A stretch of DNA of 64,000 nt from Vitrella brassicaformis CCMP3155 (lineage: Eukaryota > Protista > Chromerida). The stretch is from contig CDMY01000656.1 in NCBI GenBank assembly GCA_001179505.1, positions 124,001-188,000 on the forward strand, given 5' to 3'. The notes under the pieces are model-generated. The model did not search any database and was not told the origin of the DNA. It saw nothing but the letters and a program-made list of their open reading frames with translations. The position numbers were made by a program, and so were the translations under genes. This document shows, one piece after another, positions 1-64,000 of this stretch. Within the stretch, counting starts at the first letter, position 1. The number at the start of each line of letters is the position of its first letter.

Positions 1-1754
1 GCTCTCACACACCGCATGGCGGGTCCGCCTCTCACCGCCGCCGCCACCGTCCTTGCTGCTGCTCGACCCTCCCCCTCCCCCACTTGAAGCCGCAGCAGCC
101 GCAGCAGCGGCAGCAGCTGGGGCACTCGCGCTGGCACTAGCACTCGCTGGGCCGGGGCCGTTGTCGTCATGGGTGTGGTGGTTGCTGTCTTGCGGCGGGA
201 GTGGGACGAAGAAGTAGGTGAGCAGTCGGCAGATGTCGGTCAGGCGGTCCTCCTCGCAATCCCAACGCACCTGCACGACATGACAACCAGATAGACAGAC
301 AGACGGAGGGCTGAGAGAGAGAGTGTGTGTGTGTCGGTGAGTGTCATGATGTTGGCTGCTGCCCACCTGTACAGCCAGGCGGAGTACCCACAGAGGGAGG
401 CCGTCGAAACCGGGGAAATACCTGGCGGCACAGAAAGAACCACCGTCACATCAGACGCCGGCGCTTGTGTGTGGCTGGTCACTTACTGTCTGAGGCACTG
501 TGGGAACTGGCGCAGGTGACCATCCTGACACCATACGCACACACACGGGCACATGACACCGTGGTGTGATATTCATTGTCTGTCTGTCTGTCTGTCCGTG
601 CCCAAAGTACCCGTATGTCGATGGCGAAGTAGTCCCGCAGCCACCGAGAGTGACGCTCGAGCCGCGACGCACATTCAACCTTCTTCGCACTTAACCACAG
701 ACCACACCACAGACACACCACAGACACATGATCTAATGGACAAGATGTGTGTGTGTGTGTGTACTTGATTCGTTCCTCATCCTGCTGCTGTGCGGCGTCT
801 TGCCCGTTGTCCTGTGCTGCCTTCTTGATCCCAGCCATAGGGTCGTGCAGGCCGAAGTGCAGGAGGTCACTGACTGGCAGGGGCGGGTCGATCTTGACAG
901 CCGGGAAGCGGCCGATGCGATGCAATATGGACTGATACACACACTCTGCACATTACATACACATACCCACACAGACACAGACCAGCACGAGAGTTGTCTC
1001 CAGGCCATGCCTCAGATATCTGTCCATCCCCAGCCCCACCAATGATCGGTGTAGTGTGGTGTACCTCTGGTGAGTACGAGGAGGTTGACGAGGTACAGGC
1101 AGCTACGGTACTGCAGCAGCGCCATCTGCCGGTTGACGCTCCCCACCCACACCGATTGCGTCACCACCTCACTCAGCCGACGGCCCTCCGACCCACTGCA
1201 CGCCGCCTCTACCGCTCCCACGAGCTTCGACAGCCCCGGAGGAGCGGGGGGCGGTGGGGCCGGAGGAGTGGTGCTGCTACACACATGCTCTGACAACTGA
1301 ATGAACACCAGAAGCACAGCACACACACGAAGGGAAGGAGACGGCGTGTCTGTCTGGCTGCGTACGTGTCGCCTCTCTCTGCATTGTCTCTTTGAGTTCA
1401 GTCACCTCACCGGTCTCATCCTGAGTTCAGCGGGTCTCGGCAGCGGCTGCCCCACTCCGATGCCCCCGCCCTCCCTCATGGCCACAAACGCCCTCAGTGA
1501 CGACTGCTTGGGGTCGGTGCGCACCCTGGCCGCCTTGGGACCGGACTTCTTCTTGCGCTGTGGCTGCTGCTTGGCCTGCTGCTGGGGCTCCTCGTTGTCG
1601 GCCTCCTCGCCGTTGTTGTCGCCATCGTCTTCGGCGAGGAAGTCGATGGGCGGCGACCGCTCCCGCTTCCGTTGGGGGGGCCGCGGCAGCAGGGTGGTTT
1701 GGCGGAGGTCGAAAGTGCGCGACTTGGGGTATGACTCGAGGGACGACTGACACA

Positions 1755-1792
<38 letters not shown>

Positions 1793-3064
1793 ATGGCAAT
1801 GGTCGATGTGTGTGTGTCTGTGTGTGTTGGATGCAGGTAAGGTACCTGTAGGGTTTTGATGACGTGTGAGATGATGTCGTCTTGGTAGAGGAACTTGACC
1901 TCCCGCTTGGTGGGGTGCACGTTGACGTCCAGCGTCGTGGCCGGCAGCTCCAGCGACAGATACACCCACGGCTTGGACCCGCGCGGCAGCAGAGGCTCAT
2001 ACAGGTTGTTGATAGACTGCCTGCACAGGCACACACAGACATATATACGATGAAGGGGGACAAGCAGTAAGGTCTGGTCTGCTGGCCTATGTCTGACTCT
2101 CTCACTTGAGTGGCTGGCAGTCGACGGATCGGTTGTTGATGAAGAGGAAGAAGCCGCCCTTCTTGGGCGCATAGTTGGCGTGGTTGGCCAGCCCTCTCCC
2201 CTTCACAGCACACCGGCCCCCACCACCACCACCACCACCACCATTGCCACTACCACCGCCACTACTGCCGCCCCGCCCTCCACCCTGTTGCTGCTGCTGC
2301 TGGGAGCTGTCGAAGGTCACGTCCATGAGCTCTCTCGCCAGGCTGGTGCCCATGAGCATCGACACCACGTCGCGAGGGCCCGTGTTGTCCCCGCCAGCCG
2401 TGCTCAGGTCGGCCGCATTGCCGCCATGCTTCTTGACGGTGAAGGCCACACACGAGTGGTGGATGGCGAACTTCTGCACCACGTCCAGGATGAATTTGGT
2501 CTCCTCGCCGGGCGATGACAGCGCCTGCCTGCGGGCCGGCATGTTGTAGAAGAGGTCTTCGTATGCGATGGTCGTGCCCTGGGTGCCCGCACAGGCGCGG
2601 GGCGGCTTGTTGTCCGCCAGCTTGCCGTCGACGTAGGAGGCCGTGTAAGCACAGGGGGATGTCGCCACCTTGCTCGTGATGGTCACGTGCGCCACGTGGC
2701 TCAGCGACGCGAGCGCCTCGCCGCGGAAGCCGAAGGTCGCCACCGTGCGCAAGTCACCGATTGCCGAGATCTTGGAGGTGGTGAACCGCTCGCAAACAAT
2801 GGGCAGGTCGTCAGGTTGAATGCCGCTGCCGTCGTCGGTGATCTGAGCGCCCTTGATGCCGCCCTGCTTGAGGTAGATCTGGATGGAGGTGCTCTTGGCG
2901 TCGAGGCTGTTCTCGATGAGCTCCTTGAGGGCTGCGGCGGGACGCACCACCACCTCGCCGGCAGCTATGCGGTTGACGACGCACTCGGGCAGCCGATGAA
3001 TGCTCGCGGCGCCGCCCGATGAAGCGGCGGAAGATGACGCTGCTGCCGCTGCTGCTGCCGCCAT
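1..3064 (-). CDS. MLH1: DNA mismatch repair protein MLH1 (MutL homolog); spliced, 3' end runs off the window
   Basis: ORF 2102..3100: [47 protein letters not shown] and [11 protein letters not shown] are MutL GHKL ATPase motifs. Downstream exons give [25 protein letters not shown] and [20 protein letters not shown] (MLH1 C-terminal region). ATG at 3064. Confidence 0.95.
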
Positions 3065-3365
3065 AGCAGAGGAATGCAATGGAATCCTCTCCTCAATCAA
3101 CCAAGGAGAAAAAGCAGCGGTCTCAGAGGTGCGAGCTCAAAGTGGACATCCTCGCGGAGGATGATCCTCCCGCACGCAGATACGTGCTCTGTGCGCAGCC
3201 GGCAATCGCATTCGTTGACTGACCCATTTCGAAGACAGATCTGCCCCATTCCAACGGTCAGCCGTTGGGAGTAAGGAGGTGGCCAAATCACAAGGAGCGG
3301 GAGGGCCTCTGGGAAAAGATGCACTTCAACACACGTACCACGATTCTGCTGTCATTGGTGCGGTC

Positions 3366-3541
3366 ATGGCTGCTACCGAATTGTATTTGATGCGCCCCAC
3401 ACTGGGCAGCACATCTCTGCTGCTGGGGCTCCTCGTGGTTGCGGCCCTCACAAGTGAAGACACACACACACACACACACAGAGAGAGAGAGGCAGCAGCC
3501 ACACAACACTAGATGGGAGAAAAAAGGGCGGGCAACTGTAC

Positions 3542-3572
<31 letters not shown>

Positions 3573-6500
3573 CAGCTGTGAGTGTCGGCCATGAGGGGGA
3601 TCATGGCGAGGAGCAGACGAAAGGCAAAGAGGATGACGGCGGAATAAGCCACAGTGGTACACATCTGAAAGGGAGGGAGAGAGGGAAGACACACACACAC
3701 ACACCCAGACTGCACAGCAAGACACATCGCCCGCCCTCGTGTGTGTGCACTGCAGCGATGGGTCACACCCGAGCCGAGCTGACAAAGGCAGTGGACCTCA
3801 ACCCAGACAAACACATCTATGAGGTGGGGCGAGGGCTCAGCAACACTGCCTGCCACTCGTGTGTGATTGTGATGCCTTCTGCGCGTGTGTGCGTCAGGTG
3901 AATCTGACGGCGTCCGTGATAGAGTGGGACTATGGGACGGACAGCAACATCACCGCATGGGCATACAACGGACAGGTGATGGTGATGACAGAGAGCGATG
4001 GATGCCCCAGCCGACACACAGACCTGCAGTGTGCTCTCTCTCTCTCTCTTTTGTTGGTCATCAATCAGGTGCCAGGGCCGTTGCTGGAGGCCTCCCTTGG
4101 GGACAGGGTGATCGTTCACTTCCACAACGGCCTGCCTGAGCCGTCGATGATCCACTGGCACGGCCTGGAGGTGCCCGCCAACATGGACGGCAGCCAACGG
4201 GCACAGAAGGAGGTGCCCCCGGGGGGGTACTTCAGGTATGACTTCACCCTCACGCCGTCCATCTACCACTCGTCCTCGGGGCTGCTGGCCTTCTACCACT
4301 CACACTTCAACACACATCAGCAGATTGAGAAGGTGAGTGACTACGACGGGAGGGACGGCGTGGCGTGAAGGTGCGGACATTTGTAGGGGTGCGTGTTGTT
4401 GTGTTGTCCTTCTGTCTGTCTGTCAGGGGCTGCATGGCGCGTTCATCGTCCGTGACCCACAAGAGGAGGCCCTGCTCGGTCTCGACAGTCAGCAGTATGA
4501 CGAGCAGGTGCTCGTCCTCGATGACATACTGCTGGTACCCTCGCACAACACAACACAGCAGGGGTTTGCGGCCCTGCCCTTCCCACCGTGTGCTCCTTTC
4601 TCTCTGTTGCACCCACTGCACAGAACGAGACATCAGGCCGGCTGCACTCGTTCACACCGTACACCGACGACCCCCACAAGACACTGGAGGAGCTGCACAA
4701 CGGGCGGGAAGGCAACTTCCTGCTCGTCAACGGCAGGAGCGCCAAGAGCGGCCTGGGGCGGATGGTCAAGAAGGGCCGCGTGCAGCGGCTGCGCATCCTG
4801 AATGCGGCCAACGCGCGGTTCATGCGGCTGAGCCTGGAGGGAGGGGGGAGTGGGGGTGGGGGCCAGCTATGGCAGGTGGGATCCGACGGGGGGCTGATGG
4901 AGGCACCCATACACATCATGCGGGATGAAGACATGCACATGGACATGGACACCAGGGAGTGGACGCACCACGGGCCAATCCTCCTTACACCAGGTGCGAT
5001 GGATGGATGGATGGTCTGCATCTCATCTCACGGCGTGCGTGTCAACAAACATTTGCACGTCTCTGCATGGCATGTGAGTGAGTGTGTGTGCAGGTGAGCG
5101 TGTGGATTTGCTGTGGAACCCTCCTGCCGAGTGCGACACCGACTGCCCCCGGCTCGTGTGGCACGACATGACACGAGGGAGGATCAAAGCAGCACTCTCA
5201 ATCAACGGCACCGAACACGACAATGATCAAGAGCATGGCCATGATGACGGCAAGATGGCCCACAGCCACAGGAGGTTGAACCTCCTTCGCGGCGGCACCA
5301 GTCGCCTGCTGCAAGAAGATGATGAAGAGGACGAGCAGGACTGCATGATGGACGGCATGAGCGATGGTGAAAGAGATGATGAGATGGCTGGTGCAGCCAG
5401 CGACCACGTCCATCATGGCGGAATGGGACGAGGGAGAGGCCTGCACATGGGGCATATGGGCCAGATGGGGATGGGCGGAGGTGGCCACATGGGCCACATG
5501 GGAGGGATGGGCGGCCACCACGACGAAGACGACGAAGCGGAGGGCACAGATGATCACATCCATCATCACGGCGGCATGGGCGGCATGGGGCTCGGCCATA
5601 TGGGGAGGAGAGGAGGGCACGGCGGACACATGGGCGGCGGCGGCGGGATGGGCGGCCATGGGCCTGGTCACGGTCACGACGGCAGCACCGGTGATGATGA
5701 GGACGACGGCGGCCACCACATGGGCCCCGGGATGGGCGGCGGCAAGGGATGCAAATGCCCTCACTGCCGACACGGCCCCTCACACGACCATGGTGGCAGC
5801 CCGCATGGCGGACATGGCGGCCACGGGGGTCATGGGATGGCGCCCGACCCCCATGACGGGCACAAGGCCGACGAATCGCTGATGACCTTTCATGTGGAGG
5901 ATGGAGGGACGGGGAAGAGTTCTCGGCTGCTAGCTGCTGGCAGGAAGGCGTTTTCGCCTCCCGCCCGGCTTGTGGAGATACCGCAGCTGGAGATGGACAC
6001 AGACACGCCGATGCTTCACGTGAGCCACAGACGGGACGGCCGGAGAGGCTGTGTGGTGCACTGTGGGGGCTGTGCTGTGTTGTGGTGCAGGTGGAGTATG
6101 GGCACTCGATGCCTGAGGGCGAGACGGGTCAGCTGTCCTTCTGGATGATGTCCAGCGCCGAGGGCGAGCCGCTGCCCAACATGATGCTGACGGCGAGGCA
6201 GGCGCCCCACTTCTACGTCAACGACACCGTCATGATACACGTCAACAACCCCATGATGGCGTGGCACAACTTCCACATACATGTACGCGACGCGCGGACA
6301 CAGATGAGACACAGCCGCCATACCACACACACACACACACACACGCTCCTCTCCTTTTTGCAGGGCTTCAAGTTTCAGGTCATTGAGGTAGCCCAGTCAA
6401 ATAGCTCTCACGGCCATGCGCACACCCACGCCACTGCCGACAACCACACCCACACCCCCGTCATGCACCACATGCCGCCGCCATCCGAGCAGCCACGGCA

Positions 6501-6954
6501 TTGGAAGGACACAGTGGCAGTGCCGCCCAGCTCATCTGTCAAGGCCCTGGTGCACTTCACTGACGAGGGCCGTGCGGGGAAGGTGTCGGCGTTCGGGGCA
6601 AAGAGCGAGGGCGAGAGGAGTGGGGGGTGGCTCTTCCACTGCCATATGCTGGTGAGCACGTGTAGCAAAGATGGCATGGCGAGATGCCTGATGTGTTGTC
6701 AATATGTGTGTGTGTGTGTGTGTGTGGGTGTGTGTGTGGGTGTGTGTGTGGGTGGGTGTGTGTGTGTGCAGGAGCATGCGGCAGCAGGCATGTCTGCTTT
6801 TTTCCAGCTGACAGAAAGGGACAATGGCGATGGCGAGGAGGGGGGAGAGGGGAAAGGGGCGGACGACGGCGGCCACCCTCACGACATGATGGGAGGCATG
6901 GATCACGACGGCCACCCTGGGGGCCACCACCACCACATGGATATGGGCCTGTAG
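3366..6954 (+). CDS. Secreted three-domain multicopper oxidase (CueO/laccase-like) with long His/Met/Gly-rich insertion; about 10 exons
   Basis: All four Cu-binding motifs are present after splicing: IHWHG (~4150), FYHSH (~4295), HNFHIH|G (6265-6366) and HCHML|EHAAAGM (6638-6792). WAYNGQ|VPGPLL and LRILNAANAR are MCO hallmarks. Hydrophobic N-terminus [29 protein letters not shown]. Confidence 0.92.
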
Positions 6955-8054
6955 ATAGATGTGTGCGTATGTGTCTGTACGCACCGACACCTCACCCTCT
7001 GTCAATACCATCGACCTGATACCTGACTTGTCCGTCCTCGCTCAGCGGGGCGTTAGCTGTAGCTCTAGAGGGGTGATACTGTATGTGTGATGCGCGCATC
7101 TGGGGCTTGTGCGCACGCATTTTTGTAGTGAGTCCGCAGGGCAGACGCGGGAAAGTGTTTTGGTGCATAGCCTCCATTCATGTGTTCAACCGTATGGCTG
7201 CATGGATGGATGCGCTGCACACACACGAGGGTGCATGCCATGCCATGCCGGCTCTGAAGGGGCTGAGAGAGAGGCGGTGTGCCCTGTTTGTTGGTCTGTG
7301 TGCACACGTGTGTGTGTTTGGTGGGCTGACCGACTGCATGTCTCTGTGCACGTCCGTGTGTGGGATTGATTAGTGGCTGAGGCGGTGTGTCAGGCGCGGT
7401 GCGAGCAAAGCTCCAAAATGGCCGGCCGGCCGGCCGGCTGCACTTGATTCATGGTGTACACAACGTTCCAGGTGATTTAATCAGAAGAGGAGACACGAGC
7501 TCGTGTGTTCGTCATGTCATTCATGTGCTTTGTGTCTTGTGTTTCTGCAGACAGGCAAGGCAGCACACACGAGCGGCTGTGGACGTCTACGACGAACAGC
7601 CTAGCCTCTTTAGGTAGAGCGACTCGGCTGCGTTCCATTTGTGTGCACATGCACCTCTTTATTTCATTTAATTAGTCAGGACTAATTGCAGGTATGAAAT
7701 CCCATACACACGCAGTCACACACACACACACTCACTCACTCCGGGAGTCAGAATGCCATCCATCCATCCATCGATCGACTGTAATCGACAGACAAAAGGG
7801 GAAAGCACCGCACACGCACGTACGCCTCGTTGTCCGTCGACTGACTGCACAGCTAGACTTGGTTGCTATTAGCGAGGGGCTGAAAAACGCCCTCTGGCTC
7901 ACGCATCGATCGCATCGACCACTGCTCTGCTGCTACTGCTACTGCTGCCGATCGATCTGATCTACCCTTGTAGCCAGCTAGCTAGACACCCCAGCCCTCC
8001 CTCCACCTACACAGCGACACCCACCCATCCCCCTCTTGGCTCGGCTCGGCTCAT

Positions 8055-9374
8055 CTATTTGAATGCCTCCCTGACGAGTTCCTTCTGCTTCTTGGTGAGT
8101 TTGTCGGGGAACTTGATGTGAAAGGTGATGAGCAGGTCGCCGAATGAGCCCTCCTTGCCGCCCCGCACGGGCATGCCCTTGCCCTTGACCGTCATGGTCT
8201 CGCCGTGGTCCGTCACGTCGTCCTTCTTGAGCGGGAAATCCTTGCCGTCCAGGTGCCGGAACTGAGTCTCGAAGCCCACCAGGGCGTCGAGCAACGGAAT
8301 CTCCACCGTCGTCAGCAAGTCGTTGCCGCGACGCACAAACCTGACAGACAGGCCAACGGACAAAAGAGAGACGGAGAGAGAGTGATGGAATTATGTGTGT
8401 GTGTTGGTGTGTGTACCTGTCGTGCTGTGTTTCGGTAACGACAAAGTTGAGGTCTCCCGGCTCGTATCCGACTTTGTGGTCGGCGACGCCCTCGAAGGTG
8501 ATGGTGTCGCCGCTGGTCATGCCGGCCTCGACATAGGCGGTGAGGAGCACGGGCTCCTCCTCAGTCTGGCCCTTGGGACAGGCCTTGCACTTTTTCTTCC
8601 ATGCCTTGCCCGGCCCCACACAGCTGTCGTCCTGCATCTGGTTCTGCACAATGAAGCCCGGCCCCATCTGCTGCGTCACCACCCGCAGTCCCGCCCCCTG
8701 GCAGTCGCGCCGGTCCACCGTGCACTCGTCCACGTTGACACACAGCACCTGCCGACGATAGGTGACGTGGAAGAGCTCCCCGAAGTAGAGCTGCTCCAAG
8801 GTCACACGCAACTTCATGTCCAGATTAGGCGTCTTCTCCTTCTCGCCCCTACATAAACAGAGAGGACGGTTGGTGTGATGATTGATCTGGTCTCTGTGTC
8901 TGAGGGTACCTGCCCTTCCGTCTCCTGCCGCCGCCGAAGCCGAAAGCAGAGAAGATGTCAAAAGGGTCCATGTGGCCTGACACATACACCAACACCACAC
9001 ACATGGGCTGCACTGCACTGCCTTGGACTGCCCTCGCTAAGCCACTCACTCTCTTGGTGCTGCTGCTTGAGTCCCTCCTCCCCGTGGTTGTCGTAGATGC
9101 TGCGCTTCTCATCGTCCGACAGTATCTCGTAGGCCTCGGCGATCTCTGCGAACTTCTTGCTGGCCTCCTTCTCGGGGTTCTTGTCGGGATGGTACTTCAT
9201 CGACAGCTTCCGATACGCCTTCTTGATCTCGCTGGCGCTGCTCTCCTTCTTGACGCCGAGGATCTTGTAAAAGTCGCGGCCGCACTGGCTGAGCGTGGCG
9301 GACAGCAGCACGATCAGCGGCAGCAGGAGGGAGACGAGCCATGGTGGACAGGCTATAGATCTCGACGGAAACAT
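8055..9374 (-). CDS. DNAJB11: ER-luminal Hsp40 co-chaperone, ERdj3/DNAJB11-like; spliced
   Basis: Signal peptide followed by [10 protein letters not shown]...[16 protein letters not shown] (J domain, HPD intact), [11 protein letters not shown], a Cys-rich insert with [33 protein letters not shown], and DnaJ C-terminus RRGNDL...GKGMP...[12 protein letters not shown]. Confidence 0.88.
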
Positions 9375-9873
9375 CTTCCGTAGGCTACTGCAGAGGCTGC
9401 CAGCTGCGATATATTGCGACCCTTCTCCACGTCACTTACAAGCTCGCATGTGGAGAGGAACGAAGAAAAAGGAGCAGAGAGTTCATCATATCCCAGCATA
9501 ATATTATGTCATTCAGAGATGAGTCATTCATTCTGTCACGGTTTGCTTTCCATGGACAAGTCGGCCCGGATATATATCCCACATACACCCCCTGCAATGT
9601 GACACCCACACAAGGCAAGGCAGCCAGCCATATTGATTGACTGACTGACACAGGCCGAAACGGAAAGACGGCGCCGCAGCCAAACACACGGACGGGAAGG
9701 CAATGAGTGTACCCATATACACAGCCAGTCAGTCAGCCAGCCAGCCAGCCATCCTCTCTCCCTCCAACCAGCACCGTCGCTACACCGCGTAACCTGACAC
9801 GCAAAACCCGAGAAAACAATCGGTGCGAGAACTTTTGTTCAGTGATTGCTGGGTGCCTTGCTCCCTCACCCAT

Positions 9874-11258
9874 CTATCGGTCGAAGATGCTCCGCGCAAC
9901 AGCGGTCCCCAGCGGCACACGGGCCAGTCGGTGGTCACTGGATGGCGGTCCTTGAACGCCTCACCCGCACCAGCCACGGGCGGCTCAGTCGTGTAGACAG
10001 TGACGCCCACTGCACTCACACAAACGAAAAACAAGGGTGTGAGTGCTCCGTTTTGGGCTGTGCTGTCCAGTGCCATGCCTACCAGGGTCATCGACCATCG
10101 GCAGCTCCACAAGTCGGATCCACGCGACGAAGGCATGGCTGGCGTCCGTCAACACGAGCCGACGGTACCAGTTGACATCGTCGTTGGAGGCGTTGAGGAA
10201 GGCGGTGGTGCTGCTGCATCCCGCCACTGGTGCGTGGGGGGACTGCGTCATCAGGTTGTGCAGCCGATGGTTCTCCACATGCCTGACCACAACACCAGAG
10301 CCCGGCCCGCAGACACGGCATCACCGAGCGACACACGGTAATTAGGCTGAGGGCCCCATTCACCTTTCTATAATGTTTCTCGTTCTGTTGATTTGAGGAT
10401 TGTACTCAAATTTGGAAACCACACGATCAGGACGATGTCCGTGACGGACGACGACAGAGATGAGATGCCGCAACCATGCATCTCCACCCAGCGGTACCCC
10501 GGCCGATAAGTCATATTGATCATGGCCGGCGGATCATCCTGCTGCTGGTGTGGGTTGTACCGAAGGGGCGGGTCGACGACCATCGACTCCCGGAACCACT
10601 CGAGGGTCTTGCCGCCGACGTTGATGTGGCGGCCTACGATCTTGTGGTGGGCCAAAACACGCGCATCCGCCAGAAACGCCTGCAGACACACCGGCCAGAA
10701 GAGGAAAAGGAGTTCAACGGTCATTCATCCTGCCTCCGTTCTTACCGTTTTGTTTGCGTACTGGTGGACGTCAGCAGCCGTGACGGTGAGGGGCAGCTGG
10801 CAACACCCACACTGCCCCGCCAGCTCAATCGCCCTACCCATCTTGCCCCAGCCCCCCGCATCCACCACACACATGGCCGCCAGCAGGTCCGCCACACCCA
10901 TTTCCTGCTCATCGAACCGCAGAAACTCCACCGTTGTCTGCCCATTGACTACGCGCCGCAGCCCCGCCTGTGTGCTGAGGGCGTAGCTGAGCCGCTGCCG
11001 CAGCTGGGCCGCCTTGAAGAGTGCTCTGAGCCATCTGGATGTGCTTCTGAGGCGCATGATGTCGTCAAGGCTGAGCAGGAAGAAGCTGCGCCTCCCGACG
11101 CAGAGGTATGTCACGGGATTCTGCTGCTCCTCCTGCTCCTGTTGCTGCTGCTGTTGTTGCTGTGGCTGCTGTTGCTGTTGCTGCTGTTGGTGTGGTTGAG
11201 GGTTCTTGGGGCGCCACACCAGCCGCCGCCGGTTCTTGTGCGTGTGATGATGCTGCAT
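9874..11258 (-). CDS. Lineage-expanded hypothetical protein family member (F-box-like N-terminal segment, polyQ); possible frameshift near 3' end
   Basis: ORFs 10725..11258, 10368..10724 and 9985..10290 splice into one protein (FFLLSLDDIMRLRSTSRWLRALF...GGWGKMGRAIELAGQCGCCQLPLTVTAADV...IVGRHI...YTTEPPVAG). It is clearly homologous to the gene at 49187..51163. Confidence 0.7.
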
Positions 11259-11438
11259 CGCGACTTACTGAGACGAACCTCGATGAACCCAATGAGGCAT
11301 CGGGCCGATGCGATACTTCTACGAGGCGGCAGCTTTTGCGAAGGCAATCCACTCGAAAGCTCGCATAATGCGGAGAAGGGAAAGGACGAAGGAGGAGGGG
11401 CTGTTGGTAGGCAGTTCACTTTTGAGTAAGTTTGTGCG

Positions 11439-14400
11439 ATGGGCGCGTCAGCATCCTCAGTCAACAGCGGCAGCCTCGCCACCTCCGCCATCCTGGGGCT
11501 GGAGAGCTCCGTGGCGACGGCCCAGGCAGCTGCTGGAGGGGATCCAGCCGCCCTCAACGCTTTCCTGCGAACAGTAATCAATCGAGGCTCTGCCGTGTCA
11601 AATGCCGCTGCAATCACGGTAGCAACACACGCCGCACCACAGACACAGAGGGGAGGTATCGCAGCACGCCTGAATCTGTGTGTTCTCCCATCAGGTATCT
11701 CGCGGCCTCTCGCCGTTGCTGGCCACATCTGACGTGGGCTTTGCGGCGCTGCTTGCGCAGATAGAGCGGGAGCGCCGCGACGGCAACGACGAGGGGGAGT
11801 ACGAGGATGATGAGTACCCCGACAGGGTGGGGCAGGCGTCCCCATGGCGGACGCGGCTGAAGCCCAAACTGGTCGATGGGTGGGAGGGGCCGGCGGGCGA
11901 GTTCCGCTGCCCCATTTGCCTGGACCTCATGGAACATCCGGTCATCACACCCTGCAAGTGAGCGGCAGGGAATGGGGAGGGAGGGAGGGAGGTGAGGCTG
12001 GGATCGTCTGTATGTGTGTGTGCGTGTGGGGCTGGCTGTGTGTTTCAATCAGGCATCTGTTTTGCGGCAACTGTTTGCTGACGGCCCTGTTGCGTCAGTC
12101 GGTGTGTCCGCTGTGCCGCGCCACGGCCTTCGTGGTGCAGCTGCAGCTGCTGCGCACAGATGCCACCAAGGACTCACAGGCCCTCTGGAAGGCATACAGT
12201 GCACTGAAGGTACGCCACAATCACCCCACCCACACACCCCATTCTACTGCACACGATGGATTTTGTTCTATGTCACAGGTGGAGTGTCCCCAGTGTTCAT
12301 GGCGCGGCCCCCTCGCCGACTGGCCGACCCACCGCACACACCGCCGGTCCATCCTGTCATTCACCAAGCGGGCGTCATCCCCCGACTCCCACAACAAGTG
12401 CCAGTGCTGCAGATGCACACAGGCGCGCATCCATTCGCGCAGCAGCAAGCGAGAGGACGGTGAGCCGGGGTCGCCTGTGGGCGGCAAGTTCGTGCGTCAG
12501 CCGCTGCCAACTGGAGCTGGGGAGGGGGAGGGAGAGAGGGAGAGGGTGGTGGTGGATATGGATGAGAGGCCGGAGGGTCCTGTGGAGCGGCTGCTGGCGT
12601 GGCTGGGCAAGCGGCCTTTTGTCAAGGCATCCAGGTAAGTTACGTGGTTCAGAGAATGAGTGGGCTGAGAATGTCTGTGTTCTCGATGCGCCCGTCTTGG
12701 TGTGTGGGTGTCTTCTGTCGCATGCGACGGACGATAGGCTGATGGTTGTGTCGCATCGCATGGAGAATCCCGCCGGGGCTATCGGCGGGTTTATTCTAGG
12801 GTCACAGATCAGCCACACCCAGGTGAGCAGATCCAAACCGACACACATCGACAGACTCATGCACCCTCCTCACATGTGATCAGGCCGTGTTGGAGCTTCA
12901 GCTAGATGCCGCCAGCCGCCCGTCGTCACCCACAGATGGTACCCAGAAGGCCGTCACCTGGTACGCACAAGACACACACACACACTCTCAAGACACACGC
13001 GCAGCCTCCCGGACCCTGTGTGTGTCAGGTATCTGAGCCTGGAGCTGTTCATTGACGAGGGTCTGAAGTGGTGGGTGGGTCGCGAGTTCCCCGAGCTCCG
13101 CCCGTCGGCCTCCACGCTGACCATCTACGACAACCTCAGTCTGGACTGCGCGGCGCTCGTGGCCTTCGTGGTGGAGACGCGGGACCGCCCATACTCACTG
13201 CTCGACTGGAACTGCCAGACATTCGTCAACAAACTCAAGCGTGTCGCACGTGAGTGAGACTCAGCCCTGCACCCCTGCCCCCCACCCACATGAGCACCTC
13301 TGCTGCGTGTGTGTGTGTTGGCTCAGAGGTGGCTGAGATGCGTTGCACCATCCAGTCCATCCCCCGCCCCTTCAGCCGCGCCACCCAGCTGCTGCCGCTC
13401 CTCAACTCGTTCGCATCCTCGGGCATCATCCCAACCCAACTAGACCTTCAGACTGCTGCTGGCGGCACTGTGCGAGCCACCCAACAGCCGGCGACTTCTG
13501 CTACGGTGGCCGCTCGTGTGGGGAAGGTGTCGCTGTGTCTTTACCCCACAGAGGACCGCAATCGGCAGTCACTCAGGCCCGCCGCCCAGCTCACTCGAGG
13601 CGTGATGGACGTCATCACGCGGGCATTGGCGGGCGCGGCAGCCAGCGCCGAGCGAATCCGATCCACAGTGACGGCACCCACATCGGCCGATGCGGAGCAG
13701 GATGACACTGGTGGTGAGCCGCCGCAGCACCAGCCGTCGTCGGCCATGATGAGTGCCCACGAGGATGAAGACAACGTGTCGGTGACTTCCTCCATGTGTA
13801 TATCGGCGAGGAGCGCACGGTCGGAGGCCTTCAGCGGGCGGCAGGTGGCACTCAGATACGACACACTGCCGGTGAGGGAGGCAAGGAGCCGAGAGAGAAG
13901 AAGGGAAGGGAAAAACGAACGACATCCACCACGAGGATCTCTCTTCTGTATCTGTCTGCCTGTCTGTCTGTCTGCTTCCAGGTGGTTGTTCTGGAGCTGC
14001 AGTCGACCTCCCCCCTCCCACCGCCCCCCTCCTCTCCCCACCGCAGCACCAGTGTGGCACCAACCCCCTTCACGCCCTCACCCTCCACCGCCACCTCCAG
14101 CAGCAGCCACGGCCACAAGTACATCACCCATGGCTACCTCAGCCTTGAGTTTAGGTCCGACAGCGGCCTCTTTTGGCACGTCTACGCCGACAAGCCACAG
14201 GCGCTGCGATCATCGGAGCTCGGCGAGGGGAATGGTGTGTCAGTGGACGGGGGGTACCCAAAGGTGGCCACGTGCGAGACCGATTTCGGCGTCGGGAAGC
14301 TGGTCGACTATCTGGAAGGCATCGAAGAGAAAGAGGTGCCTGAGCGGACGGGACAATGGGTGCACATGTCACATCCTGCCTGGCTGCATCTCTGCTTTGC

Positions 14401-14577
14401 GTGTGGTGTGTTGGTGTGTGTCAGTATCATCCGGTTCACTGGAGTTCCTGGTCATTTCTCGAGGGACTTCTCACGCACTGCTGCCCCGCACAGGCAGCCG
14501 ACCTGTTGGCGGCCGAGTTCGGCTCATCAGATGATGCCTCAGAGGGGCCACACACCGCCAGACAGACAACTATCTGA
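11439..14577 (+). CDS. RING (C3HC4) + Zn finger + two tandem permuted-papain-like (PPPDE/LRAT-type) domains; spliced
   Basis: Spliced CPICLDLMEHPVITPCK|HLFCGNCLLTALLRQSVCPLCR; VECPQCSWRGPLADWPTHRTH; repeat 1 SHTQ|AVLELQ...W|YLSLELFIDEGLKWWV...YSLLDWNCQTFV; repeat 2 VVVLELQ...YLSLEFRSDSGLFWHV...|YHPVHWSSWSFL. The RING is certain; the protease fold and first exon are inferred. Confidence 0.8.
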
Positions 14578-15654
14578 GAGAGTGGCTGAGAGGTCCGATT
14601 CGTTTTTTGTTTTGGGGATATGGGATATGGGATATGGGGGACGGCACAGCCTTTTTTGCTTTTTTGCTGAGAGGCATTTTCGCTGGCTAATTTTGTGGCG
14701 TGGACCAACCACATGGCTGGGCCGGGCGGTGTGTGTGAGGCTCATACACATGCATGAGCGCATGCATGCGGTGGAGACTCATGTGATTTGTCGGTTGGTT
14801 GAACCACGTGCACGGCTCTGCTTGACACGCTCCTGCACTATCACTCAGTCAGTCACTGCACCATCGCTGACGTCTACGCATCGGTATTGAGTAGCTTTCA
14901 CCATGACCAGACCATGCATCTGACCTATAGTCATCAACGTACTCGCACACAGGCAGAAAGGCACCACACGACATGCATCCTGACGCAAACCGAACAGCCG
15001 ATCAGACGCAATCGGTATTCGTCCCAAGCTAGCTGTGTCTACAGACATACACAGTCAACCCAGCAGTAGCGCTGCCCGTAGCTCGCTGCCCGATGAAGAA
15101 TGCCCTGCTCTCCCTCTTTTGAGAAGACAACAGAAGGCCCGGTCACTGCCTGGCCGCCGGCCGAATTTGCAGATGGCCGAGAGATGGAAGAGGGATACCA
15201 TGTAAGTCGTTTTTTGGGTGGAGTCTAGATGGACAGACGGGGCTTTGTGAGCACTTTAAATCCACAAGTGCAGTCGACCAAAAGCCAAGAAAACGGCTTT
15301 TATGCCAGTACCCGAAACGATCCCCCGCCAGCCCCGCGACGCAAAAAGGTCCCCCACCTTCCGCTGGACAGCTGCAGCTGCTCAAGCGTTCATGCATGTG
15401 TTCGTGCAGCTGATGGGCGCCAGATATCCCAGGCCTGCAGAGCAGAACGAGCGCGGAGGTGCTGGGGGGTGGCTTCCTCTTCAACACTCCAGCTGCAGTA
15501 TGCCTTGACTGAGTTCATGCATTTGGCACGTCTGTCTTCCTCGCCAAGATATGGTAAGCGAGAGATGGAGCTGTAGTTCAAAGGTTCATCCCCTTGTGCA
15601 CTTTGCCTTTGTCAATCACAGATGGATCAGCAAATCGGCTCGTGTCTCCGCAGC

Positions 15655-16175
15655 AGCAGCAGCAGCAGCAGCACCCCCCCCGCCCTTGGGGTCGCTCATT
15701 TCCCCTGTCCCTCTTCGACAGCCATCCCCACGCCCTCTCTCTTTGCAGCGAGCACTCGGCAGTGACCCAGCGACGGCAGTTGCGGCAATGCAACGTTATC
15801 AGGATGCCTTCTGCGAGTGCCAAATGAGGATGATGAATTCATGCATTTCTCACCTTCCTGTGTCGCCACGGTGAGGGAGAAACAGAAGGCCGTCTGCATG
15901 GCATCCATCCATGCCATCCGCTGTTGCTGTGGGTCTGCTGCAGTCACGCATCGATAGCACCACCGGCAGCCGCAGCAGCAGCGTGCACCCCAAGGTGCAC
16001 CCTCCTGCCCATCGAGAGATTCGCGTCTCTCTGCCCTTTTCCCTCTTCCGCCGCCCTTCACCCCACGCTCTCTGTGCTCGCCTAAAGCGGCCACCGCTAG
16101 GCAGCGGCCCGACCCACGGCAGCTATGGCAATGCAGCATCCAAGGAAGCATCAAGAAGAGGGCCTCTAAGAAGCA
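15655..16175. repeat. Diverged tandem duplication of about 180-200 bp (about 15655-15830 vs about 15965-16175)
   Basis: cagcagc...ccctcttcgacagccatccccacgccctctct...ggcagttgcggcaatgcaacgt versus cagcagc...ccctcttccgccgcccttcaccccacgctctct...ggcagctatggcaatgcagcat. Confidence 0.55.
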
Positions 16176-17679
16176 GCTTTGCAGCGGATTGAAGGGAAAG
16201 AAGGGCAGCCGGGCGACATGGGCAAGGATGGATGGACGGATCGATGGACGGGTGTGGGACAGAGGAGATGCCGAGCTGAGAAAGAGACACACAGACAGAC
16301 AATACATAGCAGAGAGACAGACAGAGCGATGAGCCGTGTTTGTAGCGTTTTTGTCTTGTGGGCATTGCTCTTTAAGTTTTGTGGCAAGGCCGATGGACAG
16401 ACTGCAGACAGATGGATGAATGGATGAATGGATGAATGGATGGATGGATGGATGGACAGACACATGGATGTGAATGGGCGGTGTGGCGCTGACCTCCAAC
16501 GAACGAACAAACAAACAAAATCCAATCCCTGGCAGCCGCCACGCCAAATGCCCACCACCTACACACCTGCCCACACGCTCACACACTCACCTGCCTGGCA
16601 GAACCATGAACACCAGCCGACGAGACAGCGGCGCCCGTCAGCCGAGCGGGTGGCTGCTCTCTCATCGGTAGTGTCTGGAAATGGCTGACACACACACACA
16701 CACACACACGCATACACACAAGGAGTCAACGCGCACGCCTACAGTGAACAATGTGACTGTTTGTGTGTGGAAGACAGACACGTTCATTGAGCTGTGAATG
16801 TGTTGGCGCGTCCCTGATGCCCTCGTGTGCACGAAGTTTGTTGCAATGAGGCAAACACTTGACACGAAGTCATGACCATGAAATTGAGTCCGTCATGCAA
16901 GCCCAACCAGTCACGAATGACAATAAACCACCTGCGCAGCCAAGGCAGGTACATAAAGGAGCTCTCCACACCGCTGTTCTCACAACAAGCCCCATCTCGG
17001 CCCTCTCTCCCTCTCTCAATTGTATTTGGCTCGTCAAGAGCTAGTTCTTCACTCTGAACACGCTTCTCGAAGCTTCACTGGCGCTTGACTGGCGCTTGAC
17101 TGGCGCTGTCCTCGCTTGATTTCGCCGAAAGACTGCTCCACTAACCCGATCGCCGTCTCGAGCTCGCTCCTTTTTTGCTTGCTCATCCCTCTTCCTGTCG
17201 CTGTGAATGCTCTGCATTCGAGTTCTCCTCCAGGTTTCTGTACTTCTCTCAGTGAAAGAGTGGCTGCAAACCAACGATCGCCATCGTGCGAGCTTTGAAT
17301 TTGATTGGCCGCGTGCATTGAATCAGGGTGAGCTGTGCCTGCGTCCCAGGCACACCCGGACCACCCGTCGCTGACTCGCTGCCTCCCTGCCTGCCTGTCT
17401 GCCTCGCTGCCTCCCCCTCCCTGACTCCCTGCCCTGCCTACCTACCTGACTGCCTGCCTCCGCCTGCCGTTCCCTGCCTGCGGCGGCCCCACACGCACAC
17501 ACACACACACACGGTAAGCCACGACTCGTCGCTTCCTCTCCACTCCGGTGCCCCACACGATGAGCGAGGCACAGACACACAGATCAGCCTGTTGGCGTAG
17601 TCATTCACACGCACACGCAAGGCGGGGCGGGGCAGGGCGCCCAGAGAAAGAAGGACAGACAGTGGGGAGGGGGAAAAGA

Positions 17680-18992
17680 CCGTCGGTATGAATGTGTATC
17701 TGTGGAGGTGTGTGTGTTCCTGGGTGCAGATGAGCCAGCGAGGCGAGCCAGCGTCTGCCGCCTCCGCTGCTGCTGCTGCCCCTGTTCCGCAGGGGCAGTC
17801 CGTATATCGGCAGGTCGGCCGATATTTGTACGAGGGCGACCGGCTGATCTACAGGATCAGCCGGGAGGGCGAGCACGTCCCATACGCCACCTACGAGGAC
17901 GGTACGGACGGAACAGGACAGACAGGGGATGGCAAACCGGCACAGGAATGTGTGTGTGGATGTGTATGTCTTTCTGTAATGTAGACCCGTTTGCGGCGCT
18001 GGTTGGCGAGGACGAGGGAGGATGGACGCCAGGTACGCAGAGGATACTCATGCGATATGTTCTGGAACATCCCCTCTCCGTCTGTTGCTGGATGATGTGC
18101 TCGTGTCACCCTCACTCAGGACGCCGCACGCCGCCCACGCCCGTCACGCCGCCTGAAAGCCGCCCCAGACTCGCCAGGAGCCCCGCTGACCTGGTACGCG
18201 AGAAGCACCAGATGCGCGCGCGGTTCGGCGCATGACAAAGCCGTATGACGTGTCTGTGTATGGTGTGTGGTCATCAGGAGAGATGGCGGCTGGCAGATGA
18301 GGTTCGCATAAACAAGAGAGGAGTCGTTGGTGGGGGCATCTGTGAACTGTGGTGTGTCCCTGTCTGTGTGTGTGGTCAGCGGCTGGCGCGAGAGGAAGCC
18401 CGCCAGCGCGAGAGACAGCTGCAGGTACGGAGCTGAGAGGATGGGTGTGGGTGGTCAGGGATTTGTCTCTTTTGTGTGTCTTTTGTGTGCTCAGCCCGCC
18501 GCAGCAGCACGAGGAGGTGGGCCATCTCGCCCATTCGCGGCCACGCCCACCACGATGCACACACAGGTGGCAAGTGAATGGGGTGCAGAAGTGGGTGCAT
18601 AGGGCGTTTGTGATGTGTGCGCTTGTGTGCATGTTGTTCAGGGTGCAGGGGCTCGCCAGCCACTCGCCCATCCACGGATGCACTGCCCCCCGATGGCCGC
18701 CTATGCCCACTTCGTACGAAACGACTAATTGAGGGCATATAAAGGCGCTCATATCGTGTTTTTCTTGTCTGTCAGCAGATGCATCCCATGGCCCGCACAC
18801 AGCACACACGAGTGGTACGACAAGACGCATACGATTCCGCTCACACGTACGTGTATGTGTGTTTCCTTGAGCAGCCCATTCACCGTGTTCCCAGCCCGGA
18901 GGACGACTGCTGCTGGTTGTGTTCGTGCTGCCGCTGGCTGGCGGCATCCCTCTGTGGACCACAATCAGATAACAGTGAGCGCCCTGAGTGAC
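17680..18992 (+). pseudogene. Shorter paralog or pseudogene of the low-complexity Cys-tail gene at 59400..62284 (inverted orientation)
   Basis: MSQRGEPASAAS...YRQVGRYLYEGDRLIYRISREGEHVPYATYEDG, DPFAALVGEDEGGWTPG, RRTPPTPVTPPESRPRLARSPADL, RLAREEARQRERQLQ and EDDCCWLCSCCRWLAASLC match the reverse complement of 59.4-62.3 kb, including introns, with internal deletions. Confidence 0.75.
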
Positions 18993-19145
18993 TCACCGGC
19001 CATAGCATGCACCACGTGCATCGGTTTGCGTCGTTCTCTGTTGGTCTCCGTGTGTGTAGGAGCCTACAGCAAGAAGAAGAGCTGCTGCTGCTGAACACGG
19101 GATAGGGGGCGGGGGAGAGAGGGAGGGAGGGAGGGAGGGAGGGAA

Positions 19146-19445
19146 NNNNNNNNNNNNNNNNNNNNNNNNNNNNNNNNNNNNNNNNNNNNNNNNNNNNNNN
19201 NNNNNNNNNNNNNNNNNNNNNNNNNNNNNNNNNNNNNNNNNNNNNNNNNNNNNNNNNNNNNNNNNNNNNNNNNNNNNNNNNNNNNNNNNNNNNNNNNNNN
19301 NNNNNNNNNNNNNNNNNNNNNNNNNNNNNNNNNNNNNNNNNNNNNNNNNNNNNNNNNNNNNNNNNNNNNNNNNNNNNNNNNNNNNNNNNNNNNNNNNNNN
19401 NNNNNNNNNNNNNNNNNNNNNNNNNNNNNNNNNNNNNNNNNNNNN
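19146..19445. other. Assembly gap (300 N) flanked by G/purine-rich tracts
   Basis: Run of n, with (GGGA)n-like sequence on both sides. Confidence 0.99.
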
Positions 19446-19582
19446 GAGGGGGAGGGGGGGAGGGAGGGAAAGGGAGAGAGGGAGGGAGAGAGTGGATTGG
19501 CCGCGCAGTGCGGTAGTCACGGCACGGCAATGGTGCATTGCTCGCTGACGGACTGAGAGAAGGGGAAAGGGGGGGGAGGGGG

Positions 19583-20555
19583 CTTTGGTTCTGCATCGTG
19601 TTTCTGGGGGCTCGGTTCGGTCCGGCTCCGGTTCTTACGTACCGGACGATAGTGAGCGACAAGAACACGTGGATGGTGAAGGGCGGGGCGTTTGGGCTGC
19701 AGGCCGTGTCGTTCTTCTGGGGATACAAGATCGTGACGGGGCTGGGCAGGGGACTGGCGGCCAAATTCTGCGGACGCAAGGACCTTGCAAAGACCTACTG
19801 ACGGACTGACTGACTGAGGGCGTTGGGTGGTCTGACCTGATCTTGCTGCCTTGATCTTCTGTTTGGGTGCCTGTGTATGGGTGTGTGGTGTCTTGTTTTG
19901 GTGCGGCTGCTGCCTGGCCTGGCGAGGGGGTCGCTTGTGTAAGTTGCCTGGCTGGCTGGTCGCTTGGTCGCTCGGTTTTGCTGACTGACGGACGGACTGT
20001 ACAGAGTGCCTGCCTGCCTGTCTGTCTGTCTGTCTATCTGCCTATATCAATCAAGCGGTCCACTGAGTGGTCTGTCTGTCAGACTGATTGCTGCATGCGG
20101 GGGCGTGGCTCTTGGTGCACATGACGTATATATATCTGTGACCGATCGATATCTATAGAGCGCTGCTGTCTGTTTGACCGCCTGCCTGCCCACACGTTTG
20201 TACGTCTATCTGTCTGTCTGTCTGTGTGGATGTAGTGAGTATGTGTGTCTGTGTGTGGCTTGGTATGTCTGCTTGCGGCCTATCCGCTGTACTGCGACGG
20301 ACCGAACGAGCCTTTTCCGAGATACATCGTCCGTCCCATCCCTTCCTCTCTCTCGGGATCTGCTGGCTGGTGCCTTGTCAGTCAGTCTGTGTCAGTGTGG
20401 CCTCTTCCATTTTCGGGGGCCACACGGCACGGCCGTCCACACGTGCATGAAGCGCATGTGTGGCTGCCCATGGCGTGGGGGCGTGCGAGACGGAAGAGGC
20501 GCACGACACTGAGGGAGGCCAAATGCAAGAGTAGGAGATTGGTCCAGTGAGTGGT
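19583..20555 (+). pseudogene. 5'-truncated inverted copy of the last exon and 3' flank of the TLC-domain gene (source about 39700..40722)
   Basis: LWFCIVFLGARFGPAPVLTYRTIVSDKNTWMVKGGAFGLQAVSFFWGYKIVTGLGRGLAAKFCGRKDLAKTY* is identical in protein to ORF 40501..41037. About 750 bp of downstream non-coding sequence also aligns. Confidence 0.85.
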
Positions 20556-20948
20556 GTTCTCTTCCTCGGATATCGCCCATGAGCATGCAATGGAGAGAGA
20601 GAGAGAGAGAGGGAGGGAGAGGAGAGAGAGGAGAGATGAGGGGGACGGGGATGCAAGTGGATGAATGGATGGATGAAAAGTCGCTTTGTAGTAGGTGTAT
20701 AATGATGGTTCTCTTTCTCGGACAAGCGACACTTTCTGGGCCTACTCTGCATTGTACAATCAGAGGACTTGAGAAGAAACAGACCTTGCTCATGACTACC
20801 TGGATGCTTGTAGTCAAGGCTTCGGTTGAAAATTGGCGTGTCCTCGGACCCATACGGCGGCTCGCCGAACTCACCCTCGGCCCGGCCAGATCAATAAACT
20901 CCAGCGTCTTCTGACAGTACTATTATTTCTTCCTCGGTGGCGTCGAGG

Positions 20949-22650
20949 ATGCGGACTTTCGTGCTTTTCTGCGGGTGTCTGCTGGCCTGCAGTGCCTCTG
21001 GGGGAGCGCCAAAACGGAGGACGACTGGCTGGGGCCACCATTTCCGCCACCGCAGCAAGCACGGAGGCCACCACGGTTGGCATCCCAAATGGCACCACAC
21101 TGGCGGATGGCATCACGGAGGACACTACCACACAAAGCCCCGCCCTCCTCCCGTATACTACGTGCCTCCTCCAGTGCACCAGGGCCCTTACCCCGCCATC
21201 AGGTAAGCCAGAACCTCAGGCAGACGCCAGCAGAAAAAAGATGGAGGTGGTGTGTATGTTTCTCAGGTGCAACGAGTTCACTGGAGAGGCTGGCAGGGAC
21301 GGGCTCCCGCTACTCAAAGCTTACGACACAGAGCAGGTCCTCTTGGCAGTTGGCCTGTGTTGGGTGGAGGCTGACAGTAAGGCCCGTTTGTATGCTGTCG
21401 GGTGTGTGGACAGATTCTGCTTGGAGCCTGGAGACCTGAGTTCAACAGCGATGTGTTTGGCGACACCCCGTTGGCCAGTGTGCAATACGAGGGCGACGTG
21501 AGCCATCTCTACCTGGATGTGTTCGGCATCGACAACTCAGGGGGACCGAATGCCAAGACCATCACCATCGAAGGCGTCAAGGTCCTCATATCGACTTCCT
21601 GCCGTGAGTGCACACGCAGGACCATAGGGTGGGTGTGCACTTGTCCGTGTATGGCTGTGTGTGGGTGCGTTCGCAGAGTCAGGCTTCAGCGGAAAGGTCG
21701 TGACTGCGCAAGTGGGGCTGACCGCCGTCGACGCCAAGACAGGTGCAAAGGGCCCGCACGTGTGGTGCCCTGTGAAGGTCGAGTGCCCACCTCCGGGCAC
21801 CCCTATCATCAAGTGCTCATACACACCCAGATGCGTCGCTCTGTCGGGTGCAACCATGGTCCTTGTGTACGTGTCTTTGATTTCCAGGTGCAACATTTCC
21901 CTGTGGCAGCCCGGGACACGGAGACAGGCCTGCCGTACCTAAAGGGTTACGATGCAGCCCAGGTCGGCCAGGCCACCTGCACCCCCCCTCTGTGCTCTCG
22001 TGTAAGCAGGTACATGTGTGTGTTCGTCTGTTTGGCTTTGTTCAGGACCAGATAGGGGTGATGACCTCGTCGGCATCTGACCCCGTGTATGGTGGGCAGT
22101 CGCTCGTGTCAGTGCACTACGCGGGCCGATCGCTAAAAGAGGAGGAGCTTTCGAGCCTCGACGTGGTGGGCTGGCTGCACGGACCGACCGACGGACCGAC
22201 GGACGCAATGACAGACACGGAGAGGCTGGTGTGTGTGTGTGTGTGTGTGTTTGGATGGATGCAGACGTATGACACTGAGGACGACAAGCAGGTGCTCGAG
22301 GTCGTCACAGTGCCGCCCAAAGCAATCAAGGCCACGACATGCGGTCCGTGCGTGCGTGTGAATGAGTACACACATAGCCACACTCCTTGCGCCTACCTGG
22401 CTGTGTGGCTCTGCTGCCCGTGGGTGTGTGGACACACGCAGAGCTGGAGGGAACGTCGAGCAAGCACCCGATTCCGGTGGCCGTCAAGGTGACCCTTCCG
22501 AGCGGCGCTACAAACTCCAAAGTGTGCCCGGTGATAGCGGAATCCTGCGAGTGAGTCGAGTGGGAGTGGGGGCTGACCTGTCCATCCATCCATCCATCAT
22601 CCGTGCGTTGTCCAGAATCTATGGCCAGCCATTGTGCATAGTCGTGTGAA
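20949..22650 (+). CDS. Secreted protein: signal peptide, His/Gly/Trp-rich segment, Pro linker and two copies of an unrecognised Cys-containing domain; about 8 exons
   Basis: MRTFVLFCGCLLACSASGG then WGHHFRHRSKHGGHHGWHPKWHHTGGWHHGGHYH. Repeat 1 GLPLLKAYDTEQ|...VFGDTPLASVQYEG...WCPVKVEC; repeat 2 GLPYLKGYDAAQ|...VYGGQSLVSVHYAG...VCPVIAESC. The 3' end and one splice junction are uncertain. Confidence 0.75.
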
Positions 22651-22886
22651 GTGATTTATGTATGTGTGTGCGTGTGTGTGTGTGTGCGGTTTGTGAGGGT
22701 CTGTGAGTCCACGCATATGTATGTGCGTATGAGTGGGTATATGGCGAGGGTGTTGGAGCATTTGGAAGCCCGGAAGGGTCATGACCGACCGGCGTCTAAT
22801 GAGACCAGCAGCGTGTAGCGCGATTTTCGGTCACATATCCAGGGAGGGAAGGAGGGAGGGAAGGCTCGAGGGATGCATCAGTCGAT

Positions 22887-22922
<36 letters not shown>

Positions 22923-25338
22923 AGAGACACGGCTACGGCACACACACACACACGCCAGAGAGAGTGCAGGGAGGGGAGGACACGCTTTCCATGCCCGCCG
23001 TTTTGTAATGTCTCGCTTAGTGAGTGAGAGGGAGTGTTTGGTGAGTCAGTCACTGGTGCGGATGGCAGCTGCTGGCATTTGGTACAAGTGCTTTCGGTGC
23101 GTGTGGGGATAGAGAGCAGAGGAGAGAGGAGAGAGACTGTACAGACGAAGAATGGCACCCATCAAGATGTGGCTATCGCTCCTTCTGTGAGTGAGTTTTT
23201 CTCCCCTCCCCCCCTTTTGCGCGTGCCGTGTGTGTGTGTGTGTGCTACGTGTCTGTGTGTTACAGGTGTGTATGAGAGTGCATGGACGTCAATTGCAGTG
23301 TGAAGGTTGTTCCATCCATCCAGTGTCTGTCCATCATCCATGGAAATGCACTGCCGCCATCCACAAAATTGCCGGCCATAGATCCGATCTGTCTCCGTCT
23401 CTCTGTCTCTCTCTCTCTCTCATGTGTGTGCCATGTACAATTGCGTTATACACACATCCATCCATCCATCCATACCCCCATCCGTCCACACACAGGCACT
23501 GCCCGCAACAAATCGATCTGCGGATGCCTCTCTGTCTGCTCGTCTGTGTGCCTCTGTCTCTGTCTCTGTCTGTCCGCTTCTTCCTTTCCTACTCGTTGGC
23601 CGATCTGTTCTGCTCTCTGCCCGGCCAAAAACTTAGAGAGATAACTTGTGTGGCTGGGTGGGGCGGGTGGACACACACACACAGACGCACGCGCACACAC
23701 ACACACACGTGTGCACACACACTCCCTTCACTCATGGACGGCACGAAGAGGTCCATGCAGTGTCACACCTCACAGGCTGGCAGTCAATGCACAATCGCAG
23801 AGAGAGAGAGAGGTTGATAGAGAGTGCGCGTCAAGCGAGAATCAGCCAAGCCAGCCGCTGGCCGTGTGTGGTCTGCGTCGATGTGTCAGGGGCGTGTCCT
23901 TCCACAGCTGTAGATGCTGCCCGTATCGTTGCCAAGACGGACATCATCGCAGCGAGTGAACAAAGGGCCGCTGGCACCACAACCGACACGACTTGCACAC
24001 ACCAACACGAGACAGCAGCGAATTCACCAATGGTGGTCTAACGCTGGGTAAGAGGGCGAAGACAAAGAAAGAGTCACTGACGTGCAGGCAGGTCACGGCA
24101 TAATTCTTCATATCTTTACATGAGGTATGGTAGCAGAGAGTTGGTGTGTCGGTGTCAGCTAGACATAGAGAGAGACAGAGAGAGAGAGAGAGAGACCCCA
24201 AAAGGTGTCAAATCAGTCAGGCCATCGCGTGTGCAAGAAGTCGCCTCACCCGCGCCCCTTGCCCTCTGTGCAGTCTACGGAGGGAGGCGCCAAGTCATGC
24301 AGGTAGGTCAAAAACAGCTTCATGTCATGCCTCAAGCACGGCAGTCAGGTCACATCGCATCACACCACATCACACCACATCACACCCATTCACTGAGAGA
24401 GAGAGATGCACACAGCACAGGAGGTTTATCTACAGACAGACAGACACACACATCCTTGCAGACATGATCGCCACACAAGGAGCCAGTATAGCCAGTGTTG
24501 TGTGGGTGTGTGCACATGTGCACATCATGACGTGGATGGCATGAATTGGTCTTAATTAGCTGCGCTACGGGTGTGTGTTTGGGGGGAGGGGGGGGTGATG
24601 TGTGTGTGTGTGACCGGTAGGCTGTCTGTCTACACATCGACCGACGCACCAGCCAGCCAGTGAGTGGCGTCCGACCGACCCATTGATTGATCCACTGGTG
24701 TCCGCCCATCTATCCTCTTGTCTGTCTGTCTGTCTCATCTCAAAAAGCCCCCTCCAACTCCTCCTGCCTTGACAGACCATCCTCCCATCCTCCCATCCTC
24801 CCGTCCGTCCGCTAGCCATAGCTCCCATTTTCGAGCTGCTCATGGCTCCACCACCCACCCACCACCCAACAGTTCATCTCACACACACACAGGCGCGCAT
24901 GCAGATGCGGACCAAGAGGAACACACAGACGGCCAGGGCAAAACAAACGGTCCCCTTCACACGCCCATACACACACACACACACACACACCCCTCTGGCT
25001 ACCCCGCCCATCACACCGCCCCCCTTGCTTGCAAGGCAGACCACTACACAGCAGCCAGCGGATAGGGTACACGCATCTCTGTCTGTCCATCCATCCATCC
25101 ATGCCGCCAGTCTCTCGCCACCAATTCGCTGGCTGGTTGAAAAAGTGCCCCGTCGATGATGATGCACACAGCAAGCTACCCACGGGGGAGGGGGAGGGGG
25201 AGGGAGGGAGGGGGCGGGGGAGGCAAGCAAGCGGCGCATAGGCAGGCAGGCAGGCAGGCAGGCAAAGACGGACAGACGCATCCACAGCTACGCGTATGTC
25301 TCGCTAGTAGGTGCTGCTGGTGGTGGTGGTGGTGTGTG

Positions 25339-26992
25339 TCATTTGCCGAACAGGTATTGCCAGAAGGTGACGTGCTGGAAGTCCTTCTTGGGGTCGCGCA
25401 GCGAATCGCTCGAATCGACGTCCTCACCCTGACCAGCACACATCCACAGACACACCCAATTCACACCCACTCCCTCATCTGGGCGTGTGTGTGTCTCTCT
25501 CTCGTACCGTCCTCTCCTCCGTGGGGTCATGTGGGAGCAGCCGCACGTCCTCCCGTGACGACACGGGCCTGGCCATGGCCTTGCCCGCCACCCGCCGTGC
25601 CTGGTGCGTGCTGCCGCTGGCCGCTGACATGTCGCTGTCCATGGCCTGCGACGACTGCTGGTCGTTGGTGTGATGGTTGAGGGTGTGGCGCGGTGGAGGG
25701 GGTGGGGGATGGCTGTGGCTGCCGGCACTGCCAACAAGCTTGCTGGTCTCGCTACTGCTCGCCTCGCCGTTGAGGTCGGGATCAGTGTGGGACGGCGGGG
25801 GCGAGTCGGGTTGTGTCGACATCTCGCTATTGGCGCGCTTGTCATCCGAGTCGTATGTGCTCACTTTGGTGAAGCCGTTGTTGGTCTGCGTGTGCAGGGG
25901 GAGGGGCGGGGGCGTGGAGGCGGTGGGCTGCTTGGACTCCGCCAGCTTGATCATCGAGTACCAGTAGGACCCCAGGATGGTCAGTGCGATGCCGCTGAGG
26001 GACTGCCATGACACCACCTCGCCGAACAGGACGATGCCGCCGATGGACTGCGCGCAGGCCTTGACCATGGCCACCATGTTGAAGGTCACGGGGTTGGTGA
26101 CCTTGATCATCAGGAAGGTGGCGATGTTGATGAGGATAGCAAGCAGCCCGCTCAGCACGAACGTCCCCCACATCTGCCAGGTGTCGGAGACCGAAAAGTC
26201 CCACGGCAGCTCGTTGGCCCAGTTGCCCTCGCCGGCAATGTAGATGCAGGGGAAGAAGAGGGGGATGGCCATGGTGACGTTGTAGGCCAGCATGAGGTTC
26301 TGGTTGTTGTCGCAGACCTCCAGCACCTTCTTGATGTAGACGTTGTAGAGCGCCTGGGTGACGGAGGACATCAGGCCGAGGATGACGCCGCCGGGCGAGA
26401 GTGTGGTGGGGTCGAGGGAGCCGACGATGAAGCCGAGGACGACCACCATGCAGGCCAGGATGGCCTTGCGGCTGGTGCTCTTGCCCAGAACCACATACAT
26501 CAACAGGATGTTGAACAGGATCGTCGTGCTCCGCGCCACCTGCACTCCACTCGCAACAAACACATAAGTGCAGTGCAGTGCCGAGTGACTGAGAGAAAAC
26601 CATTGATCGAAGCATTCCCTCGCCCTGCCGAGCCTCTGTCTGTTCGCCCATCTCACCTGGTAAGTCGACACCTGGACATTCTTGAGGCAGGTGTTGGCAA
26701 AGGCTATCATAGCAACGAAAGTGACGGTCACCGGCAGCACGGCCCGTGCGGTCTTGAGCTTGAACTCATAGGGAGGGAAGAAGGCGAGCGAGGGGTTGCA
26801 CTTGCCGACCTGCCCCATGACGACCACACAGACGAGTGCGACTATCTGCTGGAACCACGAGACGAACACGGGGTTCTGGAAGGTGCTGCTGAAGATATGG
26901 AAGTTGAGGAACACTATAGACAGGCTAATCACGAAGTAGAAAGCCATCGCTGAGAGCACCTCCTCAGCCCGACGGTCCATCCCCATCGCCAT
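25339..26992 (-). CDS. Nucleotide-sugar transporter, GDP-fucose transporter (SLC35C1/GFT)-like; 3 exons
   Basis: FYFVISLSIVFLN, PVFVSWFQQIV, AFANTCLKNVQVSTYQ|VARSTTILFNILL, YIKKVL and IKVTNPVTFNMVAMVKACAQS match SLC35C1-type motifs (YxVARSxT); about 10 hydrophobic segments. Confidence 0.88.
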
Positions 26993-27236
26993 ACTGCACA
27001 ACGCCGACGTCGCAAAGAGAGGGCTTCAACTTGGACGAGGAATTGCCTCTTGGATGTCTGTAGCCCTCAGCAAGCCCCTCTTCACCTTCTTCCCCTTTTC
27101 TCCCCCTGCTGCGTAGCTCGCAGTGGATTGCGAGCTCGTAATTCGGAGCAACATTTGGCTGTTTTTGCTGTGACAGAATGCGTTTAGCACAGAGAATATG
27201 AGTTCAATAAGGCCCCGGTGCGTCTGCCGCTCGGGG

Positions 27237-30200
27237 ATGAGACGGCTGTCACTTCTCGTGTCTTGGTTGGCTGTCTGCTGCTGGACAACAAGTGCACGCG
27301 GCGCCGTCCGAATCGTCGGCCGTGAGGTCTTCCCCCCTCCCCCCACAGATGGCGGCTCCGCTGCGGATCTAATCGACGGGTTCGTGACGTCAAAAAAGGA
27401 ATGAGTTCATTGCAAGCGAATGTGTGAGTGAGTGTGTGTCTTGTCTCTTGCCCTCTCTTGTGCAGCAACACATCCTCCTGTGTCACCGTCGGGGCATCTC
27501 CCAACGCACTCATGGCTTTTGCCGTGATCGAAACCGACCGCCCCATGACGCTTCTGGCCGTCAAGATCCACTACGCCGCACAAGTGAGGGCGGCCCTCTC
27601 TCTCTCCATATCTCACACCGTCGAAAGCCTCACCAGCGCACCAGAGTGCGCGACGCTTCGGATCGATGGCACGGGCGAGAGGGAGGTGCCATGTGTGGGC
27701 GAGGGGCGGGTGGTGTATATCGGCGTCTCTGGCGAGGTCAGCTTGTGTGAGGTGTCGCTGGTGCGGAAGAGCGACCGTGTAGTCGTCACAGGCGGGGAGA
27801 TGGCCCGAGTGCCGGTGGGGGGAGGGGTGGACGTCAGTGTGCAGGGGAAGAAACTGACCGGGGAGGAGAGAATACGCCTTGTTAACGTGCGTAAGCCTTC
27901 CTCCCCCGGCCACTCAGTCAGTCACGCCCATTAAGGAAGGGTTCTGCCTCTGTGCGTGTGGGCAGGGCAGTGTGACTTGTGGCAGCGATGAGGCCCTTCT
28001 CATGACGCCATCGCTCTCTGCTGCCTCGCTTGATGGCCCGCCACACACACTGGTGGCGTCTCAGGAAGAAACATGGAACGGCGGCGCACTGACACAGCCA
28101 GGTGTCTATCGGGTACATTCCTACAGACAAGGTCTGTTCGACTCGACAGCACTGGCTGGTGATATTGTTTTGTCCTGGTCAGGTGTGTTGGTGTGAGGGG
28201 ACGGGTGGCTGCGACGATGGGGGGGAATTTGACCTCGAGACACAACTAATCATTGTGGAGCCGAGGGCTGTCACCATTGTCAGGTACTTGATCGATGGAT
28301 GGATGGATGGACGACAGACATCCTGCTTGCCCTCACCATGTCCTCTGCAGCGAATCGATGGGTCTGTCTGCACCAACATCAGTCAGCCTTGCTAGGGACG
28401 GATCGGCGCTCTACATCGCAGACCCAGCCCAGCACACGTACTAGCGCCCACAAACTCCTCACGTACCACACGCACTGTCCTGTGAATGCGCAGCGTCTTC
28501 GAATACCGTCCGGGCGAGGCAAGTCTGAGAGTTGCGGCGGGAACAGGGACAGCGGGCTACAGTGGCGACAACGGTGCCGCCACATCGGCATTGCTCAACT
28601 CACCTCAGAGCGTGTCAGTCTCACCCAACACGGGAATAATCTTCATCGCAGACACTAACAACCACAGGCGCGCGCAAACGAGCAAGGGGGGGGGGGAGAG
28701 AACGCAAATGCAGCACCCTAACTCTCTCTGCGCTGGGTGGATGCAGGATTCGCGCAGTGGCGAATGGCACCATCGAGACTGTGGTTGGGACGGGTGTTGC
28801 GGGGTTCAGCGGGGATGGGGGACAGGCTACGCTGGCACAGCTGCGCACGCCCACTGACGTGCTGGTCGACAGAAACAACAACCTGTGCTGTGAATGACCG
28901 AATGGATACTGACCTACTCAGGTGCTCGTACATCTGCCGGTGGTGTGTATATCTGTCTGTGTGCAGGTGGATTGTGGACAGCGGCAACCAGAGGATCAGA
29001 ATCGTGTCACTATCCACAGGTGGGCGGGGCGACCATCCATACCACCCCCCACACCCTCACGACTCCCCAATGTGTGTGCACAGGCATCCCCGATGAGGCG
29101 GAGGAGGTGGTCCCGGGCACCATATCCACCAGTGCAGGAGACGGCCGAGTCAGCTCAGACGGCGGCAGGGAAGGCGTCATGTCTCTCGCAGGCTCGCTCA
29201 GCCACCCCAAGGCCCTCAGTGTCGCTTTCTCGTGAGCAGCCATGGAAATAAGACATGCATGCAGCACGTCACCTGCCCTGCGTGTGTGTATCCATCGAAT
29301 CGATGTCTCCAGGTATCTGTTTATCAGCAGCTCTTCAAACGACGTGCCAATCACCGTGTGGCTGGCCGAGCAGGCGGGCGTCAGACAGGTAGGTGAGGTG
29401 AATGAGACCTATGCCGATCTCTCTCTCTCATCCCCCCAAAAGCAAACACTGGCTGGCCGCACTGCAGGTGTCGCTGCGTCGTCAAGGGTATACGGGTCTG
29501 ATGCGCCCCCTGAAGGAAGAGGCCATCGACGGGTCGGGGAGCTTCAGCGATGTGGGAGGGGTGGCGACGGCCAGCGACGGCAGGCTCTTCACAAGCGACA
29601 GCACCGGCGGCGCTGTACACATGACACAGACGATCGAGGTCAGTGGTAGAACTCTCCTCCGCCACGCAGACGCACAGAAACGCTTGGTTGTCTGCGTTTC
29701 TTCTCCTCCAGTATGTGGCCACCGGTTGCTGGCTGTTCCTCGGATCTCCTCCCCTGGTTCCATCGATTGAAGAGCAGCACCCCCTGCTGATGGACAATCA
29801 CCTCATGCGAGTTGACCCAACCTTCATGTGCGGACAGGCGGCCATGGCTCTGGAGCTGCCAATGTTTGGCCTGCGGGATGGCGGCGTGTGCGTCGGCAGC
29901 ACCGACATGCCCTTTGTGTACAAAACGTACGGACCCTCGCTGGCGTGTGAGGACGGCTCTGGGGGCAAAGACGCAATGAGCGCATATCGCTTGACCTCCA
30001 GGACGACCACAGAAGAGAATCTGTTCACTAGGGTGCGGCTGGCGAGTGTCGTGGGGTCGCCACAGAAGATGTTCTACGGCAATGACATGCTCTGGGTGGC
30101 CGGTAGGCATGGAGGGAGAGAGGCAGCGATGGATGGATGAGCGATGCACCCACCCACCGTCTCCTTGCTGTGGCTGTGTTGTCTGTGCCAGTCAGTCCCC

Positions 30201-33200
30201 CTTCCCCGCACATAGCCCTCATCCTGCTGTCCATCTCAACCCAGCCAGGCCAGCGCTTCAGCTGTCTGGAAGGCCAGCTGTGCTCCATCACCATCCGGGG
30301 CAACGGCCTCGTGCCGTCCATACCTCTCACCCTCCTGCCGCCATCGCTCCCCTGTGGCAGAGACGTCACCCCGTTTCCCGTGATGTCTCCCGCCATGTCG
30401 ATGGAAAGCGTCTCGGGGCCAACGTCCTTTCTCTTCTCGTCCCTGACGTACGAAATCGGCCCGTTGCGGTCGCTGCAAGTCGGTACACACACGCACATGT
30501 GCTCCGTCTGTGTGCCGTTGTGCACTCTCTTTCTCTCCTTCCCCCCATGCCATGTGTGGATTGCAGTCGATGCATCAAGGAGGGAGTGGCAGTGTCCGCG
30601 AGTTCCGTATATGTCTGTGTGGCGCTGACACAGGCTGCTCTGTGAGTGAAGACTTCCGTCTCGACGCCGGGATGGTGCAGCTGGAGGGACCGATGTACCG
30701 TCACTACGAGGCGCCTGCTGGCGAGAATTTCGACCTCATTCTGAGGGGCAGCGCTCTCAGAGATGACGATGCCATTCGCGTCGTCGAGTGAGCGAACACA
30801 ATGGATAGAGAGAGACACACGGGGGACGGTGAAAAGTCTTTTTGTGCGGTAAACAGAAAGGAGGCTGGATGTTCGGCTGACCCTGTCTCTGCCAGTGTGG
30901 TCACGCTTGCATCTCCGGCACGATCGTCGGGCAACGAGTCAACCTCCGTGTTCGACTCCGTGCTGTCGAGTGAAGGAGGAGATTTCCTTGTATGCTGGTG
31001 TGGCACGGCCAATGCATCAGAGCTCATGCCGCTGGCACTCACAGACAGCTGCACCTCGGCGCCCAACTTCTCTGTCGAGGTGGGCGAAGAAGGTCGCGCC
31101 AACCGAAGGAATGACTATGTGCGTGGCGGCTTACTGGTGCTTGCAGGCGTCATATCTGACGGTGATCGGCCCCCGTGGTCTGCTGCAGAGCATGACGGTT
31201 GCTGCGGGACAGCCATTCAACGTCACTGTATTCGGTAGGGATCCTGACAGTAGCTACCACCAACCTGCACACGTGAGCATGTCTGCATCTGCACAGGTCG
31301 AGGCCTCTCTGTGGCCAACCGCATTCGCCTCGTCCCCCACTTGCCTTCGGCCGATCCTCTCACTGTCTGCAGCAACCCATTTGACCCAGCTGCCACAGGC
31401 CAACTGCTCGTGTCGCCATCCCAGCAGATGACACCTTTCGGCCCGTTCCACCGTGCGACCGATTTCAAGGTATGAGAAGTGATCCATGCCGTGAGTGACA
31501 CTCATGCAGCTGTGTTGTCCATTCCATTCCATTCCATTCCAGAGTGTGTGGGGCCCGATGGTTGTGGTCACACCCGGCGAGTATCAGGTTTGTTGGTGTC
31601 CGGGCACAACAGTCGCTGACGAGAAGAGCGAGTTGGTCGAGTGCTTCTCCAGCACACAATTCAGCACACGGGCAGGAGGCATCACCGTCACAGGTGTAAA
31701 CGAAATCTGAGGTCTCCTTCCTGTGCAATCATCTCGCCACTGGCCCTCGTTCAGGCAGTCTGAGCCCGAGCAACGATCCGCAATATGCCTCGTATCTGGA
31801 CAAGGTCACTCTCCATCCCAGCCTTCCCTCCCCCCTGCGAACCGCCCTGCCCATCCCCACGGGAGCGCCTCGTAGCGTCGCTATCACCACATGGACGCGA
31901 TCCCATCCACCCGCTATCGGCAGCCGCCAGACCGGCCCTGCCCGTGTGCGCGTCACCCTGTGCAGTGCCTCCGAGTGTCTCCCGCCCGTTGCGGAGCTTA
32001 CCATCCAGCCAAACTTCCATGGGTACGAGCGCGTCGCCAGTGAGGTGTTCACGCGGTCTATCGACCTCTCGGCTGCTGTCGGTCCGTCTTTTGCCGTCGA
32101 TCGCATGTATCTGAGGAACGTGGGCATCGTCGCAGACTGGCCCGCCGAGCGCATCACGGTCTCCTACTCCACCAGCACCATCTCTTTCCCCATCCAGGGG
32201 TGGCTTACAGTCAATGCGACAGCTTCACCGCTGCTGCCCTTGTCTCCCCCTCTACCACTGTTCTCGTCTTCCGGTTCTGCGTTGGAGGTGGATGAGTGCG
32301 GCGGGTGGTGTTATGGCGGGTACGTGTGTGTCGAGGAGAGGTGTGTGAGCCACTGTGGCGATGGCTGGGTGACGGGAGATGAGATGTGCGACGACGGAAA
32401 CCAGAGACAGGGAGATGGATGCGACGAAAAGTGCGCACGGCGGGCAGGAAAGGCAGCAGTCAAGTGACTTAGGTGAATGATGTCTCTTCCTGTGTCTGTG
32501 TGTGGTGCGGCTTTTATTCAGGTGTTCAATTGAGGCAGGTTACGAGTGCTATACGTCTCAGCCGCAGACCGCCCCGTCGACATGTCATCCCTTGGCGTGC
32601 ATCAACATCCCCACGGACCCCCCTACACCAAGCTGGGCCACACTAGATTGCTTCGTGTGCAACGAACCATCGTCGCCTTTTAGCCTTACAAATGCGTCCA
32701 TATCGTCCCCATACCGCGCATTCGGGTGCCATGAGCTCCCAAGCGGCCTCACGGGCCTCTGTGAGGCATCTGGGCCTTTTTCGTCTCTGTCGGCGGGAGG
32801 CTTTGATGCCCATCTGCCAACCAGAGTCCTCGAGACACAATCCTTAAGTATGGATGCCTTATCCCCCAGGATCGATGGGTGCAAGCACATTCTGTGTTGT
32901 CTGTGTCTCTTTTTATGTCTGTCAGTGGATGTGAAGGCGTGCAACCAGACCGCCGCTGTGGAGGTCTGCTTCCCCCTCGGCTCGCCAGTGCTTGTCAGCG
33001 CCACCCTCTCACGACGCCTCTCAAACATCAATCTCGTCTTCAACGCGCCGGTTGCCATCATGGCGTGCGACGCCTTCTATACCTTCTCATCCCAGTCGAG
33101 GATCATCCCGTGTGACGCCTTGCTCGACCTGGCCGCCTTAACAGCAGACTGGCGATGCCAATGGACGTCGCCCTTCCAGATATTTGTGTTCTTTCCCATT

Positions 33201-36200
33201 GCTGAGACGCCGCCGACGAGTGTGACGATGCGCGAGGGCCGAGTGGTGCTGCTGGCGGTAGCGGAGCAGTGGACGGACGTCAGCGGCAATGTGACAGGCT
33301 CCGGCCCTCCACTCGGATGGTTTGCCGGTGCGCAGACCGTCCCTGTGCTAAGCGACGAATCAGACTGTGGACACCAGAAGCAAGATGACAGAGGAGATGC
33401 TGCCCTCTTCCCCAGCGAATCATCACTGAGATGCCCCGTCATCGATTGGCCCGAGGCAGTGGGCGTGTCGGGGTGTTTTCCTGTCCTCCTGGACGCACTC
33501 ATGTCTCCCAACACCAAAGTGGGTGGCGGCTGGCGAGGGTTGCTCAGCGACTCGGCTGTTCTGACGTACGAGTGCTTCGGTGGCTCGTCGTGTGCCATTT
33601 TGCAGCCATGGCTGGGCAACGGATGCCAGGTCAGCGGCTCGGCTTACTGCAAGCTCAGGACGTTCCTCCCTGCAGCAGAGATCACGTCCAATGTGACTCT
33701 GAGGCTCACTATCGAGGCTGAGGGCTGCACAAGCGCCACACAGACGACACTCTACCCATTAACAACAGGAGGGGGCCAGCTCCCTCTGGCTTTGCCGCGG
33801 ACGCCCATGCAGCAAGAGATCGGCATCGCTGACCCACTCACCCTGCGGCTCGACACGGCCACGACGGCTCTGGAGACATGTCCGTCAGCATCAGACGCGA
33901 ACACCTATCCCTTCTCGGCTCAGCGGTCGCTGAACGTCGATCGGCCTCCGGTGACAGGGAGTGCATCCAGCCCGGTCTTCGCATGGACTGACGTCAACCA
34001 TCGAACCCATTCCCGCCTGCTGGCTGTCGAGTGGAGCATGTCCCCCCCACAGCCGGATCTCGCCCCCGTCAGCCAGTCGAACCCAGCCGTGTTTTCTCTC
34101 CCACCTTTCGCCCTACCCGTCGGCCAGTGGCGTGTGTCGGCCACCGTCTACCAGAGGAGCGAGGGCTCAGAGGCGGACGTGCCAACACAAGTGACGGTGC
34201 CATTTGACGTGCATGTCGTGGATCGATGGTCGGAAGCTGACTCGCGGCTGCTGGTGTCTCACTCTCCTGTGGTGGATGCGAGGTGCCCATTCGCCCTGCT
34301 GGCTCGTGTCGACCCATCTGTTGTCCTGGAGTTGCCACGCCTCATGAGCGTCACGGTCGAGTGGGCGTGTGAGACTGCGGATGGGATCAGCTGCCCTTTT
34401 GCCCTGACGACCGACCAGCTGACTGTCGGTGATGTGCTGCTGCAGAGCGACTTTGTGGGGATCGCTTACACGTCCACACCCACAGCAGGGTCCTATCGCT
34501 TCACAGCGACAGCGATGGCGAGGCCGATGGGCGGCTCTCAGTATGTTATTGCAACGACTGTTGCGTGGGTCGAGGCCAAGACGGTTGGCTACCTTGACGG
34601 CAGATCTCCGCAGTGTGTCGCTGGAGGCTTCCTACCAACACCGCGGCTCGTGTCTCATCAGGATTTGGGTCTTGATGCGCTGAGAGGCTACGTCGTGACG
34701 GAGGCTGCGGCCAGCCCGCCGTCATTGGCTGATGTGCAGTGGTTCGTGACGCCGGCAGATAGCGGTCATGTGGTGGCTTCCGCGGTGTCGGCGAACGAAC
34801 AGACAATCACACTGTCGTCTCTCACTCTGCAAGAGCTGACGCCTCCTGCCGGATGGAATGCCCTGCAGCTGACGGAAGGAGGAGAATACGTGTGGCGTCT
34901 CGGGATTGACCCCTCTCGGTATCAGTACGACAATGGCGGTGTTCTCGCAACGATCGAGGTGGCAAGGAGCGGGGCTCTCCAAGTCAATGCGCCTCCCTTG
35001 GTGGGGCAGCTCCCTATGCACGTTGACACCTCCCCTCCCACAGCCGGCATCACCCCGGTGACCCTCAACATCCTCGAGGTCGCCTCCCTGTCCCCATCCC
35101 TCGAACACCAGTTTGCCCTCAACACCACCACCATCCAGCCATTCGGCGATCCCTACATCACATGCACCCTTCCCCCAGGCCACTGGACGATACGCGGCAT
35201 GGCTGTCGACCCCCTCGGTGGGAGAGGCGAGGCGACGACAACAGTCCAGGTGCAGAGCCTTGCCCAGGGGTTGTTCCTGACTCCAACGAATCCCCCAACT
35301 CAACAGAAGGTTGTGGATCTGTGGGGGCGGTCGTTCGACAGCTGGGCCAGGAATGCCGTGAGAGTGCTTCTCCGGATTGAGGCTGGGCATCACTCTCCAT
35401 GGGCCATCCTGCAGACGTGTGCTTCGGTCATCGCTGAGTTGGAAGGTGAGACGCTGGAGGCAAAAGGGAAGGCTTAATGCATTGTGTGCGTGTGCGTGTG
35501 CATGTGTTGGCAGAATATCGCGCGGCATTGGATCGGGGCAGGGACGTCGTGAATGTGGCGCTTGTGGCGACTGCTCCTGATCCAGTAAACGCAGCGGCAC
35601 TCACCGTGGTGCATGACATGAATCCGTGCACGTCTGTTCCCTCGTTCTTGAATCTTGAATCATGTCAGGAGTCGGCCAGGGCCGTCAAGATCAGCTCGGG
35701 TGACCTCCTGTCCTCAATCCCGTCCTCCCGCACCCAATGGCTGGATCTGCAGACCACCGCCCTCCACTCGCTGCAGATCACCACACACATACTCTCCTCT
35801 CCAGGCATCCTCACAACGCCCCTCGCCCCCTCATCTGCCGCCGGCCGTCTGGCTGAGCTCGGCTCGCGGCTGCTGCTTGCCTACCCTCTGATGCCGCCCA
35901 CGTCGCATTCTGAGGGCACTGGCGACCTCATCACACTGATTACCGACGGGCTCAATGGCACAGCGGCCGCAGATGGCGACATCGGCATGGATGCCCTGTT
36001 GAAAGGCATGGCCCAGGTGGTTGTTGCCTTGGCGAGGGCGACGAGCGAAGCTGAGCTGACACGGTGGATTCGTGGAGACGACGTGGCCAGTGAGGGCACT
36101 CAGCTGGTCGGTCAGTCTGCTTACCATGACACCAAGCACCTCGCACGGGCGTACGAGACACAGGCGAAGGCTCTGATGTCGCTCTCGGCCTTTCTCGCGA

Positions 36201-39200
36201 CATCCTACCGAGGACAGCAGATCGTTCTGCAGGGCGGACCTGACTCCTGCATTGTCGTGACGCAGTGGGCGGAAGGCGAGACCGTTTCTCTCAGCGCGAC
36301 ACCGTGCGGGTCATCTGTGAACCTCACCCTCCCCGCCTCCTCCCCTGGCGCACTGCTGCCGTCTGGCCGTCGGCTGTCCACCTCCACGGCTTCGTTCGTG
36401 AGCCTGGCCGTCTGGAACGGCGGGTACTTCGGCTCGACAGAGGAGCCGGAGCGCTCTGTGGTCACGGCGGGTCGACTCAGCTCCCTTGTGACACCGGTAA
36501 TCAGTGTGGCTTTCGGCCCGGTGGGCGGGAATGAGACTGTTTTCGTTGACGAGGTTACCCTGCAGCTGCCCCTTATCTACAACCAAAGTAAGGAAGGGAC
36601 TACACATATTCAGGACAGGCGTCTTATGTCTCCTTTTTGTTGTGGGGCCATCAGATGACACTTTGAGATTTGCGGATCGCGCACGCTGCGTGTGGTGGCA
36701 CCCTGGCCTCCAAATGTTTACCTCTCTGTACTGCGGGGCGGCCGTCGACGGCTCCTCTGCCTCTCTCTCGTGCCGCTGCACGCGCCTCACACCCACCATC
36801 CTGTACGGCGAGCTCCTCAACGACATTTCTGCGTTCCTTGCCCCTCTGCCCCCTCTGCACATCCGCGATGGCGGCATCGCTGCGCTCTTCTGCATCTGGT
36901 CTGTCACCCTCTTTGGCCTGCTGCTGGTCTATGCCGGCCTGGCTTTTGACCGTCACAAGGGGCGCATCAACAAGGCCTTCTGGCTGAAGGCATGGTTCAT
37001 CGAGGAGGGGGCGGAGGGCGAACAGATAAGGTGGGCGGGGAGGAGGTACCGGACTTACTCTTGGGGCGGCGCTGGAAAGGGGACAAAGGGCAAAGGGGCG
37101 CTCTACCAGACCCTCAAGACAATGTCGGGCAGGACGGAAGGCCTCTCAGAAAGCGTGAGAGAGAGAGGGACACGATGGATGGATGCATCAAGTGCAGGAT
37201 ACGTGTGACGTCAAGTGGAGTGGAGTCTTGTGTGCTCAGGTGCGGACTCTCCGAATGATGCGTCGTCGGCAGCAGGGCCGGCAGGACACGAAAGAGGGCT
37301 CATCGTCGTCTTCTTCTTCTTCCGCCTCTGGCCGCTCCGCCCGCATGGCCATCGCCAAGAGAATGTTCCTCAGGTCAGTCAGCGGACACATTACATTCAC
37401 ACACAAGGGAGATGCCTGATGCTCCGCTCTGTCTCCTCCCACCATCTTTCTGTACAGGCAGAAGACGACAGACATCGAGAAGGGCCCTGAGGTCTCCCCA
37501 GACAGGCCGCCAGGCCCCTCCCCGCCCCCTGCTGACACGGCACCTGTGAAGCCAAAACAGCAGCGGGGCAAATGGGAGGTGCCCCTGCCCAGCTCAGTGC
37601 CTGGTGTCCCCGCCCCGCCCCGATCCCCTCCCCGCCAGCTGATGACACAGAAGAGTGAAGGACACGGCAGTGTGTCTGAGTTCGCCGCCTTGCCTCCGCC
37701 CCCCGCTCGCTTTGAGAGTGTTGGCGAGCACGCGATGAGCCCACCGGAAAACGGGCAGGAGGGAGCAAAGAAGGAGACCCATGCTGATCAGGAAGCCAAA
37801 ACTGGTGAGACACACATGTGACTGATCACGCCACCATGTCATGGTGGGTGGATGGATGGATGGATGTGCAGACCTGGCCAGCTCTCTGGCCAGCAGTGCC
37901 GGGGGTCAGCGGGGGATCCTCAAGCAGACTGGGGGCCCGGCGAATGGCAACGTGGGCGACAACAATAGCAATAGCCACAACCGGCAAGTGACGATGAAGT
38001 CGGACGAGAGAAGCCGGTCGGCCGACGAGAGATCACACGTGACGGTGGTGGAGACATTGCCAGAGGAGGACGAGTGGTCTCAGGCCACAAGCGACCTCGA
38101 TAGCGAGCTATCACACAAGGTAGGTGCTTGGGGGTCCACACGACGCACTGGGGGGAGGAGGGCTCCCACTCTCTCTCTGTGTGTGTGTGTGTGTGTGTGT
38201 TGTCAGCTCAGCTCGATGAAGACATTCGAGTTCACCGGGTGGTCCACCCTCATGACCATCTGCCTTGTCTTGTGGAAGCGGCACCCATTGCTCTCCCTCT
38301 TCACCATGAACCCACACATCGGCGCAGTCAAGAGGTGCCTGAACGTTTGTGTTGCTGGGAGAGAGACATCTCATCTCATTCGACCCTTCATGAATTTCTT
38401 CTGCAGAGCGCTGCTCCGTTTTGCCCACATAGCGAGCAGCGCCGCCATATTCTCTGCACTCTTCGCCTTCGCGCGGGCGTCGATCGCTGGCGACTGGTCG
38501 CCCAATTTCCGCCAGACCGTTGAGAGTGATGCCTCCAGACGGGTGTCGCTGGGATGCCATCGGGACCTTCTGCTGTTCTTCCTCCCTGTGCTGAGCGATT
38601 TGTTGGCGTATGCCTTGAGCCCGTCTAGTTACTTGTACGTGTTGGTGATGCGGAAGAGGGTCTATGTGGAGATCCTCTCGCCTGTGCAAAAAGACGACAT
38701 TGTCAACCTGTGAGCAAAGCCAATGTGTGTGGATCGCTGCCCATCTCCTCTGTGTGTGTGTGATTGTCAGGTGGCGTCTCCGCGACCGTCTGTCGTGTGT
38801 GTTGCTGTGGCTGTGGATCGTGTCTTGTGGGTTCGTCATCCCCCACGCCATCCTCCTCTCTGGCGGATTCGACAGTGTGGAGGGGCCATTCGCCAGCGGC
38901 CTGGCCCTCACTGTCTTCCTCTGGTGGCCCATCGCCACACCATTGCTGGTCAGACCCACACACAACACAAGAGAAACACCAAACACCTCGTGGACCCTTT
39001 TGTGTGTGTCTCCCTCTGTGTGTGTGGGCAGCTGCTAAGCACCCAGGTCATGCTTCTTCGGCTAGTGCTGTCTTATGACTGTGTCGACGGCCTGCTCACT
39101 CTGCTGCCCGGCCTGATGGACTTCTCGTGGATCCTATCCGGCGACAGACATGACCTCGTTGAGGAGATCAGACATTTGCACTACGAGACACACACGCTAG

Positions 39201-39433
39201 CTGAGGAGCTGAAGATGGCCCGGTTGCGCAAGCTCACTCGGCTGGCCACACGTGCGCAGGGGCCGGAGGGAGAGAGGCTGCGGGCTATGATAAGCAGGAT
39301 GGGGCCGAGAGTCAGCGGTGAACCGGCGGCAACCATTGGAGAGGAGAGCGATGGGTCGGCTGTAGTGGCGGCTGGGGACGTGGCAGGGGTAGCGAAAGAA
39401 GGAGGAAACGGCGCAGCGATGCCAGCTGGGTGA
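27237..39433 (+). CDS. Giant polycystin-1-like / GPS-domain receptor: signal peptide, CWC modules, NHL repeats, WSC, Myxococcus Cys-rich repeat, REJ-like region, GPS, about 5 TM; more than 25 exons
   Basis: Signal MRRLSLLVSWLAVCCWTTSARG; NHL VAAGTGTAGYSGDNGAATSALLNSPQSV...IFIADTNNHR; WSC GC...FGLRDGGVCVGS...YKTYGPSLACEDGSGG...SAY; CGDGWVTGDEMCDDGNQRQGDGCDEKC|SIEAGYEC; REJ-like QVNAPPLVG...LPPGHWTIRGMAVDPLG; GPS CVWWHPG...C...CRCTRLT then TM; RHPLLSLF and later hydrophobic segments. Confidence 0.82.
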
Positions 39434-40500
39434 GGTGACGTGTGTGTGCGTGTGTCCGCGGGCTTGACGCTTGTTGTTATGCGTCAAGAGTGTATGTATG
39501 CGCAAGCAAGCTGGTGGGGTGTTTGTCTCCCAATGCATTCAATGGTGTTCGTGTGTCACACATCGCGGAAGGAAGCAACATTTGATTGGTCAATGAGTGA
39601 GCATGTCGCCATCTCAATGAGGCACACGTGTGTCGCACCCTCCCCCTCCCCCATCCGTCCATCCATCCATCCATCCACCCACCATGCTCTCGCCACGCGC
39701 ACCACTCACTGAACCAATCTCCTACTCTTGCCCTTGCACTTGGCCTCCCTCCTGCGTCAGTGTCGTGCGCCTCTTCCGTCTCGCACACCCCCACGCCATG
39801 GGCAGCCACACATGCGGTTCATGCACGTGTGGACGACCATGACGTGGCTGTGCGCTAAATGGAAGAGGCCACACTGATGACACAGACTGACTGACAAGGC
39901 ACCAGCCAGCAGATCCCGAGAGAGAGGAAGGAACGGGGCGGACGGTGTATCTCGGAAAAGGCTCGTTCGGTCCGTCGCAGTACAGCGGATAGGCCGCAAG
40001 CAGACATACCAAGCCACACACAGACAAACACACACACACACGTACTCACTACATCCATACAGACAGACAGACAGATAGACGTACAAACGTGTGGGCAGGC
40101 AGGCAGTCAAACAGACAGCAGCGCTCTATAGATATCGATCGGTCACAGATATATATACGTCATGTGCACCCACCAAGAGCCACGCCCGCGCATGCAGCAA
40201 TCTGTCTGACAGACAGACCACTCAGTGGACCGCTTGATTGATATAGGCAGCTAGACAGACAGGCAGACAGACAGACAGATAGGCAGGCAGGGGGGCACTC
40301 TGTACAGTCCGTCCGTCCGTCAGTCAGCAAAACCGAGCGAGCAAGCGACCAGCCAGCCAGCCAGGCAACTTACACAAGCGACCCCCTCGCCAGGCCAGCC
40401 AGCAGCCGCACCAAAACAAGACACCACACACCCAGATAGACAGAAGGTCAAGACAGCAAGATCAGGTCAGACCCCCCAACGCCCTCAGTCAGTCAGACAG

Positions 40501-41407
40501 TCAGTAGGTCTTTGCGAGGTCCTTGCGTCCGCAGAATTTGGCCGCCAGTCCCCTGCCCAGCCCCGTCACGATCTTGTACCCCCAGAAGAACGACACCGCC
40601 TGCAGCCCAAACGCCCCGCCCTTCACCATCCACGTGTTCTTGTCGCTCACTATCGTCCGGTACGTCAGAACCGGAGCCGGGCCGAACCGAGCCCCCAGAA
40701 ACACGATGCAGAACCAAAGCGACACCCAGTCGTAGGCCGACAGCCGCAGGGGGGACCGCTTCCGCTTCTCGGATTGTGAGGGGTCGTTGTGCGCTGGGGG
40801 CTGTGGCGGTGGTGGCTGTGGTGATGATGGGTTCTTGTCGCGTTGTTCTCTGAGGAAGTGTCTTGCGATGAGGAGGGGGGTGGAGAGCTCTGCGATGAAG
40901 GTGCAGTAGACGAGCTCCGTACCCGACTTGTCGTCACGCAAACACGACAGCAGGCCCACGATGCTCGAAAAGTGATGCAGAGTCATCCCCCAGTGACCTG
41001 ACGACACATCACACCGCACCACCACACCAACACACACATGCCATGCGACTCTATCCTGTCTGTGTCATGACCTCCCTCCCTCTCTCATCTCACTAGCTAA
41101 GCTCACCGAGTGTGGTGGCGACTCCGAGGTCATAGAAGAAGTAGCCCGCCCCGATCTGCAGGAGCCTCCTCTGCATGGGCAGCATCTGCGCCCCGATCTC
41201 GCTGTGGAGGTTCTCTGTCCACACGACATAGCCGCCCAGGGTGATGCAGAGGACGCTGTGCAGGGCGGTGACCATTTTGTTGATGGGCTCGATGGTCCGC
41301 TTGGGGTAGAAGCTCTTTAAAATGAAGTGCAGCAGCACCCACACGCACACCTGCGACAGGATGGGGCCCCATATCGACGCTGACAGCCACTCGCTGCCCG
41401 CAAGCAT
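40501..41407 (-). CDS. TLC (TRAM/LAG1/CLN8) domain membrane protein, TLCD5/TMEM136-like; 2 exons
   Basis: KMVTALHSVLCITLG, IGAGYFFYDL, MTLHHFSSIVGLL, AELSTPLL and FLGARF are TLC family motifs (S.VH, YF.YD, HH, E.STP, F...R). Confidence 0.85.
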
Positions 41408-41679
41408 GTCCAACGTGGCTTCTTAGAGGGTGGGTGCTGCTCAACACATCCACCGATGCGAGCTTGGCCTTCCTTTGCGAGCTAAGACAAAAAAGCGAGT
41501 GAAAATGATGTGCGCAGGAACGTAGCTGCGGCTGGCTCCCCATCTCCCCACTCAGTCTGCCCCAAACAAGGGCAAACAGTCGTGGTGTTAGGATAGTAAG
41601 AGGGTTCGCTCCCTGGTGGAATCGAATCAGCCTCTCTGACAGTGTCTGTCTTATCGCTGACGACAATTGGCTGACGACG

Positions 41680-41801
41680 ATGGAGACCCTTATCGTCTAT
41701 TCGCTGTGGGCGCTGTCAACGCTGGGCTTCACTCTCATCTCCCTCAAGAGGTCAAAAGGACCGAGGGACAGACGATAGAGAAAAGAGAGAAAGTGTCCTT
41801 C

Positions 41802-41840
<39 letters not shown>

Positions 41841-42854
41841 TATGTGTGTCAGGCTTGTGCTGACGTTCTTGTGGATCATCCAGTCGTTCATATCGGTGCT
41901 TGTCCATGAAGTGGCCGACTCCGCCGTGGCCTGCGGCATGGCCATCACCTGCGCCTGGGCTATCAACGTCGGCTGGTTCAGCGCGCGGCTGGCACACGGC
42001 ACACTTTGGCAGTCAATCCTCACGTAGGACACACAGACAGAGAGGCCGCCTGTCCAACCAAGCGGTTGGTGCGGATTGTCTGTCTGTCTGTCTGTGTGTG
42101 TGTCGTCAGATACTGGCATCAGGCGTTTCCGAACCAGCCGAAGTCGGTGGTGTCATGGTGCGTGTTTGTGGGTGACGTGATGCTGCACCCCCTGATGCTG
42201 TTCCTGCTGCTGCGGTACACCGACGAGATCTCCCCCATCCAGGGGCTCATATGCTTCTTCTCCATCCGGCTCTACCTCCTGCTCATCGAGGGCGGCTGGT
42301 TCCCCGACGGACACGCCCTCAATGCCCTGTACAAGTTCCTGCCGCCACAGCCCGAGCACGTCTTCTACTCTATGTATATCGGTCAGCCAGCCGACCCCCA
42401 CACACAGAGGGAAAGGAGAGGAGAGCGGACGCAGTTAGTTAACTCGTGTGTGTCGGTCGGCTGGTGTGTAGGTGAGGTGGCAGCGGAGCTGTACATTCTC
42501 TTCGGCATCATCCCGTCCAGCGCTCTCCGCTTCTCTTTCCGCGCCCTTGTGGTCATGGCCTGGCTCTACGGCCTCATCTACACCGGCAGGCGGTCATGGA
42601 TACAGCCGCTCAAGAGGTTCCTCCTCCACACCACTCAGCACAGGAGGAAAACCGCCGACGCCTTCCCTTCAGCCAGTGGTGTCGCTAGCGACGGTGGAGC
42701 GGGGGCTGTGTGCGGGGGGAATGGGAATGGGAGCGGGAGGAGCGACCTGTGCGGGTCGCCGCGTGTGAGGCGGATGAGGGCCTGCCACTCAGTGCCCGAT
42801 GTGCACATGGTCAGTGAGTGTGTGACCATCACACCATTTTCGTGGCGCGCAATG

Positions 42855-42890
<36 letters not shown>

Positions 42891-43067
42891 TGTGTGCAGA
42901 GCGGAGTGGCGGTGTCGGCGCGCAAGCTGGTGGAGGCGACGTGGACCCTCGCAGGGGCCGACCTGTTGATGCCGGTCGACGACGGCCGGCTTCGCTCGAC
43001 CTCGCCGTCGGGCCCCCTCAGCCCTCTGCTGCCCACTGGCACCCCAGGGCCAGGCGACAGGACATGA
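41680..43067 (+). CDS. Hypothetical multi-pass membrane protein; spliced
   Basis: Frame-consistent splicing gives METLIVYSLWALSTLGFTLISLKR|LVLTFLWIIQ...|YWHQAFPNQPKSVVSWCVFVGDVMLHPLMLFLLL...|VAAELYILFGIIPSSALRFSFRALVVMAWLYGLIY; about 6-7 hydrophobic segments. Confidence 0.7.
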
Positions 43068-43473
43068 CTGACACACGCACCACGGACGGACGGACGGAGA
43101 GGGGAGAGAGAATTTGGCTAGCTGCGGTTCGGTGGTTGGCTTGGCTTTGCTTGGCTGGTGCGGCTGATGATTGTTTGAGGGATTGTGGCATGGCATCGAT
43201 TATGACTTGCTGGAGAGAGAGCTTCACTGCTTGCTGGGCGGACGGAGCGGCCTGACTCTCTGCTCGTTGCCGTCCGCTCCTCGAGAGTGTGTGTCTTTTT
43301 TGTGCCGTTCGTCCGTCTGTCTGTCTGTCTGCCTGTCTATAGAGTGATGCGCATCGCGTCCATTGATCCTTCATGTGCCCGAGGACACGGGGGGGCCGAG
43401 CGCACTCTAGTGACTGACGCCCTCTCCCTCTCCCCTTCACGCAGCCTCGCTTGTTTCTTTGTTTCTTTGTTTA

Positions 43474-43508
<35 letters not shown>

Positions 43509-44569
43509 ATGGGTTTGCTTTTCATCCGGCCTCTTTTTTCCGGCACTCGTCGGCCATTTGCGTCCGTCTGTGTCTGTCTGTCTGTGTATGGTCGGTGTTG
43601 CGTCAGTCAGGTGTGTGTACTTTACGTGGGGCGCCGGGGAGTGTCACTGTGTCGGTGTGAACCGCTTGTGGCCGTGGCCGTGTGTGTGATCTTTTTGGGC
43701 TACCTGAATGACTCACTGGTGGATGGATGGATGTGGCGGCCGGCCGTCGGTCAGTGCAGTGGCTGTGCTGCATATGGCCAGCTGCCCGGCCACCACCCAG
43801 GGTGGCTTTGGTGTGTTTGGTTGGCGTGTACGTGTTGCGCAGGGGGGAAGGGGGAGGGTGGGAGGGGGAGAGAGAGACAGGGACAGAGACAGAGACAGAG
43901 AGAGAGGGACACGCTTCCAGAGAGAGAGAGAGAGAGAGATACACCACGCGAGGATGCCAGTAGAGTAAACTCTTTATGACGGTTGGTGTCTTGGTGTGGT
44001 GGTGCAGCAGTGCATCCTTGCGTCGATTGCATGCGAGAGAGACGAACAGACCAACAGACAGACAGAGGAGCGCATGGCGTCTCGGTGATGCTCGTGTGTT
44101 GCGGTGTGTGGCAAACGAGGTGGCGACGTGTCCCTCGACGCTCGGTGGTGAGTGTCTGTCGAGGGGTACGTCGCCGATGGTGGGGCCACGACACACAAAA
44201 ACACGATGATAACTGAAACAATGGAATGAATCTCAATGAATGAATGAATCAGTGAATGGATGACCGAGAAATGGATCGATGGATGGATCGATGGATGGGC
44301 GAACCAGCCACAGCCAGTCAGTCCATCTACACAAGACATACATACACCTAGACCATGTGTGCACAGACAATAACGGCTGGCAACGGAACCCTGCAGGGTT
44401 TCAAACCCTGCAACCCCAGCGGGCAGATCTGCGCATCCGACTCACTCATCAAACCGGCAAGTGCAGCGCACCCACGGGCACAAATCGACGCGCATTCTCA
44501 CCGGGTCGAAAGATCTCTGCCGTCGTTGCCTCTTTTGTGGTCATCGCGCAGGTGGCTCAGACAGAGAGA

Positions 44570-47500
44570 ATGGCTCCCTGGCGGACGGCTTTCTCTTTCT
44601 CTCTGCCGCACCGGCTGGTGGACAACCCGCTGCTGCTGACTATCGGCAGGTTCGACGGCCGCCACCCGTCGCTCGTGGCCGCAACCACACCCACACAGCT
44701 GCTCATCCACTCAACCACACAGACGTACGTACTTGCGGCGCAAACAGAGCAGAAGAGGCTGTGCCTTCATGGACTGATTTGTTGTGTGTGTGTTTGTGTG
44801 TCTGTCTGTCTGTCTGTCAGGGCTGGAGGCGGGGTGAGTTTGTTGAACGTTGGCGAGAGCGTGACGTGTGTGGATGCGGGGCGGCTGCACCCGACGCTGG
44901 GGCGGGACTGGTTGCTCATCGGCACGGCACAGCAGCTGCGCGTCTATGACGTGCATGAGAACCAGGTCAGTCAGCCCAGCGACACCCATACCTGCACACT
45001 AGGGGGGAAGGGGGAGAGGGAGGGAGAGAGAAACGCCCTGACACAGACACCCAGGTGTGTGTGGTTGTGGTTGTGGTTGTGGTTGTGTTTGTGTTTGTGT
45101 GGTTAGGACATCTTCACAGTAGAGGTCTCGGATGGCGCGAGTGTCGTCCGCTGCCTGCCCATCGCAGGACATCCGGCCGAGGGAGGCAATGTGCTCGCCA
45201 TCGTCGGTAGGCCCACCTGCACACATCCACCCACGGTGTGTTGTGTGCAGGGGTGCGTGTGCGTGTGTGTGTGCAGGTGGCAACTGCAGTGTGTTGGGTT
45301 TTGACGACACTGGTGTGGAGGTGTTCTGGACGGTCACGGGCGACACCGTCCGCACCATGGCCGCTGGCAGGGTCACCGCCAACGACGCAAAGCCCACCAG
45401 CAAACTGCTGATAGGCAAGCGAAGCGAACAAACTGCTGATAGGCAAACACCAGTCCATCCTTGTGTGTGTGCAGGAACGGACGACTACGCCATCCGCGTG
45501 TATGAGCGAGAGGAGGCCCTCCACGAGATCGCCGAGACCGAGGCCGTCGCACAAGTCGTCGCCATCCCGTCAGTGAGCCACACCTGACACCCACCATCCT
45601 GCCCCGGAAACCAACACACCTCCCCACCCCACCGCTCGATCGCTTTGCTTGTGATGGATGCAATGCAATGCAGCGATTACGGCTTCGCGTACCTGCTGGA
45701 CAACCACACCTATGGCGTGTACGCCATCGCCTCCCCCACATCCCCCCCCACACGCGTGTGGCGGCACAAGAAGGGCGGCAGTGGCGGCGGTGGGCGTGCC
45801 GTCGTGGCCATCTGTGTTATGGATGTGGACGGCGACGGGCAGAACGAACTCATATGCGGGTGCGTCTCATGACCACGAAAGAAACCAAGTGTGTGCGCGT
45901 GTGTTAGGTATGAGGACGGTCGTGTGGAGGTGCGGCACATCGCCACAGGAGTCGTTGTGGGCGAGGAGCCGGCGGCACCAAGCGCGACAGACACCCACCC
46001 CGGGCGACTGCTGGGCTTGATGGCGTACGACTACCGCGGCGACGGACACATGAACCTCATCGCCGTCAACACCAATGTCCGTCCGTCCGTCGACCCGACC
46101 GGGCCACACACCCACACACACACCCAGATGCCCATCCATCCTGTGGTGTGGTGTCTGTCGTGTGTAGGGTGATGTGAGGGGGTGGGTGGCGGCCCCTGAC
46201 ACGGACCGCCTGCAGAAGGAACTGCAGAGGGCGCCTCAGAAGCGGCGGAGTCGGCTGGGACGGGGTGGGGGCGAGGTGGACACATACGCAACTGCGGCAG
46301 AGGCCAACGAAGCCTACAGGTGATGTGTCGACGGACTGGTTCCCATCTATCTCATCTTCTCTCTCTTTGTGTGTGTGGTTCTGGTAGGTCTCTGCTGCGC
46401 GAGAAGCAGACCCTGCTGAAGGAGCTGACTTCCTACGAGGCCAACATGAAGGCCCTGACCACCACCAGCCACGAGGCGTCTCCATCATCGGCAGGGGTCA
46501 TCCCGCCCGACACACAGCTCACCTGGACACTCCTCCCCAATGCAGCTGAGGTTAGGGATGGAAAGACACACAGACACAGACACACAGACACTCTGTGTGT
46601 GTGGTGGGTGTCAGGGGGCGGTGGAGCTGACTCTGCAGCTGAGCAACCACTGCGTCATCAGGGCGGTGGTGCTGTTGGGCGAGGGGCTGTTCGAAGGCGA
46701 CTGCTGCACGCTGCACCCGATGCCGCCGGCAAACAACGTAACGCACCCATCCCCCTCCCACACACAGCCAAGCACCCCTCTCCCTCTCCCTCTCTCTCTC
46801 TGTGTGTGTGTGTGTGTGTGTGTCAGGTGACAGTGCGGATCGCCCCTGCCCGCAATGTGTCGACATCGCTGAGCGTCCGGGCCTTCGTCGGCCTGTCGGC
46901 GTCATCCACACAATACCACCTATTCGAGGTGGGTGCCCTGCGCTGTGCCACACATAGACAGACCTGCACACACGCACATGAGCGTCTGTGTGTGCGTGTG
47001 TGTCAGCTGGAGGTGGCCTTCCCCAAGTTCGCCATGTACGCGGCAGTGACGCCCGACACAGAGACCTTCAACCAGTACACCGCCATGGTACGTCATCCCT
47101 CCCTCCCTCCCTCCCTATGTGGCTTTGGGGGTGGTGTGCAGAAGGAGGAGTCCTACGTCGTATTTGACGCACCTGAAGAGGCAGCAAAGGTGACACTCGT
47201 GTGGGTCAGTCTCCATTCACCACTTTCTGTATGTGTGTGTGTGTGTGTGTGTCTCGCAGTTTGTCGGCTGGTTCGAGCACGCCTTCGCGCTTAGCCCTGA
47301 TGACCGAACCAGAGTGCGGCAAGCACTGAGGGCATGCAAGCAGCCAGGTAGGTAACCCCACAAACACTGTACGCCAACATGCCGCGGTGGCTGTGGCTGT
47401 CTGTCAGGCGGCTGTGCAGAGGTGGTCTTCACTTCCCTCCGACCAGCCAAGGACACAAACGACCAGCCAGGTAACCCATTCCNNNNNNNNNNNNNNNNNN

Positions 47501-48826
47501 NNNNNNNNNNNNNNNNNNNNNNNNNNNNNNNNNNNNNNNNNNNNNNNNNNNNNNNNNNNNNNNNNNNNNNNNNNNNNNNNNNNNNNNNNNNNNNNNNNNN
47601 NNNNNNNNNNNNNNNNNNNNNNNNNNNNNNNNNNNNNNNNNNNNNNNNNNNNNNNNNNNNNNNNNNNNNNNNNNNNNNNNNNNNNNNNNNNNNNNNNNNN
47701 NNNNNNNNNNNNNNNNNNNNNNNNNNNNNNNNNNNNNNNNNNNNNNNNNNNNNNNNNNNNNNNNNNNNNNNNNNNNNNNNNNCCCCCCCCCCCCCCCCCC
47801 CCACACACACCAGCATCCCTAGCATCCCTGTGTGTATATGTCAGGTGACTGTCTGGGCATCTCTCTGAGTGCCCCTGATGCGGCTGCTGCTGCTGGTGGT
47901 GGCAGTGGGTTGCCGCGAGTGCGTGTGGTGTGCGGCGACATGGAGGCCCTCAGCGACGTCATAGCCCACATGGCCGAGTACTTCAAAATCGACCAGCTCG
48001 ACACCATCGCACACGTGCCTCAGGTCAGTCAGGCAAACAGAATACTTCAGGACTGACTGACTGACTTGTGTGTGTGTGTGTGTGTGTGTACTCTGTGGTG
48101 TGGTGTGCAGGAGCTGGATCGTCTGGGTGGTGTGTTGGGAAGAGTGGAGGGGCTGCAGGCCGCCAGGGCCAAAATGACGGCTGAAATGGCTGACAACTCA
48201 CAACTGGTGAGCGTGTGTGTAGTAGTGGGTTGTCAGGTCTCTGTTTGCCATCAGGTCAAGTCGTTAGTGCTGAAGGCCGAGGAGGCCCGGATTCTCAATC
48301 GCATGTAAGAGTGTGTGTGTGTGTGTGTGTGGACACCACACCGTGTGCGGCCCTCAATCAGACTCTGATGTGTGTGTGTGTCGTGGCTTCGCAGGTCAGT
48401 GGCCAAGCAGCTGTTCACCCAGCTGCAGCAGCTCAACCAGGAGATGGTCGGCGAGTACGTCAAGCGGTGCGGCAACTACGACGCCCTCATGGCCGAGCTC
48501 AAGGACCTCAACACGTCCATTCAGAGAGCCGCCAACCTAAGAGGTCAACGACTGACGCCCTTGCAATTCTGATGTCCATCTCCATCTGTGTGTGTGTGTA
48601 GTTGGTGCGAGCAGGACTCGTGTGGTGTCTGCGTGCCGCCAGGCGCTCAAGGCGCAGAACATGCCCGAACTCTTCAAGGCAAGAGAAACCGCCAACCCAC
48701 ACACACACACCATACATGTGATCAGATCGCTGGCGTGAGTGGCAGGCACATTGTGTTGTGTGTGGTTGGTAGGTGATCAGCACGGGCCACCCCTCTGCAT
48801 CAGGGGCAGCGACGCAGAACGTGTGA
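44570..48826 (+). CDS. BBS2: Bardet-Biedl syndrome 2 protein (BBSome subunit); many exons, spans an assembly gap
   Basis: IGRFDGRHPSLVAAT, VSLLNVGESVTCVDAGRL...LLIGT...YDVHENQ|DIFTVEVSDGAS, GNCSVLGFDDTGVEVFWTVTGDTV, GTDDYAIRVYE, DVDGDGQNELICG, LLREKQTLLKELTSYE, VKSLVLKAEEARIL and NQEMVGEYVKRCGNYDALMAELKDLNTSIQRAANLR are collinear with BBS2. Confidence 0.93.
47483..47782. other. Assembly gap (300 N) inside the BBS2 locus
   Basis: Run of n followed by a poly-C tract. Confidence 0.99.
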
Positions 48827-48882
48827 TGCATGGATGGATGGATGGTCTGTCCGTGTGTAGCTAGATGTGTCCAGAACACGCA

Positions 48883-49295
48883 GGGCAGAGTCTGTCGGTC
48901 TCTCATGAAATGAACTGTGTCAATCAGTCGACCGACCCTCAATCCTACATGAGATTCACACCACCAAAACAGGCAGGCCAAACACATTGCTCGATGCAAA
49001 TCTGTCTGCACACCGGTATACACACACATACAAACCAACAGACAGACAGACATGCACACCACTCAGCCAACCGATGATCCCACCCACTCAGCCAGCCAGC
49101 CGTGCGATCGTGTCGGTCCCCTCCCTCCCTCTCTCCCCACAGTCCATGTGTTTAGCTACCAGACGACCCACCGACCGACACACTCACTATTCGCCGCCCA
49201 CGTCTGTGGTGCTGACGGCCATGACGCCCTCCTCGTGTGTTGGCGGGGGCGGCGGGGGCGATGTCTGCACGCTCTTGTCCGACGCCCATGGCCGA
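48883..49295. repeat. Direct repeat copy 1 (copy 2 at about 51553..51975): shared terminal coding segment and 3' flank
   Basis: gggcagagtctgtcggtctctcatgaaatgaa...cctacatgagattcacaccaccaaaacaggcaggccaaacacattgctcgatgcaa is near-identical at both sites, and gtgttggcgggggcggcgggggcgatgtctgcacg is also shared. Confidence 0.85.
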
Positions 49296-51163
49296 CCATC
49301 TAGCTGGTGGCCGAAAACCCTCTGTCTGTCGGCCCCCAGCACCCGCCACACCACCCTCACTGTCTGGGGGAACCTCGCGGTGCCCATCGTGCCCGCCACA
49401 GGAGGCTCCGTCGTGTAGAGGTAGACCTCTGCCTCTCTCGGCCTCCCTATGCTGGGCGGCCTGCAGATGATGTAGAGGTGGGCCTGGAACTGGTGCCCTT
49501 GCTGATCGCCGTGCAGCACGATGATGCGGCGCGAGGTTCCGTTCGTCGCACAGCTGGTGCTGATGGTGTGGCAGTTCCAGACGGGGGGCGGCTGCGTGGC
49601 TAGAGACTCCTGCAGAGAAAGGGAGAGGCCATGAGTCAGCGGGGCAAATGGAGAGGCGCTTGTGTGTGTGACTGTGACTGACCAGAAGGTCGTAGCGTCG
49701 GGCATTGCTGTGCTGGTCGGCATGCTGCACCGCGACCTCCGAACCTCCGGACCGCATCCTGATCAAACAGAAATCACGGGAGAGCGACGCAGCCAATGTG
49801 CAGAAAGCTGTATGTATTGTAATTTTTCCTCACTTTTGCAGCACAGAGTCGCGGACTGAAGCATACACAGTACCTGCAAATCGACACACACACAACAGCC
49901 AAACACACAACAGCCAAAATGATCCATTGCCTATAGCCCTTCCCCCCCTCCATCACCTCGACGGACACACACGGGGTTGTTTGGGTCGGGGTCAGATCTA
50001 AGTCTATCGCGGAGGTCCATGTAGCCCGGCAGATGCACCAAAATGCTCCCGGGGGTGTCCCAGATGGACTGTGGTGTCTGCAGTGGGCGAAGGGTCAGAA
50101 GATGCCCGCCCAGCCGCTCCCGGCCATTGTCGTCGCGCTTGAGCGCCATGCGGCCGAGGTGGCGGCCGATGAGCGACAGCTGCCGGAGCGCCTCACACCG
50201 CCCGTCGTACACCGCCCGGCTGCCCACCGCCTCCACATCGCCACTGGTCAGCTCTATCGGCAACTGCCTCCCTCCTCCCCGCCCCTGATGCTTTGCCACC
50301 CTGATGATCGGCACCATCGCCGCCCACTTACCGCTGTTCTGCAGGGCGTACAGCAGCCGCTGGAGGAAATCCATTGACGCCAGCTGAAAGGTGATGATGT
50401 CCTTGAGGCCCTTGCTGGTCAGCTGCGTGTGGATCAGCGATTCGAGGAGGTCTGCAGAGACCCGATCTCGGCCAGGGCGGCATGTGCCGCGCGTGTGGGC
50501 GAGGCTGACAGCAAGGTCGTTGCCGAGGAGGGGCCACAGGATGTCCCTCTCGACCTCCTGCGGCAGCTGGAACAGGCGAGGCTGATGGCTGGCCTGAACA
50601 ACGAGGCAACCAAGGGAGAGGAGGGAGGCACTGTGGGAGACGGTTTATTCGTGTGTCTGTCTGTGGCTGCTCAAGTACTTACCACCTTGGTGCTGCCGTC
50701 ATCCTGATCTACAGGCTGCTCCACAGGCGCCTTCTCAACCAAACTGAAACCGTCATGCACTTGGAGGGCACACACACAGCAAGCACACAGGATCATTCAA
50801 TCAGTGTGCGTCTACCTACCTGTTGGCGATGCGGCGATGTCTTGGCCTGGTGCGGCACCACCACACGAAACTCCTCTCTCCCCGCTACTTCCCTCATAGA
50901 CACCGCCGTCGCCCCGCTGGTCTCCTCCTCAGTGCGATACACGACGGCCTTGACCCACTCCTGTTTGCCCTTCTCCCGCCCGTCCGTCACCATCCACACA
51001 CGCGTGCCCTTCTTGTAGCGCTCGTGGGATGACGCCACAACCTGATGGATGGATGGATGACACGGACAAACCAGTCGACTGAGTGAATGAGTGGATGAGG
51101 CACATGGACCTGTGGCTGCGGCAAGTCGGCGGCAGCGGCTGACGATGAGGCTGCAGCTGCCAT
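49187..51163 (-). CDS. Lineage-expanded family member with N-terminal SH3/Tudor-like exon and F-box-like motif; spliced
   Basis: MAAAASSS...PQ|VVASSHERYKKGTRVWMV...EWVKAVV; RLFQLPQEVERDILWPLL; SGKWAAMVPIIRVAKHQG...QLPIELTSGDV...LRQLSLIGRHL; YTTEPPVAG is shared exactly with the gene at 9874..11258. Confidence 0.7.
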
Positions 51164-51797
51164 GGCGCCGCGCCGGCCAAACACCCCTGCAGAGGCACAC
51201 AGTGCATCCCATGCATCCCTTAACGTACCCCTTCAGCCATTCTTCTCCATCTTCGCATGCTCACCGACTTAGTGTGGGTATGGTCCCTCAGTTGAGGCTT
51301 CTCATCGTCGCACAGCACTCACAGTGAAAGCACTGAGCGCCAAACAAGCTGCACAGCTACGTTCGCTGGAGACGTCCGATGGATGCTTCCAGGCTCGCAC
51401 AGAGGATTGAATCAATGCCGTTTGTGGTTTGGATGTGAGGATGGTGAGGCGGGCAGCACTGCGGATCACCCATTGCATCTCACAGACACGGTCAGCGCCA
51501 CGCACACGACTTCCATCCATCCATCCATCCAGTCAAAGCGCAACGGCAGGCAGGGCAGAGTCTGTCGGTCTCTCATGAAATGAATTGTGTCAATCAGTCG
51601 ACCGACCCTCAATCCTACATGAGATTCACACCACCAAAACAGGCAGGCCAAACACATTGCTCGATGCAAGTCTGTCTGCACACAGGTATATACACACATA
51701 CAAACGAAGAGACAGAGATGCACACTGGAAGGAAGGAGGCCACCCCGATGATCCCAACCACCCCCTCAGCCAGCCTGCCTGCCAGCCAGCCGTGCGG

Positions 51798-53159
51798 TCA
51801 TGAGTGGCGTTTGAGTCGCAGCTGTGGCTGCTGCAGCTCGCCACGCAGTTCACGGATGTCGGCCTCCAGCTGCTGCTTGCGAGCCTCCAGCAGCTGCCTC
51901 CCACCCTCAAGCACCTGTGTTGGCGGGGGCGGCGGGGGCGATGTCTGCACGCCCTTGTCCGACGCCCGTGGCAGACCAGTCGTGTCGGTGTCGGCCGTCT
52001 GCTCAGCCGCCATGAGCTTCTGCCGCATCTGGGCGATCTGGCCATTCGCCGCCTGCTGCTGCTCGTGGTGGTGACGCGACAAATCCTCTAGGTGACGAGC
52101 ATGCTGATGACCCACACACGTACACACACGGGGAGGGTTTCATCAATCGCCCACACATAAACGTGACATATGTGTGTGTGTGTGTGTGTGTTGGGGCGGT
52201 AACTGACCTCCTTGGCCTGTATTGCCATGGCGTCGCGCAACTCGTCTAGCTCCCGTCTGAGGGCGCCGAGCTCCTTGTCCTTCTGCTCAACCACCGCGTC
52301 GCTACCGGAGGGGCCCGCCGAGGGCGTGGTGGTTGACGGATCCTGGGCGGCCTGTGTGCACCGACAAACAAACAACACATACGTGTGTGTGTTGGTCCAT
52401 GGCGTGGTGCAGTAGATGTCCATACCTTCTGCTGCAGCTTGGCGACTTCGGCCTTGAGGTGCCCATTCTGGTCCTCCAGCTGGCTGATGGTGGCCTGCAG
52501 GCAGACAGACAGACAGAACAGACTTGTGGATAATAAACTTTAAGTAGGATCGGCGTGTCTGTCGTACACTGACCTCCAGCTCGTCTATCTCCGCCAGGAG
52601 CATCCTTTGCACGCAACACACCACACACAGACAGACAGATGAGTGAGTCGGTGTGCGGTATGTCATCTGTGCCGCCCACACCCTCTCTGTCGACTGACGT
52701 GCCCACCTGGTTGTCTTTTGCCGTGCGGGAGTTTTGTACGTGGAGGTCCTGCCACGCAGTGTTGCGGTTGGCGAGAAATTTGTACCGGTCGTACCATTCG
52801 CAGCACTGTGCTGCACGTCACACACAGACAAATGTCGCAACCATGATTGCAGTGGGTGCGATGCGCTTCTCGGTTGATCCCTGACCGTGGAGGAGGTCTC
52901 GCTGTTCGTGCAGCTTCACCAGCTCCTGAGGACTATACCTACTCAGCCCTGCGACACACAGAGATCGCATAATGCCGTTCAGCGTCACCCCCCTCACACA
53001 CAGAGGAGCCATGCAGCTCTTTGCCTGTCCCGCCGCCCCTCTCTGCATCCAATTCACTGCCCTTGAGGCCCACTTACTGTCTGCAAGGCGCGCCTCCGCC
53101 TCGTTGTCCCTCTCGGCGGCCTCGAGGACCTGCTGGAGGCTCAAATGAGGGCCGCTCAT
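51798..53159 (-). CDS. Hypothetical coiled-coil protein; spliced
   Basis: MSGPHLSLQQVLEAAERDNEAEARL...|MLLAEIDELE|ATISQLEDQNGHLKAEVAKLQQK|...KDKELGALRRELDELRDAMA...|LLEARKQQLEADIRELRGELQ; heptad-like composition. Confidence 0.65.
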
Positions 53160-53345
53160 CGTCGCCTCTCGTGCTTTCTTCTTGAGCAGCCAGCTCCCTG
53201 TCGATCCGTTGGGGATGCAGGGTTTCGGTAAAACCGTTGTTGCGGATCTTGCCAAAACCTTCAATTCACCCAAACACACCGATCAGCGCTTCTTTTTGTC
53301 CCCTCCTCTTGCACTCGTCTCCTAATTCCGCCCCCACCGTCAGAA

Positions 53346-55112
53346 ATGGCGCCCCCCGAGTCACAGGGCGAGGTACCTGTTTCCCACGGCCACAACCTCA
53401 ATATGACCATCCCCGGCCCAGGCGTCAACGATAAACCTGCAAGACCTGTCGGGAAGCTGGTCTTCCCGGACAAAAATACCTTCGACAGCAGGCCCCTGAC
53501 GCCTTTGGTTGGCGGGGCGGAGAAGGGGGGCAAGGCGGTGCGAGTGGTGAAGAATGCGACCAGCGGGTTTTGGGACCCACGGACACCTGCAGCTGAGCTG
53601 GAGGGGAGGAAAACGTGAGCTGGGATGAGCTGTGGATGAGGGGATGGGATGGGGAGGGTGGAGGCCGGAGGGGAGAGAATGTGTGTGTGTTTGCGTGCTG
53701 TGTGGTTGCAGGCGGAGAGGGCCTGGGCAGTTCCAGTCGCGCTTGAAGAGCGTCCCCTACCTACATGCCGGTACGCAGCCGATGGCCCAATCTCTCTGTG
53801 TGTCTGTCTGTTTGACTATTGTCATGTTCTGACGTCAGTCTATATCGACGCACCCCGCAAGCTGACGATGAAGCGGCTGCCCGAGGTCGCGCACATCGGG
53901 CGGGGCGAGCGGACGAGACACTCCTACTCATCCAGACACCTCGACACACACGAGCGGCTCTTCTCCACGCAGACCATATCAAGCACGGTAGGTGCCGGGT
54001 GTCTCTTTCTCTGTGGGTCGACATATGTACGATGTCTGCGTGTCTTGTGTTACCAGATGCGCTTGCGCGGCGCGGAGGCGAGCCGCATCGCTGCGATCGG
54101 CAGACATGGAGAGGGGGGGTATCTGCACGAAGTGGAGGATTCGCTGCCTCCCAGCGCCTGGATCAGCTACCGCGCCGCGCGGGCCGCGAGTATGCCCCAC
54201 TTGCAGCGGCGTCAGAGGCAGCCGTCGCCCACACATCCCGCGGTAGGCTGGTGTCTCCTTAGACCTGTGTTTTTCATCACCTTTCTGTATGTGTATCTGT
54301 AGGTGTACAGCGCGAGCCGCATGGGCGGTTGGGCGATGGACAGACCCGCTGTGTCTTTCGATCTCAAGGCGGCCGAAAAGGTGGGCGCGGGACAAGGAGG
54401 GCAGGGGAAGTCATTGATTCCTTCCTTCGTGTGGGTGGGCGCTTCCCCATGTGTGCAGCCGGTCAAGTACGTGCAGGGCCGGCCTCCCGACCATCCTGAG
54501 GTACCACGCAAGACAGACAATGCACTAGAAAAGGCCATCCCACTGTCCTCCATTCTTTAGGCGTTGAGTGACATGTACACGCCGTCAGCCAGGATCAGCG
54601 GCCACCCCGAGACCCCCATTTGCGCCCCACACATCGACCGGGGGCTGAGCGCAACCACACCGAGACACTTCAAAGCTCCGCCACCTAGTGCATCCACTGT
54701 GGCAGCGGTAGGCCACACACACACAGACAGGCAGACAGAAATGAGAATGCACCCATCCAGCGGGATGTCTCGTTCGTCAGGCTTGTTTGTCGATTCCCAC
54801 GTTGAAGCTGGATGGCAAAATCGACATTGATGGCACGGATGTGTCGCCGTCCGGTCGCGGGCCGGCACCTGCGCCCACGACCGACGAACGGCTGGACTGG
54901 TTCAGGGGCGGGCTGAAGCGCTTTCCCGACACGATCGCTGGCAAGGGGCTGGGCACCTCTCGTGTGATTGCGCAGGGCGAGTACCTGGACCTCCTTGAGG
55001 GAACGGCAGGGCCGGGGCTCTCTGACAGCACCCGATCGCTGGCGGGAAGCGCCAGCCAGCCTGACCTGTAAGCCACAGGCCTTCCTTGATGCATGGAGGA
55101 AGGCCATGGCCT

Positions 55113-55145
<33 letters not shown>

Positions 55146-55855
55146 AGCCGTCAGCTGGTCGGCGAGTCGCCAGCTGACGAGTCGCCTGTGTCGGCTCTTC
55201 CCGCCACAGGGATGCTGACGTCTCGCGGCGCCATAGCGTCCAACTTCAAGTATGAGGAGATGACGAGCGACCCCATCCTGGCATACACACGGCCGTCATT
55301 CACCGCCACAAAGACCGGGGAGGTAATTAGTGCGGCCGGCACAGCACAGACAGACGGTGCATCCGCGTGTGTTGCCTTGGTGGTCAGCGCGGCATCCGCA
55401 TCACCAAGATGGATCCCCCGGCCAGTAAGGTGCACCCATGGGACGACCTCAAGCCACAGACACCAGAAGTCCGGCTCAACCCGCCGTACGCGAGACACAC
55501 TCACTCACAGACACACCCTCTCCCCCCAATGCACCCTGCTGCCTCTATATGCAGTGTGTGGTTCCTGGACCCTGTCCACGAGCCCCTGCCCACTGACCGC
55601 ATGACGCGTGACCGCCGTGATGTGGCATCACAGCTGTACTGGAACCAGGCTGTCAGCAATCCGTGCGACCGAAGCCCGGAGGAATACTACTTCGCTACGG
55701 AAGCGGTGAGCCGATCCGATAGAGCAGCAAGGATCCATGTGTCCTCCCTGTTCGTCCGTATAATTGTCAGAATCCCAGCCGTCGCCGCGACTACTCTGAG
55801 GGCTACATTCTGCCTGCGGGCATTCAGGACACCAGGCCGCCGTTCCATCAGGTGA
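53346..55855 (+). CDS. Hypothetical Pro/Arg-rich disordered protein, possibly microtubule/flagellum-associated; about 10 exons
   Basis: Successive short exons with coding-like sequence: MAPPESQG...GFWDPRTP, VYIDAPRKLTMKRLPEV, RLDWFRGGLKRFPDT, SNFKYEEMTSDPILAYTRPSF, KVHPWDDLKPQ, WFLDPVHEPLP...QLYWNQAV. No catalytic motif; the function is a guess. Confidence 0.6.
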
Positions 55856-56794
55856 GTGAGGGGGACATGAAGGGGTGCCCATCCCATCTTGCGTATGTAT
55901 GTCTGTGCGACTATGCGTCCGTGCGTGTGCAGCTGATCACGCCTCGGATGCAGCAGGAGGGCAAGATGAATATGCGTCTCACATAGGCGTCTTGATGATG
56001 GATGGGGCTTCTGGGTGAAATGGGAAGTGTGGTTTGTCCGAAAACAGCGACGAGCCTCACTGTCAGTCACTGCTCTATAAAGGGGATGCCCGACGCGTGT
56101 CTGTCTCTAAGGTCAACTGTTCTGGCGTTTAAGGCCTTCTCGATTGGCCGTGTGTCTGTCTGTCCAACTGTCTGTCTGTCTGTCTGTCTGAATGCCTGAG
56201 TGTGTCCCGCTGAAGCTCAGCAGATCTGTCCGTTACAGTCTGTCTGTCTGGTTGACCTTCCTTAAGGGAGACGGGGGGAGTGTTGTTCAGTTGGCTCAGT
56301 GCAAATGCAGTGTCGGTGTCTGGTCGGCGGACGAAGGAAGGAACAAAGGGAGAGAGGACGGACTAGGGGTGAGATGGAGATGGACAGATAGAGACGATGG
56401 ATGGAGGGAGGGAGGGGCGAGTGGGTGGATGGATGGACTGAGTGACTCATGGGCGGTACCGATTTGATGGGGGATGGTATGCAAGGATTGATTGAATGGT
56501 CATGAAGGGTCTTAGGACATGCGCGCACACTTGACTGACACAACTGGGCAGCAAGGCAGTCTGTCGAGTTGCAGACGGATACGAAATGCCGAGACATGCA
56601 AATATAAAATGTAGGCAGCAGTAATCTAACCACCCCCTCCGCTAACTCATCCCTCGCCCTCGGGCACTGAGAGCAACACACACGTATACGACGGGACAGC
56701 ATCGACAGAGACATGGCAATTTGGAGAAAAGCTTGCAGGCGGTCGCTCGTCAACCGAGACACACAAATATAAAATGTAGGCAGCGGTGAGCTCC

Positions 56795-59230
56795 CTATCC
56801 CCCGCTGGCACGGAATGTCTCGGCGGTGTCCTGTTGGCGCCGCACATCGAGGTCGTAGTCACCGCCCCAAAAATCGCCACGTGGCTTCTCAAGGAGAGGA
56901 GCGCCCTGGCCGGTCGATGACGCGACGTTGAGGGCGGTCTGCGGGGGATGGCAGCGGCTCTGTGCCAGCGAGACAGACCCGTTGCAGCAATCGCTGCGTC
57001 CCGACAGGCACTGCGTGTGTGTGTGTGTGTTGATGCATGGCGTGGTGCAGTAGACGTACATACCTTCTGCTGCAGTTTGGCGAGTGCGGCCTTGAGCTCC
57101 GCATTCTCGTCCTCCAGCTGCTTGATTTTGGTCTGCAGGCAGACAGACAGATAGACAGACAGACAGAACAGACGTGTGGATAACAAAAACTAAGTAGGAT
57201 CGGCGTGTCTGTCGTGCACTGACCTGCAGCTCGGCTATGTCCGCCAGCAGCATTTGGAGGGACTTCTGGTCTGCGGCCTGCACAGCGCGGTACTTGTCGC
57301 GCCTTGGTGAAGCGCTGCGATGGGTCGTCGGCGTCGAAGTCGACAAGAGTCGGATGATGGGCCATCTCACACACAGCCTCTCTCTAAGCACCCCCTCCCC
57401 CCCTCCCCCCTTCAGCGGGGGAGATGATGTGCTGCTGAGGGCCGAGGCCCTCAGCAGCCGCAGCATCCCCACCACCCCTTGGGCGGCGGGGATGGCTCCC
57501 GCACTTGATAGGTGGTGGCGGTGTGCGGGGGTGGGAGTGGGAGTGGGACTGGCCGATGCGCAAACACCCACAGAGGGGGACGGGGCCGCTGCGGTCTGCC
57601 CGCCGCCAAAGAGCCCGACAGCTCCTCTGCCCTCCCTCCTCGCCGCACCCATTCCTCTCCTCCCCTGCACATGGCGATGGGTCTCCGATGCCGATGCCGG
57701 TGCCGCTGCCGCCGTACGCCCCTCAGGCGGACTAGCATACCCACCGAGCTGCCTCTCCCAATTGCCAAACAACAGATGATTAGGGTGGGCAGCAGATGAT
57801 GCGGCGCCAAAGGGTGGAGCTGGGTGTGAGTGGAGATCCGGCGCTTGGGTGGCGTCAGGTGTAGGTAGGGGAGGGCGGGGCGGGGGCGGCACAAAGTGGA
57901 CGGGGTGGCGGGGCGGACTGCGAGCGGCGGCCCGTGTTGCTGTGCGCGCCTGTAGATGAAACACACACACACATACACACAGATACAGACACATACACAG
58001 GTCAGTCAGGTGATTCGTTGAATGCGTGTCAGTCACATGAACCATCACACATCATCTCACTCGTCCAGACAACTCACTCACTCGTGCGTACGTACGGACG
58101 GACGGACGTACCTGTGCTCTGCGGTGGTCGACGCTGGAAGGAGGCACGACACAGACAAAAGAGCGGGTATGCATTGGAAATGTCTGTCTGTCTGTCTGTC
58201 TCCCTTACTTAATGAATGTCTCTCTCTCGCTCTAGTTAGTACCTACCTGGGTTGCTTCTGGTAGTGGGAGTGGATGAGCGTCAGGGCCATCGCTATGTCT
58301 TCCCGAACCTTGTCTGGGGACTCTGGATGTTCATCGGGGATCGGCACAGGGATGCCGGCCGCTCGTCTTGCCCGCCCAGTCTCCATGGGTCGCTGTCTGG
58401 GTGGCCCTCTGGGGCTGCGGCTGCTGGGACCATGACCTCGTCCCTGTCACGGCCGTCGTCTGGCGCCTGTGGCCTCTCCCCCCTCTCTCTTCTCGGGTGG
58501 TTGTCACGTGGCCCCTCCACACTACGCAAGCCCCCCCGCCCCCCCTGCCCCCCCTGCCCCCCTCTCTGGGGGGGCGGTAGGTCACGGCCCTCAGCAACAG
58601 CAGAAGAGCCCCCCCTTCTTCTGGGGGGGCGACTCCGACCAATGGCCATCCTGGTGTGGGTGCCAGTGGTGCGAGGGTGGTGGGCCGTTGGCGGTGTGGG
58701 CAGGGGAGGGCGGGGAGGAGCCGGCACCATATGGACATTGTGCCTCGCCCGCTGGTGGGGCATCTGTCGCGGTGGGGCAGGGGTCATGCGGAGGGGAAGG
58801 TGGGCGGTTGGCGGGGGAGGGGCCAGTAGGTGCTGCTGGTGCTGCCGGTCACCGTGGCGCCCCTCGCTGACCTGCTGACACACATAATGTACCCACAGAC
58901 AGAGAGCATTCCGTGTGATTAGGTGATGCTCATGGAGCACGCAGTACGCACACTTACTCGTGTTGGCTTTGGTAGGGGAGGGCGGGGCGGGGGCGGCACA
59001 TAATGGACACGGCGGCGCAGCGGACTGCTGGCGGCCTGTAGATGAAACACACAGATACAGACACGTACAGACACATACACAGGTCAGTCAGGTGATTCGT
59101 TGAATGCGTGTCAGTCACATGAACCATCACACATCATCTCACTCGTCCAGACAACTCACTCACTCATGCGTACGTACGGACGGACGGACGGACGGACGGA
59201 CGTACCTGTGCTCTGCGGTGGTCGACGCGG
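56795..59230 (-). CDS. Pro-rich modular region ending in a coiled-coil paralog of 51798..53159 (gene or pseudogene fragments)
   Basis: MLLADIAELQ|TKIKQLEDENAELKAALAKLQQK, with homologous introns, duplicates 52380-52620. There are three VH[FMY]VPxPPRPPLP exonic units, and an intron-exon block is duplicated at 57875-58137 and 58970-59229. Confidence 0.5.
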
Positions 59231-59399
59231 GAGGACCCCTTGGGATGGCTCCTTGGCGAAGACCGCAGGTCGACCTCAACGGTGGCCATGCCCGCCTCCC
59301 TCACGTCGGCCTTCTCGGTATCGATTCCCTACTCGTGCACGGTGCTGACGGCCATCACTCCGTCGATGGGCACGTGTTGCTTAGCATTTTGGCGAAACA

Positions 59400-61579
59400 A
59401 CACCGCCCGTCAGTCAGAAGGTCGCCCCCTCCTGCTTGAAACAGAGGCATGCCGCCAGCCAGCGGCAGCATGAACAGAGCCAGCAGCAGTCGTCCTCTTC
59501 CTTCTCGTTCCCATCACCACCGCCACCGGGAGGGCTGGGAACACGGTGCACGAGCTGCTGAAGGAAACACACATACACGTACGTCTGAGTGGAATCGTTA
59601 TATGCTCTCAATTAGTCGTTTCGTACGTAGGGGGCATAGGCGGCCATCAGGGGGCAGTGCATCCGTGGCTGCACGACGAAAACGACCACCAACAGATACA
59701 TCCATCCATCCATCCATTCCTCCGTCCGTCCGTCCGTCCATTCGTCCGCCCCTTTCCTTGACATTTTCTATGTACCTGGTGGTGCACGACTGGGTGGGCG
59801 AACGGCTGGCCAGCTCCTCCCCTCTGAACAGCATCCACAGAAGCGCACATGTCACAAGCGCCCTATGCACCCCCATCTTTGCAGACGATCCACCTACCAT
59901 CTGCAAAGCAGCAGGGCGCACTCCTCCTCGGGCACCAGCCCGTGCAGCGGCCTGAGCCAATGGCAGGATGGAATCTTCAGATCCTTCCACCTGCTGCTGT
60001 CTCGGTGGCGAGGGGTGCGAAGAGCGTCCTGCACGTGCCTGTGGGACCAAATGGTCACACACATATGACAAATGTTTCTTCCACACACACCTCTGTCATC
60101 TCCCTACCGCTCGTCGTCGCCGCCGCTCGATGGAAATCTGGGCGGCTCTCTGCCACTGAGCACACCACAGATCCATGTCCACAGATGCCCTCAGCAAATG
60201 ACGCTTCTCTCGCTTGTGTGAACCTCGTCCATCCGCTACTCGTGCTCCTGATGACGACGCACAACACACACACTCACGTCATGTTACTTGCCTCATGGGC
60301 CCATCTCGTACGTCTTTGCGGACCTCCGTCAGTTCTCTGTAGCGGCGGCTCCGCTCGCACTCGGTGGCCAGCTCGGGGGGTGTGCGGGGCATCGGTGGCG
60401 TCACCAGGCCGTCTGGGGGTCACACAAGCACATACAGCATCACAAGTGAGCTACCTGAGTTTGTCACCTGAGCTACCTGAGGGTGTGGGAACGTAGATCC
60501 CCACCCCGGAGCGGGGAGGGGAAGCGCTGGCAGCGACGGCGAGGGCTGCCATGGCTCCTGCGTACACACAAACTCACGTACACATTGGCCATCTCCCATT
60601 CCCCCTCTGGGTCACCTGGGCCGCGTGTGCTCCTGTAGCTCGCCGCTTCGGCAATGGGCGCGTTGCTGAACATCTTGGCAAAAAGCCGCCCGTCTTCAGT
60701 GAGGAGGACGTCCCCCTCCTGCTTGAGAAAGGGCTGCTGCCTTCCTCCTCGGAGGGCAGCAGCCGCTGCAGCTGCCGTCGATGCAGATGTGATCGTATTT
60801 ATCAGCGATCCCGAATCCTTGGTTACCAACCTGAAGACAGGCGTCGTCCGTGCATGTGTGCGCGGTGGTTGATGCCGCTCAGTGCAGTACTCGGCTGCAA
60901 AATCAAAACGATCAGCAGACATAGGCATCCATTCTATCCTTCTAGCCACGTTTCGTGTACCTGCGGGCGGCGAAGGGGCCGGTAGAAGTCGGTATGCATC
61001 GACTGCTGCACACAAATCACAGGCAACCTATAGGAGTCCCCATCTCTGCAGCCCATTCACTTGCCACCTGTGTGTGCATCGTGGTGGGTGTGGGCGTGAA
61101 TGGGCGAGATGGCCCCCCTCCTCGTGATGCTCCGGCGGGCTGAGCACATGCAAAAAGGACGCACAAAAAGACACAAATCCCTGACTACCCACACCACCTC
61201 TCTCAGCTCCGTACCTGCAGCTGTCTCTCGCGCTGGCGGGCTTCCTCTCGGGCCAGCCGCTGACCACACACACGGACAGGGACACACCACTGTTCACAGA
61301 TGCCTCCAACAAACGACTCCTCTCTTGTTTATGCGAACCTCATCTGCCAGCCGCCATCTCTCCTGATGACCACACACCATACACAGACACGTCATACGGC
61401 TTTGTCATGCGCCGAACCGCGCGCGCATCTGGTGCTTCTCGCGTACCAGGTCAGCGGGGCTCCTGGCGAGTCTGGGGCGGCTTTCAGGCGGCGTGACGGG
61501 CGTGAGCGGCGTGCGGCGTCCTGAGTGAGGGTGACACGAGCACATCATCAAGCAACAGACGGAGGGGGGATGTTTTAGT

Positions 61580-61625
<46 letters not shown>

Positions 61626-62284
61626 GCCACACAGCAGACTACGCGCAGAGTGCGGAAGTGATATTCAACTGACACAATGGATGTAGATTGAAGGTGTTGC
61701 CTGCCTTACTCTTACCTTCGTCAATCGTCGCCAACCGTCGGCCACCCACTGAAGCAACACCGCCACCTGTAGGAAGAAAGTTTGCCGACCAGTCAGTCAA
61801 GGGGAAGAAAGTTTGCCGACCAGTCAGTCAAGGTCTTTCCCCCCTCCCCCTGCCTGCTTGCTCGCCTACCTGGCAATGTTGCGTCGACATGTGACGTTCC
61901 CAGGAAAGGAAAAACCTCGGATATCGGACGCGTAAGACACTGAAACGCCACGCTCACATATCGCATGAGTATCCTCTGCCTACCAGGCGTCCACCCTCCC
62001 TCGTCCTCGCCCAGCAGCGCCGCAAACGGGTCTACATACAAACAAATACACAGACGCACACATTCCTGCGCCGGTTTGCCATCCCCTGTCCTGTTCCATC
62101 CGTACCGTCCTCGTAGCTGGCGTATGGGACGTGCTCGCCCTCCCGGCTGACCCTGTAGATCAGCCGGTCGTCCTCGTACAAATATCGGCCGACCTGCCGA
62201 TATACGGGCTGCCCCTGCGGAACAGGGGCAGCCGCAGCCGCAGCCGCAGCGAAGGCGGCAGACGCTGGCTCGCCCCGCTGGCTC
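59400..62284 (-). CDS. Low-complexity hypothetical protein with Cys-rich segment (EDDCCWLCSCCRWLAACLC); longer paralog of 17680..18992
   Basis: MSQRGEPASAAF...YRQVGRYLYEDDRLIYRVSREGEHVPYASYEDG|DPFAALLGEDEGGWTPG|RRTPLTPVTPPESRPRLARSPADL|RLAREEARQRERQLQ|..., plus extra exons at 59.9-61.0 kb. Confidence 0.6.
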
Positions 62285-62716
62285 ATCTACACCCAGGAAC
62301 ACACACACATCCACAGATACACATTGATACCGACGGAGAGGACCTGCAGGTGTGACATCTGACGGCCGTTTTCCCCTCCCTGCTATCCTGCCTCCTTCCT
62401 TCTCGAGGCCCCCTGGTCTGCCCTGCCGTTCGTGTGCATCTGAATGAGGGCGCGGAGTGGACAGGAAGCGACGCGTCGTAGCCTACCGTGTGACGCTGTG
62501 CTGTTGCGGTTCTCGTCCTTCGTCAATTCTCTTGAAACTCAGAAGGAAGGGGCGTGGAAGAAGGATTGTGTGAGCCGCTTGTGTTTCGGTCGTCACAATT
62601 TCGAAATCGGAAAATTCCGTCTCTGTCTCTCGGCCCCAAGCTCGCATCTCGCCGGGCCCCATTTTAAGGCCAGAATTCAGGGCAGAGAATCCCCGTATGA
62701 GCGGAATGTCGGCCGT

Positions 62717-64000
62717 ATGAGCGTGCCGAGCGACGGGAACACGGCCGCCTGCGATGGAAGAGGGCCAGGTGAGGGCTCGGAGGAGGCGAGAGGCAAGCAA
62801 GTGGAGATCTTGACGAGGCAAGTCGAGGAGCTGCAGAGGAAGCTGAAAGGGGACACACTGGCGGACGAAAACGACGTACGTCGGGCACAAAACAACAAGA
62901 AGAAGAAATCGCGGAACTTACAGCTTCTCTTCTACATGTATCTGTGTGTGTTTTCTCTATCTCTCAGGCGTTACGTTGCCAGATCTTGCAGATCCAGGAG
63001 GACTGGCACGCTGCCCAGGACACCTTCATCACGCTGCAGTCGGTAAGCGCACCGCCCACGCAGCCACAACGAACGCACCCAGTTGACATACTATCTGGAT
63101 CCCCTCTCTCCATCTCACAACGTGCAGAGCCTTCACAAACAGATTGCCCAGCTGACGCACGAGTGGGCCTGCCATCGCCAGCACAGGCCGACAGAAGACC
63201 AACTGTACTCTGTGTCTGTGTCTGTGTCTGTGTGTGTGTGGTCAGGTTGTCGCGTGAGCGTGATGAGAAGGAGCAGGCCGAGTGCAGGGTGCTCTTCTTG
63301 GAGGACCGTGTGAAATTCGCTGAGGACCAGCTGCGTGTCATCGTCGAGCGACTGCGGTGTAAGTATGCCACGTGTGTGCATGTCCGCCCGCCCGTCCACA
63401 CCACACAACTGCTTGCCTTGCCTTCCTCCTTATTCTCTCCTCTCCCCCGTCAGGCGACTTGGCAACGCGTGACGCGACGATTCAGTGTCTGGAGCTGCGG
63501 CTGGGCACCGGCAGCCACATCCCAGGCCCTCCGCCGTTCAACGCGGCGGCATCTGCGTCCTTCCCGCCATCGTTCCCGCCGCCACCAGCACCACCTAATG
63601 TGCACGAGCCGCCAGGCATCTCACCAGCACACGCACTGGATGTGCTTGTGTGTGTGTGTGTGTGTGCAGAGCCAGAGTGACAAGACGAGCAGTAGCGGGA
63701 ACTCGCCAATGAGCGACTCGGCCGACAAGGGGGCGGAGGGGGAGGCAGGCAGCAAGGAGAGAGAGGGCAGCAGCGGCAAAGAGGATGGCGGCCATGCCGA
63801 AGGCGAGAAGTTGACGGACTACCAAAAACTCCAGAGTATGATCAGTGGGGCACGTGATTGATGGATGGATTGATATTTGCTTGGTTGGTGCGGTTCATTG
63901 TCAGAGATACTCTTTGTGCGTGAGGAGCAGCTGGGCCGCCTGGCCACACAGCTCAACGCCACCAACCTGCAGCTAGATAAGGTCAGTGCAGTGAGCCACA
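62717..64000 (+). CDS. Hypothetical coiled-coil protein, 3' end beyond the window
   Basis: MSVPSDG...VEILTRQVEELQRKLK|ALRCQILQIQEDWHAAQD|LSRERDEKEQAECRVLFLEDRVKFAEDQLRVIVERL|...REEQLGRLATQLNATNLQLDK. Confidence 0.65.

Follow-up and report, generated by a model that had tools for sequence, protein, structure and literature searches.

A ten-exon gene of Vitrella brassicaformis encodes a RING-type protein with a proposed live-plus-dead pair of PPPDE-like domains

A RING-type protein of 796 residues is encoded at positions 11439–14577 in the stretch of Vitrella brassicaformis CCMP3155 DNA analysed here (the window, 64,000 nucleotides in length). We consider it likely to be a cytosolic, probably membrane-tethered E3 ligase carrying a live and a dead PPPDE domain in the same chain, for which a writer-eraser role is proposed. 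From alignments and a predicted fold, the C-terminal half of the protein appears to consist of two tandem copies, duplicated internally, of a highly divergent PPPDE/DeSI-like domain of the permuted papain (NlpC/P60) type. All features described below lie on the + strand and are numbered by position in the window.

Spliced contigs from three public runs define ten exons with a 2391-nt coding sequence and show that the gene is expressed. In runs X1, X2 and X6, nine introns with GT..AG borders are missing from the contigs, which directly shows the splicing that the first-pass annotation had assumed; an X3 contig, from a DNA run, is colinear with the genome. A single X6 contig of 2827 nt (record 17) spans 11377–14951 and contains all ten exons, a 5' UTR of ~62 nt and a 3' UTR of ~374 nt, and the same joints are found in the X1 and X2 contigs. 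The RING and both repeats are thus carried by one mRNA. Exon 1 (11439–11618) begins at the start codon at 11439, just downstream of an in-frame TAA (11427–11429), and its donor was placed by the contigs at 11618/11619. Exon 2 (11695–11957) encodes the family-conserved motif LSPLLATSDVGF (11707–11742) and, from CPIC at 11908, the first half of the RING; the second half is in exon 3 (12053–12209). Exon 4 (12279–12634) encodes a zinc knuckle, a cysteine cluster, a SIM-like motif and the start of the first repeat (unit 1), and is followed by exons 5 (12738–12822), 6 (12884–12960) and 7 (13029–13249). Exon 8 (13327–13871) encodes a conserved IPRP-helix (13359–13436), a disordered linker, the first strand of the second repeat (unit 2) and the sequence LRYDTLP. 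Exons 9 (13982–14335) and 10 (14425–14577) complete the reading frame, which ends at a TGA stop codon (14575–14577). The peptide strings quoted in the first-pass annotation are all present in the frames it gave: SHTQ/AVLELQ, YLSLELFIDEGLKWWV, VAFVVETRDRPYSLLDWNCQTFV, YDTLP/VVVLELQ, YLSLEFRSDSGLFWHV and EKE/YHPVHWSSWSF.

Five relatives have the same architecture: P0002, P0004, P0005, P0008 and P0012, the last being BESB_034360 of Besnoitia besnoiti. They are very distant, with ~39% identity in unit 1. BESB_034360 resembles the window protein in its LSPLL motif, RING, knuckle, unit 1 (HRMEN...H...WNC) and PRP helix, and in the unit 2 sequences LRYETLP, EFRSD and EYHPTKWSSW. It differs in its length of 1553 aa, its long low-complexity inserts and an annotation with RING families only; it is recorded as hypothetical and, in UniRef, as 'RING-type domain-containing protein', and no published function for it was found. 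Word-index protein searches, which are lossy, recovered only P0002, P0005, P0008 and P0012, and neither a Toxoplasma orthologue nor the window's annotated protein. Four other candidates (P0003, P0006, P0007 and P0009) were rejected as bacterial surface-repeat proteins matching the low-complexity parts of exon 7, and P0001, a candidate separate short protein, proved to be an unspliced ORF call over exons 6–7 in a near-identical strain. As judged by sequence, the layout is common to chromerid-like and coccidian relatives. In public records the family currently bears no label beyond "RING-type domain-containing" or "hypothetical", which leaves its PPPDE-like half (~60% of the protein) without annotation.

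The C3HC4 RING finger (CPIC-x11-CKH-x2-C-x2-C-x10-CPLCR, 11908–12119) is split by the intron at 11958–12052. Across the exon 2/3 joint, which the contigs show, it reads CPIC-x11-C-K-H-LF-C-GN-C-x10-CPLC, and its eight metal ligands follow the spacing C-x2-C-x9-39-C-x1-3-H-x2-3-C-x2-C-x4-48-C-x2-C of PF00097 and PF13923. Scored apart, the two halves align to Pfam profile positions 1–18 (exon 2; 12.7–17.7 bits) and 20–40 (exon 3; 21.0 bits against the PF00097 cut-off of 21). The intact RINGs of P0002, P0004 and P0005 score 26.6–39.9 bits against the PF13923 cut-off of 27, with best values of 38–40 bits, and P0002 matches the RINGs of RNF4, RING2 and TRIM21 in the PDB with E values of 1e-12 to 1e-14. 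A complete RING, as first annotated, is thus borne out by profile positions on both sides of the intron and by intact relatives above the Pfam cut-off. The zinc knuckle in exon 4 (CPQCSWRGPLADWPTHRTH, 12285–12341; CxxC-x11-HxxH) matched no Pfam family, whether the window exons or the relatives were searched. Its earlier description as a CxxC...HxxH finger is correct for the window, which reads CPQC-x11-H-RT-H, but does not extend to four of the five relatives, where the final ligand is a cysteine (C2HC). Exon 4 also encodes the window-specific cysteine cluster CQCCRC (12399–12416) and the SIM-like VVVDMDE (12546–12566).

The N-terminal sequence MGASASS (11439–11459) matches the N-myristoylation pattern G2...S6, a reading based on the NMT consensus. 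P0002 and P0004 likewise begin with MG and share the MG...S arrangement. Against myristoylation, P0005 begins with MS, and in the gene model of Besnoitia the N-terminus is greatly extended. On this pattern, the protein is probably tethered to a membrane through N-myristoylation.

Unit 1 had been placed at 12810–13245, a span that is too small: the predicted PPPDE-like permuted papain domain extends from about 12582 to 13249, covering the last part of exon 4 together with exons 5–7. It opens with the helix VERLLAWL (12582–12605, exon 4), followed by the strand LMVVSHRMEN, and family alignment shows the invariant motifs HRMEN (12754–12768) and GAxGG (12775–12789). The candidate catalytic residues, which rest on the PF05903 motif match and on invariance, are His (12814–12816), Tyr (13192–13194), Asn (13210–13212) and Cys (13213–13215). 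All four are invariant in the window protein and its five relatives and occur in the PPPDE order. The fold was predicted on P0002 (residues 242–382 for unit 1), a ~40%-identical relative used as a proxy for the window protein, with alignments of 7–8 rows. In this model the His is the first residue of a strand (43–52) and the Cys the first residue of a helix (120–131), in agreement with the earlier claim that unit 1 keeps His and NC. The nearest solved structures were TseH, DeSI, YiiX and CLN5, so that the papain-like, permuted fold first suggested from the motif is also predicted by modelling.

Profile searches point to the same family. PF05903 was the top or sole non-RING match for five of the six unit 1 sequences, always at profile positions 97–131, which span the Y-x-L-x3-N-C-x2-F motif; the Cys-motif third of the profile alone aligns. 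The scores fall below the gathering cut-off of 29.2 bits (best 21.9 for P0004 unit 1; 12.9 for window exon 7), and the units are therefore placed in a putative new, very divergent PPPDE-like subfamily; the permuted papain fold of the P0002 model resembles solved DeSI/PPPDE structures. PDB sequence searches with exon 7, profiles of both units and P0004 unit 1 returned no papain-like protein and no DeSI, but only chance-level rows (TLR6 TIR domain, E 0.7; acyl-CoA dehydrogenase, E 1.9). No match was found in NCBIfam, and structure searches of BFVD and the ESM-Atlas yielded nothing beyond unnamed clusters, viral or eukaryotic, and DUFs.

Unit 2, earlier given as 13855–14480, also proved larger, running from about 13515 to about 14508. 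Its predicted fold (P0002 residues 384–650) is the same as that of unit 1, and in structural searches CLN5 ranked near the top for each of the two. The first strand and helix (RVGKVSLCLYPTEDRNRQSLRPAAQ, 13515–13589; strand KVSLCLYPTED) are followed by a long disordered insert. Further on, T/L replaces the His (13863–13868), and YLSLEFRSDSGLFWHVY (14135–14185) precedes a retained Tyr (14425–14427), S-S in place of N-C (14443–14448) and the C-terminal helix THCCPAQAADLL (14473–14508). The two units are homologous, as had been proposed: a BLASTP comparison between exons 7 and 9 gave an E value of 2e-4, and hhalign profile-profile comparison of the family alignments gave a probability of 94.3% (E 1.1e-7, 72 columns). 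The loss of His and Cys from unit 2 is confirmed in the window and all five relatives, yet the domain is conserved. Comparison of the units gave mean pairwise identities of 40.7% versus 39.4% and 29 versus 22 invariant columns; by these alignments unit 2 is conserved equally with unit 1 despite its missing His/Cys, and would be a catalytically dead PPPDE-like domain. The persistence of His, Tyr, Asn and Cys in unit 1, alongside a copy without the His and Cys, points to selection on catalysis; unit 1 would be catalytically active.

In the favoured writer-eraser reading, the RING and knuckle would recruit E2~ubiquitin (or a Ubl) and write a mark, and unit 1 would act as a cysteine hydrolase that removes it, most likely by cleaving a Ub/Ubl isopeptide bond as DeSI-1/2 do, or alternatively an S-acyl thioester, as PPPDE1/2 and CLN5 do in vitro. 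By pairing with unit 1 within the chain, the pseudo-enzyme unit 2 would stand where the DeSI-1 homodimer has its second subunit, and in that position would shape, gate or occlude the groove for the substrate, or bind the substrate itself. Overall, the protein would edit membrane-located conjugates or shield its ligase part against auto-modification. A more specific form of this proposal, which we put forward tentatively, is a single-chain writer-eraser restricted to chromerids and coccidians, in which the RING ligase brings along a deconjugase or deacylase whose active site the fossil copy completes or gates, imitating the DeSI-1 homodimer within one molecule; this could let the protein switch between ligating and removing at a membrane.

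The permuted papain superfamily spans isopeptidases, thioesterases, acyltransferases and cell-wall amidases, and the shared fold therefore does not fix the chemistry. Unit 1 might instead be an S-deacylase, a lipid-directed thioesterase or an acyltransferase; the protein, held at a membrane by its myristoyl anchor, would then remove lipid anchors from substrates that the RING ubiquitinates. PPPDE1, PPPDE2 and CLN5 have strong S-depalmitoylase activity in vitro that needs the same His and Cys (PMC9012467), and both the CLN5 matches of the two units and the MG...S termini fit such a role; however, the PPPDE thioesterase activity was demonstrated on artificial probes only (PMC9012467), and the RING fusion and the DeSI literature favour Ub/Ubl substrates, so that we regard this alternative as unlikely. 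Less probable again is that both units are non-catalytic, serving an otherwise ordinary RING E3 only as a scaffold that binds substrate or ubiquitin, with a structural or metal-binding His/Cys: the sub-threshold Pfam scores are compatible with it and unit 2 proves that the fold can be kept in the family without the dyad, but in unit 1 the His, Tyr, Asn and Cys hold their canonical positions across very distant relatives. An LRAT/PLAAT-type (H-box/NC) acyltransferase or phospholipase is highly improbable, since neither a profile match nor the closest neighbour pointed to PF04970, although H...NC is also a signature of LRAT/PLAAT and picornavirus 2A, and PLAAT4 and Aichivirus 2A were in the structural list.

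Under the writer-eraser reading, a ligase and a deconjugase in one chain, as in A20, would define how a signal is edited. With both parts recognisable, an expressed gene, and a layout common to a photosynthetic, free-living relative and the coccidian parasite Besnoitia, the protein is likely to be important in the shared biology of the lineage. The live-plus-dead tandem is also a natural experiment on the disputed role of DeSI dimerisation, for which an active site in the groove between the subunits of the DeSI-1 homodimer (PMC4281951) and, in a preprint, a latent dimer with an active monomeric deubiquitylase (PMC13596326) have been described.

Literature searches gave nothing relevant on a RING-PPPDE fusion; the architecture, which the first-pass annotation did not recognise, appears to be described nowhere. 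Human DeSI proteins (DeSI-1 and DeSI-2, also named PPPDE2 and PPPDE1, respectively; MEROPS C97, Pfam PF05903) are small single-domain proteins of about 140–170 aa that form homodimers, whereas here two diverged copies, one of them dead, lie in one chain. The PPPDE-like pair is fused behind a RING and a zinc knuckle, its sequence similarity is below the Pfam cut-off, and unit 1 carries invariant HRMEN and GAxGG motifs that are peculiar to it. Among the permuted NlpC/P60 enzymes, neither a RING fusion nor a live-plus-dead tandem is known for the lysosomal glycoprotein CLN5, the secreted bacterial effector TseH or the bacterial YiiX. A ligase and a deconjugase in one polypeptide are, to our knowledge, a rare combination. 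By analogy the protein could be read as an A20-like ubiquitin editor, but A20 (TNFAIP3) shares only the concept of a writer and a cysteine-protease eraser in one polypeptide: it combines an OTU domain with ZnF4 ligase activity, no OTU match was found in Pfam or in structural searches, and the two proteins are related neither in sequence nor in fold.

The G+C content of the gene region is about 0.6, and short open reading frames are scattered there over different frames, as expected of a eukaryotic gene with short introns. Contigs from four public sequencing runs were placed on window positions 11000-15200. Nine segments, each beginning with GT and ending with AG, are absent from the contigs of runs X1, X2 and X6; these runs are not recorded as RNA and were taken to be cDNA, since intron-less contigs have no other source. 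The contig from the fourth run, X3, is colinear with the genome, indicating that X3 is a DNA run. The splicing proposed in the first-pass annotation was thus borne out, with contig joints defining ten exons at 11439-11618, 11695-11957, 12053-12209, 12279-12634, 12738-12822, 12884-12960, 13029-13249, 13327-13871, 13982-14335 and 14425-14577. All ten are carried by a single 2827 nt X6 contig spanning 11377-14951, so the RING and the repeats belong to one gene rather than to separate genes. The exons total 2391 nt, or 796 codons and a stop, and no start before the ATG at 11439 is possible because an in-frame TAA lies upstream at 11427-11429. Just 5' of the gene lies an imperfect triplet repeat of the CTG/CAG type (11116-11203), which on the minus strand reads as a long poly-Gln run within an open reading frame at 10725-11258, and the 3' UTR contains a short microsatellite (GGGATAT, three copies, 14614-14640).

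Exon 7 served as the query in a full HMMER search of 1.84 billion representatives, which retrieved P0001, from a near-identical strain, and the long proteins P0002, P0004, P0005 and P0008 (650-947 aa). A profile search added a 1553-aa "hypothetical protein" of Besnoitia besnoiti, BESB_034360 (P0012). All long relatives share one order of elements, namely an LSPLL..SD.G motif, RING, zinc knuckle, unit 1, PRP-helix and unit 2, and their precomputed annotations list RING families only. N-terminal truncation of P0008 was considered and rejected, as an open upstream frame on its contig carries the LSPLL motif and a full RING. P0001 is an unspliced ORF call of 139 aa (window 12887-13257) that runs through the intron between exons 6 and 7. 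Over the exons it shares about 99% identity with the window and carries a single E-to-S change, whereas over the intron it differs by substitutions and an indel that changes the frame; such a contrast in constraint between exon and intron is expected. The orthologue that encodes P0004, from Logan runs SRR25454957 and SRR25454953 (GC 0.43), is an uninterrupted ORF with an LSM gene about 200 nt further on (L002 2375-2611, L003 2369-2605), a layout suggestive of a compact genome with few introns or of a polycistron-like contig.

Exon 2 ends with CPICLDLMEHPVITPC, a Lys codon is split by the intron, and exon 3 goes on HLFCGNCLLTALLRQSVCPLCR; joined, the two exons read as a complete C3HC4 RING. The window protein was scored in searches exon by exon rather than as the joined 796-aa chain, and Pfam RING models aligned over profile positions 1-18 in exon 2 and over 20-40 in exon 3, which independently confirms the joint. 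In intact relatives the RING scores above Pfam cut-offs, and the relatives' RINGs resemble those of RNF4, RING2 and TRIM21 (E 1e-12 to 1e-14). Direct reading of the window RING shows a hydrophobic residue after CPIC, the Pro of CPLC and an Arg after the final Cys, which are the E2-contact and "linchpin" positions of RING E3s. A zinc knuckle, CPQC-x11-H-x2-H (12285-12341), opens exon 4 and is without any Pfam family match. The CxxC...HxxH finger described in the first pass is therefore present in the window, but in four of the five relatives the last ligand is Cys (C-x2-C-x11-H-x5-C); the third ligand position differs in P0004. The N-termini of the window protein (MGASASS), P0002 (MGNQAAQ) and P0004 (MGVPISS) have Met-Gly and a small residue at position 6, fit the N-myristoyltransferase consensus and may be myristoylated. 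A Cys cluster in exon 4, CQCCRC (12399-12416), is missing from all relatives and may be a site of metal binding or S-acylation peculiar to the window protein. Just ahead of unit 1, VVVDMDE (12546-12566), in which acidic residues come after a hydrophobic core, resembles a SUMO-interaction motif in sequence; it is weakly conserved, with a comparable stretch in P0004 only (EIVVNNTE).

Full-length relatives were used as proxies for the window protein in profile and structure work. For unit 1 (12582-13249), PF05903 (PPPDE, Peptidase_C97) was the top or sole non-RING Pfam match in five of six sequences, invariably at profile positions 97-131, which span Y-x-L-x3-N-C-x2-F, and always under the cut-off of 29.2 bits, the best score being 21.9. 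PDB sequence searches with unit 1 gave no match. Residues 242-382 of P0002 were therefore folded from the family alignment (mean pLDDT 87.4, pTM 0.82) and compared exhaustively with 48,161 PDB representatives. The five best structural matches were all circularly permuted NlpC/P60 enzymes: TseH (6v98, score 8.4), DeSI (2wp7, 7.1), YiiX (2if6, 6.5), CLN5 (6r99, 6.2) and a Bacillus cereus peptidase (3kw0, 6.1); the sixth scored 4.5. Foldseek independently placed TseH first and human PPPDE1 second. In the model, the conserved His opens strand 43-52 and the conserved Cys opens helix 120-131, a predicted placement of papain type with the order permuted. Every family member retains the residues that lie in the window at 12814-12816 (His), 13192-13194 (Tyr), 13210-13212 (Asn) and 13213-13215 (Cys), and the family-specific HRMEN and GAxGG are likewise invariant. 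The papain-like fold with retained His and Asn-Cys proposed for unit 1 was thus recovered in the model of a relative, and its assignment to PPPDE held by structure but not by Pfam score.

Unit 2 (13515-14508) is homologous to unit 1: window exons 7 and 9 align with E 2e-4, and the two family profiles match with 94.3% probability (E 1.1e-7). A model of P0002 residues 384-650 (pLDDT 75 overall, >90 in structured parts) has the strand and helix order of unit 1, with a long disordered insert past the first strand and helix. The correspondence starts at the strand VTLCLFPAED, which sets the start of unit 2 at about 13515 in the window, well upstream of where the first-pass annotation had placed it. 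Loss of the His and Asn-Cys, as originally read in the window, extends to every family member by alignment: the His position is Thr or Leu (TLP motif) and the Asn-Cys position holds small residues (W-S/G/A-G/S/A-W), with the Tyr seven residues upstream retained. Mean pairwise identity is 40.7% for unit 2 (29 invariant columns) against 39.4% for unit 1 (22), indicating that unit 2 is not decaying. Both units have a phase-0 intron at a matching place (SHTQ|AVLELQ and DTLP|VVVLELQ), identical or one codon apart depending on alignment register, consistent with a tandem duplication. Among the protein-language-model neighbours of each unit are the same PPPDE, CLN5 and TseH clusters, taken as leads only. 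Unit 2 also has invariant residues with no counterpart in unit 1, the His of GLxWHxY (14135-14185) and the Cys of a C-terminal helix, HCC/RCC (14473-14508).

The architecture, fold assignments and residue pattern are shown, and from them we infer the remainder of the mechanism. More than one chemistry is compatible with the fold of this family. TseH is a secreted type VI secretion effector that presumably targets the bacterial cell wall. DeSI-1/2 remove SUMO or ubiquitin (PMC4281951, PMC13596326). A ubiquitin or ubiquitin-like substrate, favoured by the fusion to a RING, is tentatively suggested for unit 1. In vitro cleavage of S-palmitoyl thioesters by PPPDE1/2 and CLN5 relies on the same His and Cys (PMC9012467); that unit 1 would likewise be a deacylase appears unlikely, and the probable myristoyl anchor keeps this reading alive. 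Crystalline DeSI-1 is a homodimer with its active site in the inter-subunit groove (PMC4281951), and in a preprint the dimer is the latent form and the monomer the active deubiquitylase (PMC13596326). In light of these reports, the live and dead units in one chain may most simply be read as an intramolecular dimer of the DeSI-1 type with a single active site, in which unit 2 would serve either to complete the groove or as its gate.

Family members stand in public records as hypothetical or "RING-type domain-containing" proteins. A RING and PPPDE-like fusion was not found in the literature, of which coverage was partial, and an earlier description elsewhere is possible. The component parts are of known kinds. 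New within the searches made are the combination of a RING and a knuckle with two PPPDE-like units, one predicted to be active and the other a pseudo-enzyme, the extremely divergent sequence of the PPPDE-like domain, and its conservation in a clade with both a photosynthetic alga and a coccidian parasite among its members.

What the first reader, a model, noticed from the sequence alone, without database searches (positions are those of the whole stretch)
27237..39433. 12-kb polycystin-1-like sensory receptor with an unusual extracellular domain string
Seen, in order: signal peptide; CWC modules; several NHL repeats (28520-29640); WSC domain (29712-30000); more CWC modules; Myxococcus-type Cys repeat (32345-32600); a ~2.5 kb single-exon beta-rich REJ-like region; a helical GAIN-like region; GPS (36680-36800); TM1; a long disordered loop; about 4 more TMs. 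Established: REJ-GAIN/GPS-TM is the polycystin-1 backbone, and animal PKD1 also carries WSC. Inference: this is a roughly 3000-aa protist receptor that uses an NHL propeller and WSC as ligand or carbohydrate sensors, with no visible PLAT or channel domain. It is a candidate host/surface-sensing receptor in a free-living relative of apicomplexans.
Basis: partly seen in the sequence, partly recalled or inferred. Interest (0 to 1): 0.75.

Follow-up and report, generated by a model that had tools for sequence, protein, structure and literature searches.

The report
Divergent channel-less polycystin-like algal receptor
This stretch of the alga Vitrella brassicaformis most likely encodes one surface receptor of about 3,200-3,300 residues, a very divergent member of a large gene family in this genome that has a GPS-type motif followed by five membrane helices, resembling the front half of polycystin-1 in layout but lacking its PLAT domain and channel half.

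Summary

**Supported by tools**
- One NHL repeat passes Pfam's cut-off.
- One DUF4215 Cys repeat passes Pfam's cut-off.
- There is a 998-codon open exon.
- TM1 is a strong hydrophobic helix.
- There are four further membrane helices.
- There is no PLAT domain and no channel domain.

**Weak or inconclusive**
- The GPS motif scores 17.2 bits, below Pfam's cut-off of 22.5. It reads R-L-T instead of H-L-T/S.
- REJ likeness rests on one hhalign match (probability 40%) and protein-language-model hits.
- The GAIN fold could not be tested. The single-sequence AlphaFold model had pLDDT 35.

**Not supported**
- WSC gave no hit, here or anywhere else in the genome.

**New here**
- The helices after the loop (TM2-TM5) belong to a module found downstream of true GPS motifs at 15 or more other loci of this genome.
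- A profile of that module picks the three C-terminal exons as the top three of 1,491 open segments in the window, in colinear order.
- Kinship of this module with polycystin-1 could not be shown by profile or by fold search.
- The 998-residue exon has no detectable relative among 1.84 billion protein representatives.

The scan has already reported this family several times on other DNA of this genome. A single transcript is plausible from frame-consistent GT-AG splicing, but I had no RNA evidence.

The parts
27237..27305 (+). Start codon and signal-peptide-like N-terminus (MRR + hydrophobic core + SARG|A)
   Evidence: Read from the translations. Not tested with a predictor.
27466..28283 (+). 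N-terminal exons with the first CWC module (VCWCEGTGGC at 28186)
   Evidence: No Pfam family.
28340..29640 (+). NHL repeat region, split over about 5-6 short exons (probable beta-propeller)
   Evidence: Pfam NHL E 1.4e-5 (25.3 bits, over the cut-off) at 28594-28668 and TEN_NHL E 3e-4. The other blades are by eye.
29712..30102 (+). It has WSC-like spacing but only 4 of 8 Cys. Not confirmed.
   Evidence: No Pfam hit up to E 10. PF01822 found nothing in the genome.
30634..31693 (+). Exons with two more CWC modules (30993, 31591)
   Evidence: No Pfam family. Only one weak paralogous match in the genome.
32309..32434 (+). DUF4215 (Myxococcus-type Cys-rich repeat)
   Evidence: Pfam PF13948, E 3.1e-9, 37.4 bits.
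32522..35445 (+). Giant single exon (974 codons within a 998-codon open frame), the beta-rich ectodomain. A REJ-like block lies at 34866-35072.
   Evidence: No relative among 1.84e9 representatives and no paralogue. ESM-atlas best hits are REJ clusters at 0.88. hhalign against own-genome REJ pieces gives E 2.9e-4, probability 40%. Pfam and a local REJ HMM are not significant.
35514..36587 (+). Exon running from helices into strands, at the position of a GAIN domain (subdomain A and most of B)
   Evidence: Position and sequence pattern. AF2 single-sequence model has pLDDT 34.8 and is unusable; its DSSP shows helices at 61-229, then strands. No Pfam hit and no paralogue.
36588..36654 (+). 67-nt GT..AG intron joining the GAIN-like exon to the GPS exon in frame
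   Evidence: Read. Reproduced by the splice model.
36687..36791 (+). GPS-type motif (C-x2-W...F-x4-C...C-R-C-T-R-L-T) with Arg at the usual His position
   Evidence: Pfam GPS 17.2 bits, E 0.007, below the cut-off of 22.5. The pattern is unique in the window, against 0.02 expected. Paralogue GPS profiles do not reach it.
36867..36950 (+). TM1, followed by FDRHK, a juxtamembrane motif also seen in paralogues
   Evidence: Hydropathy 2.36. Motif compared by eye.
36951..38206 (+). First cytoplasmic loop: about 310-350 low-complexity basic/Ser/Pro-rich residues in 3-4 exons. No PLAT.
   Evidence: No Pfam hit.
38207..38334 (+). Pre-TM2 helix with the family motif (W)KRHPLLSLFTMNP..AVKR
   Evidence: Family profile E 2.3e-3, HMM positions 121-159.
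38408..38707 (+). TM2 and TM3. The preceding 72-nt in-frame intron (38335-38406) is inferred.
   Evidence: The spliced reading fits the family's TM2 spacing.
38772..38948 (+). WRLRDR motif, TM4 and the start of TM5
   Evidence: Family profile E 6.8e-4, HMM positions 310-360.
39032..39433 (+). End of TM5, the PGLMDFSW motif, an amphipathic or coiled-coil-like tail, and the stop codon at 39431-39433
   Evidence: Family profile E 0.016, HMM positions 411-440. Translation.

Best explanation
The interval holds one multi-exon gene of Vitrella brassicaformis, with about 25 or more exons and about 3,200-3,300 codons.

**Proposed layout**
- Outside the cell: a signal peptide, Cys-containing 'CWC' modules, an NHL propeller, a DUF4215 Cys repeat, a roughly 970-residue beta-rich region with a faint REJ-like block, and a GAIN-like helix-to-strand region. 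That region ends in a degenerate GPS motif (R-L-T).
- In the membrane: TM1, a cytoplasmic loop of about 310-350 disordered residues that takes the place of PLAT, and then TM2-TM5.
- Inside the cell: a coiled-coil-like tail.
- The topology is N-out, C-in, and it fits the positive-inside rule.

**Family.** The gene is a very divergent singleton of a family with 15 or more loci in this genome. Members have a GPS motif plus five TM helices and no channel half.

**Inferred mechanism**
- The propeller and Cys-rich modules bind an external ligand or surface.
- The GAIN-like domain couples the ectodomain to the five-helix bundle.
- Because His is replaced by Arg, self-cleavage is probably absent or inefficient.
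- Signalling would go through the long cytoplasmic loop and tail.
- It may act together with the separately encoded PKD2-like channels of this genome.

**Shown and inferred**
- Shown: the domains and motifs listed, family membership of TM2-TM5, and the absence of PLAT and a channel domain.
- Inferred: a single transcript, the GAIN fold, the cleavage state, ligand sensing and a channel partner.
For: - Organism: the neighbouring gene's product is an NCBI protein of Vitrella brassicaformis CCMP3155. The genome is 72.7 Mb in 1,064 contigs.
- Pfam hits: NHL and DUF4215.
- GPS: sub-threshold Pfam hit plus a pattern that is unique in the window.
- TM helices: hydropathy and reading of the translations.
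- tblastn: the C-terminal exons match colinearly, on the right strand, 1.5-3 kb downstream of Pfam-positive GPS motifs in six paralogous loci.
- Family size: the module occurs at 15 or more loci, many next to GPS hits.
- Family profile: built only from paralogues, it ranks our three exons first to third of 1,491 open segments, in the right order (E 6.8e-4, 2.3e-3, 0.016).
- Splicing: frame-consistent GT-AG junctions at every step. A crude splice model gives one ORF of 9,804 nt.
- Coding score: outside the training exons it is about twice that of the opposite strand or a control region.
- PKD_channel loci exist, but on other contigs.
- Arg at the general-base position also occurs in BAI3, which was uncleaved in HEK293 and insect cells (PMC3321182).
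Against:
- Paralogue GPS profiles do not detect our GPS.
- The GAIN exon has no detectable relative, and its AF2 model is useless.
- Each family-profile hit is modest on its own.
- At genome scale, a single paralogue used as query does not find this locus.
- The 998-residue exon has no relative at all. That would also fit a fast-decaying or misread gene.
Confidence: 0.72

Rival explanations
1. It is a true polycystin-1 homologue by descent. The REJ, GAIN/GPS and TM1-TM5 parts share ancestry with animal PKD1, and only PLAT and the channel half are missing.
For: - The order REJ-like, then GPS, then TM1, then a long first cytoplasmic loop, then four TM helices mirrors the front half of PC1.
- ESM-atlas hits for the big exon are all REJ clusters.
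- hhalign matches the REJ block.
- Two paralogues carry Pfam REJ upstream of GPS.
- The family's pre-TM2 motif (RDHP..LF..P..FTAVQR) resembles, from my memory only, the PKD1 motif before TM2. This was not tested.
Against: - No Pfam REJ hit up to E 10. The local REJ HMM gives E 1.5.
- Family TM profiles find no PDB chain at E up to 10.
- There is no PLAT and no PKD_channel.
Confidence: 0.3
2. The interval holds two or more genes. One example would be a secreted NHL/CWC protein followed by a separate REJ-like/GPS membrane protein. Another would be a single-pass receptor ending after TM1 plus a separate four-TM protein.
For: - There is no transcript evidence.
- Coding potential is low at 37150-37450 and 38090-38200.
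- The crude splice model mis-sets some exons.
Against: - No non-coding gap is longer than about 310 nt.
- All parts lie on one strand with frame-consistent junctions.
- The arrangement GPS, TM1, loop, TM2-TM5 recurs at 12 or more paralogous loci.
- An annotated partial paralogue, P0014, begins inside the low-complexity loop.
- Only the first exon has a signal peptide.
Confidence: 0.15
3. It is a decaying or non-functional paralogue of the GPS/five-TM family.
For: - The GPS motif is degenerate (R-L-T).
- It is the most divergent family member, invisible to a single-paralogue search.
- The big exon has no relatives.
Against: - The 998- and 402-codon frames have no stop.
- Family motifs and the positive-inside pattern are kept.
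- Codon bias is sustained throughout.
Confidence: 0.08

Closest known systems
Polycystin-1 family (PKD1, PKD1L1-3, PKDREJ, sea-urchin REJ proteins)
   Same: - A large modular ectodomain.
- A possible REJ-like block just before a GPS-type motif.
- The GPS motif lies about 25 residues before TM1.
- A long first cytoplasmic loop, then TM2-TM5.
- A coiled-coil-like C-terminal tail.
- PKD2-like channels are encoded elsewhere in the genome.
   Different: - No PLAT in loop 1.
- Only five TM helices, so no channel-like TM6-TM11.
- R-L-T instead of H-L-T/S.
- REJ is not detectable by Pfam.
- No sequence or fold match of the TM module to solved polycystin structures.
- The ectodomain uses NHL, CWC and DUF4215 modules. 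I found none of the PKD1-type ectodomain modules as I recall them (LRR, C-type lectin and PKD repeats), nor WSC.
Adhesion GPCRs (class B2; GAIN domain structures 4DLQ and 4DLO)
   Same: - A modular adhesive ectodomain.
- A GPS-type motif directly before TM1.
- Arg at the general-base position, as in BAI3 (PMC3321182).
   Different: - Five helices, not seven.
- No 7tm_2 match.
- A disordered loop of more than 300 residues after TM1.
- The GAIN fold was not verified.
The channel-less GPS/five-TM receptor family of Vitrella brassicaformis
   Same: - The colinear TM2-TM5 module with the motifs RDHP..LF..NP..AVQR, WRxKER and P..DFSW.
- The FD.RHK motif after TM1.
- A low-complexity loop 1.
- A giant mosaic ectodomain.
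   Different: - It is the most divergent member.
- Its GPS is not recognised by the family's own GPS profiles.
- It lacks the canonical HL(T/S) triad. One paralogue, on contig C240, also reads T-R-L-A.
- Its ectodomain has an NHL propeller and no detectable paralogue.

Membership tests
Polycystin-1 family | REJ module (PF02010) N-terminal to the GPS | tested here: inconclusive
   Against: no Pfam hit up to E 10, and the local REJ HMM gives E 1.5. For: hhalign against own-genome REJ pieces gives E 2.9e-4, probability 40%, at residues 796-864 of the exon, and the ESM-atlas best hits are all REJ clusters at 0.88.
Polycystin-1 family | GAIN domain ending in a GPS motif next to TM1 | tested here: inconclusive
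   Pfam GPS scores 17.2 bits, E 0.007, below the cut-off of 22.5. The Cys/Trp pattern is unique in the window. The AF2 model of the GAIN exon has pLDDT 34.8. The exon-joined fold was not attempted.
Polycystin-1 family | H-L-T/S autoproteolysis triad | tested here: not met
   The sequence reads C-R-C-T-R-L-T. Arg replaces His, as in BAI3.
Polycystin-1 family | PLAT/LH2 domain in the first cytoplasmic loop | tested here: not met
   No PF01477 hit in any open segment between 36950 and 38710. The whole genome has only one PLAT locus, on another contig.
Polycystin-1 family | Eleven TM helices, the last six PKD-channel-like (PF08016) | tested here: not met
   Five helices, then a stop codon at 39431. 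No PF08016 hit. All PKD_channel loci lie on other contigs.
Polycystin-1 family | TM2-TM5 homologous to those of solved polycystin-1 or PKD1L3 | tested here: inconclusive
   Family profiles A2 and A4 find no PDB chain. The AF2 model of a paralogue's module gives only generic helical matches. TM1 was not part of that model.
Adhesion GPCR (class B2) | Seven-TM secretin-like domain after the GPS | tested here: not met
   No 7tm_2 or any other Pfam hit. Five helices, with a loop of more than 300 residues after TM1.
Vitrella GPS/five-TM receptor family | Colinear TM2-TM5 module with the family motifs, downstream of a GPS on the same strand | tested here: met
   A profile built from paralogues only ranks exons 38207-38710, 38772-38948 and 39032-39430 as the top three of 1,491 segments, in order. 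tblastn shows colinearity in six loci.
NHL repeat (PF01436) | Pfam match over the curated cut-off | tested here: met
   25.3 bits against a cut-off of 20, E 1.4e-5, at 28594-28668. The other blades are by eye only.
DUF4215 (PF13948) | Pfam match over the curated cut-off | tested here: met
   37.4 bits against a cut-off of 27, E 3.1e-9.
WSC (PF01822) | Pfam match and the eight-Cys pattern | tested here: not met
   No hit up to E 10. Only 4 of the 8 Cys positions are present by eye. No PF01822 match anywhere in the genome, although that search's controls also stayed silent.

The most novel reading that the evidence does not exclude
The five-helix module may be the free-standing ancestral 'front half' of polycystin-1. 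On this reading, alveolates keep the receptor (GPS plus TM1-TM5) and the PKD2-like channel as separate genes. Animal PC1 would then have arisen by fusing such a receptor to a channel subunit and inserting PLAT. This gene would work in trans with one of the dozen or so PKD_channel genes of Vitrella.
Probability: 0.12. Interest if true: 0.8.

Novelty: new variant of a known kind. Interest (0 to 1): 0.4.

Why it matters
GAIN/GPS receptors are central to animal mechanosensing and to polycystic kidney disease, and their origin is unclear. A large alveolate family couples a GPS-type motif to a five-helix anchor, without PLAT or a channel half. If it proves related to polycystin-1, it would show what the receptor part can do by itself.

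This particular gene adds an NHL-propeller ectodomain and a naturally His-less GPS. That makes it a useful natural test of whether cleavage is needed in this family. It is one more member of a family the scan has already met several times, so its individual weight is moderate.

Tried and rejected
- **Big exon, phmmer.** The 998-residue exon against 1.84e9 representatives gave 0 hits, not even itself.
- **Big exon, word search.** The same exon gave no hit. The search is limited to proteins of 549-1,746 aa.
- **Own-genome searches.** The big exon, the GAIN exon and the GPS/TM1 exon found only themselves.
- **Loop exon.** An own-genome search returned only (TG)n-encoded CVCVCV noise.
- **Paralogue GPS/TM1 profiles against the window.** Not significant.
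- **PDB sequence searches.** Our exons, a paralogue module and the family profiles A2 and A4 found nothing relevant.
- **AF2 of the GAIN exon alone.** pLDDT 34.8, so no fold search was run on it.
- **AF2 of a paralogue's TM2-TM5 with 28 sequences.** pLDDT 62. Foldseek and VIA-align gave only generic helical matches.
- **First MAFFT alignment of module fragments (A3).** It was out of register and was discarded.
- **Family profile A4 against the 5.8e9-cluster database.** It found only one partial Vitrella protein, P0014. The search was limited to 196-623 aa.
- **Literature searches.** Searches for chromerid or alveolate REJ/GPS/polycystin receptors found nothing specific.
- **Joined model.** Exons were searched one by one by reference. 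The joined spliced protein was never searched or folded. Only its length was counted.
Full report
**Setting.** The window is G000:C656:124001-188000 of a 72.7-Mb, 1,064-contig genome. The neighbouring minus-strand gene at 25475-27001 encodes a nucleotide-sugar transporter. Its product is in NCBI as a protein of Vitrella brassicaformis CCMP3155 (P0001). GC content is about 0.6 throughout the interval. The + strand carries many short open segments plus two long ones, of 998 and 402 codons.

**Check of the observation, part by part.** I scanned every stop-free segment separately against Pfam.
- NHL passes the curated cut-off once: 28594-28668, 25.3 bits, E 1.4e-5. There is a weak teneurin-NHL hit as well. 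Four more blade-like stretches between 28340 and 29640 are visible by eye only.
- DUF4215 is clear at 32309-32434 (E 3e-9).
- The motif C-W-C occurs three times in coding frames, at 28186, 30993 and 31591. Each sits in the shared context G-x-[YF]-x-V-C-W-C-x-G. It matches no Pfam family and has almost no detectable paralogue.
- The proposed WSC at 29712-30000 gave no hit even at E 10. It has WSC-like spacing but only half of the cysteines, and PF01822 found nothing in the genome. I treat it as not confirmed.
- The 998-codon frame at 32481-35474 is real. It has no Pfam hit and no paralogue in the genome. It also has no hit at all among 1.84 billion protein representatives.
- GPS is a sub-threshold Pfam hit (15.8-17.2 bits, E 0.02-0.007, cut-off 22.5) at 36684-36791. 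The canonical pattern of four Cys and the Trp is present (CVWW...F...C...CRCTRLT). A regular expression for it matches once in the window, against 0.02 expected from shuffles. In the paralogous loci it otherwise matches only at GPS sites that Pfam recognises. I wrote that pattern after seeing the site, so this is support, not proof.
- TM1 follows about 25 residues later (36867-36950, hydropathy 2.36).
- No PLAT, PKD_channel or 7tm_2 match exists anywhere in the interval.

**Gene structure.**
- Reading the DNA, every step from the big exon to the stop codon can be joined by GT..AG introns of 62-87 nt that keep the frame. For example, the GAIN-like exon ends at 36587 and the GPS exon starts at 36655.
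- A crude dynamic-programming splice model, trained on the two long exons, finds one continuous ORF from the ATG at 27237 to 39430. It has 25 exons and 9,804 nt.
- Its coding score over the 5.4 kb that were not used for training is 174. The opposite strand scores 69 and another region of the window scores 79.
- The model mis-sets some short exons. It skips an NHL-like exon near 28340-28430 and cuts the Pfam NHL hit. Where the family alignment disagreed with it, I preferred my own junctions (38334|38407 and 38948|39032).
- No non-coding gap exceeds about 310 nt.
- Exons were searched one by one by reference. The joined protein was not searched or folded.

**What the C-terminal part is.**
- The genome holds at least 12 Pfam-positive GPS loci and 6 REJ loci. 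REJ lies upstream of GPS at C204 and C27. There is a single PLAT locus elsewhere.
- tblastn of our post-loop exons against 10 kb around ten GPS loci gave matches that are colinear and on the right strand. They lie 1.5-3 kb downstream of the GPS in six loci.
- One paralogue, L037:5100-6530, has the whole module in one exon. With it as query, 15 or more loci appear, many beside GPS hits.
- The module consists of:
  - a pre-TM2 helix (..EYVEW...F.EV.RRDHPLLKLFILNP..FTAVQR);
  - TM2, a short outer loop and TM3;
  - a cytoplasmic loop;
  - WRxKER followed by TM4;
  - TM5;
  - P..(L/F)DF(S/T)(W/F) and an amphipathic helix (spliced example P0014).
- I built a profile from 91 paralogous exon pieces, none of them from this window. 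I searched it against all 1,491 open segments of the window.
- Our three exons rank as hits one to three, in model order: E 6.8e-4 (WRLRDR and TM4), 2.3e-3 (KRHPLLSLFTMNP..AVKR) and 0.016 (PGLMDFSW).
- The C-terminal half of the finding is therefore a divergent member of this family. It has five TM helices, N-terminus outside and C-terminus inside, and basic residues on the cytoplasmic side of each helix.
- The paralogues mostly have canonical C-x-C-x-H-L-(T/S) sites. Ours reads T-R-L-T and the one on C240 reads T-R-L-A.
- In BAI3 the same His-to-Arg change goes with lack of cleavage in HEK293 and insect cells, although brain BAI proteins are cleaved (PMC3321182).

**REJ and GAIN.**
- For the big exon, the ESM-atlas feature search returned only REJ clusters among its family-bearing hits. 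The best scored 0.88 with 183 of 256 shared features. By that tool's own calibration this is a lead, not a finding.
- hhalign of five own-genome REJ pieces against the exon aligned the REJ core to residues 796-864. That core is L..G.eY..Rl ... l.VN.PP..G.v.V.P, and ours reads QLTEGGEYVWRL...LQVNAPPLVGQL. The match has E 2.9e-4 and probability 40%.
- In an unbiased window-wide search, my local REJ HMM reached only E 1.5 for the same region. Pfam found nothing. REJ-likeness is therefore plausible but not established.
- The GAIN-like exon shows the expected order: long helices, then strands such as ..FVSLAVWNGGYF.., ..VTPVISVAF.. and ..VTLQLPL.., then the GPS.
- The single-sequence AlphaFold model had pLDDT 34.8, so I ran no fold search on it.

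**Kinship with polycystin-1.**
- The layout is that of the front half of PC1.
- From memory only, the family's pre-TM2 motif looks like the PKD1 motif before TM2.
- Nothing I could run confirmed this. Family profiles found no PDB chain at E up to 10.
- PKD_channel matches occur at 19 places on 13 contigs in the genome. None of those contigs is among the ones where I found a GPS/five-TM locus.
- My reading is that the gene has a polycystin-1-like layout, but membership of the PC1 family is not shown. Two defining features, PLAT and the channel half, were tested and are not met.

**Earlier notes of this scan.**
- After I had reached this reading, I found that the scan has already reported this family several times on other DNA of the same genome.
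- Those notes agree on the channel-less five-helix layout and on a large family.
- They disagree on whether kinship with PC1 can be shown. My tests side with 'not shown'.
- One note reports relatives in dinoflagellates and Perkinsus. I could not test that. My only cross-species search of the module was limited to proteins of 196-623 residues and found just a partial Vitrella protein.

**Verdict.** This is a real, probably single, giant receptor gene. REJ and GAIN remain weakly supported. The gene is a strongly diverged member of an unstudied, lineage-expanded family rather than something unique.

Noticed in passing
window 25475-27001 (-): Neighbouring gene for a nucleotide-sugar (GDP-fucose-type) transporter of the TPT family. 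It is annotated in NCBI as a 483-aa Vitrella brassicaformis protein (P0001). The raw ORF is 91% identical because it includes an in-frame intron.
   Followed up: partly
window 19146-19445 and 47483-47782: Two runs of exactly 300 N, either assembly gaps or withheld stretches.
   Followed up: no
window 38175-38200 and other introns: (TG)n microsatellites in introns translate as CVCVCV. They produce dozens of spurious genome-wide protein matches.
   Followed up: yes
G000 contigs C47, C153, C434, C243, C569, C446, C366, C591, C807, C628, C520, C420, C176: PKD_channel (PF08016) matches at 19 places on these 13 contigs. None of these contigs is among those where I found a GPS/five-TM receptor locus. 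Receptor-like and channel-like halves therefore appear to be separate genes in this alga.
   Followed up: partly
L040 (G000:C240:68934-69017, -): A second family member with a degenerate GPS (C-A-C-T-R-L-A). Loss of the catalytic His is therefore not unique to this gene.
   Followed up: no
L053 and L035 (G000:C204:82970-84250 and 94943-100016); L042 and L039 (G000:C439): Family members lie in pairs on the same contig. On C204 they are in tandem. On C439 they are on opposite strands, 47-51 kb and 63-67 kb. This suggests local duplication.
   Followed up: no
model m343f26280d68 (L037:5412-6479): AlphaFold places a small beta-hairpin in the outer loop between TM2 and TM3 of the family module (residues 91-106, pLDDT about 80). 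This corresponds to the conserved V.L..F.....W.LT.RQ stretch.
   Followed up: no
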